DNA from: Lytechinus pictus
Taxonomy: Eukaryota
Assembly (NCBI RefSeq): GCF_037042905.1
Contig: NC_087251.1
Span: 12,836,001 to 12,900,000, forward strand
Direction: 5' to 3'
Length of the DNA stretch: 64,000 bases
Shown here: positions 1-64,000 of the stretch, piece after piece
Layout: every line of letters begins with the position of its first letter
Position numbering within the stretch: position 1 is the stretch's first letter
Translations under genes and position numbers: made by a program
Notes under the pieces: model-generated
The model's database searches: none
What the model saw: only the letters and a program-made list of their open reading frames with translations
What the model was told of the DNA's origin: nothing

Positions 1-2318
1 TAATGACGCACCTTTGAATTGAGGATTAGTGCCTTCCTCTAGAATATAGTTATCTGTATAATTTAAATTAAAAAGGAGGGAATAATGTTATGGCTACTCA
101 ATGACCATACAATGACCACTTGGGCCACATTAGACAGTGGTGAGGTATTTGGCACAATTTTTTTACTCAAGGTGAGCTTGTAATATTTCCAATCGAAAGG
201 GATTGAACGCATTTCCACAATTGCTCCTGTCATGTTTTTTTTATACAAAAGTCATACATGCGATAAATAGTCAAAATGGCCAAAATGGTTTCAAAATTTT
301 GATTATGTACTATTAGTCATATCATATTGAAATCAATAATTGATATAATACATCTTATTAACAATACAGAGCGACAACAGAATTTGAATCCTTTTTGATA
401 CATGCAAATGTTATTGGTCATTCTCGGGACCAAAAGCGACCACTAGCTCATAAATGGTCATTAAGACTAAGATATTTGGAATCACTAAGCTACATTAATC
501 TAGAAAAATGTCTTAACATAACATGTTAATGATGCTAAAATGTCTCATTCCTGAATTTGCTGCCCCATATATGTGAGGTTTCCATAATCATTTTCTGTGT
601 GGTCAAGGTGGCTAAAATCATATAAATGACCACAGTGCATGGTCAAACAACCTTATGTATGCTCGATGTAAAGGATTTTATCACAATTATCAACACTCTT
701 CACCGATTATTGGTAGCTCATGCTGATAATGATACTGACCAACATTTGAGCCCTTTTTGACTCATCAAAGCATGTATGGTCTCTCTCTTAGCTGATCCCT
801 CCACTAATTGAAGATTCCTAGGGTCCATGGTCACTGGTCAATATTGAGGGAAACGTCAAAATGACCACAGGGTCCAAAAGTTATGCCAATAACACTGGTC
901 TGTGTGGAATCGTTTCATTGATTTCCACCAAGAAGCTTTCAAACTTCCTCATTTCACAATAATTGATGCTAATATTAACGCAATCCAAAATTTCTCCTCA
1001 CCATGTTCCATATAACCTGAATTAACAGACACAATGAGCAGGGCTGGCCGGGGGTCAAGGTGGCCAAAATGACCAAGGTAGTCAACTTTGGGGATGCTCA
1101 ATTTTAAGGATTCATTCACCGGTGTTGGGTGTCACAGCACACCCTTGTTAAGATTCTGGTAACATTCGAAGTATTTTTGGATAAATTGAACTGATGTTAT
1201 TGGCCATTTTAAGGGCCATAAGTGGCCAAAATGACCTTAAGCTGTTGAATAGGGTCATTAGGACTGATATATTTGGAATTAGCATCAAATTTAAACAAGA
1301 TGAACTTTTGAATGCATTTCAATTTTATATGGGAAGAAGATAAAACATGCTGAAGACCTCAAATTCCTGCCTATATGTGCAGTTTATTATGCAAAACTGC
1401 GTGAATGGTCAGTTATGTCTAAAGTACGCCAAATGACCCTCATAGGTCAAAACTGATGGAATAAATTGCATGAGGTCAAAATACATTTGAGATGTTCAAT
1501 TTAAAGGATTAATACACCAATGTTAGGTGTCACAGTATGCCCTTGTAACCATTCTGGTAACATTCAAAGTATTTTTGGATAAATTGAACTGATGTCATTG
1601 GTCATTTTAAGGGCCATAAGTGGTCAAAATGACCTTAAGCTGTTAAATAGGGTCATTAAGACCGATATATTTGGAATCAGCATAAAATTCTACACAAGAA
1701 AGACATTTAAATGCATTCTCATTTTATAAGGGAAGAAGATAAAACACACTGAAGTCCTCAATTTCCTGCCTATTTGAACAGTTAATAATGCAAAACTGCG
1801 CGAATGGTCAGTTATGTCTAAAGTACGCCAAATGACCCTCATAGGTCAAAACTGACAGAATAAATTACATGAGGTTGATGGGTATGATCCAGCGCACATT
1901 TTGAAAATAAATGTGGATTTCTAAAAACATCCGATCGTAGCTCTGATAAATATTTGTAACACATTACGGGCAAAAAAATCATGAAAATTGTCATTTTTGG
2001 CCAAATTATGGCCAAAATGACCACTTCTCTTGTGATTTGGCAAATGAAACCACTTTATCTGGAATCTGGGTGCATTTTTACTTAAAATAGACCCTTCTGA
2101 TTGCATGTGGCTACAAAAGCATTCTGTTAAGGGACCATTTTTCAAAGAGTGGTCAAAATTGTCATTTTTGGTCAAAAATTTGCCAAAATGGCCAATATGG
2201 CGTGAGTACGGTCAATAAGAGTGACATTTTTGGAATCAGCGCACAATTTTACCCCGGATAAGCTTGTCAAACCTTCCCCACCAAAAATTCTGAATAAAGC
2301 CCCCTATCTCCTAGACTA
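1..2318. mobile_element. Right part of a non-autonomous DNA transposon (Academ-like terminus) inside a MOCS3 intron
   Basis: Ends ...tatctcctagacta at 2318; the reverse complement TAGTCTAGGAGATA resembles the TAGTCCAGGAAAAATA terminus at 45935. Internal ~398-bp tandem duplication (gtatttttggataaattgaactgatg at 1171 and 1569) and many ggtca/tgacc motifs. No credible ORF; left end is outside the window. Confidence 0.55.
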
Positions 2319-2806
2319 TTTGAACCTTATGTGAAAAATACTTATAATTTTCAGGTAATGCATCAAAATTTGCTCCATATTTTCATAGACTGCAACACAA
2401 AAAGTTTTTTTTATAGCAGAGTTTTACAAAGGACTGTACTGAACTTAGTTGAGAGTTTTTCTCTTATTTCCTAAATGGCTAATCAAATTTGATATGCAAT
2501 ATTATTCCAGATAAATAGTACTAGTAAAGATACTACTAAATTAATGAATTTGTAAGAATCAAGCAGCTGTTTTTTAACACATATTTCATCCTTTATTAAT
2601 CCTTCATTAATAAAAGCATTAAAAATTATAGTAATGGTTTTAAATATGTCAAGAAAACACTTTCGCTAGCATTTCAACACTTCATATTTCAGTGTAAGTA
2701 CTGCTATATCAGTAGCTATATGAGACACCCCCTAGTTTTTGTTGTGGATGTTTTTTTTTTTTCATTATGTATCTCTTGTTTTATTATTGTTTAATTATAT
2801 TTACAG

Positions 2807-2957
2807 TGTATAACATTACATCTTCTGGAACCCAAAGATAGACTTAGCCCTCAGACCCTTGCCAGTAAACTCCTCAGCCAAGACTCGTCTTCTCGTCTCC
2901 TACTGGATTGCAGACCCGAGATTGAGTTTGAAATCTGTAGACTACCAGACAGCATCA
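2807..2957 (+). CDS. MOCS3: MOCS3/UBA4 adenylyltransferase-sulfurtransferase, internal exon (start of rhodanese domain)
   Basis: ttacag acceptor at 2801-2806. Translates CITLHLLEPKDRLSPQTLASKLLSQDSSSRLLLDCRPEIEFEICRLPDSI, matching the MOCS3 LLDxRPxxExxICRLP motif. Donor GTATCCTTT at 2958, phase 1. Confidence 0.93.
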
Positions 2958-3666
2958 GTATCCTTTGCCATTGTACCTTACACTCAATAAATTGTCAGTC
3001 TCCTCTGATATGAGACCCACACTCTGTTAGAAAGATGTAAAGGTCCATTTTATTGAACTTTTGTGAGAGAAAAAAATATCCACCATGCTAGATTCAATTC
3101 AAAATTTCATTTATTTTTCACTCGTAAAAAGCAATCAACAACATATAAACACATACAATATACATGAATACACAATTAAAATTTGTAGTGAAAATGAGTG
3201 AGAACAGTAGCAAGAAAGGACAAACCTTATAAATGCCTACCCAAGATACTGATACTTAAAAATGGAAAAAATTGATATATTATATATAGAAATGAGACAA
3301 CAAAAAGCTGAACAAACCCTAGACAAAACAAAACTATAATAATGTAAATGACACTGATCATTTAAAAAAAATTATATTTCTATTTGAGAACATTTAGTGA
3401 TATACTTTTATGAATTTCAGTTGAAATTGAATTCCAAATGACAGGACATTGATAAAAAACTGATTGATTCAGATTCAGGGCATGATATCTTTACCATCAA
3501 GTATGATTTTAATTTCTACATGCTAATGGATTGGAAACGGACTCGTAGAGTGTTGAAATTATATCTATACACATAGAGGAATGATGTGTAAAGAAGGGTT
3601 GAATTTTGTGAATAATTTGTCTAATGTAGATGATGTCTGTTCATGACCTTGACCTGTGATTCACAG
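2958..3666 (+). other. MOCS3: U12-type (minor spliceosome) GT-AG intron of MOCS3
   Basis: 5' splice site GTATCCTTT; branch-site motif CCTTGAC at 3647-3653 with the A 14 nt before the end of the AG; no polypyrimidine tract. Confidence 0.88.
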
Positions 3667-3765
3667 ATGTCCCAATTGATGACATCGAGAGTGAAAAGGG
3701 TATACCCAGATTAAAAGAAATCATCAGTAATCAGCTTGTTAATCAACATGAGAATTCATTTCCAG
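3667..3765 (+). CDS. MOCS3: MOCS3 internal exon
   Basis: tcacag acceptor, 99 nt, phase 1-1, (N)VPIDDIESEKGIPRLKEIISNQLVNQHENSFP, donor gtaagt at 3766. Frame is continuous with both flanking exons. Confidence 0.9.
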
Positions 3766-4218
3766 GTAAGTGAATTATTTCTTTGTTGACTCAATTATAA
3801 AATTCTTCAGTCTTCCAGCAGACGTCCAACTCCATTCTTATTTGGTTTGATCATTCTCAATTATTGCCTTGAGTTGATTTTATTAGTTTTCTTGATAAGT
3901 CTACGAGCGTCTTTCTCTTTCGATAGCGGAAATGTCTCTATCATTCACTTAAAAGGTCTAGATTTTTTGATACTTTCCATGTTTTCTTTGTTTCATGTTT
4001 GTTTATCGGAATACTGAATTGATATAAATGCACTTCATCAGACAAATTATTTTACCCAAAGCTATTTTTAGATCATAATCTGGAAAGTGTATTATTTACC
4101 TCCTGTGTAAATATCTCAAAATGGATATCTGTGTTCCCATGAGATTGGACTAAAATGAATTTTCAGTAGTCCATTTAGATTTTGACTTATTGCTTTTTTT
4201 TCTCCTGTCTTCATACAG

Positions 4219-4370
4219 TGTATGTTGTATGCAGAAGAGGTAACGACTCACAGAAAGCAGTCCTCAAGCTACGCAAGGAGTTAGACTCTTTACCAGTCAC
4301 TGTGAAGGATGTTTGCGGAGGATTGACAGCATGGGCTAACCAAGTAGATCCAGACTTCCCACAGTACTGA
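4219..4370 (+). CDS. MOCS3: MOCS3 last coding exon (rhodanese active-site loop)
   Basis: Pyrimidine tract plus catacag acceptor. (V)[14 protein letters not shown]...[22 protein letters not shown], the characteristic MOCS3/Uba4 CRxGNDSQ loop and C-terminal FPxY. Confidence 0.96.
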
Positions 4371-4605
4371 TGCAAGATAATGGGTGCTCTTTTTATAGAT
4401 TTCTATATAGCTATCTTTTGTTTAATATTTTGTTGTTGTTGGAAGTATGTTGTTCACTTTTTGCACATTCTCCTCTCCCTGGGGATCATTATACTATGTA
4501 CTGTCAGTGTTCTGTTTTGCAGTGGGATCCAACATTTTAAAGCACAAATTACCTGCAATATATTTACATGTATGTAGAGGGGACGCGAGTGGTGAATGTG
4601 TTCGG

Positions 4606-4702
4606 GTTATCACCCAGCCTCCACAATAAAGGGGAAGAAAAAAAACCATTTTTTTATAATGTTTTTTTTTCTTCCCCTTTATTGTGGAGGCTGGGTGATA
4701 AC
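4606..4702. repeat. Perfect 40-bp inverted repeat (17-nt loop) in the probable MOCS3 3' UTR
   Basis: 4606-4645 is the exact reverse complement of 4663-4702. Contains AATAAA at 4625-4630. Confidence 0.9.
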
Positions 4703-5044
4703 ATCCATATGCCACTTTGTAATTTTTCAAATTACCTGAATTTTTCAACAACCAAACAATCGGCAGTATGTCAAGGTGGATGAAGTGATAAAGTCTGTCT
4801 AGGACACAAGTAAAATACATTTCATTAAAATATGCGTTGAGATTCAATACTGAGAAGATATCTACATGATTAGATTTCCTGACCTGACAACTATGTTTTG
4901 AGTGAACATGCTGCTGTCACCTTTTTTGGGGGGCATTCACACAGTGACGCTCTCTCTCCAGCGGAATCTTGTCCTTTCCTTCCTTTATTGACTGAGGGGT
5001 GTTTTCTCTTCTGGTCCAACCAGGGTCCAGTAAGGTAGCTCCAC

Positions 5045-5200
5045 CGTAGAGGAATGTGTGTGTTACATCAGGATAACTTTTCCAGACTTTACATGCACTT
5101 AATTTCCTTTTCCAAGGTAGCAAGACGTGGTGTCACAGCCTGTATATATGCATGAAAGAGGGTAGTCCAATGTAGCCCTGTCTCATCACAATTTCAGGTT
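5045..5200 (-). pseudogene. Frameshifted XPG/FEN1-like nuclease fragment, AcademX transposon-type
   Basis: Across frameshifts reads IGLP-LFHAY-TGCDTTSCYLGKG-KLSACKVWKSYPDVTHTFL (FHAxTGCDTTS..GKG motif). Confidence 0.65.
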
Positions 5201-5254
5201 TGTTCCGCACAGATCTCCCTCAGTGATGATTTCCTCAAGTTCTTTTCTCCATCA

Positions 5255-6145
5255 TTTCCATGCTTGAACCATATACAGACTCCCAACTCTTTTGGGGAAC
5301 TCTTGACCAAGTCATGTGACGACACGGGCTGGCACTACTCCTCTTACTCCCTTGCATAAGACTCCATGAATAAGATATGTGAAAAGCGTGTAGGCTGGGA
5401 AACTTGATGGCTTGCATTAGAGGTAAAGAGAGAGAACAATCTAAAAACGAATATGTAACTTGATCAATAGATTTGAATAAATTTATTTTACGAATGTTTC
5501 ATATTTTTCTTTCGCTTCTTTATTGTTATTCTTCCCCCAGTATTCAATGATCAATTTTTAGGAATGTTGCATTCTATATAGGCTATTCAATATTGGACCT
5601 ATTCATTCCAAAATATTCTTTCAGGAAATCTCTCACGAGTAGCATAGGATTTTCATGTTGACGTTGGGTCAAGCCAATGAAAAATTATTTTTCCTGGAGA
5701 AAGTTTATTTTCTGCAAATTCTTTGTGCTTAAGCTGTTGCTCAATCACCAACACTTTATCATCAATTTTCTGCAATTTTTCTCCTGGATAATGAAAATTT
5801 TCTGTTAAAAAACTGTAGCCCTTTTGCTTTGAAATTCCAATGCTTCCTAAAAAATGCTCAACATTGGACATATGTCCAACACCCCTTTCCTATCAAAAGT
5901 CTCAAAATCTGATTCATCCGACTCGGTTTGTGTGACCTTCGTCACAAGCTTCTCTGGCGGGCTCTACTTTTAAGACTAAGGCATTATATTCAGGGAACTC
6001 CTGGCGAAGTCGCGTAATGACACAGGCTGGCACTACCCTTTTCACTCCCTTTCCTTAGATTTCATGGACTGCATTAGTGGAATAAGCAGAAAACAAACTA
6101 AAAATGAATATTTAGCTTGATCAATAGATTTGAATAGATTTCTGT
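5255..6145 (-). pseudogene. Two decayed copies of a P2X7 C-terminal (ballast)-like exon, KolobokP transposon-type
   Basis: ~5260-5420 reads AYTLFTYLIHGVLCKGVRGVVPARVVT*LGQEFP; ~5985-6075 reads GKGVKRVVPACVITRLRQEFPE. Flanking non-coding sequence is also duplicated (cttgatcaatagatttgaata near 5460 and 6117). Confidence 0.6.
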
Positions 6146-6451
6146 TGTAATGTTTTTCCTTTGCTTTGTTATTGTTATTTTTCCCACAATCTTAAAGGAT
6201 TAACAGCTATTGACTCTTATATTCAGGGTCAAGTGCATAGCACAGAGGGTGAGACATTTTAGAAGAAATTGTGATTGTAGCTCCAAATAACTTATTTGAA
6301 AAGTTGTGCATAGAATAAAAGCTCAGAATACAACTGTTATACATTCCACTACAGATTTACAAAATTGGTTATACCTTTTCTGGTAAACATTTCTGTCTAA
6401 ACTCTCTTTATGTTACCGCAAAAAAAAAATGTTGTGTATGACTGGTAGCAG

Positions 6452-6695
6452 CTAAGGTGGTATCTTACTTTCAAGGCCACCAAAACTCATTTCACCAGCA
6501 AAGAGAGGTTCAGCTTCTTTTTCCTCTTCCTTGTCAAAGCATTCAGTAATTGTCTTTTTCTTCTGGCATATTATGCATTGCTGTTTTAGAAGGTAGGCAA
6601 GCTTAGAATCAAATCTTGCAAAATCTCCTTGGACCCTAACCTTCCTGGGTGTTGGAGGCTCTTCTACCACTTCCTGGCTGGTGGTAGTAGCTGTG
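6452..6695 (-). pseudogene. Decayed transposon coding exon (CxxC-containing, possibly an Academ N-terminal region)
   Basis: Acceptor-like tttctattgtgtcacag, then TTTSQEVVEEPPTPRKVR...LLKQQCIICQKKK. Family assignment is weak. Confidence 0.3.
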
Positions 6696-7169
6696 ACACA
6701 ATAGAAAAGAAAACAAAAAGTATCAAGCAAACTAGAAAAAAAAATCCCTTGTAAATATGTGTCAAACATTAATTTCTAATAACTTCAATCTGCATATCTA
6801 ATAAAGTTCATATCAAATGCATGAATCGTGATGTTCTATTAAATAAAACATATTGTAATATATTTAAAATCAGTTTAAAAGTGAAATATGTATCATGAAA
6901 TACATTCCCAACAAGTGTCCATTATCAACCATTAATAGTTTACCTTTGGTAATTTAATGTAGAACTATGAAGTAACCATTATTATTCAACAACATAAAAA
7001 TATTACAAATGGTAATGCTCGCTAAACAGGAATTCATGCATAGGACAAACCCAAGGTTTTGAATAATTCTACATGTAATGCTAGTTTTTGCATGAACAGA
7101 TTTGCATGAATCTATTCAGTAATGGAGAGTTATTTGAAAAGAGCACACCTTGTTCTCTGGGCTAGAGGC

Positions 7170-8130
7170 CTATCCATAAAGCCGCAGCCCATTGGCAAAT
7201 GTTAGCGTCATTATCTCTGTTAGGGTGGTTCTGCGGATCTCTGCCACTACTTGGCCCACATCGCCAGATATGCAGGAGTGTTATACTCCTGGTTGGGGAG
7301 AATCGGACTACAATAGGAGCTGATCTTGCTTGATCTCCTGGACTGCGACATGCTGCTTTGTAGAAAGTAGCAATGGGGGAAGGCTTAAGTCTATTCACAG
7401 ACCGCCGTGAGGTCTCCACAGAAGCAATCCTCTGCTGCACCAGGCAATTTTCCCTTAATTGTCTCGCAAAGGCAATATGAGTTACCTCCTTGCCCAAACA
7501 GTTCCTTCTAGATCCACGGATATATATTACCAACACTTTCCCTAGGTTGCCGAGATCTAGAAAACCGATGCAAGAGAACCTCCTGCTGTTTCCATAAGCC
7601 TGGGCTCATTGTGTGGTTGAGCCCGACCTCACTCAGTCAAATTACCAGCAGAAAAGCGAGGTAATGCAAAGAAAAAAGGATCTTATTGCCTATTAGTATA
7701 GAGATGGGCCTTCTTGGGGTGGATCCCTACTGCGATATTCCACAGTTACCCTTCCTGAATATTCAGGAGATCCTGTTCAAGGGCAGGGTTAGTGAAAAAG
7801 TCAGGGTCACAGTAGTTCTTCACTCCCCCTTCTACCCCGACGTAGTGGATGGGTGCCCTCCCAGGTGTCATAGGGACTAGTTGCCGAGTCTCATTCACGC
7901 AGTCAGGCACAGGTCGAGGGACCGACATCAGGACCAGAGGCTCCTGTGCGGATTGTCCTGAATTTGAGGCAGGTCTCACCGGAATCTGTGATGGTTGCAT
8001 TCCCTAATGGTCTCTGAACTCAGCGATATGCTGTCACTGGTTATCCGAGAGTAGGTCCAATAGGAATGCCAAAGGCGGATAATGAATCAGCGCTGCGGGC
8101 AAGTTCATTTTTGGCTTGAGAGCTGGATCC
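7170..8130 (-). pseudogene. Intronless decayed TatD-family nuclease, copy 1 (partial)
   Basis: In order on the minus strand: NLPAALIHY, GGVKNYCDP, IAVGIHPK, SEVGLNHT (GEVGLD-like), KVLVIYIRG. Contains stops and frameshifts. Confidence 0.7.
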
Positions 8131-8439
8131 ACTTTTGGTCTCTTATGGTAGTCAATCATGGCCTGCATCTCGAACAGATTCTGAATCTTACTTTCTTTGT
8201 TCTATTCTTTGGGTGATGCTTCACCCATATGACTCATCTTCTCCTGGACTTCTTGGAATCAAGGAGCACAATAAGCAGTGCGCTGTATACAATCTTGCAT
8301 TGGTACTATTTTACTTTCTCTTTCCACCGACTCTGTATACAATATAGATACATATATACAATATATGGTTACCTGCTTCTTGCCTTTTATCTTTACCCTT
8401 ATCAGACCACTCCATATGAAGAAGAGTGGTGTCTTTTCT

Positions 8440-9780
8440 TGCACCCTTCCTTGCTGCCCTTTGGGGTAGCTGTGCAGCCCTTTGCCATGTATGACCCTTT
8501 GAGGCAATCGAAACATAGACCCTTAGCCTTGACAAAGGCAATCCTTTCATTTATTGACTGACCTTTAAATTTGCGGCACTTCTCAAGCTCATGATTCTCT
8601 GTCCAGCATAGGTTTCACAGACTTGCTTGTAGTATTGAAGGTCGAAACCTTCAGCCGAGGCTTTCCCGAGGATGCCTTCTTATCTTGCCCGACCGGACGC
8701 CCAACACTCTTACTGAGCACATTACTCGCCAACTAAACGGATTCTTCAATAAAGTCCGTCAGATGGGAGAAGTTGGGCATCACTGATTGTTCCATCAGTG
8801 AATGTGCTCGGTTTGCCCACTTGGACTGAATGTGGACTGGGAGAAGATGTTGAATCTTCAGTAGGGTATCCGTTGTACTCATATCAGCCGAGTACCCCAT
8901 CTGAGAAGTTGTCATCTGACACCTCCTCATGTCTCTGGCTAGATCCCACAGACCTTGGCTGTCCGTCACCCTAAGTGGTGATCTAGTGATAACCTCCTCC
9001 AGATGAGCTCTAGCCACTATGTAGTTCTGTCCGAACTGGTCCTGTAATATTATCCTTGCTCTGGAATAACCTGTATCGGGATCGAGTAATACACAATTTT
9101 CTATGGCCTCTCTGGCCTTGCCTAGGGTAAACTGAATTAAGTAAGACAATTTTAACCTACTGTCATGAATTCTGTCAGCAATGTTAACTTCGAAACTACG
9201 AAATTCCAATAATCGATTGGATTGCCAGAGAAAGTTGGCATGTCTGGTTTTGGCAAACTTAGAGCCATTGCCATCATATTAGGATTATACATGTTGTTGA
9301 CTGGGGTCTGAAATAGATTGGGTATGAAGGGCTTCTGTTCTTGTACTTGGTTGTTAATTTGGTGATTACCATTGTATCCCCTGCTTAATCCCACAACTTC
9401 ATTTCCCTTTCTTCATTTACCTGTTCTTGCCACATAGTGGCTTCAACCATGGCATTTTACTTGTCATCGTCGATCTTGAAAAGTTCTATTCTTTCCTTTA
9501 GTTCAAATTGTTCTAGTTGTAGTTCAAATTGGTCTCGTCTTAGTCTTTGTTCCTGTAAGAAATGCTCCCTTTTCTTGTTCACCAGCTCCTCCGTCACCCT
9601 CGCTGCTCTCAGTTTCACACTTGATGTTTCGCTTATACAAGACACTCTGGACATGGCGCTCCCCCGGGATGTGGTAAACTTCACATCATCCTCGTCGTCT
9701 CCAGCCCCAGGTCAAACTCCAGCAAGGTCTTCTGAATAGCATTGGTAATCTGATCAGTTGCTATTCCTCCTAGAATAGAT
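8440..9780 (-). mobile_element. BEL/Pao LTR retrotransposon gag fragment
   Basis: LPKPDMPTFSGNPIDYWNF / RSFEVNIADRIHDSRLKLSYLIQFTLGKAREAIENC (Pao-type gag), followed by degenerate Zn-knuckle residues (HELEKC, LCFDCL). Frameshifted. Confidence 0.85.
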
Positions 9781-9784
9781 TGAA

Positions 9785-10110
9785 GTGAGGAGTAGCTTGG
9801 ATCCTTTGCTTCAAGGCACACTTGACCTGCCAAAAGAAAGAGTGACACCTGGCAGGCCACCATTTACCTTAACCGGAGTCGACTTCTTCAGGCCATTCAG
9901 TGTTAAGCAAGGCCGGAGCCAGCCCAAGAGGTATGACTGTATATTCACTTGTTTGACCACTAGGGCTTTGCGTCTGGAGATAGCCAACTCCTTGGACACA
10001 GATTCATTCATTAATGCTCTTAGAAGATTTGTAAATCGCAGGGGGACTACCTGAGAAAATCTTCAGCGATAACGGCACAAACTTCAGAGCAGGACATTAA
10101 GAACTAGAGC
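9785..10110 (+). mobile_element. BEL/Pao integrase fragment (opposite strand to the adjacent gag)
   Basis: [25 protein letters not shown]...[35 protein letters not shown], then IFSDNGTNF after a disruption. Confidence 0.9.
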
Positions 10111-11824
10111 ATGACTATTATTTTAAAAGTAACTTCATGGTCGTTCGTCTGTTGAAACTTTGGAGACATTTCTATTGGAAATTATTGGGCTAGAGTAAAT
10201 TAAAGGCCTGTAGAAATTGTTATTTCATCACCTGCACTGATGCTTTTTTAGGATTATCCAACTTTGTGCTAATTAGTTTAGGCCTTTGTAAGTACAAGGG
10301 TTACTCAACCCATACAGTGGTTTTTTTTTAAAGCTTTAGAAATTTCTTTTATTAGGGGATTTTTCAAACTCTGAAAATAGCCCTTATTTTTTGTTGATCT
10401 TGGGTCTTTACCTGAATGTTCAGTCTGTACCAGCCTATGGACTTTGGCATAACAGTACATGAATGCTTCATTAGCACTAGATTTTTCTATAGGATATCTC
10501 CACATTAAAAGGTTTTTCAGTGGACCTATGATTACTCAGGTAGAAGTAGTTTTTCAAGTTTTTTCGTACTTTTTGGGACGGGTCAAACTGCGCAGTAACT
10601 TGCACTCATGTTTGTTTTTTACAGCGGAGAATTTAAAGATCGACGTATAAACAGCTTCAAATTTTCTAAATTGAACAGTGCACTGCTAATCGCATTAGTG
10701 TTATGTATTTTGTAATCACATTTTTAATCATGATTCATGTTGCCCGTCTGACGAGCAATTGGCGGTTGTCTGGTCACTCCCCCACATCCACGAGCACCTC
10801 GTCCACAATTTCCTAGGCGTTGACCACATCCATGTTGTTGCCTTTTGCGCCCTTGGTCTGCAGACCCACGCACTGCCGACGTTGCAACTCTTATGAATGA
10901 GGTGGGGGAATAACTGGAGTTCTCTTCATCATCAGCAGCATTTCCTACCTGTGAATAAAGTGATTGGGTAGGAATAAAAGTTGTATAATATGAATAATTG
11001 TGTTCTTCAATGTTGCAATACCGATGTGTAAATGAAGAGTTTCCAAGAGTAGGCCTAAGCTAGGCCTATACGGTGCCCATAATTTTGAAAATGAAATATA
11101 TTTACACTGGTATAAAGAGGTGGCAGAACAAATTTGAAAGTGGAGACTCTGAAAAGGGGCACGTTGACATTGATAAGGGCGTACGCATATTCTTTGATGG
11201 TGGTGGTAGTGAGGGGGGGGCTGAGTAGGTGTGCAAATTGACCTTTAGGGGGTGCAAAAGTGACCTTTATCTTAGAGGGGAAAAAGCAAAAAAGAAAAAA
11301 TTTGTACGAAAATAAACGGACTTAACCCTACTGCTTTAGCTGATATACATGTATGCCCTTATTGACGTCAGATTATTTTGTAACACCTCGACCCACCCCC
11401 ACCCCGCTTATCGCTTGACCATGTGACGTGACAAAAAAATATATGTATTATACCTTTTTGCTCGCCCGGTGTGACGGGAATGAAAATATTGGGTGTAACA
11501 CAGTAGAAAATTTTGAGATCATTGCTGAATGTAACAGTGCATTTTAAACCCTAATGACCAAATTTGAAGTTTGTTTTAGATAGGCCCCCTAAGGAATCTG
11601 AGTGCTAGAAAAGAACAAAAATAACATCAATATGTGGGCTGTATGCCCCAAGCCCCTTCCCCCCATGCCATGTGCTTGGCAACTGTAACATACTCAGAAG
11701 AACACGTCATGACACAAGCTCTGCCTGTTCAAGTGTGTTTAATGCGTAATGCGACTTCGCTAACGCTACACAGTAAATGCAATCATGTGGACACCTGTTG
11801 GTGCTATGTTATTCACATACCTTA

Positions 11825-12556
11825 AAGGAGAGGAAGTTGTCAGGGATTCAAGCAACTACCCTCCGGGATCTGAAAAAGGAGGTGCAGAGGAGGGCACTCT
11901 ATGTAGTTCCTGAAGGCCCCCTCAAGAGGACAGTCTTTGAATTCACTGATCATTTCGCTAATAATAGCGAACCGTCTAAGAGACAAGAGCCTGAAATTGT
12001 TTGCATCGGTGCGTCGTGGAACCCTCTGAGTTGGATCTTTCTCACGCGTACGCACAACTCAACTTGGATCAGTAAAGTCAGCAGTATCTTACTATCAACA
12101 CGCATATGGGATTGTACTCCTACACAAAACTACCATATGGAATTAAGTCCTCACCGAAGATCTTCCAAGCGACAATGGATAAGATTCTTCAAGGTATCCC
12201 CCATTGCTTGTGTAATCAAGATGATGTATTGATAGCTACAACCACAGTGGATGAAAATCTTGATGTGCTTGCGCAAGTGTTGAAGCGTTTGAATGATCAT
12301 AATGTGAAGCTAAAAAGGAGCAAATGTGCCTTTGTGGAAAGTGAAGTGGTGTACCTAGGGTTGAAAGTAAGCTCACAGGGGCTTCAACGAGCTAAGAGAA
12401 AAAATCAGATCTATGTTCACAAGGCTTCTGAGGTTTTTGGTTATGAAGGGAACCAAGGAGAGGAAGTTGTCAGGGATTCAAGCAACTACCCTCCGGGATC
12501 TGAAAAAGGAGGTACAGAGGGGGGCACTCTATGTAGTTCCTGAAGGCCCCCTCAAG
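11825..12556 (+). repeat. ~102-bp direct repeat (11825-11926 and 12455-12556) flanking the RT fragment
   Basis: aaggagaggaagttgtcagggattcaagcaactaccctccggg...gaaggccccctcaag occurs twice, nearly identical. Confidence 0.9.
12025..12390 (+). mobile_element. Gypsy/Ty3 reverse transcriptase fragment
   Basis: DLSHAYAQL..YLTINTHMGLYSYTKLPYGIKSSPKIFQATMDKILQGIPHCLCNQDDVLI...LKRSKCAF..VVYLG; one in-frame stop. Confidence 0.9.
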
Positions 12557-12670
12557 CCTTTGTTGTGATCAACATGCAGCAGGACAATAAGGTCTGTTGG
12601 GGACTGCATTACATGCCAACAGGATGCTGAATATCGGCAGAGTTTGGCAACAGACCAACAACGGAGCCAG

Positions 12671-12895
12671 CTTCAGAATCGACCAGGAACATCAAGGCCT
12701 CATGCTCCTCGTAATGAGACTCCAGAAAGTCGTTCAGAGCCTGATCTTCAGAATCGGCCAGGAACATCAAGGCCTCATGCTCCTCTTAATGAGACTCCAG
12801 AAAGTCGTACAGAGCCTGAACTTCAGAATCGACCAGGAACATCAAGGCCTCATGCTCCTCTTAATGAGACTCCAGAAAGTCGTACAGAGCCTGAT
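12671..12895 (+). repeat. 75-bp x3 tandem repeat, open in several frames
   Basis: Units start at 12671, 12746 and 12821; one frame gives LQNRPGTSRPHAPxNETPESRxEPx three times. Confidence 0.95.
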
Positions 12896-13199
12896 AAACC
12901 GTGGGTTATTGAACGGCAACAGGCCCTGAGAGCAGAAGCCCAAGAGGGGTTCTCATTGAGATTGAGATTCCCCACTGAAACCCTGACAAGAAGGTTAGGT
13001 GAGGGGTACAGTTCAGGATTTACTCTTGTTCGTAGGCAGCCATGCGACTTCTACTTTGAAATTCAAAGTAGCTGGTCCGAGGGGGGTTCCTGTGTTCCAC
13101 TGTAGGGAGGTTATGCCTACAGATTTAACCAAACTGATGGAGCATGACATTACTACTTCTACCACTTATATCAACTAGATACCTTCTACTACCACAAAC

Positions 13200-14232
13200 A
13201 GTAACAACTTCTCCCAACTCCCATTTACCTTCTTTGTGTGGGGGAGCAAGGATACGAACGTTCTCACCAACATCAAATGAACGATACCTACGACTACCCT
13301 TGAAATATCTCTTTTGACTTGATTGTTTGTTTTATACTTTCTGAGATAGATCTGGTAAAATCAAACTTAGTCTTGTTCTAAGCTTTCTCTTTATCAAAAG
13401 CTCAGCTGGTGTAAAACCAGTAGTTGATTGAGGAGTAGTACGATACTTCAACAGAAAATTGGCTAGTTTTCGCTTCATACTAAACTTAGAACTACCATCA
13501 AACACTTGCTTTTTCAAAGCTTCTTTCACTACTCTTACTGTTCTTTCTGCAGCTCAGTTAGATGCTGGATGGTAAGTGGGAACTAAAATATGCCTAATTC
13601 CATTTTGTTTCATGAAAGTTTGAAATGCTGCAGAACGAAATTGAGACCCATTGTCTGAAACTAACTGTTCGGGTAAACCATGACAAGCAAAAATGGACCT
13701 GAGTTCATCCATTGTTTTCTCAGTTGTTGTATTAGTACCCATATTAATTACTTCTATCCACTTAGAGTGACTATCTATGAGAACAAGAAAATGCTCACTA
13801 TCAAACTCACAAATATCTACATGGACTCTCTGAAATGGTCTAGCTGGCCAACGCCATGTTTCTAACGGTACTCTTGGTGGTTTGCTTCTGACATTTTGAC
13901 AAACAGAACATCTACTAGAAATTTGCTCAATTTCTTTGTCAATACCAGGCCAAAACATAAATCCTCTAGCAACTACTTTCATTGCTACAACACCTGAGTG
14001 CTGAGAATGAAGTTCATCAAGTAACTTATGTCTCAATGACTTGGGTATTATCACTCTGTGTTGTAGTCATACTGCAAGAGAAGTATTGCCCACCGCTGCA
14101 TTCTTGATGCTGCCATTGTCGGAATCGATGACCTAGGACCCAACAAATAAAGTAGCGGCTTGTGATCAGTGATGAGTGCAAAGTTTCTACCTAGCAGATA
14201 CTGATGAAACTTCTTGATACCGAAAATGATAC
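13200..14232 (-). mobile_element. Gypsy/Ty3 RNase H end plus integrase (HHCC and DDE), decayed
   Basis: FGIKKFHQYLLGRNFALITDHKPL, then LHSQHSG..WPGIDKEIE..CSVCQ, RVHVD, LVSDNGSQF, YHPASN*AAER. Internal deletion and stop. Confidence 0.92.
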
Positions 14233-14667
14233 CTAACGCTACACAGTAAATTCAATCATGTGGACACCTGTTGCGCTATGTCATTCACATACCTTACAGC
14301 AACCATTAAACTGCAATTTTAATGCTGCTGATTGATGGCAATTAACATGTATACCTTTCACAATACTAGTATTCATCTCTGAAGTATGTTATCTAGGAAT
14401 TGGGTCAACCATTGCATAAATATTGCTTGCTATACATAGTACGAAAAATGCATGGCTGACCGAGTTGAAAAATTAAGAAGAAAAAATGGAGATGCGGATA
14501 TAGTGAGCCAGAGAACAAGTTACAAAAAAAAGAAAATGACAGAAACATAGAGCTCATGGTATCACTTCCCAAACAAACTAATCAAAAATAGAAAAGTATT
14601 CCAGATTTCTTGATGTAAAACTCAAAGCAATAAAAAAAAAGAACCAAATGCAAAATATATAATTTAC

Positions 14668-14875
14668 CTGAAGTTCACATATCTGACAATTGTATTGAGG
14701 AAATTCTTATCTGTAACAAGGCGGACAAGGGCATCATGTGGTGGCATGCCTGATGAGAGCCACTGCTCGCGTTCTGTGAGTTCCCCATGCACACATCTTG
14801 GCTCGCCGTGAAACCTCCAGTTAGCACACATTCATGCTGGTTGCACACATGGTGTACAAGTCCTCTCCACTTGTT
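14668..14875 (-). pseudogene. Kolobok(P)-like transposase exon, one frameshift
   Basis: ttcttccag acceptor and gtaaat donor. NKWRGLVHHVCNQHECV..RCVHGELTEREQWLSSGMPPHDALVRLVTDKNFLNTIVRYVNFR. Confidence 0.6.
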
Positions 14876-15301
14876 CTGGAAGAAAAAATTTAATATTGAA
14901 ATGGAAACATTAGCGTGGTCAGTTAGTGTTTTATTTTAGGCTAGAATAACAATGATAACGTTAGATTTTTAATTCTAGTTGGAATTTTAGATCTAGAATG
15001 ATAATCCCAACTTTGTTAGACCTAACGTTAGACCCTGTACTAGGCCTAGTATTATTACCGGTACTAGTCGTTACATTAGTCAATGAATAATCCAATAGTC
15101 AATAGTAGTTAGTGCACTGGCAGTGTCACTCAGCATGCTCACTGAGTGTCAGTGTCATGACTCTGTGCAGTAGGATCTAGATCCATAAATAACAAACGCC
15201 AACAATTAAGGCTACTTTCGTTTACTTGGAGAAAATTTGATAAACATGTTAAAAAAAAAAAAGTCTAATTCTATTTTTTTCTTCTAATGAACGTTACTCA
15301 C

Positions 15302-15495
15302 ATTGCCAACAACGATGCCGCCTGCTCGTCGCTCGTATCAAAGCCTCCCCTTAACTTAGCCTCATTCCACTGAACGAACGTCTTCTTCAAAATAATATTC
15401 TTTCTTTTCGCTCTTTGTTCTTTCTCCTGTTCTTCATAGTTCGCTCTTGCCCTTCTCCGCAATTCCTCGTACTTCAATACCGCAATTCTGTCATT
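15302..15495 (-). pseudogene. Probable first coding exon of the same Kolobok(P)-like element
   Basis: LKYEELRRRARANYEEQEKEQRAKRKNIILKKTFVQWNEAKLRGGFDTSDEQAASLLA followed by donor gtgagt; CpG-richer upstream region. Confidence 0.4.
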
Positions 15496-16064
15496 TAATC
15501 CTTATGGTCCTTTATTATCCTTTCACGTGCGATAGTATATGTACATGTCCATTTAACTCCTCAGTGGGCTCCTGGGCAGCAGTGCTTCCGGCTTGAGCTG
15601 GGACATCGCCGCTCCTGGGTATATGTAAATAATACATTTCAACATGAAGTACATGTATGTAAATGCTACCATACTTTGCTAAGAATAAAAGTGGAAGGGA
15701 AAATTGGGTGTTTTCACTATCTCCAGCTACTAATTTTTTGTACCCTACACAATGAAAAAACTGATAAGAGATGGATTATGAAATCCAAACATTTGATTCT
15801 CCTGCTTGGTCTTTGAGAGAAAAAAGAAGAAGAAAGGATGAGGCATCCCATGGTTATAGCATGGTTGCCATTATCATGTCATCTCAAATTTTTTACATTA
15901 TTGTTTTAACTATCCATATAAATCTACATGTATAACTTTATTCTGATATCACACATAAATCTCAGAAATATAGATGGATAAGAATTTCTTTACAATGCGA
16001 GGTAGGATTTTTAGGAGCTTTTTATAAAGAGCACATTTTTTCTGTCTATCTTGTTTAGAATTTT

Positions 16065-18200
16065 AGTATTATTATTATTATTATTACTTATTCGGCCATT
16101 AAAAACATGCAAAAATTGTACAATGTAATTACAAAAATACAATCTGAAATTGGATAATTGAATATGGGTAAAGTAGAAATGAAAGAAAGAAGAAAAGAGT
16201 AAGAAAACGGTTTTTCCATGGGCCAGGGCTCGCAAAAGTAAAATTCAGTACTATTGCCCAGAGGCATGCGAGCCCTCATGGAAAAACCGTTGAGAGAATA
16301 TTGCACTTTCCAATATATAAATTTACACATTAAAATTCAAATAAAATACATTCAACAAACATTATTTAAAAAAGTATGTGACACCAGGCAAGATAAAAAA
16401 AAATAAAGAGGGGTATTGGGAAGAATTAGAATACCCATGCCGGACTGATTAAAGAGTGTGTTTAATGCTTAAGATAACATAGTACGAAAATAACTTAAAT
16501 TTGTGTGAGGTACTAGAACCCGAGAAGCAACAATGAAATAAGGAAGAATGCCCTAGATAACAGCAAGTGCATGCCTCCACATTCCTATTAATGACATGTG
16601 TACTCGTCAGGCTCCAGCACCTAACACATAACAATCATAGAGACAACAAATAATAAAATTACAGGAAACTCGCCTCCTTTAATGAAGAAAAAGAAGAGAA
16701 ATTAAGAACTGCGTAGTAATAATAGTAATAAAAAAAAGTAATGATATTGAGATTCTTAGATTTTTATGTGCCCCCAACAGTTTTGCTAAAGAAAGATTAA
16801 AAAAAAAAAAAATCAACTGTACCAAATGGATATAACAGGTCATACAGCCTATACTACTGTTGAGCTGAAATATTAATTGAGAAAAGATTTAATTTTATAC
16901 TATATGCTTACTGACAGATAATTTGCAAGCGTTTTATTACTCTGTATTACAAATTCCTTAAAGGGAAAACAAGATTCATATATTAATGTAACCTTCCTTA
17001 CAAAGTCAGTATATTTTATTAACATCAGTATCAAGATTTGTTGTACAAGTAATAAAATCAGTGTTTTGAATGATATTCATAAATTCATTGATGGTCCTGT
17101 TGTTTATAACTCTTTTATGTTGATGATGTGGTTAGATCAAAGGGGAAATAAAAAAAAGAAAACACAGGAAGGTGATCCGAAATATCAGATAATAAAATAC
17201 CTGAGAAAACATGTAATGAACTACATGTATTAACAAATATATTCTCAATTAGGGTAGCACTTGTCTCTGTTATTCAAGTTGGACATTCAATTAATTTATA
17301 TAGGAATAAGACAAAATAATTTCTAAAACTTGTTAACAAAATAAGACGTGTCCAGTTTCGTTAAGTCCACATTGAAGTCGCCAAGAAAAATGCAAACTTT
17401 ATTTTCTTCCTTTATTTTATCTAATACAGTATGAAGGATTCTATTAAAATTATCTATCGAACAACTAGGTGGTCTATATAAAACACCAACTATAAGATTT
17501 TTACTATGTTTAGGTATTCGATTAAACAACTTTCTAATTCACTCTGGAATACATTGAGATCTTGGCCAGTGATAAAACTATAATTACTTTCAATACATAA
17601 ACCTACTCTCCCGCCCCTCCTGTTATTCTTATGATAACCAATATATAAATAGTCTTTAAAATAGAGGTTGGTGTAGATGAGTCATCTAACCAAGTTTTCA
17701 TGAGGGCAATAATACTAAAATTAACAATGTAGGGATTCCAAAATATTTCAATTTCATCATAGTTTGAGGTTGAAATATAAGCAATTAATTATTCAGTCAG
17801 TTGATTGATTTGAGTTTCTCTCTCTCAATCTCTTCATTTTGTTTTTTTCGTGTTCTCAGCAGGGCGGGGGGTGTGTAAGATTTTTACAAGTCCTGGAAGG
17901 TTGATTTCAGTCTTTCCATTTGTAGCTCCTAGCAAAGCAATTATTCTCCCATCTGTAGTCCATGCCTGGCGTGCTGATGGATGTTTCACAGTCTCTTGAA
18001 ATAGACCCATCTTGAACTTAAGATAGATCCTTGCTTATACTGATCTTTATCTTCTTCAGCTTCCTTCGCTGGGTGATCATGTCATGTTGACAGTGGTATG
18101 AGGTGAAGTTCACCAGAATTGGGTGAAGACGCACTTCATTGGTTGCATCTGTTGCTTTTTGGTGCAATTCACTGGTGGCCAATGTCTGTTGTTCTTCATG
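16065..18200 (-). mobile_element. Internally deleted CR1/L2-group LINE (ORF1 end, APE endonuclease, 3' UTR and (TAA)n tail)
   Basis: LIVGVLYRPP..IFLGDFNVDL, ATLIENIF, SDISDHLPVF. ORF1-like ILVNFTSY/AWTTDGRI near 17950-18130. AATAAA plus (taa)n at ~16065-16095; hairpin at 16212-16285. Confidence 0.75.
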
Positions 18201-18204
18201 CATG

Positions 18205-19250
18205 TGAGGCTTCCCGGTTCAGTGGGCCAAATGAGCTTGTGCCGTGGCGTGGCGTCCGTCGTCTGTCGTCCGTCCACAATTTCTAAATGCTTCTTCGCCA
18301 TTTCAAGTCCGATTTCAATTCTGTTTGCTTTATATGATAGCACTAGGTGGGGGATTCAAAACTTCTACACAGAATTTTGAAATTTATTAAATATGCTAAT
18401 TTATGCGCATTTTTCAAAATTCACAAAAAAATGCTTCTTTATTTGTTGACCGATTTTGAATTTTTTGCTTCCATCTGGTAGAGCTTCATGAGGTTCACCA
18501 AACTTCTACACAGAATTTTAAAATTTTGATTAGAACAATTTTTATGCTAATTTATGCGAAATTAATTTTATTCATATTTTTAAAAATTCACATAAAATGC
18601 TTTTTCTTCTTTAATTGTTGACCGATTTTGATTTTTTTTCTTCCATCTGGTAGAACTTCATGAGGTTCACCAAATTTCTACACAGAATTTTGATTTTTTT
18701 TTTTTCAGTAGAAAATTATTTATGCTAATTTATGCGAAATTTATTCAGAAATCACAGAAAATGCCTCTTCTTCTTTATTTGAACCTGTAACATAGCAATA
18801 TTGTGAATTCGATAACTTCTTTTACATGAATGAAGGTCTGACAACCTTTTTTCCTTGATCCATGAACTTTTTTGTACTGCCTCATTGTTGTAGGATAATC
18901 ACCCTGTACACAATATAAAAAAGATACACAAGAAAAAAAAAATACAATAGATGTCCATAAGGAAACACCACTATCTTGGTCAAGATAAAGACATTTATTT
19001 CTGTTGCAGTAGCTCGGTGTTTATGCTATTGCATGTACCGGCTACTTGGTTAGTTGTTATGAAAAAGAGATGAATCACACGTTCTCATCTTAATAAAAGA
19101 TGCATCTAGAGCTCGAATGTCCAGTTGAATCTGTGAATTTGATAACTTCCTTGACATGAATGAAAGCCCGACAACCTTTTCCTCGATCCTTGAACTTTCT
19201 TGTAGTGTCTCTTTGTTATAGATTCATCTAGAGCTCGAAAGTCCAGTTAA
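18205..19250 (+). mobile_element. Helentron/HINE-like non-autonomous element with internal tandem subrepeats
   Basis: Starts with gagcttgtgccgtggcgtggcgtccgtcgtctgtcgtccgtccaca (GTCC/GTCT microsatellite), then 140-170-bp subrepeats (ttctacacagaatttt near 18363, 18504 and 18676). Confidence 0.55.
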
Positions 19251-19254
19251 ATGT

Positions 19255-19361
19255 TGACTATCCCAAGCTCGGAACGTGAATTGGTTGTGCTTGTGTCAGT
19301 GGGGGATGACGTCACTCACCTGTAGACTCCTGCTCAGGCAATCCCACTACACTTCCCCCCC
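19255..19361 (-). mobile_element. Polypurine tract and 5' part of a putative 3' LTR
   Basis: Minus strand GGGGGGGAAG (19361-19352) is immediately followed by TGTAGTGGG (from 19351), the PPT-TG junction typical of LTR retrotransposons. Confidence 0.6.
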
Positions 19362-19399
19362 ATGTTCTAAAATATTTTTCCCATGGCCAAAATTCTAAC

Positions 19400-20400
19400 C
19401 TACAAAACCAAAATAACCACCCAATTTGGATAGGTGCCTGCACAGCACCCCCCAACAATTTCCACTGGGAAGCCAAAAACAATATGTTCGTATCCCAGGC
19501 CATAGAGGCGCTGGGCGTTTTGTCGGATATCCCTCAGGACTTCATCCAGGGGAACCCGTCGGAGGTGGGCCACCTCCGTCGCCACATCCCTCAGATATGC
19601 AGAGGAGTTCGGATTATTGCCCCTCCAGATGGGCGTCCGTCTCCAGTAGGAGGCGATTACGGGAAATGCCCTGCAGGTCCTCAATCTGCTCCGGGTGCAT
19701 CCCAGATTCCCAGAAACCTTGGCTGTGTACCCGAAATAACAGTTTGAGTAAATACTCCTCCGACGGTCCAACTCGGATGTAGGGAGCCCGCAGCATTGGA
19801 CATGTATTCACTGGGCGACTGGCCCTGCACTTCGCTTAGAGTGCGCGGACTTCCCTAGAAGCGGCTGGATCTCCCTCCTCCTGACCTCGTATGTGGAGGA
19901 CGAGTACATGGCCGGAGGTCCCCATTCAGAAGATTTGCTCCAGGATCACTCGTTGCCTCGGCCACTCCAGGTTCGCAGATTTTGGCGAGGAGGTCCGCCA
20001 GCATCTTTTCGTCTACCCTGGAGGTGCCCTTTGGATGAATTCCGACCGCCACACAGCAGCCTCAGAGGGGGGATACGGATTCGCCTCCAGAGCCAGGGAT
20101 TTGCGTATACAAACACAGCCCCACACACCTCCACAGGAGTGGTGGGTGCATACCGGATGATGGAAAGCAACAATTCCCACCCTCTCTTCCCGGTATCTCT
20201 CTCCAATTTGTCCAAATGGACATGGCTGTCAAAAACCGAAGGTAAGGCCCAGGATGGCCCAGCTTGTTTCCGGGAGTCGGGCATCCTTCCCTAAGAAGCC
20301 CCTGACGAACTAGGTGGTATCGGGGGTGCTAAACTAAGCTTCTACAATGTAGAAGCCCCATTAGATGGTTGATTGGACCAATGCCCAACTCCTCCAGGGA
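19400..20400 (-). pseudogene. Intronless decayed TatD-family nuclease, copy 2 (near full domain)
   Basis: VFDSHVHLD, VAVGIHPKG, HVLVLHIRG, YFGYT, RLLLETDA and AYLRDVATEVAHLRRVPLDEVLRDIRQNAQRLY in correct order. Frameshifts; the GEVGLD segment is deleted. Confidence 0.88.
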
Positions 20401-21693
20401 CCAGCCCAAACTCCTGGCTATGCTGAGCATCTCCTGCCAAACGTAGTTGTATCTGTCTACTTTTATGAATAATACTAATAATTAGGGCTGAGTCAAAACG
20501 TTAAAACAACCAATGAAATCGTGAAAGTTTCTTATTTTGATAACTGTTTGAAAATGCTATTAAAAAAAAAAAGAACTTCCCATAAAGTTGATGAAATTTC
20601 ATATTTCACATCTTTAGGTTTTTGAAATAGCCATCAATTTTTTTAATGAGTCTTATTTTGTTGAAAACTATCAAATAAATTTAATTGGAGTTGAGTATTG
20701 AAATTCAATTTTCAGCAAATTGCACAGTAGAGACAATTCCTCATCTGATCCTGTCATTTCTGCTACATCACACTTGTATTGCTCACCAGCATGCATGTTC
20801 TCCGTTCTGGCCTTGCATACCTTGGAGAAGCGCTGCTTCTTTTTGCATCTTGAACATTCTTTGCTGTACGTGTGTTGATAACTGATATAGGTCTGTAAGC
20901 GTAGACTATACTGTGTTATTACACATGACCACTTGTACCAAGAAGCTCCTCGATGTCGCAGTGATGTTGTTGCAGCTAAACTAATAAACCTCTGTATATA
21001 GTTTTATTAAGAAATGACTACTAGTCTGTTATTTGCCTCCCATCAACTTTTTAATATGGAAAATCATAAGAAGGGTCAACAATCCCCTCAACTTCCACCT
21101 CTGTAGAGTCACTAGCCAGAGAGCAGTACTTGCTAACTTGTGGTTTCTGGCTAGTCACTGCAGCCGTAACTGCTACTCCACTGGCTGTCAGCCAGTGTGT
21201 ACATAACTGATAGAAACTTCGTGAGTTGGTCTCATATCTCATTGGTTAGGAATTATGTCAGATGGGAAAGCCTAGTCCACCAATCCCACTGGGGGCAAAG
21301 ATGGTTGCTATAGCCCTGACAGATCCCAGTTTTCACCTCGCTTTACTAATAGTTCTTCAAAAGATGCAAATCTCCATAATCTGGAATCATTCTAATATGG
21401 TTGATTGTACTGTTTTTATATGCAATAATGGTCAGTTAGAACTTAATCCTAGTTGAGGCATATCATATCTTCATACACAGTCAGTCCAATGTGAAGGCCT
21501 GGGTTTTCTTGCTCTACCACCCCTATGCATGAATCGACAGCCCCTGTAAGCCTCAATATTACATAAATTTAGTCTGTTTGAATCTTGGGATTTGACTTTA
21601 ACCAAGGTCATCATACTCTTGTAACCATGAAATATTCATGAAAAGAGGGATGCAAAGAGGCAATTTAAGCTTTTTCTACCAAAATTAGTCCAA

Positions 21694-22146
21694 TATAACT
21701 CATATTTGAACTCTGTATGAGTTTTGGGCTTTTATAATTTGAGCAATGTCAATCATTTAAGAGCAGCACAGATGGAGCATATGGAATTATCTTTTTCCGC
21801 TGGGTGCTTAGAGAGGGTAACACAGTTTAAGTGCATCCATCTCCCACACACATCACATTGCACCCATGACTTCTCTAGACTTGTCAGCTTCTCACTTGTA
21901 TTTTGATAAGTGAGCATGTCGCATACTTTGCTTTGGTTGACTGGATATACTGCATGTTCTACCATAGGTAGTCCAATACTGGTACATGTATTTAAATTTG
22001 ATCTCAGGTTTGGCTTTTATAATTTGAGCGATGTAAATCATTTTTAAGAGCAGCACAGATGGAGCATATGGAATTATCATTTTCCGCCGGGTGCTTAGAG
22101 AGGGTAACGCAGTATAAGTGCATCCAACTCCCACACACATCACATT
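21694..22146 (-). repeat. ~290-bp tandem duplication encoding partial PHD fingers; second copy is split by the foldback insertion and resumes at 25994-26093
   Basis: 21841-21960 matches 22128-22146 joined to 25994-26093. Confidence 0.9.
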
Positions 22147-25100
22147 TAGTAGACTTGTTAAGAGGTTGAACGCTGCATTTTTTAGTACAAATGTCCCACT
22201 TGGCACAAATGTTCCTTGAGTCAAAAGAAAAAGATTCATCCAAAGAGACACGCTGTATCTATGCAAATAAGCAAGTAATTTGCATAAATTTGCATATTAT
22301 GTCGATATAGTAAAAACAAGTATTTCAGAATATATATTTAATCAGAACTGCCCTAAAATTGGAAATAAAGACTAAGGGTAAGAAAGGGAAGAAAATTGTC
22401 ATGAAATAATTGGGATATCCTTGTTTATTATTACCTAATTTGCATAAATTATGCAAATTATAATTTAAAACAAAGTATTTTTTCATGAATCCTGAACTGC
22501 TTTTAAAAAACAGCAACTAATACACAATGTCAACATTCTACATGAAAGAGAATGTATTAGCGAAAACATCGATATGCTTCATGACAGTATTAGTGTCTTA
22601 ATTTGCTTAGAAAGAGGGCAAATATTTCAAAATGTATGACGTGATATTGCGCTAAAACGAGACCAAAACAATCTCTATGTCACAGTCACACTCACGAATC
22701 GGACAATAAAGCGATCAATGGTATGTCATTCGAGATAACACAATCTCAACACAATAGCTTCCATCGGCTTCTCGTATCGCTTTTGTTGGTGTGTCTGCCA
22801 CACCGTAATCTATGATACATACGGACAAAATGCATTTCGGTATCGGTAAAACACTATTAATTTTGTTTTATTTGTTTCTAATTTGTTTCTCTTGGAAAAT
22901 TTACAGGAGACATTGCTTTGCAGGCTACTGCTTTAATGAAACTCTGGCACATGAATCATGACGAATGTATCCTACCTCAATCCATATTTTAACTTTATTA
23001 AAATATATATCTTTTTGGAGACCCCGAAGTGGCAAAACTGCATCCCCCTGCATTCCCGCCACTTTACAAAACCAGTTTGACTTGTATAATCGACTTGGAA
23101 AAGACAGATGTATGAGACATCAGTCAACATGTTTCCTGAAGAAAGTTTTTTTTTTGTTTATTTAGGCCTACGCCCACGGGAGCCTTCCGAATTTACCCCA
23201 TCCCCTCTCCGTATTTCGACTTTAAATAAAAAAATATCGTGTTTTAAAACCATCGGCAAGGCAAATTGCGTTTTTTGGTATAATAAAGCAACTTTTATAT
23301 TTATATTTTTATATTTACATTCATCATTATTGATATTATTATAATTATTATTAATATTATTATTATTATTATTATTGTTACTGTTATTATTATTATTATT
23401 ATTATTGTTCTGCCATTTGTAATAGTGTTCTAGCACAGTAAAGGCTATAACCCAACAGGAGCATGCCTAGGATACCCTCTCCCTTTTTGGTTTTATGTAT
23501 TCAAAAATAGTTTATTGTCTTTATAACTCTTAAAAGATTACTTTTGTTTGTATTGATATCTTGGAATAGATTGAGGAGAAAATACTCTACAACTGACATG
23601 TAGAGGAGCTGTGGTACATTGAAGAACAGCCACACAGCCCTTTATTGATTCCACTCTATGTTAAATTTAAATATTTTTAGAGCCCAATCGGAAGAAAGAT
23701 GCATTTCTACTACACAAAGTAAAGACTCTTTGCATTCTCCTCTTGAAAAAAAAAAACATAGAAGGCACTGTTTTATATCTCATAAAATAAGTTCGTGTAC
23801 GTGACGGTGGCCTGTCGAAGTTGCCCAACCGTTTATTTTGTTTCGACAATATATATTTAGAATATCGTCTAAATGAAACCCTCATCTGGAAAAGGGCACA
23901 TATTAAAGGCAGCATCTACATTATATAGAGGAGGCCCTGGCACTGGGAAGAGGGGGCTGAAGCTTGTTAAATTTCTTCGGACCAAAATTTTACATTGAAA
24001 CTTTTTTGCTTTTCAAATTTACATCAAGAAATTTAACAAGCAAATAAACAAAATGGATTGCACAACAAAATGAAGGTTTTTTTTTTGGTAACGTTTCTTT
24101 TTTTCGTTTTGTCACATCTGCCGGAATTCCAGGGGGTGCTGTCTATGGAGAATAACACACGCAGCACAGCCCCCCCCCCTTCAGAAAAATCTTGCGGGTG
24201 CTTCAGCCCCCGCTTCCAAGTACCAGGGCCTCCTCTATATAATGTAGATGCTGCCTTTATTAAGTGCCCTTTTCCAGATGAGGGCTTCATTCAGACGATA
24301 TTCTGAATATATATTGTCAAAACAAAATAAAGGGTTGGGCAACTTCGACAGGCCACCGTCATGTACACGAACTTATTTTATGCGATATAAAACAATGCCT
24401 TCTATGTTTTTTTTTTCAAGAGGAGAAAGTAAAGAGGCTTTACTGTGTGTAGTAGAAATGTATCTTTTTTCCGAATGGACTCTAAAAATATTTAAATTTA
24501 ACATACAGTGGAATCAATAAAGGGGTATTTTAGAGCTTACGTGTGGCTTTTCTTCAATGTACCACAGCTCTTCTACATGTCAATTGTAGAGTATTTTCAC
24601 CTCAATCTATTCCAAGATATGAGTTCTAAAGACAATAAACTATTTTTGAATACATAAAACCAAAAGGGGAAAGGGTATCCTAGGCATGCTCCTGTTGGGT
24701 TATAGCCTTTACTGTGCTAGAGCATTATTACAAACTGCAAAACAACAACAATAATAATAATGATGCCAATAATAATAATAATAATATTAATGATAATAAT
24801 AATATTAATATAGATAAATATGAAATATAGATATAAAAGTTGCTTTATTATACCAAAAACGCAATTTGCCTTGCCGGTGGCTTTAAAACACGATATTTTT
24901 TTTATTTAGTGTCGAAATACAGAGAGGGGATGGGGTAAATTCGGAGGGCTCCCATGGACGTAGGCTTAAATTAAAAAAAAAACTATCTTCTGGAAACATG
25001 TTAACTGATGTCTCATACATCTGTCTTTTCCAAGTCGATAATACAAGTCAAACTGGTTATGTAAAGTAGCGGGAATGCCGCGGGGAATGCAGTTTTGCCA

Positions 25101-25990
25101 CTTCGGGGTCTCCAAAAGATATATATTTTAACAAAGTTAAAATATGGATTGAGGTGGGGTACATTCGTCATGATTCATGTGCCAGAGCTTCATTAAAGCA
25201 GTAACCTGCAAAGCAATGTCTCCTGTAAATTTTTCAAGAAAAACAAATTAGAAACAAATAAAACAAAATTAATAGTGTTTTACCGATACCGAAATGCATT
25301 TTGCCCGTATATACCATAGATTACGGTGTGGCAGACACACCAACAAAAGCGATACGAGAAGCCGATGGAAGCTATTGTGTTGAGATTGTGTTATCTCGAA
25401 TGACATACCATTGATCGCTTTATTGTCCGATTCGTGAGTGTGACTGTGACATAGAGGTTGTTTTGGTCTCGTTTTAGCGCAATATCACGTCATACATTTT
25501 GACATATTTGCCCTCTTTCTAAGCAAATTAAGACACTAATACTGTCATGAAGCATATCGATGTTTTCGCTAATATATTCTCTTTCATGTAGAATGTTGAC
25601 ATTGTGTATTAATTGCTGTTATTAAAACAGTTCAGGATTCATGAAAAAATACTTTGTTTTAAATTATAATTTGCATAATTTATGTAAATTAGGTAATAAT
25701 AAACAAGGATATCCCAATTATTTTATGACAATTTTCTTCCCTTTCTTACCCTAAGTCTTTATTTCCAATTTTAGGGCAGTTCTGGTTAGAAATATATTCT
25801 GAAATACTTGTTTTTACTATATCGACATAATATGCAAATTTATGCAAATTACTTGCTTATTTGCATAGATACAGCGAGTCTCTTTGGATGAATCCTTTTC
25901 TTGTGACTCAAGGAACATTTGTGCCAAGTGGGACATTTGTACTAAAAAATGCAGCGTTCACCCCTTTTTTTGCAGTTAACAAGTCTACTA
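22147..25990. mobile_element. 3844-bp foldback non-autonomous DNA transposon (Academ-type TAG...CTA ends, 3-bp ATT TSD)
   Basis: Arm 22147-23963 is the reverse complement of 24200-25990 with scattered mismatches; 236-bp spacer. ATT at 22144-22146 and 25991-25993. Confidence 0.92.
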
Positions 25991-28900
25991 ATTGCACCCA
26001 TGACTTCTCTGGACTTGTCAGCTTCTCACTTGTATTTTGATAAGTGAGCATGTCACATACTTTGCTTTGGTTGACTGGATCTACTGCATGTTTTACCAAT
26101 TCATGGTAGACATATCCACATGGGTATGGACGGCTTCTTGAATAACAGCTTTATGCTGAATTTCCTTTAGCTTGCATGGCATTTTGTATTCTTCTAAGAG
26201 AAACTCCTGCAATTTCTTGTTTTTCTTTGCTGTACGTAGTTTTATCTTCTTAGACACGGTGGAAGAAAACTTATTTATTATGTTGCCAATTCCTGGCCCA
26301 TCCTGTTCAGAAATGCCCATCATCCTACAAATCCAGTTATGGGTATCTTTCCAGGTATGCTGGTTCATGGTCCGATATTTGTTAAGTTCACAAATCATCG
26401 CATTTGTAATCTTGATGCCTTTGAGATCATCTGAATCACGTTGACCATTCAGCCATCTTCTTGTTATCCCAGCAGCCTTACAAACTGGGCCAATGATTTC
26501 AGCTGTGGTAACAAGGGGACAAACATCATCTAATTTGCTGACTTTCTTATTCCTAATTTTTCTGACAAAGTTTCCCCAATTCTTCAATTCATAGCTTGGT
26601 GTCATCATCTTCAAAATGGCTGAAATCCTTTCTCCGAGAGGGAGGCTTTGCTGCTCAACTTCATTGATGATTTCCAAGAACACCCTAAAAGATGCCCCAC
26701 TTGCATCAGGTGCCCAATGATCTGCCAACAAGAAAATCAATGAGAAGAAAACATGAAATTATTTAGGGAGAAACACAATTGCCAATTTTAATGTTTGTTT
26801 TTCTTAAGAAATGTATTATAGTATACAAAGAATAATAATGATGTGTGTGTGTGTTGAAAAATTAATAAAAATAAAACATGATTCTCTTGTAATGTATTGT
26901 GTTTGTGTTAGAAAAAATATTTTTATCTTCATCTGTATAGAATAGATTTATGAGGAAAATAAAGTGATAAAGTACATGTAATTTTGAAATTCTTCATAGA
27001 TTCATAACCAATCAATAATATTTAATGCCTACATGGGAGCTTGAGTTCAGTCACAAGCTGCATAATATCATTCAAAGACCACATGATGTCAGGATTTGAA
27101 GATGATCAGTAAGGAATGCTAAGCTTGAACTACATGTACAGAGTACAGTTGATTTCAACATCTGGCATATATAAATAACAATTCAAATATAAGAAGTTGT
27201 AATATGTACCGGTAATGGCAAAAAAAAAGTCTGGCAAAAGTCCATAAAAACCGACAATTTTTCACTATTATATCGGCAGGATAACATTTTATAAGAAAGA
27301 GATATATATACAATTACTAATAAATTACTTCAGGTATTATTTGTATCTCATTTCCCTTGAAATAACATAGTATTAATAATATTATTTTGTGCACTCTTCA
27401 TTGTGTCATGGCATGCTATAAAATAAGAGGGAACGTGTACGCTAAATGAAAGAGCCCCATTCCCGGAAATTCAATGGAAATTTCCACGAGCGCGCACGTG
27501 GCCCATCGGCGAGACGATAACATCACGCTGTTCCTTTTTTCGCGCTTCACCCCTACGAAACCTTTACACACACTATCCACAAATCACCATCTTTTTTCAA
27601 TGATAAATAGCAAATTATAAAATGAATTATAGAATTTTAAATCATAAAAAACTTACTTGGAACATTTGTAGTAGACAATTGTCATTATCATCCTTTTGTT
27701 CTTGGTGTACTTCATCTTTTGCTGGTGTGGTAAAAGTTGCTGCTCTCTTTGCAGCGGGGTTCACACATGGAGAAACAAAAGTCCTTTTCTTTCTTTCATT
27801 TTTTTTCGAACACCTCTTGTTTCTTCTGGTTTGACGCATTAATTTTGATTTACAAGATCCACAAATAAAACAATAATGTTGTCCCTATGAAAAAACTTCC
27901 ACACAGTTCTCGGACTAGTAAAAGAAGATAATCTGTATTTATAGCACACTCTAGTGTGCCCAAAATACTCATTACAGATTACACATTGCTTCTGGCTTTC
28001 CGCCATTCTTAGTTTCTGCTTTAAGGAGACTCTGCATCTGAGCTTCACTTGCAGCAGATCTCAAAAGACCCCACTGAGCATAAAAGAAGGGAATTCCCCT
28101 AGCTCTACGTCATGAATATTCATTTATTTTGATTGAATCGTGTTTTCTTTGCACACGCGCCCTAGCCTTGAGCTCCCTGGGTTAAGATGTATGTTACGAT
28201 TTTATGATCGCTGTACGAGCGTCTGATATCCCTAGTATTACTGGAAGCAGTGGACCTGCCAACGCCAAAGAGTAGGCCAATGCTTCGATATGTATTTGGG
28301 GTAGCCAGTCTCCAAATTGTGATGGCTAACTTACTGCTTCTCTACATCGCTAGTGTGGGCACCTCTGTTCAGTTTTTTTTCTCTCTTTACTCATCCAGAA
28401 AGTTGAATGTCCTCTCAAAATTCTGAAATGTTCTTTTCTCTCGACTTCAGAGAAGGGTGTACGGGCGTGCTCCCACCAAACTCCAGTTCGATTCTAGCTA
28501 TAAACGTTGGAGTAGCGCTAGGTTTAAGCGCTGGCATTAAGAATCATCAAGGACAAAGTGGAAGTGATTTTGCCACAATAATACAGGTCACTTTGTCATT
28601 GATGAAGACGTCTTGCTAGACGATGTCCCCAAGATATCGATGCCGAATCTTCACTAGAAATAGGTCTCCCACTTATAGTTCCACTTCCCAAATCTAGCAT
28701 GAACACCATAACAATTGAGCTGACAATAAAAAAATCACCAATCACCAAACATCTCATTCTTTCCTCAAGTTAACTTAATACCTCAAACCTAGCTGTATGT
28801 TTAATAGAACATAAAAGCTTGGTGAAAAAACAACAACTAACAAAACTGTTTCTGTCACTGGCCACCTTCGCAGGGAATTTCTCAAAGAGTCTCTTCTATT

Positions 28901-29009
28901 ATTATTCTGGGTTGAAATCAAATTCTAAATGAAATAGTTAATCAAATGGGAGAGAGGTAAACATATGTATGACCAAACTTCCATCTCATCTTTTCCACCG
29001 CCATGTTAC

Positions 29010-29160
29010 TTTGAAGCAAATTTTCCTGGGTGCTTGAGGCAGAGGTAATGTAGGTGTAGCCAACTGCCAGATATCACACTGTAATTTTGGTCTCTAATTT
29101 CTATTCAGACAAGTAAGCATGTGGTTTGTTGACAGAAACTACTGCATGCTTGAGAAAAAG
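29010..29160 (-). pseudogene. Third, highly decayed PHD-like remnant related to the 21.8-kb repeats
   Basis: QCDI-GSWLHLH..LKHPG across a frameshift; shares taag..agcatgt and tactgcatg motifs with the 21.9-kb copy. Confidence 0.4.
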
Positions 29161-29450
29161 AAGTCCAACAATACTCGTATTTGATCTTGATCTCTGTTTT
29201 TTTGTTTTTGTTTTTTTCATCATTGCTGCAAACATCTAATAGTAATTATTTTATCTTAAGGTTCAGAAACTTTCCCGCAAATTACTGCTTCTACTTTCCA
29301 GGTAACTTTGTACATTTCTTTTAAACACAAAAACCATAAAAGCAAAATACTGGTAGATTTATGAAAGTAGTATGCTTAGCAATGTAAAAACAGCTTGACT
29401 TCAATGCTTCCCTAGGGGATGGAGAATGTGAATACTGTGTGTTTGCTAAC

Positions 29451-29597
29451 ACCTCAGTCACATTTGCCCTACGGTGAGTCAAAAGCAGCCGCTTTAACAT
29501 TTTTGTACCAGCTACATATAGGTGGTTTCAATAAAAATGAATAAAACTGCTGTTTCTACTTGCTGTACAGCTTTTATAGAGCAAATGTGACTGAGGT
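29451..29597. mobile_element. ~150-bp MITE, family A copy 1
   Basis: TIR acctcagtcacatttgc / gcaaatgtgactgaggt; homologous to 32680-32840. Confidence 0.8.
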
Positions 29598-30539
29598 ATC
29601 ACTCTTGGCAAGCATGTATTTAATGACTGATTGAATGATACAGTTTAAACATTGTTAATAGCTATAAAAAAAAACTACTGAAATCCTTGCTCCTGATTGA
29701 CTAGAATCAAGTTGATCTGTAGAAATATGAAAAATGTCATTTTAGTAGGCTGTCATCCATTCAAGCCTCATGGCTCATGATTGAAGTCTTGTGTTCTCCT
29801 ACACTGCATCTTTTCTTTGATTAAAATACGATGACTATTATGATGTGTTTTATATCATGGTTATTTCAGGTATCCTACAACATATTTTGTCAGCATTTGC
29901 TATGTGATATACAACAAAAAATATATATGCTTGGTGTAATTTAACTGGAGTACAGTATAAAACAAAAACAAACTAAAAATGCTCTTAAGGTCCCAGTTTT
30001 TTTATTTTTTTACCAATTATATGTAACAGTAGCTGAATAACTTTATTTTCATTTAACCTGATGCTTTTACTTCATTTGCTAATATGTGAAAATCGGTTTT
30101 GGGTAACGGGACCCTGTCATCTTTTAGACTGACATTCATCAAGTATAACGACTTGTAATAACCTGATGCCCATAAATTTCAAATATGATGGTGATCATTC
30201 AATTATAGAACCCATTATGAAATGAGTACATTAATTGCGCATCATCATGGTTGTCATGTCATGTTTTGATGATATTATGTCTGGTGACATTGGATATGTC
30301 GATCCAATTCTTTGATGGATTCATGTTTGTCCATGAATATAGAAATGAATAAATAAATGTATTTTATATCTTGATATACAGTAAGGCTTTGACTGAAATA
30401 TGTGTATATGGACTTTGCAGAAAAATTATTTTGAATTTTGAAGGAAACTCATACTATCTGTTTGTTTCAGATATGATTGTATTTATGTAATTAATTTAAC
30501 CAAATGAGAAGCAATTAAGAGAGTATTAACAAGTATTAC

Positions 30540-30793
30540 AGGCTGTCACACCTGTATGATTTAACCAGGTGCTGATGTACTTATGTCAAGCTGTTTTATC
30601 CTATAATCGTATTTCTTGATATCAATATTGAAATTTTTAGGTATTAAAGATGTCATTCATTAACTATACTAAATGATTTTCTGATGTATCAATATTTGAA
30701 TTCTTGATATTAAGGAATATAAATAAATGATGCAATGGGCTTGCCATACTTGGATCAGCATATGCTGGTTTAATCACCCAGGTGTGACAGCCT
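30540..30793. mobile_element. ~250-bp MITE with 15-bp TIR
   Basis: aggctgtcacacctg ... caggtgtgacagcct. Confidence 0.7.
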
Positions 30794-30797
30794 TTAA

Positions 30798-31398
30798 AGG
30801 TCAAGTCCACCCCAGGAAAATGTTGATTTGAATAAATAGAGAAAAATCAAACCAGCATATTGCTGAAAATTTCATCAAAATCGGATGTGAAATAAGAAAG
30901 TTATGACATTTTAAAGTTTCACTTATTTTTCACAAAACAGTGATATGCACCACTCAGTGACATGCAAATGAGTCAGTCGATGATGTCCATCACTCACTAT
31001 TTCTTTTGCTTTTTATTGTTTAAATTATACATTATTTCATTTTTTACAGATTTAACAATAAGGACCAACTTGACTGCACCATATGGTATTGAACAATGCT
31101 AATTCCACATGTTCAGGGAGGAATCATTGTTGTTTCACTTGACAATGAGGAGAAAATTAGAATATTTCATAATTCATATAATAAAATACAAAGGAAATAG
31201 TGAGTGGATGAAGTCATCAGTTTCCTCATTTGCATACCAGCCAGTATGTGCATATAACTGTTTTGTGAAATCAAGATAAACTTTAAAATGTCATAACTTT
31301 CTTATTTCACATCCGATTTTAATGAAATTTTCAGTGTTATGCTTGTTGGATTTTTCTCTTTTATTCAAATCAACTTTTTGTTGGGGTGGACTTGTCCT
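30798..31398. mobile_element. Kolobok-type palindromic MITE (TTAA TSD), family B copy 1
   Basis: TTAA-aggtcaagtccacccc ... ggggtggacttgtcct-TTAA; long imperfect inverted arms; second copy at 44041-44641. Confidence 0.88.
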
Positions 31399-32049
31399 TT
31401 AAGTAAACCTTTAGTAATGTCCTCCATTGAAGTCCATCTACTGAATAATTTCATGTACCTCCATTTCCATTTGAAAGACTTGATAGGAAATAATGTAGAT
31501 AGTGATTACTGGATCTTCAGTGAGGTCCATTATTTCAGATTCGTTTAGCATTTTTTTGGGGGGATAAATTATGCAGATAATGTGCCTTATTTGTAATATT
31601 TTCTTCAAAGTTTACCTCTATTCATTCAAAGTTTTTTTGGTTTGTGTAATATTTCCAAGCTGTTTTTAGTACCCACTTGGAAGCAAAAAAATTAAGTTTA
31701 TTGAACCCTTTGATAATCAGTGCAAAGTACATGTATATGGATGCCATGAAAATGTACAAATATTAAAATGTGTTTAAAATGTTCTTATAAAAAAAATTAG
31801 AGTTTTCAACAAGCACATCATCAATCTTAGAAGTGGGTTGGAATTACATTAATTTATGAAACTTGAAATCTATTTTGCAAAAGACGAAGCCAGGAGTTGT
31901 TAATTATCTTGTGTTATACATTAATCTTGACTTATAATAAGTCAGTTGCAATAGAAAAATTCAATCGTAGTACAACAATGTTGAATCACTCAATGTCAAC
32001 TTCCTTTTGTACTTGCTTTTTTGAGTGAGATGACAGATGTCAGGTGAAT

Positions 32050-32530
32050 TATATAAGAGGGGAAGAAATGAAAGACAGGAAGAGGTATTGAAGAGAGAAG
32101 TTAAGAAAGAGAGAGAGAGGGGGAGAGGGAGAAACAAAGAAAATAGAGAGGGAATAGGGGACAGTCAGGCAGAGAGGGGAAGAGGGAAAATGAGAGATTA
32201 AAAGATTCAGAAATAGAGGAGATAGTAAAAGAGGAGATAGTAAAAGAGGAATAAATAGAGGAGAGAGGTAAATAGGAAGAAACTAGAGAAGAGATTAATA
32301 AGAAATGGAGAGATTGAAAGTGGAGGAAATAGAGGAGAGAGTGAAAGGAAGAGATAGAGAAGAGACTGACGAGGAAGAAATGGAGGAGAGGTTAAAGAGC
32401 GGACAGAAAATTAATGAAATGGAAAGAGGAAATGAAAATGATGGGAGAAAAAGACAGGAGAGAACACAAAAAAGATGAAAGACAGAAAGAGCCTGATAGT
32501 CAGAATGATGGAGAATAAACAGGATAGATT
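32050..32530 (+). repeat. GA-rich low-complexity polypurine tract
   Basis: Almost entirely A/G with recurring aatagagga. A CT-rich counterpart lies at ~33775-33960. Confidence 0.85.
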
Positions 32531-32679
32531 AAAATATATATGAAACAGAAACTAGTTGAAAAACATGCACCCATTAAAAAGAGAAAATATTGTCAAAGTA
32601 AACATTTGGGGTGTGAACATCCTGGTTACTATCTGTGATATCCTGTCTTCTCTGGCATTTCTTCCGCAACAAGCTTTAT

Positions 32680-32840
32680 ACTTTCAGTCACATTTGCTCT
32701 ACGGTGGCCATACGGCAAGTCGAAAACAGCCGTTTTAACATTTTTTGTACCAGCTACATATCGATGGTTTGAGTAAAAATGAATAAAACGGCTGTTTTCG
32801 ACTCGCTGTACGGCCGCCATAGAGCAAATGTGGCTGAGGT
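32680..32840. mobile_element. ~160-bp MITE, family A copy 2
   Basis: tcagtcacatttgctctacgg ... catagagcaaatgtggctgaggt. Confidence 0.8.
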
Positions 32841-33261
32841 ATTACTTTGCAATATTTGTCACTTTTTGATTGGGTAAATGTGAATCCATTGAGTTCATTG
32901 TGATATTATTAGCAGCATTTAGACTGGATAATGTTTTATTTCTGTCAAGATAAATCCCCTTTTATAGGTTTTTCTTTAGGTTTCAAGTTAAATCTGTTTA
33001 AACATGTTAAAGGCATCAAAGCATTATAAAAAGTTATTTCCACAGGAAGAGGGGAAGGAACTACATCATAAAATGAGAGATTGTGACGAAATGGAGCAGA
33101 CTAAGACAACGTTCTCATTATGCTTTCTTAAACTAGTTTACTGGAAACCGATTCAGGAAATTTATAATAAGACCATCTATTTATAATCAATATATTTCTC
33201 CTTAAAGATTTAACATGAATTTCTTTTTAATTCACAAAAAAATGTATATCTATATGAGTAA

Positions 33262-33734
33262 GACACCGTTCTCATTTTACTTTCTAAAACTGGTTTACTG
33301 GAAAGCGGTTCAGGAAACCAGTTTGGAAGATCGCTTTGCTAGCGTTCTCATTTGATCACCTGAAAGTGGTTTTCAAAACCACTTCACTTATAAAAGCCGT
33401 CTTGTTGCTATGGGATGGGAACACTCTCAGTGGGTGACACGTTTCGCTCAAAATTCGAAACCACAGCATAAGCATTCTACACCTGTCGTGTGGAGTAGTG
33501 CGCTCAATATGTGCAAAGATCGCTTCCCACAGAACAGTTGTGTCCTCACTTACGCTAAAACCAGTTTAACGAGGCAAAGCGATCTTGAAAACTACATCGA
33601 GAAGGTGGTTTCCTGAACCGGTGTGGAAGATCGCTTCCAAGATCACTTCGACCATTCTCACTACACAATTAAACTAGTGTCCACAAAACTATTTTCCAGT
33701 AAACTAGTTTTAGGAAGGTAGTGAGAACAGTGTC
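33262..33734. mobile_element. PIF/Harbinger-type MITE (TAA TSD)
   Basis: TAA-gacaccgttctca..ctaaaactggtttactggaaa ... tttccagtaaactagttttagga..tgagaacagtgtc-TAA. Truncated left-end copy at ~33102-33160. Confidence 0.8.
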
Positions 33735-33991
33735 TAAAACTAGAACTGCCACCAAACTCCATCTAAAAGTATTCCCTCTTTTCATCTTCTCATTCTCTCT
33801 CTCTCTCTCTTATCCCTTCTCTCAGTCATCCTCAATACTTGTTTTCTCTCCTCTTACCCAGCCCCTGTCTCTCCTCTACCCCACCTCCTTCACCTCAGTT
33901 TCTCTACTTCTCTTGCCTCAATCTATCACAATTTCTCATCGCCTTCTCACACTCTCTCTTGTAACATACATAGCTTTTCCCTCTGGTAGAT

Positions 33992-34019
33992 CATGGACCT
34001 ATTACGTAATAGGTCCATG
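33992..34019. mobile_element. 28-bp perfect palindrome with 7-bp TSD (P-element-like remnant)
   Basis: ggtagat-CATGGACCTATTACGTAATAGGTCCATG-ggtagat. Confidence 0.8.
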
Positions 34020-35143
34020 GGTAGATCAATTCTCCCTCCTTATCCATTTTCAAATGTCTTCCACAGTAAAATACAAAAAATAAATAAAAATTGGCAAACA
34101 CAATAACTGCTATGCATTTAGCAATTTAATCATTCCGTTTAGTACATGTTATATGCTTTGATTGACAATGCTTACCGTAATATGGCCAAGTGTTGTTCTT
34201 AAGCAAATCAAAAATATATATAGTAGAATATAAATACATTTTGATTGATTGCTACTATTATTTACAAATTTCAGATGACATAACAATCAATATATAAATC
34301 ACAGCTGAATGAATATTTGGTGAAAGTTGGAGAAAAAGACAGATACAACTAAAATAAAATAGTCTTCACTACATGTACATATTGATGATTGAGTGGCACA
34401 CAAACAAGTTGCAAAGGATGCGAATGTCATAAAAATTGACAAATCCAACTTCAAAATCAATGCCAAACGGCTCACTGAACATATTGCAGGGGTTGGGTGG
34501 GGGTGAGTAGTCTACATGCACAGGCCTTGACACTTTAATCAACCAGTGGGTCTTGTGACAAGTCCAGCACGATTACACTTGATATGCACAAGAGGCCTTC
34601 AATGAGCAAGCCCCAATTAGAGCCTCTCAGTTGCAAATTTAGACCACTTTCCCCAAGCGAAAGGGTTTATGCAACAAACTTTGAGTTCGAAGCATCACCC
34701 ATTTTAGTTCATCAGAATCTTTAAAAAATGTTAGAAATTTTGGTGAACGGTTCTCATACTTAACAAGCTCAGAACCCTCTCCCAAGTTTGTTAAGTGAAC
34801 TTTCAAAGTATACATTCTTTCAATATTCACATCCCTCACAAAACATTCATGTGCCCTTGAAAATCATGTTCAAAGGGCAAGTAATATTACTATAACAAAG
34901 AAAAAAATACAATTGATCATTGATTCTTGACAGAATCAAGTCATTTCAAATTGAAATTACATATTTGTTTACTCTAAATTTAGGGGATAATCTACCCCCC
35001 CAAAAAAAAAAATGTCTCAATTGAGATGTCTTAATAAGAAACAGGTCTACTGTATCATCACTGTAGACAGCAGCTATTTTATATGGACAGTCAGATTGTC
35101 ACTTTATATATAAATACAGACCATCATAGACAGTTACATGTAG

Positions 35144-35186
35144 CATGGACCTATTACGAATAGGAATCATGCATAATAGGTCCATG
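35144..35186. mobile_element. 43-bp remnant with the same termini and a different 7-bp TSD
   Basis: catgtag-CATGGACCTATTA...TAATAGGTCCATG-catgtag. Confidence 0.8.
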
Positions 35187-37911
35187 CATGTAGCCAGGCA
35201 AGTCTGCTATTTACTAACTGCTAAAAGAAGAAAATTTAAGAATAAAATGAAACATTGCTCAAATATCACAATCCATCTTGACAATATTTTGCCATAGATG
35301 TACAAAATCCTTGCTTCAAAACTAAGGTACACCAATCATGTCTGGTCTCTACATGTTTCATTTGCAGTCAAACCATTTCTATGTTTTACAGAGCAGAATA
35401 TTAAAATATTACATAATTGGTATGATCTTCTGACACCATCGGCTTTTTATAATACATAAGTACATAAGCCTATGTTTGGCATTTATAAATGTTTTATAAA
35501 TGATTCACTCAACAAAACAAATCTTAATTGCTCCAACTTAACATCATTCACATCCAAATTTTATTTTGACTGTCTTGCATGTGTCCCTTTAGAGAGATTG
35601 ATTCATCAGAAGTACACATACCTGGGGGTGAGATCATATGCTCTTATTTCAAGAGAGGATAATACCATACTAAATTAAAAGCTGCTTGCATACTATGAGT
35701 ATAAGTGCACAATGGATATATGAAGGGACTATTAATATTGACCATCTGTTTCTATAGAGATTAAGTACAGGTCGGTGTTTGGAATACATTACACGTTGAC
35801 TGTAAAATCTAGTGTTTTAAAGAACACCACTCAGTTTTCTGTGAGAACCACAACCATGAGTGTTAGAAATACACCATGGATTTAAATACTTATAACATCA
35901 AATAGTGTAAAAATAATCAAGAAGGAAAGGTATATATCGAAATTTTTAACATGCAACATTCAGTTTATATTTACACGTATAACAAAATCAATGTTTTCCT
36001 TGCATCACATTTATCCTTTCATGCAGCAGCAGTATCAAATTGGCAATATTCTACATCTTACATGGCAATACACCCAACACCCAAATACCTCTATTGTGAG
36101 ATTTTGAATATCATTTTATCACACATTAGATTGGGGCAACTAGCAAGACTAAATTACAGAATAAAATTTAAAAAATTCAAGCATACATCCATGACATGTT
36201 CATGGTGCATTATTGTGAAGAAGAATCTTTCATAATGCTGACATGAACAAATACAATTAATGAATTTACTTTCATATAACAGAATAAAAAGGACTTAAAT
36301 TATATTAAGATAACATTACAGATACGCATCACTGATGTTATTCAAGATATAACTTTTAAAAATAAGACAAATAAAAGGTGATGAAACATGTTGATCAATG
36401 CAGAACAAGGTGATGAGCTAATAAACAAAATAATAATGCTGATCTTAAGTATAGTAAATCACATACTCCAGCATGCCACTTACCACTGATGAAAAATGTA
36501 GGGTAATAATCTTTAAGGTCCTTTAAAGCCTGGTAAAGAGACAGTAAGTGTGAATTACATGTATACTCCGGTATCATTATCTAACATTGAAATTGTGTTG
36601 TGGAAATTGAATCTTTTTTTATCTGTTGATTCATTATGAAAATTTAAAGTTTGAATTTGAGGACATCTACACTACCAGTCACAATTCTTTGACTCACTAG
36701 TGCCCTCATTCGATGTATTTATTTTAATTTTTGAAAGGGACTCTGCACATTAATCGTACAAATTTTAGTGATTGAGCGTTAGAAAGTTGAAGGCAAAGAT
36801 CCTCTGCATCGTTTAGGGCTTACATATAATCAAGTATTGGATTTGAATAGTGACAGACAGTTTTTTTTTTTTTGGGGGGGGGGGTTGCCATGCTTTAACC
36901 AACATTGCACTTTCTAAGCCTGCAAATATGTTGCAAAAAGGTAGGAATCCCTATTGTAGCATCCCTGATTATGAATGTACAACATGTGTATTATAATGTC
37001 AAAGCCTTGGAATATTGTAAACAATAGAACAAAGTTATTAGATTAAGAACTTAGTTTCTCTTGCATTAAATTATAAACTTGGCATAGTTTGATATTTCCT
37101 GTCATTTGATGAAACAATGGGTACAGATGAAACAGTGCCAAACAAAATCTCTGTTTCTTTCTCATGTCAATTTCATAACTGTATACTGCACTTTACTGTA
37201 AGTACTGTATCAGGAATCTAATAAACAAAGACATGTTTGAATTAATATCATTACCAGTGAGTTCTGTAGTGGAACAAGGACAACTTTTAAAAAAAATCCA
37301 ACATAGGAAAGTGGTGTGGCGGTCCTGCTAGTCCAACTCTCTTGTAGAAACTTCCTCAGAAGAATGCTACCAGTATTTGCTTGTTGGTAGTGCGAGAAAC
37401 TAGTGGTTCCCCTCAATTTTGAATTTACACTATTAAGTTTCCATGGTGATATCATTATCCATGGTAATAAGAACAGGGTTCTCGAGGCCTTCAAATGAAC
37501 TAAAGATAATGCTTGGTGCTTGAAGTGAGAATACAAAGAAGGCAAATGGCCTTTCTGGGAGCACACTAGAGGTGCCACTATCACATCATTGTCCTTAGCA
37601 ATGAGAACAAGTGTTATAAACTACATAAAAGGCTTGTTGCTACATGTAGAAGTGAGAACGCCAATGACTCTCCTCAGTGAACGCTCAGTGCACCACTATC
37701 TTAGAAATCCCAGCATTACCCTTAGTAATGAGAACATGCTAATGAAGTCATACAAAATGTTATGCAATATCTATGCAAAACCTACTGCTAAATGCAAACA
37801 TACACTCAAGTTACTTATACATGTAAGTAGGAGTATTACGTAATGTAGGAGTATCATGTAATGTAAGAGTATCACATAATGTAGAGTGGGCAAAGGATTG
37901 TCAACTTTTAA

Positions 37912-39623
37912 GGACGTTCCACAGTTATGTTTGTGCGCATCATGATCTGCGCATATTTTACACTCTGCGCGCTGATGTCACAATGGATGAACTGGTGATT
38001 TAATCAGCTGTAGGTAATGTGAGCTGATTTTTCTCCTTATCTGCACTAACTGCAGATCCGATGTGTTATTTTATGAAGCTAATAAACTAGAATTATACCA
38101 TGGACCATTTTTTTTATTCCTCTACAATTTCAAAATAGTATCTCTGTAGTGCTGCAAAGTATGATGAATATGACCCCGAGTTTGAATAAATGGAAAAGTG
38201 GTTTGGAATTTTTCCTCATATAGATACTGCTCTTGGCGCGTTTTCGGGTGTTTTAAGAAAAGCAAATTTGCTCTCATACATGTAATAAGAGTGCTGATAG
38301 TTTGAAAACAAGCACATGAACCCATAATTTTTAATGTTTGCACCTCTTAGGTTTGGTGTAAATGACATGGGTTTTGAATAAAGTGCATTTCTTTTACTTC
38401 TCAAGTTTGTTATTGAAATTTGACATTTTTGAGGTTGAATATCTTTCCCGCAATTTCTAAGAACTGAGAGTGTTGTTAGACTTAAATGAGTAAACAATTC
38501 ACAGCAATAGAGATAGATTATCCATCTTACGGATACAATTATTAATCATATTGCAAAATTTGAGGAAATTTTCATGGATTTTGACTATTGGAATAGGGCT
38601 TTAAACTCATTGTTGTGATCTCGTGAGGTCTAAAAATGCCAAATTCTTTTGGATGCGCAATTCTTAAGAACATCATCCATTTTGGATTAACTTTGAAGCT
38701 CTATAGCAAAAAATCAAGCACATGGACCCATGTTAATTTTTGCATATTTGGAATATTCAGGTGCTAAAGTATCTACGTGCAAAGTATGATGAACATGACA
38801 TGATTTTCAATGTTTGGGAGCAAGACTATGGAACCATTCGCATTTTAGACGGTATAAACAGACTTTTGCTTGTTTTCGGCGCATTTTGGGCTGTTTCAAG
38901 CCAACTCGCAATACTTTGGACACTGATAATTTGAAAACGAGCACATGGACCCCATAGTTTAAATGTCTTAACTTCTTCAGAATATATTCCTCTACAAATC
39001 TGGAGAGTATGATGAAAATGACATGGATTTTGAATGTTTGGGGGCAAAACTACGGAACCATTCGCATTTAGACAGCATTATTAGACTTTGGCACGTTTTG
39101 GGCGCATTTTGGGCAATTTTCATGCCAACTCGCATCACTTTGGACACTCATAGTTAAAAAAACGAGCACATGGACCCCATATTTTTAACTTCCCTACACC
39201 TTCGATATGCATTCCTCTACAATTTTGCCGAATTTGATGAAAACGACATGAATTTTGAAAAAAGTGCAGCTTACAAAATACTTTTTAAAATTTTTTAGTC
39301 GATTCACGTCTTTGATGATTTGTTTTTTCCAAGTTTTTGCACCATTCTTGCCAAATGAAGGCGCTGCTGACTCCAAATAGATATAGTTTTACCACTTAAA
39401 AGACTTTCTCTTACTTTGGTATACACTTTGTTATATATCTTGAAAATTTGATGAAGTTTGATTGCATATCATTCAAATACGGTGACTTTGAAGACCCGTA
39501 GAAGAAAAATGAGCACATGAACCTTTATTATTTTTAGCATTTTCATAATGCATAGATACCAAAGAAACTCTCTGCAAAATTTGGTGAAAATGACATGGAC
39601 TTAATTTTAACTGTGGAACGTCC
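37912..39623. mobile_element. 1.7-kb non-autonomous Kolobok-type element (TTAA TSD)
   Basis: TTAA-ggacgttccacagtta ... taactgtggaacgtcc-TTAA; recurring internal agcacatgracc motif. Confidence 0.88.
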
Positions 39624-42600
39624 TTAACTGCACACAACTGATCATGTCTATTAATAGATGAACAAGTGGTTTCATTTATAGATACATGTATTCTGACAAA
39701 AAATCTAGTTTTTCCTTTGTTATATTGAATATGAGTGTTTCAGAACCATCACATCAGAGATAAAATACTCTTGAAAAATGTGAACACATTTGGCAAAAAC
39801 TGTATAGCAGGGTACATGTTGAGTATCATTGGGGATTTCACTATAGATACATGTATGGGCCAGGTAAATTATTTTCATAAATGGACAGTGCATATAACCA
39901 CATACTGACTACAAAAGGTCAGGAAATACTGAACATGTATTTACCACAAATAACACTTTGGGGCATGCATGTATTTATTCATATACAATTATAACTTTTC
40001 AAATATAAGCTCTGCTTTATAGAGGCAAGTTCATATTTGATCATGCAAGTAAATAATGTTGTTAATGAAAAGTAACTATTTAAATTTAAAAAAATGAATA
40101 TTGATATCAAACTTATAATCAATGCTACATAAAGATAGAGTATTTTAAATACTGGAATAATATATGGTTTGATTGTGATAAAAAGAACAGTACATGTACA
40201 GTGCCAGGACCAAACGCAATAACTCAACCTTCTGTAATACAGGTTGGAAAGATACATAGGTTTCCATACCAATCAATCACATAATCTATGGTGTCTTTGA
40301 AAATCATTTTGTTTAGAACTGATAAAATTTTACTGTTATCTTCATTTGCATCTATCTAAAAGTGAAATAAATATAACATAAACCAACTAAGAACGAAATA
40401 AATAAAGGTTCTATATTTGGGAACTCCTCAAAGAGTAGTAACTTATTTCCTTTTCACCAATATTATGAATAAATAAAGGGTAGTAGCCAGAAGAGAAATA
40501 ATAATTTTGAAATGAAATTTGAAAATAAGTTATTACCACCTTTAAAATGAAAGTCTTGACTCAAGAGTACAAGCATGTATACATGTACATCACATCATGG
40601 ATGCAATATCAAAAGAGAAAGATTAAGTTTTATAATATAACAGATTAAAAAATATATAACCAGATACATGTACATGTATATTGTTCTTTCATACTTAACG
40701 GTCTCCATCATGTGTTGTATTACATTTGTGCTCGCTCACAATGACAGTAGTGACAAGAACTGTAACAGTATGACTGTATTTGATTCTCACATTTTGTGGG
40801 TAGGCGATATAACAGGGACTTTCCCGAAAACGAAATGTACAAGTACTTCATTATCAGAGACATAATACAGTACATGAACTTACAAATACTTTCTTAAATT
40901 GCACAAATACAAAACTAAACCATATAAAAAGGATACCCTTGAATTATAACACATGTAAATGACAGGTGGACCAATCTAGCTTATCAATTCATAATAACAC
41001 TGGAGGAATTTGGCAAATAAGATAGGACTTTGAACTGTGTAATACCATTACAGTGTCTCCTTAAACAAATAATAATCTACACCCCATACACCTGGAAAAC
41101 TACTCTGCATATTTTCAGAGATTGAACTTTTCCTATTGAACAGTAGGTTGTGGTATTGTGGAACACACTGTAAATCCAGAAAATACAAATCAGATCAATA
41201 AAATACCTGTAATGCAGGTACGGGTAATACGATATACAGTAGTACTACCACAGCAGTACAGCAGCAACAGAATTTATAACAAGATTTGAATTTGTGATCA
41301 CTGCTATCAGTATACTGTAAATGGAAAACTGACAAATATTTTTACCATCAATGGACTTTTCCAGAGATACTTGTAAATGATTTGATTTGAAGTAAGATTT
41401 GAAGTCAAGAAAATTGCCAACATACATGTACATAATTTAATTGAATGTGCAATGTACAGAGTACATGTAATGTGTGTGTGTGTACCTGGAGCATGATCTG
41501 ACCAATGATTGATGATATGGAATTACAACTGGAAATTTAAGAATAATTTTTAGTCACACTTACATCTCAATGAAAATACACCATGTTTAGTGTAGAATTG
41601 GAAAGAATGACATTCTGAATAGGAATAATCTTTCTTGCAGTATATCTGAACCTTTTGCAGACCTTGTCATCTGTTTTCACAAAAATCATGAAATCAAACA
41701 GATCAATTGCAATATTTAATTAAATTGAAGTGAAAGTGAGAAATATTTGTTAATGACCACAATGGAAATCAAACATTGCAAAATTGACAAACCAATATCT
41801 TGAATTTATTGCTGTCCCCACAACCAAATGAAGAACAGGACAAAACTACTCTTGACTTACGGAAATTATTAAAACCACAAGTGACATCACTGCTTATTAA
41901 ACCTTTGTACTTACTGATGCTCCATGTAAAAAGCTCGAAGGGGATTTTTCTTTTGACAACTACAGTATGATGAAAAGTTAGAAATACTTCCTGTAACTTA
42001 CTATAGCTGCATTTGATCTATAGATACCTTGTGGTACATGTAGATTTGCCCTGTGCCAACTGCTATCAGGTCTACTACTACCTCTACAAAAGCTTGTACA
42101 TGTTCTGTAAACTTATCAATTTTCTTTTTTTTCCCATGGAAGAAGACAATAACACTTGTACACAAAGTTAATATTAATGGAAGTTATGGAACTATCTCTA
42201 TCTCATCTCTATATATTCTTAATCACTTAACTTTTGCATTAAGTTACTGAAAATATCAATTGAAATAATAATACAAATATTTAATCAATGATTTCTGTAT
42301 TACCGTAATTCAAGCCAGTTTTGATTTCCATTTATCACAGACCCCATACATGTACGAGTGACATACAAAATGCACTACATGTACATGTGTATTTTACACT
42401 CTACAGTCCATCTCAGGGGTCTCGAGTGTATACAAATTATTTTTTATGGCAAGGCACTACGTTTTTGTACATAATATTAACCACAAAACACCATTTAAGT
42501 CCGAACTATTACAAATCTATAAAAAAGTTATTCTTTTAATAAAGCTATATGATATATGGCAGTTAGCTTTTTTGTAAGACACATTGGGTGTATCGATCAA

Positions 42601-43633
42601 TGTATTGCTCCATTTAAAACGTTTGTATTGAAATAAATCATTGCTATAGTAATCCTGAATGATTTACCATACATTTTGCTTTTATATTCTTGGTTGTACA
42701 TTTGTAAAACTACACATCTATCATGAAGATCCTGAATTTTAGGATATCTCCTGATTTGATTTGTGAAATAATTATCTTTGCCAGTATTGTATACAAAAAG
42801 TGTATGCATTATCACCAAAACTCTATTGTTGTAACATGACGGAATCAGAAAAAATAATTGTTGGTTCTTGACACTACTGGTGCCACTATGTGCTACACTA
42901 AAATAGTAAATGTGAAATATTTGCAGCTTTCATAAACCAATCAAATTTGTATCTTAATTATATATTATTGACTCAGATAGAATAGAGAGAGACAGCAGCA
43001 AATTGAGTGAAAAGGTTACACATTTACTGTTGAACTCGCTCGTAATTTTCATTCTGATTAAAAGCTTCTTAAAGATCCCTGGCTAATCAATCATTACAAC
43101 AAAGTGTGGCTACATACATGTAGCTATTATCATTTTGTAATGATGTCTTTTTGTGACCTACATTCCTAGAAGATATGTCTCAGGGGCAATACTGATGTCT
43201 CTGGTTGTTGCCATGTTTGATAAAACTCTGACAAGCACTCTGATGAGATTCCAGCATTCATTCACCCTCCTTAAACTCAGAATGGTATCTCCTCGGACTT
43301 GGAGCTGATGCCTTTCTTTTTTAAAAACATGTGCACAGTTCAATTAAAACCATCACCTCCGGAAAGTGTTCAAGAGAAATAGAGCTAGAATAAATAGTTA
43401 GACTTAACTTTTGGTCTTCCATTCTTGAACAGCAACATATAAAATGAGCATATTTCCTGCGGCCTGCTCACTCTTTCAATAACTCCACAACCATAAATCT
43501 CCACCCAGGCAGCTTTACATTGTCCTGACCTTACAACTCCTTTCAGATGGTGTGAGAGCAGCATATTCATTGACTCTTCGCCTCTGTTCCCAGAAAGATT
43601 TCAACAATTTGTTGCCTTCTCTTGAACAAGGAT

Positions 43634-43852
43634 TCACTGTAGAACACATGACTTTGACTTGTCAGTTTGATGACTGATTGCTTTGGCAAAACAAATGGCT
43701 GACATCCACTCCAACTGGTCGGCTTCATTTTCTGCTTGCAGAAAGAAGGACCGATTGTAGTTCAGTGGCTGGAGTTTGAACACAAACAACTTTTGGTCCA
43801 TGATTGAATCTGAAATGTCTGTCCCATCCAATGGTATGCTTTTGTCCAATGA
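43634..43852 (-). CDS. PH-domain/CaaX protein, exon 2 (last coding exon)
   Basis: Poly-T tract plus ttcatgtag acceptor, phase 0. SLDKSIPLDG..FVFKLQPLNYNRSFFLQAENEADQLEWMSAICFAK..KSCVLQ* (PH C-terminal helix Trp; CaaX). Confidence 0.9.
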   Translation of the reverse strand, partial: SLDKSIPLDGTDISDSIMDQKLFVFKLQPLNYNRSFFLQAENEADQLEWMSAICFAKAISHQTDKSKSCVLQ

Positions 43853-44040
43853 CTACATGAAAGGAAGAAAAAAAAAAAAAAAAAACATTTCATACATATA
43901 TTCATTTTAATGCAATTAAAATGTTTAGCTTCTTGGTTTAATCCTTTTTTTTTAATTGGAGACAACTGACCCCACCCAAATTAATTGCATCTCAATGAGG
44001 TACATTTTTTTATTTTTTATTAGAGCTTAACTTCCCTTAA

Positions 44041-44641
44041 AGGTCAAGTCCACCCCAGAAAAATGATGATTTGAATAAATAGAGAAAAATCCAACGAGCA
44101 AAACGCTAAAAATTTCATCAAAATCGGATGTAAAATAAGAAATCTATGACAATTTAAAGTTCCGCTTATTTTTCACAAAACAATTATATGCACATGTACA
44201 GTATCTCAGTGACATGCAAATGACACAGTCGATGATGTCCATCACTCACTATTTCTTTTGTTTTTCATTGTTTGAATTATACAATATTTCATTTTTTACA
44301 GATTTGACAATAAAGACCAACTTGACTGGACAATATAGTATTAAAACAATATGCTAATTCCACATGTTCAGGGAGGAATTAATCTTTGTTTCACTTGACA
44401 ATGAGGAGAAAATTAGAATATTTTATATGAAATACAACAGAAATAGTGAGTGGATGACGTCATTAGTTCATTCGCATACCGACCAGGATGTACATATAAC
44501 TGTTTTGTGAAATTAAGCAAAACTTTAAAATGTCATAACTTTCTTATTTTACATCCGATTTTGATGAAATTTTCAGTGTTATACTTGTTGGATTTTTCTC
44601 TTTTTATTCAAATCAATTAATGGTTGGGGTGGACTTGTCCC
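44041..44641. mobile_element. Kolobok-type MITE family B copy 2 (intronic)
   Basis: TTAA at 44037-44040 and 44642-44645; homologous to 30798-31398. Confidence 0.88.
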
Positions 44642-44727
44642 TTAAGTTGGACCTTTCTACTCTGTCACTAGGAGCGTAACAAATCATGTGGCCACTCTCA
44701 TTATTCTATCACTTTCATCATCAAACT

Positions 44728-45376
44728 TAACCCAGGGAGCTCTGGCCCGCGAAGCGGGCCGAAGCCTCGGAGTCCACCATGCATTTAGACATAGACACAG
44801 GACTAGGGTAGATTGTGGTCTCAATAACTTGGAAAGAAAATTGTGAAAACAGAAATTATGCACTTACCACGATTATATGGATGAAGGTCTATCGCGTGGC
44901 AGTATCCTGACATCGAGGCACAGACTGGAACCTCAAAAAAACGAAAAGTTCTGTCGCGATACCTCTCCTAATTCTTTCAAAATTCATAACAAAATTGCCG
45001 ATCGAGACTGGGGTAGGAGAGAACTTTTTGTTTTTTTGAGGTTCCAGTCTGTGCCTCGATGTCAGGATACACGACAGACCTTCATCCATATAATCGTGTA
45101 AGTGCATAATTTCTGTTTTCACAATTTTCTTTCCAAGTTATTGAGACCACAAACTACCCTAGTCCCGTGTCTATGTGTAAATGCACGGTGGACTCCGGGG
45201 GAGTGATTCATCAACATTTTTGTCCGACAAGTTGTCAGATCTGACAACTTTCCTTGATGTTGATTGGCTATGGAGCACTGTTACTATGGCAACTGTCGGA
45301 TAAAATGGGACTTGTCAGATAAAACGTCCGACAAGTCCTTTCAAAGTTTCATGAAACGCTCCTTGGGCTTGGGTTA
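44728..45376. mobile_element. AcademH-type palindromic MITE with 9-bp TSD, carrying a nested ~170-bp element (~45196-45365)
   Basis: catcaaact-TAACCC...GGGTTA-catcaaact; ~190-bp inverted arms (44767-44955 / 45020-45198). Confidence 0.85.
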
Positions 45377-45569
45377 CATCAAACTCTAATTTACTAGTCT
45401 AATCCTTTTCAAATTAATTAAGATACAGGATGGGTAGATCTACTATAAGGTAGATCTTACCCACCCACTTTCCTCTTTTTCTCCCCGCCTCCAAAACAAA
45501 CTCATCATCATTTTCAACCATGACATGCATGTATCACATGATCATCACACAACCGCTTCAATTCATCAC

Positions 45570-45818
45570 CTCTGAGTTGTGTCCATAAATTAGCTCATCC
45601 CTCCTCAACGCGAACCAACGCTTTTTCCATTTTTTCGACACCCGGGATCTTTTCAATAACCAGCCGCATTTTGTGTCATCCAAGTCATAAATATCATGGC
45701 TACTTCTCGTGCTTAAAGTGTTGTTCTTGGAGCCTGATGAATTAGAGGAAGAACAGGCAGAAGATCTCTCTGAGGCGTGAGAAGAGCAGGAGCCGTTCCT
45801 CCCTGGATTGGCAGCCAT
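45570..45818 (-). CDS. PH-domain/CaaX protein, exon 1
   Basis: acaaccATGG Kozak context. 83 codons: Ser-rich leader, then KCGWLLKRSRVSKKWKKRWFALRRDELIY (PH beta1-beta3). Donor gtgatg, phase 0; splices to give 155 aa. Confidence 0.88.
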
Positions 45819-47589
45819 GGTTGTTTTGATTCTCAATGCAATGCAATTGCAAATAACCAACCACACATGATAATTATGTACGTTTGTCAATAATACTATT
45901 ATGGTATCCGCAAGGCGGCTAAGAACTGTACTAGTAGTCCAGGAAAAATAAGGTTTGACCTCAAACAAATTGCAACAGAATTTTTTTCACCACAATGCAT
46001 TTCCTTGAAGTCCCCAAAATGACATACTAAAAGTCCAGAAAAATCCAAGTGGTGGAAAGACGTCTAATTTGCATAAATCCAAAATGGCGGCCATCGTGAG
46101 AACTTTTCATGATTATTAATAGTAGTACAAACACTAGTCTGATCATAGCACCTTTAAAAATAATGATTAAAGCATCAAAAGTTCACCAGTGTTATATCTT
46201 ACCATAGGCTTCATTCTAAAATTAGAATGCAAGTCAGATTTGACCTCTGATGACCTCTAGAGGTCAATGACCTTTAGGTCAATGACCTCAAAATATCAGA
46301 AAAATTGATGATTTGCATCATTAGTTCATGATAAATATGGTTATAATGCAAAAAAAATCAATATTGACTTTCAGGGTATCCTGATATTCTAGAATGAAGT
46401 TTGTGTATTATAAGTTTTAACCTTTGACCCCGGAGCACAGGCAAAGTTCAATGACCTTAACATATTCGAATATTGACACTTAGCATCAATGGTTTATGGA
46501 AAATAGGCCTCTTGTGTAAAATTGCTGTACAATTTATTTCAGCATGAAAATATTGTAATGCATTTCCATGAAGTCTCTAATACGACATACTAAAAGTCCA
46601 GAAAAATCCATGTCGTGGAAAGACGTCTAATTTGCATAAATCAACAATGGCGGCCATCGTGAGTATCTTTCATATTTATTAAGAGTGGTACTAATACTGA
46701 TCTAATCATAGCTCTTTCAAAATTATGATTAAAGCATTAAACTTTCACCAATTGGTATTATATTTTATTATATGCTTGATTTCAAAATTAGGATGCAAGT
46801 CAGAGTTGACCTATGCTGACCTCTAGAGGTCAATGACCTTAAAAATAAGAACATTTATGTTTTGCATCATAAGCTCATAATAACAATGGTTTTAATGCAA
46901 ACAAAAATATTAAATATTGACTTTCAAGGTATCCTGATATTCTAGTAAGAATTTGGTGGGTTTTAAGATTTGACCTTTGACCCTGCAGAGCTAGAAAAGG
47001 TCAATGTCCTTAATATTGTGGAGTATTGATGCTCAGTGCTCACTGTTTTACGATAGGCTTAAATAGGCCTATCATGTAAAAAAAATTGCAATACTATTTA
47101 TTTCAACACAGTGCATTTCCATGAAGTCTCTAAAATGACATACACGAAGCAAAAGTCCCGAAAAACCCAAGTGGTGGAAAGGCGTCGAATTTGCATATAT
47201 CCAAAGTGATCCAAAATGATTAATGGTAGTAGTACAAACACTGGTCTGATCATAACACTAAAATTATGATTAAAGCATTGAACTTTCACCCATGTTACAT
47301 CTTATCATAGGTTTCATTAAAAAAATGTGGATGTAAGTCAGATTTGATGTCTGCTGAACTCTAGAGGCAATGACCTAAATGATTATTGACGTCGAAATAT
47401 CATAAAAATTGATGTTTTGCATCATAAGTTCGTTATAAACATTGTTAGTTTGTGAGAATAATTAATTCTAACTTGTAAGGTCCTTTTATATTCATGAGAA
47501 AATAGATAAGTATTAAAAGTTGTGACCTTTAACCCTGAGGGCTTCAAAGGTCACTGGATTTAAAATATCCAGTAAATCCAGTAAACTTA

Positions 47590-48780
47590 ACTAGTTTACT
47601 AACCAGCTTCTGCTGAATAGAGCAACCCGGTACAAGCCACAGCAAAGTGAATATCTTCCATGGAACCAATCGCTTTGCAGCACGCTTTGCTATACAGTCC
47701 CATTTTCCAGAAATGTAGAGGAAGGGTAAAGTAATTGCTATCCTCAAACCTGGGCAAGATCCAAATGTGCCTAAAAGCTTTAGGCCAATCCCCCTACTAT
47801 GATATCTCTACAAGCTACTTAAGCATCTCATCCTGAACAAAAGATGGTCCAATTATAGAACAACATCCTATTCCTAACCAGGCTGGTTTTTAACTTGGGA
47901 AATAATATACAGGCTAGGTTCTCAACCAGACTCAGTTAACTGAGGACAGTTAAGTAACTAACGGGTGTAGAACATTTTGTTGAATTAACAACTGCATCTG
48001 ACACTGTGATCTACTCATATAATGGTACAACACATTGAAGACATTCATCTGACCAAACTCATCAAACTTCTACTAGAAAACAGATTTCTCTTGATGGAGC
48101 TCAACAGGAAGACCAGCTGTAAAGAATTCGAAAGAATTGACTCTTTCAAGGTAGTGTTCTCGCTCGAGTCCCGTCTTCTTCTCTTCTTCTAACCCAACCT
48201 AGACAAAGGTTAGCTTGTTTCATCCCCGCAATCCTCATGCTTGGAGGAAATTCAAAACAACCTATGGTTGGAATTCCCTTATAGAACTGTGACCATGCAA
48301 TTTATCTTGGTGTCACTAATGGTCAGTCACATTAAGATGAAGGGGGAAAGTGAGGATCCATAACAACCTTGTCAGGAACTGACAAACTCCTCCTGGAAGC
48401 CAGTACTCTGCTACAGAGTATGCATGTCTCTAGACAATAAGTGGGAATATCACACACTATCTAAGGCCAAAAAAAGTGAAGTCTGTATGTCCTGTCAGGT
48501 ATTACCCATCTTATGCAGATCAATAGCTAGCACCACAGAGCTCTTAGCAAAGCGAATATACCGTCCATCCATTCTATGATACCAAACTAGTTGAAAAAAA
48601 CTAAAATCTAGGAAACATATTTTTAATTCTGTTCAACCTCTGACAGAGTCACCATTATGACTAAGTGCAAGTTATGGGAAGAGAAGGGCAATGTCATCCA
48701 GCATCATTGTAAGCTGCATCTCCCTTCTAAAGGGCAACTACACAAGATACAATCTAGATAGGAAAACTTCCATATCTGTC
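47590..48780 (+). mobile_element. Decayed non-LTR RT fragment, Ingi/Vingi-like, nested in the Academ-type element
   Basis: KVIAILKPGQDPNVPKSFRPIPLL*YLYKLL, PNQAGF, VLNQTQ, ASDTV and QGSVLA motifs with many stops. Confidence 0.7.
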
Positions 48781-48892
48781 GGGGAGTATACACAGATTAT
48801 AACAGCAAAATTTTAATTGAGGCATTTCACATATCATGTCAAACCTACCCAATGCTCTAACCTCAGTCAGGATCGTACTAGCAAAAAAAGAC

Positions 48893-49039
48893 CTGGGGTT
48901 CGTTTTACTCATGCAACTTTACCATTGTGTCAGTTACCATTGTAACATGGCTCAGCAGCCAATCAAAATCAAGGTAACCATGGTAGTTGCCATCGTGGCA
49001 AAGTACAGCAGTTGTAACTCTTTATGAAACGGGCCCCTG
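48893..49039. mobile_element. Small Harbinger-like MITE
   Basis: ctggggttcgtttt ... atgaaacgggcccctg; ends resemble those of 59007-60922. Confidence 0.5.
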
Positions 49040-51852
49040 ATGACTGCAAACAGAAGGCTGTGCAATAGTCCCGGTCTAACATTGTCTAATCAAATATATG
49101 GCATTGAATTGTAGGGCCTACATGTAGACGATGGGCACAAAAGATTAACTTTTAAATAGTCAAAATAATTAAGAGGGAATTGCTGAGTATTGAAGATTTT
49201 AACCCTTGACATCTGAGGGCCTTTAGAGGTCATTTTCAGAGGTCAATGACCTCAAAGTATGAGAATGTTAGTACTTAGCGTCATTGGTTCATAACAAACA
49301 AGGCTATCGTATACAAATGATACAGTTTTGTTATTTTTCAACAGATCATTTGGGTAAAGTCGCAGATCTCAGCATTTGACTGCTGAGAAAAGTGAAGGTC
49401 AATTATCTCAATTATCAGTGATGCCGAGTACCAACATTTTTACATTTTAAGACCAATCATCTTTAAAGGTCTTCAAATTTCAAAACTCAAAGCCTGTAGC
49501 AATTATCTCTTGAATTTTCAGGCACATAAGAGTTGATATGACAAATATTTAAACACGAACATGCGAATCAGGAACTATCGATATAAAACATCAATTTGCT
49601 GATATTTCAAAGTCGTTGACCTTGAGGTCATTGCCCCGTAGAGGTTAATGACATTATAACCACGGAGCTACTCACCAGTGACTGTTTAAGGCTTTCATTT
49701 TTAAAAGAGTTATGATAAACCAGTGTTTCTACCGTACCTGGAATGGGATAATCATGTAACATTCTAACGATGACAGCCATTTTGGATTTATGCAAATTGG
49801 CATCTTTCCACCTCTTGGATTTTACTGGACTTAAAGTATATCATCTTGGAAACTCTATGGAAATGTATTGTGTTGATATAAAATGTATTGCAATATTTTT
49901 ACGTGAAAGCCTTGTATATCATTAACCAGTCAGTGTCAATATTCTATAACTTATAGCTCATTGACCTTTGTCATCTCTCCAGACAGTGTCAGAGGTCAGA
50001 ACTTCAATTTACAAAATTCTCTCTAGACTATCAGGAACGATACCTTGAAAGTCAATAAAACATATTTATTTTGCATTTTAACCATTGTTTTATGAAATAA
50101 TGATGCAAAACATCAATTGTCTGATATTTCAAAGTCATTGACCTATGATCTGACCAGTGTTGGTATACTGCTACTATAGTAACCATGAAAAATTCTAACG
50201 ATGACCTCCATTTTTTATTTATGCAAATTAGATGTCTTTCCACAACATTGATATTTCTGGACTTTTAATGTCATTTTGCAGACTTCATGGAAATTCATTG
50301 TGCTGAAATAAATTATATTGCACTTTTTACACGAGATGCCTGTTTATCATAAACTACTGAAGCTAAGTATCAATATTCTAACATGTAAAAGTTATTGACC
50401 TTTGCCAGGTCAAAGGTCAGAATCTATAATACACAAAATTCTTTCTAGAATAACAGGATACCTTGAAAGTCAATATTGAATGATTTTGTTTGCTTTATAA
50501 ATATTATAATATTCATCATGAACTAAAAATGTAAAACATCAATTTTCTGATATTATGAGGTCGTTGACCTTAAGGTCATGACCTCTAGAGGTTAAATATA
50601 ATTTTAAAATGAAGGCTATGGTGAGATGAAGCCGTATGGCAAGTGAAAGTTAAATACTTTAATCATAATTTTTAAAAGTGCTATGATTATACCAGTGTTT
50701 GTACTAATATAAGTAATCATGAAAATTCTCATGATGGCGGCCATTTTGAATTTATGCAAATTAGACGTCTTTCCACGACATGGATTTTTCTGGACTTTTA
50801 GTATGTAATTTTGGGGACTTAAGGGAAATACATTGCAGTGAAAAAATTTGTTGCAATTTGTTTGCGGTTGACCCCCCAATTCAGTTATTTTTCCTGGACT
50901 GTAGAGCTAACACAATTTTTACAAATTTGAAATGAAATGTGGTTGCGTTTATTTTGATACACACTGCACAACATGATATATCCAGGGGCGTGGCTTCGTC
51001 AGTCCCCCCCCCCCCTCCCCCGAGAGGGCTAGGCCTTGATGTGGCAGCACTTTTTATGTAGCTGACAGAGAAACGGCTAATCTTATCTCTCCAAGTGGTT
51101 AAAAAAGAGTAGATAAATACATACAATTTTTAACTATACTCTATACATTATACATATAGTCTTCGAAAATGCATACAAAAGCGACATTTGTGAAATTTGA
51201 GTAGTCAATTTTGATACCTTATAAATTTATTAAAAAGAAAGAGATCAAGTTAGAATTTCATCCACATGCTAATAGTATATCAATAAGGTTTTCTGGAACA
51301 TTTCTAGGTAATTGCTTTATTTTTCTCCGATTTATGTAAAATCATGTATTTCCAAAATTTTAAATTTTTGGGAAAAATGACAAAAAATGAAGTTTTCCAC
51401 TTAAAATATCATCCAAATGACCAATTTATCCCATATGAATAGTACCAAATTGTAGGAAATTTATTTCTGCTTCATATGACACCAATTTTGTGGCAATTAG
51501 ATGTTCATGTCAAAATCTATGTACAAAAATTCAAATTTTCTGAAAATTTGGCGGCCATTTTGGATTTATGCAAATTAGGCGTCTTTCCACCACTGGGATT
51601 TTTCTGGACTTTTAGTATGTCATTTTGGGGACTTCAGGGAAATGCATTGCGGTGAAAAAAATTATGTTGCAATTTGTTTGAGGTTGACCCCCCAAATCGG
51701 CTATTTTTCCTGGGCTATAGTGTACTATGCACATATCAAACTTGTTATACTATAGTAGTCCAGTGGCAGATAGATAGGGGGCCCACGATGAACGGAGATT
51801 TGCGAAGATTACTCGAGCCAGGCCTAGCTCAAAACCACTACGTTTGGCGACT

Positions 51853-52085
51853 TTAGTATCCCTTTAAAAGAAAATTAAAGTGGAAAGGTTTCAAAGGTTG
51901 AGTAATGACATTCGATAAATTTGTCAGAAAAGAACCAAAAGACTGTTTAATAGCACTCACTACACCACCGTACTCTATAAAGTTTGTACGAACATTGAAT
52001 CTTTCTCTAAATTTATTCAACGAAAGAAAATTTCCTGAATCATTCAAAATATCATTTATAAATCTCACTCCCTTCTTGGGTATTA
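51853..52085 (-). mobile_element. L1/Tx1-like LINE ORF2 C-terminal fragment
   Basis: KGVRFINDILNDSGNFLSLNKFRERFNVRTNFIEYGGVVSAIK. Confidence 0.7.
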
Positions 52086-52752
52086 GACCATCCGATAATT
52101 CACCATTTGAAGCACTTGATTTATAATCATGTATACGAAACATATTTCGTTAACATAATAATGAAAACTGGAATATAGGGTATGAATATACATATATTTA
52201 TTTATATTGACTTGAAAACGGGATATTTTAAGCGCCATGTAATCCTCTTCAACGGGACATTTTCACTGAACAGGCGATTCGAGGGCGACTTTGATATTTT
52301 CCCCCACTTCTTCCCATTTTATATTTCACCTTTCTTTCTTATCTTTCTTTCCCCTATATTCCCCCCCCCCCTCCCCCGAAATTTTTGAAAACTTAAAATA
52401 AAAATGTATGGTAAATGCTGCCACAGGCATCGTCTTCAAGATGTAAAATGCTCCAAAACAGCATTTTTCCCTCTTCGAATATTTAAATTTTCTTATCTGT
52501 TTGAAAATTTCGCTTTCGCTTCGTCGTCGAAATGCATCATTTAAAAAAACTTTTTAGCCATCCAAAGGCGTTTTATTTGGTCAAATAATTTCATAGTATA
52601 AACAAGCAAAAATTATTACAAAATCAATAAATGAAAACAATAAACAATACTACAATTTTCTCTCAAGTAGATAAAGAATGAAGTACCATCCATTTAATAT
52701 CAAATTTGTTAAACAAACCCTATTTAGAACTAATATAATATGACAAATATAT

Positions 52753-53015
52753 CCAGGGGCGGATCCAGGATTTTCCAAAGGGGGGGGGGGGGAAACATTT
52801 TTCGGAGGAAAAAAATTAACAAGCAAAAAAAATGGTTTTTAACCCCAAATTAACGATATTTCGTACCAGAGAAAATTTGACAAGCTAAAAAAAGTATTCA
52901 CTTTTAAAAGAGGGGGCACACCTCTCTTTTAATGTCATTTTTACATTAACAATTTTAATTTTGCTTCTCAAAGGGAGGGGGCACGGGCGGGCTGTGCCCC
53001 CTGGATTCTCCAGTG
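52753..53015. mobile_element. Short interspersed TIR element
   Basis: caggggcggatccagg ... cctggattctccagtg with poly-G runs. Confidence 0.55.
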
Positions 53016-53049
53016 AATATGTCTCTCATTTTCACAATAAATAATGTTT

Positions 53050-54600
53050 TTCATTTCGTTTATTTCCATTTTCAACAATTACAGTTTGTTTTGTACATTT
53101 TGACATACAAATAACAAAACATATTTCAAGTATATATCCCTGTACAAAAATTATATGCAAGATTATTACATATCAGGTTAATGGAGGAGGCTGCTAAAAA
53201 GCGGTGCTTGTAGAGTGCAGCCTCCTAATAAATATTCTTGTAGTTACATGTATACAAATCAAAATAACAACTTGAGCATTAACCAGTACAATAAAAAGAA
53301 ATAGGGGGAAATTAAAATAGAAAAAGAAAATAAGAAAAAGAGAGATTTAAGGTCTCCAGAATCCAGCCCCTACTCACAAACGGACCTCGCTGATCAACAG
53401 GAAGAGATGGAAAAGTGTACGTCACACGATAATCATGTTTGATTTTTAAAAAAATACAAGAGTTTGAGTGATGAAAGGTTAATTCAATGGTTATCTTAGA
53501 GAAATTTTGTGATTTTATATTTAAAGAATTTAGGCTTGGTGATTCTTTGATGTTATTATTAATAGTTCCCCAGAGTCTAGGGCCTTCATAAGTAAAAATT
53601 GATTTTGCAAGGATGGTCCGTGGTAGTGGTAAATGGAATTCATCTGATTGACGTTTGGGATATTTGTGAAGAGAGTTTTGTTTTTGTTGAATGAAGAATC
53701 AAACATGGGTGGTAACATATTGTTGTTTAACTGATACATGAATTGACCTAAGTCTAAGTTATATGTGTTTTTATTTTTAGAATGTTATTGTTGAAAAACT
53801 AGTGATCTGTGTGGGATCTCCAGGACAAGTTGAAAATAACACACAACGCCTTCTTTTGTAAAAGCAATATTCTATCTAGGTAGATTGAGTGTGTATTTCC
53901 CCCAAACAATTACTCCATAATTTAGATACTAAAATTAATGTTGAATAAAGCATTTTTAGGGAGGAAGTTGGAAGAAAACAATTTACTTTGTTGATAACAC
54001 CAATATTGCGTGAAATTGTACGACATATAAAGTCAATGTGTGTTTTCCAAGATAATTTGTTGTCTATTATAAGACCTAAAAATGTTGTTGTAGTAACAAC
54101 TTCAATGTCTTTATTGTCCAGTTTAATATTAAATGGCAATTGTTGTGAAGAATTGCTAAAAAGCATGCATTTCGTTTTTTTTTACATTAATTTACAATAA
54201 TTTTATTAGCCTTAATCCACTGTACCAACTTTTCCAGTTCAGTACATTATTTAAGATATCGGGGTTAGAATGGGAGAAGAGTACATTTGAGTCATCTGCA
54301 AAATGGACATAAGATAATATTTCAGAGGAGTTCAGGGGGGCGTTTCATCAACATTTTTGTCGACAAGTTGTCAGATCTGACATCTTTCTCTGATGTTGAT
54401 TGGCTGAGAGGTACTGTTACTATGGTAACTGTCGGATAAAATGGGACTTGTCGGATAAAACGTCCGACAAGTCGGATAAAACGTCCGACAAGTCCTTTCA
54501 TGAAACGCCCCCCTGGATGTCATTTATATATTATAAATAAAAGTGGGCCCGGAAGGCTGCCTAGAGGAACACCCCTTTGCATTAAATTCAGTTTGGATAG
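53050..54600 (-). mobile_element. 5'-truncated CR1/L2-group LINE (RT C-terminal half plus 3' UTR)
   Basis: GVPLGSLPGPLLFIIYIND, FADDSN, FLGLIIDNKLSWKTHID, LKMLYSTLI; 3' hairpin gaggctgc...gcagcctc near 53187-53225. Confidence 0.88.
54333..54515. mobile_element. ~180-bp MITE inserted in the CR1 RT; same family as 45196-45365
   Basis: caggggggcgtttcat ... atgaaacgcccccctg; removing it restores NDIQNSS. Confidence 0.85.
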
Positions 54601-55459
54601 TACTTTGGCAACCTTGGATATTTTTTTATAGCATATATACTCCTATAGCATAGTGTTGCTAGTATTGAATACGAAAGCCCGAAAACACAAATAATACATC
54701 TTCTGTAAGGTTTACTACTGTGTGATGAGGAATTCTTTAATAACAGTTTATATTTATATTTAAGGGGGATGGTTATGGGTCAATTGTTAGGCCCCTAGAA
54801 AAGAGGGATGGGGTACATCATTGATGGGCCCAAGAGTACCAGATGCGGGGGGAATAGGGGCGCCCCATATTTGACCCTATAAACACTATATATCTATTTC
54901 GTTTCTATCAAGATATCAGAGCTCAACAGGAACACCATAATTGAAACAAAGAATAAAAAGCACCATGCAGCTAATGCATGAGGTAGGGGTGGCGGAACCC
55001 GGAGAGGGAGGGGGCTTCCTTTTTCCGAAACCCTGTATAAAAAAACGTAAACATGCTTGCTTAACCAGTGATTATTTTTTTACATGGCTCGTGCACCACC
55101 CCTCCCCCCTTTGTGCTCAGCCCCTACTTTCAAAACCGTTCAGATGTCACCAAAGGGCCCTATGCCTAATATGTACATGACTTGTAGTCTATATCTTTCT
55201 TTTCTTTTTTTCTTAAGAAAAAGAAATAGAAACACATCATTACTAAACAATCCTTCGCCACGGAGGGCTTCCGTTGACGCTAACTTATATGAGCCACTTT
55301 TTAAACAAAATTGAACAGAAGAGGTAAAAAGGGTATAATTTCGGGTGCACCTTTGGGTGATATAGGGAATACGTATTTAAAGATTCATGTAGACCTAATT
55401 TTGTAACTAAATATATTGTGATATGTCAAACTAAAAAAAAAACATATATACCTCCCAGT

Positions 55460-57190
55460 ATCAAAAGTGAAAGAAAATGCCCGATTTCACCATATTTATT
55501 TCTTCTTATCGAGATAATGGCTCTCTCTATTCGCCAAAATGATCAAATCAAAGGAATTCCTGTTAACGGGCATGATGCAAAGATTTCTCTTTTAGCAGAT
55601 GACTGTTGTATTTTTGGATGGTTCTAATTATTCTTTTAATCACCTTTTTAATACTTTACTACATTTGGTTTGCATTCTGGATGCATAATTAATTCATCTA
55701 AAACAGAAGCCTGGATTGGTTCTAAGCGGAATTGCCAAGTATTGCTAACCGGAGAATAACGTGGAAGACAAATACATTTAAATCTTCGGGAATCCCCTTT
55801 TCACTTAATTTTGGTTCATTCTTTGATTTCAATTATAAAGTAACGTTGAAAAGAATGGAACAGACTATTAACTGCTGGCAAATGAGGAATCTTTCTTTGA
55901 TTGGTAGAATTTGTGTTATCAAGTCTCTTATTTTGCCTCAACTTTTATACCTTTTTCTGTTCTTGGTATGCAAGTTCCTTCTAAATTTTATAAGGACTTG
56001 AATAAAATGTTTTTTTAGATTAATTTGGAAAGGAGGCAAGGACAGGGAAGAAAACTGATGTGCAATGATTATAGCCAATGGGGCCTTCGAATGGTAGACC
56101 ACTATGCATTTGCCCTAGCTCAAAAGATGTATCGGGTGCAATATCTTCTTGATGACAGATATACTTCGACATGGAAATATATTGAATTGTGCTTTTTGGA
56201 ATCTTTTCATCAAGACTGAATGTGTTTTAAGATCTCTTGGATGGGTTGGGTGTATATACACAACTTGATGACTCTTTAGGCACTTGGTAATGAGAACAGG
56301 CCACTTTTTATATCTTTGATTGTAGTTTTTCTGACTTAGGTGCATGTCAGTCATAAAAGTTTAACAGATTGATTCGTTCCAAATCCAAACAATACTTTTA
56401 TTATGGTGCATGGTATGATAAAAATGTTCACACAATATCAGATTTGCTTAATCCACCCACCCTTCCCTGGCCATAAATGTTTTAAGAACTAATCTTGGAT
56501 TTTAATATACCCCATTCTGACAGAATATCCCTAAAGACTGGCATATTCCCAATCTTCAAAATACTGATGTCCATAACAGTGATGATGTTCATCATATGTT
56601 AATTCTAAAATATAGGTATTAAAAAATTACCCAGCTACGCTTATAATATAAAAATTATTGAGTGTCAAATCTAGCCCTGACGCACGTTGTGAATATTGGA
56701 GCAGTATCTTACCCATTCCTGACAATATTTCATATGAGAAAATACATTGCAATAACTTCAAATGTTCGATAGACACTAAAATTCGTTCTTTTTATTTTAA
56801 AGTTTTTCACAAATGCATTGCTTTTCATTATTTTCTTTTCAAATTAAAAGGAAAGATTCCCCTTTGTGTGAACTTTGCAACAAATTCCCTGAAACATCGG
56901 TTTATATATTTTGTGATTGTGAAGATTTTTTAACTATTTTAATACAGAAATTTAATTCCAATTTTACTTTATCTTATTTTAGAAAAATGTTTGGTGATCC
57001 GGATGATAAGTTCATATCCTACTTATTTTTATTATTAAAGTACTTCATTTTCATTCAGCAAAGTTGATCCAAACTTTTGAGCATTTAGATCTTATTTTAA
57101 GAAGCAAAAAGAAATTGAATATTGTGTGACCAGAAAAGACACAAACTCTCGGATCATTCTAAGAAATGGAATTTTGAATTATAATTTGTT
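55460..57190 (+). mobile_element. L1/Tx1-like LINE ORF2 (RT to Zn finger), decayed
   Basis: CPISPYLFLL..IRQNDQIKGI..ISLLADD; WQMRNLSLIGRICVIKSLILPQLLY; DTKIRSFYFKVFH; SPLCELCNKFPETSVYIFCDC. Confidence 0.88.
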
Positions 57191-57336
57191 TGTCATCTGC
57201 TCATGTATCATTGATATGTATCCTGTTTACTGTGTATAAGCATACGAATACTTGCCATCAAAGTTGTGTAAAATATCACGTCTGTGTCATTGCATAAAAC
57301 TTTCCGCTTTTTTTCAAAATTATAATTTATATGAAG

Positions 57337-57553
57337 AGTTTGGTTGCAAAAGGGGTTAGGTCCACTTTGGACCATTCCGAGAAAAAACATTATTCTCACT
57401 CATTGCAATATTCTCATGAGAAACTAAATTGTCATGATGTACTACCCTATCATGTGAACATAAAATTAAAAGAAATCTACCTGTCTTCAATTTTTTTCTA
57501 TATATTCTTTTAAAAATTATCATTGTGGACCTAACCCCTTTTGCAAGCAAACT
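57337..57553. mobile_element. ~215-bp MITE with ~29-bp TIR
   Basis: agtttggttgcaaaaggggttaggtccac ... gtggacctaaccccttttgcaagcaaact. Confidence 0.8.
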
Positions 57554-57979
57554 TTTATTCTGCTCGCGATTCGAGTTGAATTGTTTTTTTTAGCGAGATG
57601 CGAAATTTGTTCATTAGCGTTAAAATATATTTTCAGCTCACCCTATGCGCTCACATTATTTGGCTAACGAGGTGGGAGCAAGATAACGTATCCTTTTCCC
57701 AAATTCAGCATAAACAGCTCTTTCGAATTCCCCCTTTACAGGTTATAGGCCTGCATATATTTTCAGTGTTTTGCATTTGCACTGCGGTAGGTATAAAGAT
57801 ACTCTTCGTGTACATGATAAAATAATCAAGTCATGCTTCACACTGTTATGTTTAATGAGATAAATAGATCGTTCTGTATTGAAATGACAAAAAAGTTACA
57901 CCTCCCACTTCGCGGTCTCATCATATTTAGCAAAATACCTATCTTTTTTTATAATTTTAAAAAGTGAATAAAATGTCCC

Positions 57980-57995
57980 CATCATCATCATCATC

Positions 57996-58027
<32 letters not shown>

Positions 58028-58037
58028 CATCATCATT

Positions 58038-58084
<47 letters not shown>

Positions 58085-58148
58085 TATCATCATCATCACC
58101 ACCATCACCACCATCACCACCACCACCACCACCACCACCATCACCATT
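57980..58148. repeat. (CAT)n grading into (CAC)n microsatellite
   Basis: Directly visible. Confidence 0.98.
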
Positions 58149-58234
58149 ACGCTCCTCCTCCTAGAATGACCTAGATCCTCATCATCAGTGCACTATCAAC
58201 GAGTATCGAGTATAGTAGTGCAGGAAAATTTGCA

Positions 58235-58380
58235 GTCTAGCGCCATCTGCGAACTTTATCTGTTCAATGTTATTCAGATATTATTTTCCTGGAAAGTGAA
58301 ACTCTTGCAACAGCATTCAGGCCTTAGAAGTGGGCAAATTTGCCCTAAATTCTATTGACGGAGTGTGGAAATGGCGCAGG
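58235..58380 (+). promoter_or_regulatory. Probable promoter/5' region with a CTCF/YY1-like motif
   Basis: ctagcgccatctgcg at ~58237-58251 and aaatggcg overlapping the candidate ATG; CpG-rich stretch at 58515-58590. Confidence 0.4.
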
Positions 58381-58425
58381 CTAATGTTGGAGATACACTG
58401 ATGGTCAGGCATGAACTGAAACATG
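58371..58425 (+). CDS. Candidate first coding exon of an unidentified gene
   Basis: gaaATGGCG start, MAQANVGDTLMVRHELKH, strong donor G|gtaagt at 58426. No downstream exon recognised in the window. Confidence 0.5.
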
Positions 58426-58794
58426 GTAAGTATACTTCATTTTCGTACGAAATTGTAAAACATGGTCAATTATGTGGGACCTCTTCTCCAAAATATGACA
58501 GGCACTGGACTGGTTTCGGTACGGTACGGTACCGTACATACCGGGTACAGTGCGTCGCGCTGCTGCCGCGGCCGTGGAGTTCGCGCTGAACTAACTGTAC
58601 TATGACTATGAAGTATGATTATGAATTAGGAAGGATTGGTTGGTGAATGGTGATGGTGTTTACTGTATGATCATGATGGGGTGACCATAATTTGCGCACA
58701 TTTTAAAAATTATTTTGAAGTTGATTTTAAATTAAAAAATGATCACAGTTCACACAAAATTAGTCAAAATCATGACATAAATACCTAGCCTTAA

Positions 58795-61215
58795 AGGGGA
58801 AGTTCATCCTGAAGAAAACTTTGTTGTAAAAATAGCAGAAAAAATAGTGAAAAATATTGGTGAAGGTTTGAGGAAAATCCATTAAAGAGTAAGAAAGTTA
58901 TTAGAGTTCAAAGTTTTGGATTTGTGACGTCATAAACGAGCAGCTGCCCCATGTCATGTGTTATGTAATATAAAATGCATGAATTTCAAATTTTGTATGG
59001 TTCCTGGGGCCCGTTTCTCAACACCGTCATAAGTCTAACTTCTTGACTAAATCGGAGATAGTGAGCTACTTGTCCGCTAACCGTTTCACGAAGCCCTCTT
59101 TACCAAGATCGGGTACAACAACCTCACTAAATATTTATGACACCTCCGAACCTGTCATAACTTCTTTCTTAATGACGTAGAGGCATCACGTGGGTAGACT
59201 ATGACCACTCCTAGTACCAATGAGGTCTAAACATTAGCATGTATGGACCTCATAGGCGACAATGCGTTAAAAACAGGTTAGAACTTCTAACCGTACTGTT
59301 TCCTGCACCCAAGTATGATATTACTCCCAAAATATGAGTTTTGTCCTCGTTTGTTTATCATTTATTAAAAGATTGCCCATTAAATATATTCCTATTCCTA
59401 ATTTGAATTTAATAAAATAAAGGTAAACTTACATTTGAGTCATTTTTCGATCTTTTTTTGGCAGTCAGTCCGGTCACCGTCGAGTGCGATCAAAGCGGTA
59501 TGAAGCTGATTTTCAGATCACGTGATACGTGTGGTCATCACCTGATCAATCGACTATCCTTTTTTAAAGACCGCAACAATTATAAATTTTATTATAAAAT
59601 ATATATAGAATAAATTATTGCATAATATTATGTATATTTCTACAATTAAAAAATATTTTGTGATATAAATTTAATATTTGACGTAAAAATCGCTATTGAA
59701 CAAAATATTTATTAAAAAATAAAAAATCAAACAAAATAAAAAAGCCTTGGACACAGTGCAAAAAACCTAACGATTTGGCCGCGTTGTTAACAACTATCGT
59801 AAGGGGCGCTTTATTTATAAATAAAAAAGAATGTACAGCTGTCTACCGCGACGTGGTTTGTCGCAAGATTTGGGACAAATCCGTGGGAATTCTGGAGAAA
59901 ATACATCAAAAGAACTGGTGAGTACCGTTTAAACATTATCAAATTACTAAATAGATTATACATACCTTGTAGATTTAGTTTTTAAGGTGATATTAGTGCT
60001 TAGTTCTAAGCTAGGGAGGCCCAAACGCGCGTGAGCGGAGTCCCAATTTATTAACACGGGTAAGTATTGCGGTGTCGCCTAGAGTGACTATGACATGCAA
60101 AAGTGCCTAGAAATTTTAAAATTATAATCTTACGTAATCAATCATAGAGCTTGAAATAACATCACAAAACAAGTGGGTTAATGCATTCAAGGATAATTGT
60201 AATACAAAGAAACTGTAAAAACTGTTGGTAAAACGCCACAAAACCATTCATTTTGAAATAGTAAAATGATTTAATCGATAAAGATTCTACCACGTCAGGC
60301 CATCCATAACTGAACTCGTATTTGTTGTTTTCAGACCCCTTTGAGACAGTTGGATAAAATCTATTTCTAATTTATGCATAATTTGTCAAATATCGTATGT
60401 TTCGGTATCAATGATTAAAAATGTTTCGTTGAACTATATTTTGATGACGTTTGGAATCGTTAAAGACCGTATAATTATCATCATTTTACAAAGAAAACTG
60501 TTATGGTTTACTTTCGTAAACTATTAAAATTGGATATCCCGGGGGTACCCATCTCAACGTCCACAAGTGATTTTTTAGTCATGAAATGAATTATTCATAA
60601 TTTAATTTTCTCTGCAATTGAAGCTCCAGTATTCATGGTCTAAGTATGTATGATGCATAATTTACCGGTGCTATTGTTTTGAAAAGATTAATATCGCAAT
60701 TTATCACAATATTTGCAATTTTGTTATAATTTTTCTTTTTGAAAATTATGCTATATTGTGACTAAGGCTACGTCTCGTCTGCTCTTTTTACCGTTAGTAT
60801 CGATATCAAGGTATTCTAGTTAGGAAAACTTTCGAGAAACAGGTTTAGTAAGATTAGAACTAACTCCGTGGTTGGTGGATAAAGATAATGACTAACTTGT
60901 CCATGTGTTGAGAAACGGGCCCCTGATGACTTAATTTTGTTTTCAATTCATGATCGGGTGTGAAATGATTTGTCTTTTGATATACAAAAGGTACAGTGAA
61001 AACCATTTTCAATTTTCTGAGAAAATGACATTTCATTGATTTTTTACCATTTGCTATGTAGGAATGCTGCTCGCATCTGACGTCACAAATCAAATAATTG
61101 AAATTCTAGTAACTTTTTAATTGTTTGATGAATTTATCTCAAACCTTCGGCAATATTTTTTATTATTTTTTCTGCTATTTTTACAATAAACTTTTTGTCA
61201 GGGTGAACTTCCCCT
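58795..61215. mobile_element. ~500-bp Kolobok-type MITE (TTAA TSD) split by a nested insertion
   Basis: TTAA-aggggaagttcatcctga ... tcagggtgaacttcccct-TTAA. Confidence 0.88.
59007..60922. mobile_element. 1.9-kb non-autonomous Harbinger-type element (CTG TSD)
   Basis: ctg-GGGCCCGTTTCTCAACAC ... GTGTTGAGAAACGGGCCC-ctg; perfect 18-bp TIR. Confidence 0.9.
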
Positions 61216-62639
61216 TTAACTTAAGTTTATGTAATGTAGGCATGGTAGGTATGTGACAAAAAAATGAAAATCATCAAATATCAATAAATTTGGTATCATT
61301 TGAAAGCTCTTAAAAAGACCTTTCAAATGATACCAAGAACTCTAATTTTCATCAAGAAATTATAAAGTTATTCCAATTTTAGTCGCGCATATTCATCCAA
61401 TTTGTGGTCATCGTCTTAAAAAGTCAATGGAATATAAAACCGATTTTTGTTACCATTTTGAACCCAAGTCTTCAACAGGCTCTAACTTCTTTGTTTTTGA
61501 GCCCTTTTAAGTAATTTAGGTATCAATGGAAAGGTGAAAGAAAGCTCAATTGACGTGTAATCATGTCACTTTGCAATTATTCTTCTTAATATGTGTAAAA
61601 TAATTTCTTCTTATTAATTTTAATTAATTAGGCAAATTACTCAAAATAACAATTACTCGCCTCTTTTTTTGCTAAGTAGAGGTGATCATGATATTTATAT
61701 AATTTAGTTGGCATCAAAACAGCATCATATAATTTCCTAAATGAATTTGTTTAAAGTATTGTTTATGTAATTTCTAATGTATTTCTTTGTTTTTCTGATA
61801 TAAATTACAAGCTCTTTTTCAACTTTAGTATTGTATACATGTATGTACGGGGGACTTTTTGTACATATGAAAATTATCATTCCTTTTGTACTTTGTATGA
61901 CCAAATGAAAATACAAGTGTGCTATTTTCTGATGTATTTGATTGTTTCACCAATTCCTTATGTATTCTATTGTTTCAACAATTTGTTATACAATATGTAG
62001 CTTTTGATTTTAGAGACAATGGACAATTGATTACAATTTTTTCGGAGGGATGAGCAGCTGAGTGTAAAATATGTATGTAGCATTGTATGTAATTTATTAC
62101 AAGTATCAAGAAGGATAAAAAATTAAGCTTTAATATATTCTATCAGTTTTCAATGCATTTATTAGATTTGTATACATACATTGTATATCAAAGGCCCTGT
62201 TTGAGCTCTCTTTTTTAAGAAAAATAAATAAATTCAGATTCTAGAGTGAAATCACTGCACATAAATGTACACATTTTTTACACATACTTCCATATTATTA
62301 TGAAAAAAAGATTTTGTAGAAAAGAACTTAACAATCCAAACTTACCAATCTCCCCATGGATAGACTTGAAAGGCACCAAATTATTAGTTGAAGCAAAAAG
62401 AAAAGGAAAAGAGTGGTCTGTTTCTTTCAAAACAAAACAACCAGGAAAAACAGATATCAAAGCTACAAAAACAGACATCAAAGCTCCAAACAAACACAAC
62501 AAGAGAAACAAAAGTGACACAAAAACTTGTACCAATCCCATCCCCATTTTCCAGTTTAAAACACAACCCCCACCTGCACCCCTAACAAAACAAAAAAAAA
62601 TTAATAAAATAGAGAAAAAAAATCATAAATACAGGACTT

Positions 62640-63130
62640 AGACCCATCTGGAAATGAAATATTCTTTCTTCTGAGTTTTCATGTATTTTCTTACAAGAGT
62701 GAAAAAAAAAACCAACAACAACAAAATAAACAACATAGTTCTTGTATTTTAATTAAAAAAAATCAACATTTAAGATATTCCCCTTTCAAAAGCAAATCCA
62801 GTGTCCAAATAATGAAACATGATAAAAAAAAAAGAAACTACAAAAAATTAAAAAAGAAACCAAAAAATAAACAAAAAATAAATAAACAACAAAATGTTTG
62901 TATTTTAATTAAAAGTCAAGTGAAGTCAACATTTATGACATTCCCCTTTCTAAAGCAAATCCAGTCTCAAAATAATGAAACATGATTGAAAAGTTTCCAA
63001 ATATATATTTTTTCCTACAAAAGAAAAAAATAAATACTATAGATTTTGCATTTTAATTTAAAAGTCAACATTCATTGATATTCCACTTAAAAAAGAATCC
63101 AGTTTCCAAATGATGAAAAATGATTGAACA
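62640..63130 (+). repeat. Degenerate ~150-155-bp tandem repeat
   Basis: attttaatt.aaa..tcaacatt...ttccc...aatccagt...aaat.atgaaa.atga recurs near 62745, 62900 and 63050. Confidence 0.75.
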
Positions 63131-63604
63131 ATCAACCACCTTGACTCTTGACTTGGGAAGAAGAAATATTTTTGTGACAAAATGTACAGGTATTAAAATC
63201 AATATCAGAATAATAATCTACGGTATAATAACATAAATTTTCAGAAAAAGGCACAATATTATGAAGTAACAAACAATTCAGATCCAGTCCAATCCAGCAT
63301 GAACAACTCACTATCGACCGCTCCCGTCACCCAGCCCTCCACATCGGGTAGCTAGACTGCCGAGAGACCGGCGGGAGCCCACCGCATCGAGTAAGAGTTT
63401 CTAGAACATATTTGAATTTTGAATATGATGAAGTTATTATAAAGTGTACACTATTTTGTATGTGAAATGTATGTGAAATAATTTTTTCCATAAAGGAAAC
63501 CAAAAGCGAAGAAGCGAAGCAATCTTACTGGAAAAAGTAAAATGAGAGGAACAATTTGAAACAAGTTTCATCATAATCGGTTGATAGATAAGCAAGTTAT
63601 GGAC

Positions 63605-63930
63605 GTTTGAAATGTCTTGTTGCACTTTCTATGGGGATCCTTGAATTGACCACCATGCTTCAGAATTGCAGATTTTGTGGACAACTCTTCATTTGTTTTG
63701 TACACAAATTTTCAGATTTTCCCCATTATCTTTCAAATTGCACCTTTCCTCCTGAGCATATGTCATGGGCAAATGTTATTCACACGGCATATTTTACGGT
63801 CAGAAGGAGATGTGGAATATGTGAAATAAAGGGAAAAATTTGAAGAGTTGTCCACAAAATCAGCCATTTTGAAGCATGTTTGCCAATTTGAAGATCCCCA
63901 TAGAAAGTACGAGACTTTTCAAAATTCCAT
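63605..63930. repeat. Imperfect palindrome, probable MITE interior
   Basis: ctttctatggggatc / gatccccatagaaag and gattttgtggacaactcttca / tgaagagttgtccacaaaatc pair. Confidence 0.75.
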
Positions 63931-64000
63931 ATTATATAGCTTACAGCTTATTCTATAGCTTTTTCTACAGTATAACAGATTTTGATGAAACAAGTTTTAG

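Follow-up and report, generated by a model that had tools for sequence, protein, structure and literature searches.

The LTR retrotransposons closest to the system considered here are Juno and Vesta of bdelloid rotifers, in which an enzymatic, non-envelope third open reading frame (ORF3) follows pol; its catalytic residues are intact and its product is predicted to be a 3'-5' exonuclease (PMC5408684). Ty3/Gypsy elements of orchids carry an ORF for an AlkB-type demethylase (PMC9289625). Among host nucleases, TATDN2 proteins have an HxH motif and an N-terminal extension that often includes a nuclear signal (PMC10085689); human TATDN2 breaks down the RNA strand of R-loops (PMC10711561), and in medaka the primordial germ cells are shielded from R-loops by tatdn2 (PMC12709183). 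The locus described here very probably derives from a Ty3/Gypsy lineage whose ORF3 ends in a predicted TatD nuclease; the copy at this locus is a dead, 5'-truncated fragment of ORF3 and polypurine tract (PPT), and itself does nothing.

The locus lies in the window, which is the whole 64-kb stretch of DNA that was analysed. The features of the window that bear on this lineage are as follows.

20296..20463, minus strand: C-terminal piece of the ORF3 middle (Cys/His) domain, with one stop (tblastn, family profile)
19493..20248, minus strand: TatD domain of ORF3, pseudogenised (tblastn, family profile, tree placement)
19352..19361, minus strand: polypurine tract GGGGGGGAAG, resembling the junction of 12 of 19 relatives
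19253..19351, minus strand: probable start of a 3' LTR (TGTAGTGGG...), end not defined; the LTRs of relatives begin TGT(G/A/T)GT
7173..8189, minus strand: a further dead ORF3 remnant from this clade, less closely related (tblastn with P0032, E=8e-46; profile)

As delimited by profile and tblastn matches, the TatD domain at 20248-19493 is broken into six pieces; the reading frame changes five times and there are three stops in frame. The initial annotation, which had read a near-complete domain from five motifs, was right about their order and span; the motifs all lie on the minus strand and are divided among three frames (DSHVHLD and NAQRLY in frame 0, AVGIHP in frame 1, VLHIR and LLETDA in frame 2), and that the gene is a pseudogene went unmentioned. 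The HxH (DSHVH), the first inner His and the ETD motif are still present; the stretch with the catalytic Glu motif is absent, the site of the second inner His is Gln, and the window copy does not have the full Glu/His/His/Asp metal site. Pfam applied to the window alone recovers only the C-terminal TatD piece, at E=6.7e-4 and under the cut-off; intact relatives align to the whole domain in tblastn (E down to 2e-19). The GC content of the TatD remnant is 0.57, against 0.35-0.37 in the flanking DNA.

The middle-domain piece is matched by P0004 in tblastn (E=0.003), and the family profile scores 12.2 bits on ~20442-20332, a score reached by none of 200 shuffles (maximum 6.1) and beaten by one of 213 window tiles, which is the second remnant (8189-7173). 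The linker between this piece and TatD is far shorter than in sea-urchin relatives. On its 5' side the fragment ends at ~20470; in a tblastn of the window no match to the gag or pol of the clade adjoins this point, and the 64 kb yielded neither gag nor pol, a 5' LTR or a target-site duplication belonging to the TatD element. The window copy is assigned to Ty3/Gypsy by ORF3 homology only; by itself the window holds a dead TatD gene and a plausible PPT, without proof of an LTR element. Sequencing runs contain at most 0.27 of the words of the query; four runs leave 18961-20439 uncovered at 80% likeness and are uninformative on the LTR; they cover 20440-21048 patchily, with many short contigs, as for repeats.

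The PPT directly followed by TG that was first reported here, in the same orientation as TatD, is confirmed: GGGGGGGAAG occupies 19361-19352 and TG begins at 19351, ~140 nt past NAQRLY. Ten purines followed by TG (R10-TG) occur 42 times in the window, compared with 13.5 expected from shuffles, so that PPT-TG alone is within chance. A junction matrix of 12+6 nt, trained on 12 sites from relatives of which one is spurious (L016), ranks the window site second of 127,964 positions with 16.0 bits, whereas 11 of the 12 family sites, left out in turn, score 20-29 bits. With an 18+8 matrix the window site falls outside the top six, and with an earlier matrix (six training sites, one of them wrong, L004) it ranks fifth. 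The window junction, AGAACATGGGGGGGAAG followed by TGTAGT, resembles those of L001 (AGAACGGGGGGGAA followed by TGTGGT) and L003 (AAGACGGGGGGGAA followed by TGTAGT). The spacing from TatD to PPT, ~140 nt in the window against 273-1145 nt in 12 relatives, is the shortest of the set. Position and likeness support membership of the window junction in the family, short of proof.

At most ~100 nt of the presumed LTR stand before an unrelated repeat, which extends from ~19252 downward. No other stretch of the 64-kb window repeats what follows the PPT, so that a second LTR was not recovered within it. At 19351-19294 (minus strand), TGTAGTGGG is mirrored 58 nt on by CCCACTGACA, and between the two lie a donor-like CAG/GTGAGT and TGACGTCA; the mirrored stretch could be an internally deleted LTR or a product of chance. 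A donor-like AG/GTAA is found in the LTRs of relatives at five loci, 174-243 nt from the start.

The relatives of the window copy are long proteins that end in TatD. With the first 75 residues as query, phmmer returns nine matches: five with Pfam TatD, two fragments with the same motifs, and two chance matches without TatD in Pfam (P0001 and P0006), which were rejected as relatives; the named matches are sea-urchin proteins. A profile search for long forms gives 35 proteins of ~500-1120 aa with TatD at the C-terminal end, either named from Strongylocentrotus, Lytechinus or Diadema, or unnamed, and one protein cluster contains many members from Dreissena polymorpha. Within the Dreissena cluster, four proteins of 749 aa share 98-99.5% identity and have four LOC numbers; the lineage is thus multi-copy and recently active in Dreissena. 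The relatives clear the Pfam TatD cut-off (PF01026) with E of 1e-22 to 1e-39. Of 47 relatives, 39 have the complete set of seven active-site residues (three of the other eight have substitutions and five are N-truncated fragments), and 42 have HxH, the N-terminal end being absent in the other five. P0004 and P0021, ORF3s of Lytechinus labelled 'mucin-17-like', carry substitutions (His to Arg, Asp to Asn) that leave the TatD site degenerate, and possibly represent a nuclease-dead branch.

In the AlphaFold model of P0028, disordered linkers join two ordered domains, and the model matches TatD/YcfH barrels (Foldseek E 7e-14); an Atlas look-up of a TatD domain returns generic TatD clusters only. 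Pfam scans find no envelope family in ORF3, the C-terminal end of which is TatD. The ~140-aa middle domain recurs in all but two of the 37 proteins aligned (35 of 37); it opens with CPxxxC and HxxxH and closes with the motif P-N-S-P-A...HWR, and Pfam scans assign it to no family. Its predicted fold (pLDDT 93.6) has no clear match among 48,161 chains (best VIA Z 3.6), which is no proof of a new fold, and has no viral structural match at E<=0.001, with Atlas scores below 0.9. Of 33 proteins, 20 have a basic cluster ahead of the middle domain, compared with 8 of 154 linker tiles. In a word-based homolog search the N-terminal read-through has no match and the middle domain finds only itself; two scans of viral contigs found no relative.

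Some TatD proteins of this kind carry other labels. P0031, P0034 and P0119 are listed at NCBI as 'MAG: TatD family hydrolase [Sedimenticola sp.]', and P0031 and P0034 are placed within the element clade in the 72-row tree described below; such Sedimenticola-labelled TatDs are probably animal DNA binned with a symbiont. A 'TATDN2' is mentioned among transposon-like genes in the giant squid Hox cluster (PMC6962438), and it may be an ORF3 of the same kind.

The layout of the element at the DNA level comes from metagenome contigs of a sister branch, and the sea-urchin branch is represented by gene models only. A scan of metagenome contigs gives 30 loci, 26 of eukaryote type and four treated as prokaryote, and the layout of the lineage is HhH-gag-CCHC / PR-RT-RH-IN-PHD / ORF3 / PPT / LTR / PBS, the LTR measuring ~225-265 nt. 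L001, L003 and L012 have three ORFs: a PNMA-like gag with CCHC and an N-terminal HhH, a pol with PR-RT-RH-IN-PHD, and an ORF3 of 815-1081 codons ending in TatD. A gag that starts with a helix-hairpin-helix is seen in L001, L003, L008, L012 and L013, and a pol that ends in a PHD finger is seen clade-wide. The Ty3/Gypsy gene order PR-RT-RH-IN is found in L001, L003 and L012 (gag and pol), in L007 (pol) and in P0106. Ten eukaryote-type loci extend 2.7 kb or more upstream of TatD, and in nine of them pol is found there on the same strand; the exception is L016, which shows no pol in 3.5 kb. The gag-pol that was to be looked for upstream of TatD is therefore present in the relatives and does not adjoin the window copy. 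TatD is fused to pol in no intact locus.

At the 3' end, the junction AA..GGGG(G/A)G(G/A)(A/G), followed directly by TGT(G/A/T)GT, is found 273-1145 nt past TatD in 12 of 19 loci, and five of six loci without a junction match have less than 370 nt of 3' DNA. A PBS-like TGGCG lies 224-267 nt past the junction in five loci. In L008 and L013 the start of gag follows the junction and LTR, so that one sequence is present at both ends of the element; paired LTRs are inferred from contigs in which the assembler would have collapsed the two LTRs, rather than seen as two copies. Gene models also join parts of the element: P0106, a chimeric model from the cluster of S. purpuratus P0032, reads gag-PR-RT-RH-IN-middle domain-TatD; P0011 joins gag to ORF3; P0092 (Dreissena) reads TatD-gag-RT-RH-TatD; and P0035 joins the PHD of the pol end to ORF3. 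A retrotransposon lineage with TatD as an accessory ORF between pol and PPT, as the initial annotation had proposed, holds in the relatives, and the window copy nests in their clade. The env position assigned to TatD stands as a place after pol; it is positional only, TatD being the C-terminal domain of a long enzymatic ORF3.

Placement of the window copy is based on a quick tree of 72 rows (with 22 of 57 prokaryote rows) and a careful tree of 28 hand-picked rows, in which the window copy was entered as a read-through with X at each break. The trees contained one TATDN2-like protein (P0051) rather than that of the host, and no TATDN1/3. The element TatDs, including the window copy, form a single clade with support of 99 (72 rows) and 100/100 (28 rows), and the window copy falls among sea-urchin ORF3s, nearest to P0022 and P0024 at 42-44% identity. 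The nearest non-element branch is P0051 (98/96), which we take to be TATDN2-like from its motifs; it has two CCHC knuckles before the nuclease domain and does not have the middle domain. The AU test rejects a grouping of the window copy with prokaryote TatDs (p-AU 5e-5) and with P0051 (p-AU 1e-4), the latter bearing on a host-derived ORF, which had been named as grounds for giving up the proposal. An [FY]CDP-like motif is present in 38 of 47 element TatDs and in P0051, compared with none of 22 prokaryote TatDs.

The TatD of relatives is shown by sequence comparison to be under purifying selection. Synonymous divergence (dS) is saturated for TatD pairs at 55-74% amino-acid identity and for 6 of the 10 pairs in the dN/dS comparison; one pair has dN 0.38 and dS 2.05. 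The TatDs of L009 and L010 differ by 0.22/0.15/0.59 at codon positions 1/2/3, and for the middle domain of L010 and L022 dN is 0.14 and dS 0.86. Identity is 30-67% for TatD versus 59-91% for integrase. Distances for integrase and TatD are correlated (Spearman 0.61, over 28 non-independent pairs), and L012-L013-L014 is recovered by trees of both; deeper branches differ, and P0106/P0032 is placed differently. Co-inheritance of integrase and TatD is partly shown by these comparisons.

The second remnant (8189-7173, minus strand) includes the end of the middle domain and a TatD without its N-terminus, with no PPT after it; in the 28-row tree it is sister to S. purpuratus P0032 at 100/96. Directly before it on the same strand (9278-8430) is a BEL/Pao-like gag remnant (DUF1759, E=0.016, with Cys/His knuckle-like motifs), which was considered as its carrier and is taken as a neighbour. 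The window also contains unrelated Gypsy pieces in opposite orientations, an RT at 12004-12387 (plus strand) and an RH-IN at 14263-13227 (minus strand), with short shared repeats between them; as candidates for the pol of the TatD element these pieces (12.0-14.3 kb) were rejected, being of a distant lineage (branch 3.65; 22-39% identical to the pol of the clade). A 1.85-kb inverted repeat (22143-23963 and 24200-25994; 91% identical) seems to lie between an orphan ORF of 221 codons and duplicated pieces of a PHD finger (PHD E=1e-5), the parts on either side being 21674-22146 and 26093-26758 (minus strand). The PHD pieces at 21768-21863 and 22040-22147 were rejected as the pol end of the TatD element: the matches are weak (E>=0.005), no integrase lies beside them, and the DNA is continuous with the ORF at 26 kb across the inverted repeat. 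Two copies of a 610-nt palindromic MITE-like element, 87% identical, lie at 30791-31404 and 44034-44647.

Taken together, the finding is very probably a dead ORF3/PPT fragment of a Ty3/Gypsy lineage in which the TatD of ORF3 may act in the nucleus and remove RNA from RNA:DNA hybrids. The ORF3 of this lineage is probably an active nuclease kept for the element. By analogy with TATDN2, the predicted TatD may, as a tentative reading, strip RNA in the nucleus from R-loops formed at the element's own copies, or from intermediates that are RNA:DNA hybrids. The grounds for this role, all indirect, are the basic cluster, the CDP-type motif shared with P0051, the position of P0051 as nearest non-element branch, and what is reported of TATDN2 in human and medaka. 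ORF3 would be made as a separate protein, the basic cluster before the middle domain would carry it to the nucleus, and the Cys/His domain may bind zinc and nucleic acid or a partner. The TatD, of Group II (HxH) and most like the TATDN2 type, would then trim RNA from R-loops that form where copies are transcribed, or from hybrids that arise during replication, allowing the copies to remain transcribed and to be tolerated by germ cells. Still more tentatively, an old, still active Gypsy clade that ranges from urchins to bivalves may have captured a TATDN2-type nuclease, fused it to a zinc-binding domain outside any Pfam family, and put it to use as an R-loop resolvase of its own, by which its copies would remain transcribed and the germ line of the host would survive. 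If so, many invertebrate 'TATDN2-like' annotations are transposon genes, and TatD is a further exonuclease fold independently recruited to the ORF3 slot. Counting against removal of RNA, the element already encodes RNase H, the likeness of P0051 to TATDN2 is judged from motifs, and TATDN1/3 act on DNA (PMC10085689).

It is possible, if rather unlikely, that the nuclease of the same element works instead on element cDNA, where 3'-5' trimming of ends or flaps or incision at abasic sites would give clean substrates for integrase. Reverse transcriptase has no proofreading, and the best solved matches in sequence and fold are bacterial YcfH-type DNases, both of which favour action on cDNA; most Gypsy elements, however, integrate without such an enzyme, no intact locus has TatD fused to pol, and motif and tree lean to a TATDN2-type protein. 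Human TATDN1 and TATDN3 and the E. coli paralogs, being 3'-exonucleases and AP-endonucleases on DNA (PMC10085689), also fit with it. Equally doubtful is a role in counter-defence, in which ORF3 would hide the element from host nucleic-acid sensors or the piRNA pathway by destroying surplus cDNA, hybrids or the precursors of small RNAs. Masking of retroviral DNA by TREX1 is a parallel. The faster divergence of TatD than of integrase is as often seen in conflict genes, but integrase is generally more conserved than accessory ORFs, and the basic cluster suggests a nuclear rather than a cytosolic site. Unrelated 3'-5' exonucleases have repeatedly come to occupy the ORF3 slot, as with the DEDDy enzymes of Juno and Vesta, for which a role of ORF3 in silencing has also been raised (PMC5408684).

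It is very improbable that TatD is a passenger, or a domesticated gene serving the host, that travels with the element and gives it no help. ORF3 has no clear link to copy number in rotifers (PMC5408684), and two Lytechinus proteins, P0004 among them, have a degenerate active site; against this, active sites are retained in a clade whose synonymous sites are saturated, in young multi-copy elements with intact pol, and a passenger would decay, as both window copies did. Hardly tenable, and on sequence grounds largely refuted, is the idea that the window copy is a processed host TATDN pseudogene or a bacterial transfer beside a chance purine run and TG: the absence of adjoining gag-pol or a paired LTR, the abundance of R10-TG in the window and the GC content of the remnant would agree with it, but the AU test rejects a grouping with P0051 or prokaryote TatDs, the element-specific middle domain that P0051 does not have lies directly upstream, and the window junction resembles that of the family.

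With TatD established as an ORF3 domain of the element, the removal of RNA from hybrids remains the preferred reading of its function, and the lineage can be set beside described systems. In the literature, including bioRxiv, no report of TatD in retrotransposons was found, and repeat libraries (Repbase, Dfam), supplements and subscription journals may have such elements; the main texts of PMC5408684, PMC13524379, PMC8220671 and PMC6338049 do not use the word 'TatD'. TatD as a Gypsy ORF3 is apparently undescribed, and ORF3s that encode enzymes, 3'-5' exonucleases among them, have been described before (PMC5408684). In databases TatD ORF3s appear under host-gene names ('TATDN2', 'mucin-17-like', 'uncharacterized') or under that of bacterial TatD, so that apparent nuclease expansions are inflated.

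The TATDN2 proteins resemble the element TatDs in HxH, in the same metal ligands and in a long N-terminal extension with basic clusters (PMC10085689, PMC10711561, PMC12709183), and P0020 is named 'putative deoxyribonuclease TATDN2' at NCBI. The element TatDs differ in being intronless and multi-copy, in residing in LTR elements, in forming a long-branch clade of their own and in having the extra middle domain; the relation to TATDN2 is put forward as a resemblance. Bacterial YcfH/TatD DNases (PDB 1yix, 6l25) are the best solved matches (sequence E 1e-23, and fold), but they are stand-alone proteins of 260 aa without the CDP motif and fall outside the element clade. The orchid AlkB elements are similar in that a host-type nucleic-acid enzyme was captured by Gypsy, and differ in enzyme class and in the kingdom of the host (PMC9289625).

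The elements described here share with Juno and Vesta a non-envelope enzymatic ORF3 after pol, the nuclease being DEDDy in the rotifer elements (PMC5408684) and a TatD TIM barrel here; among the ORF3s of L001, L003, L007 and L012, Pfam finds only TatD_DNase and no DEDDy exonuclease. Unlike in Juno and Vesta, TatD forms the end of a protein of ~500-1120 aa whose middle Cys/His domain is conserved, a PHD finger closes pol and an HhH opens gag, and the hosts are echinoids and a bivalve. Intact natural TatD copies open the question of why LTR elements carry enzymatic third ORFs to simple assays, and the presence of TatD in the same slot as the rotifer DEDDy exonucleases suggests that an extra nuclease has been needed more than once.
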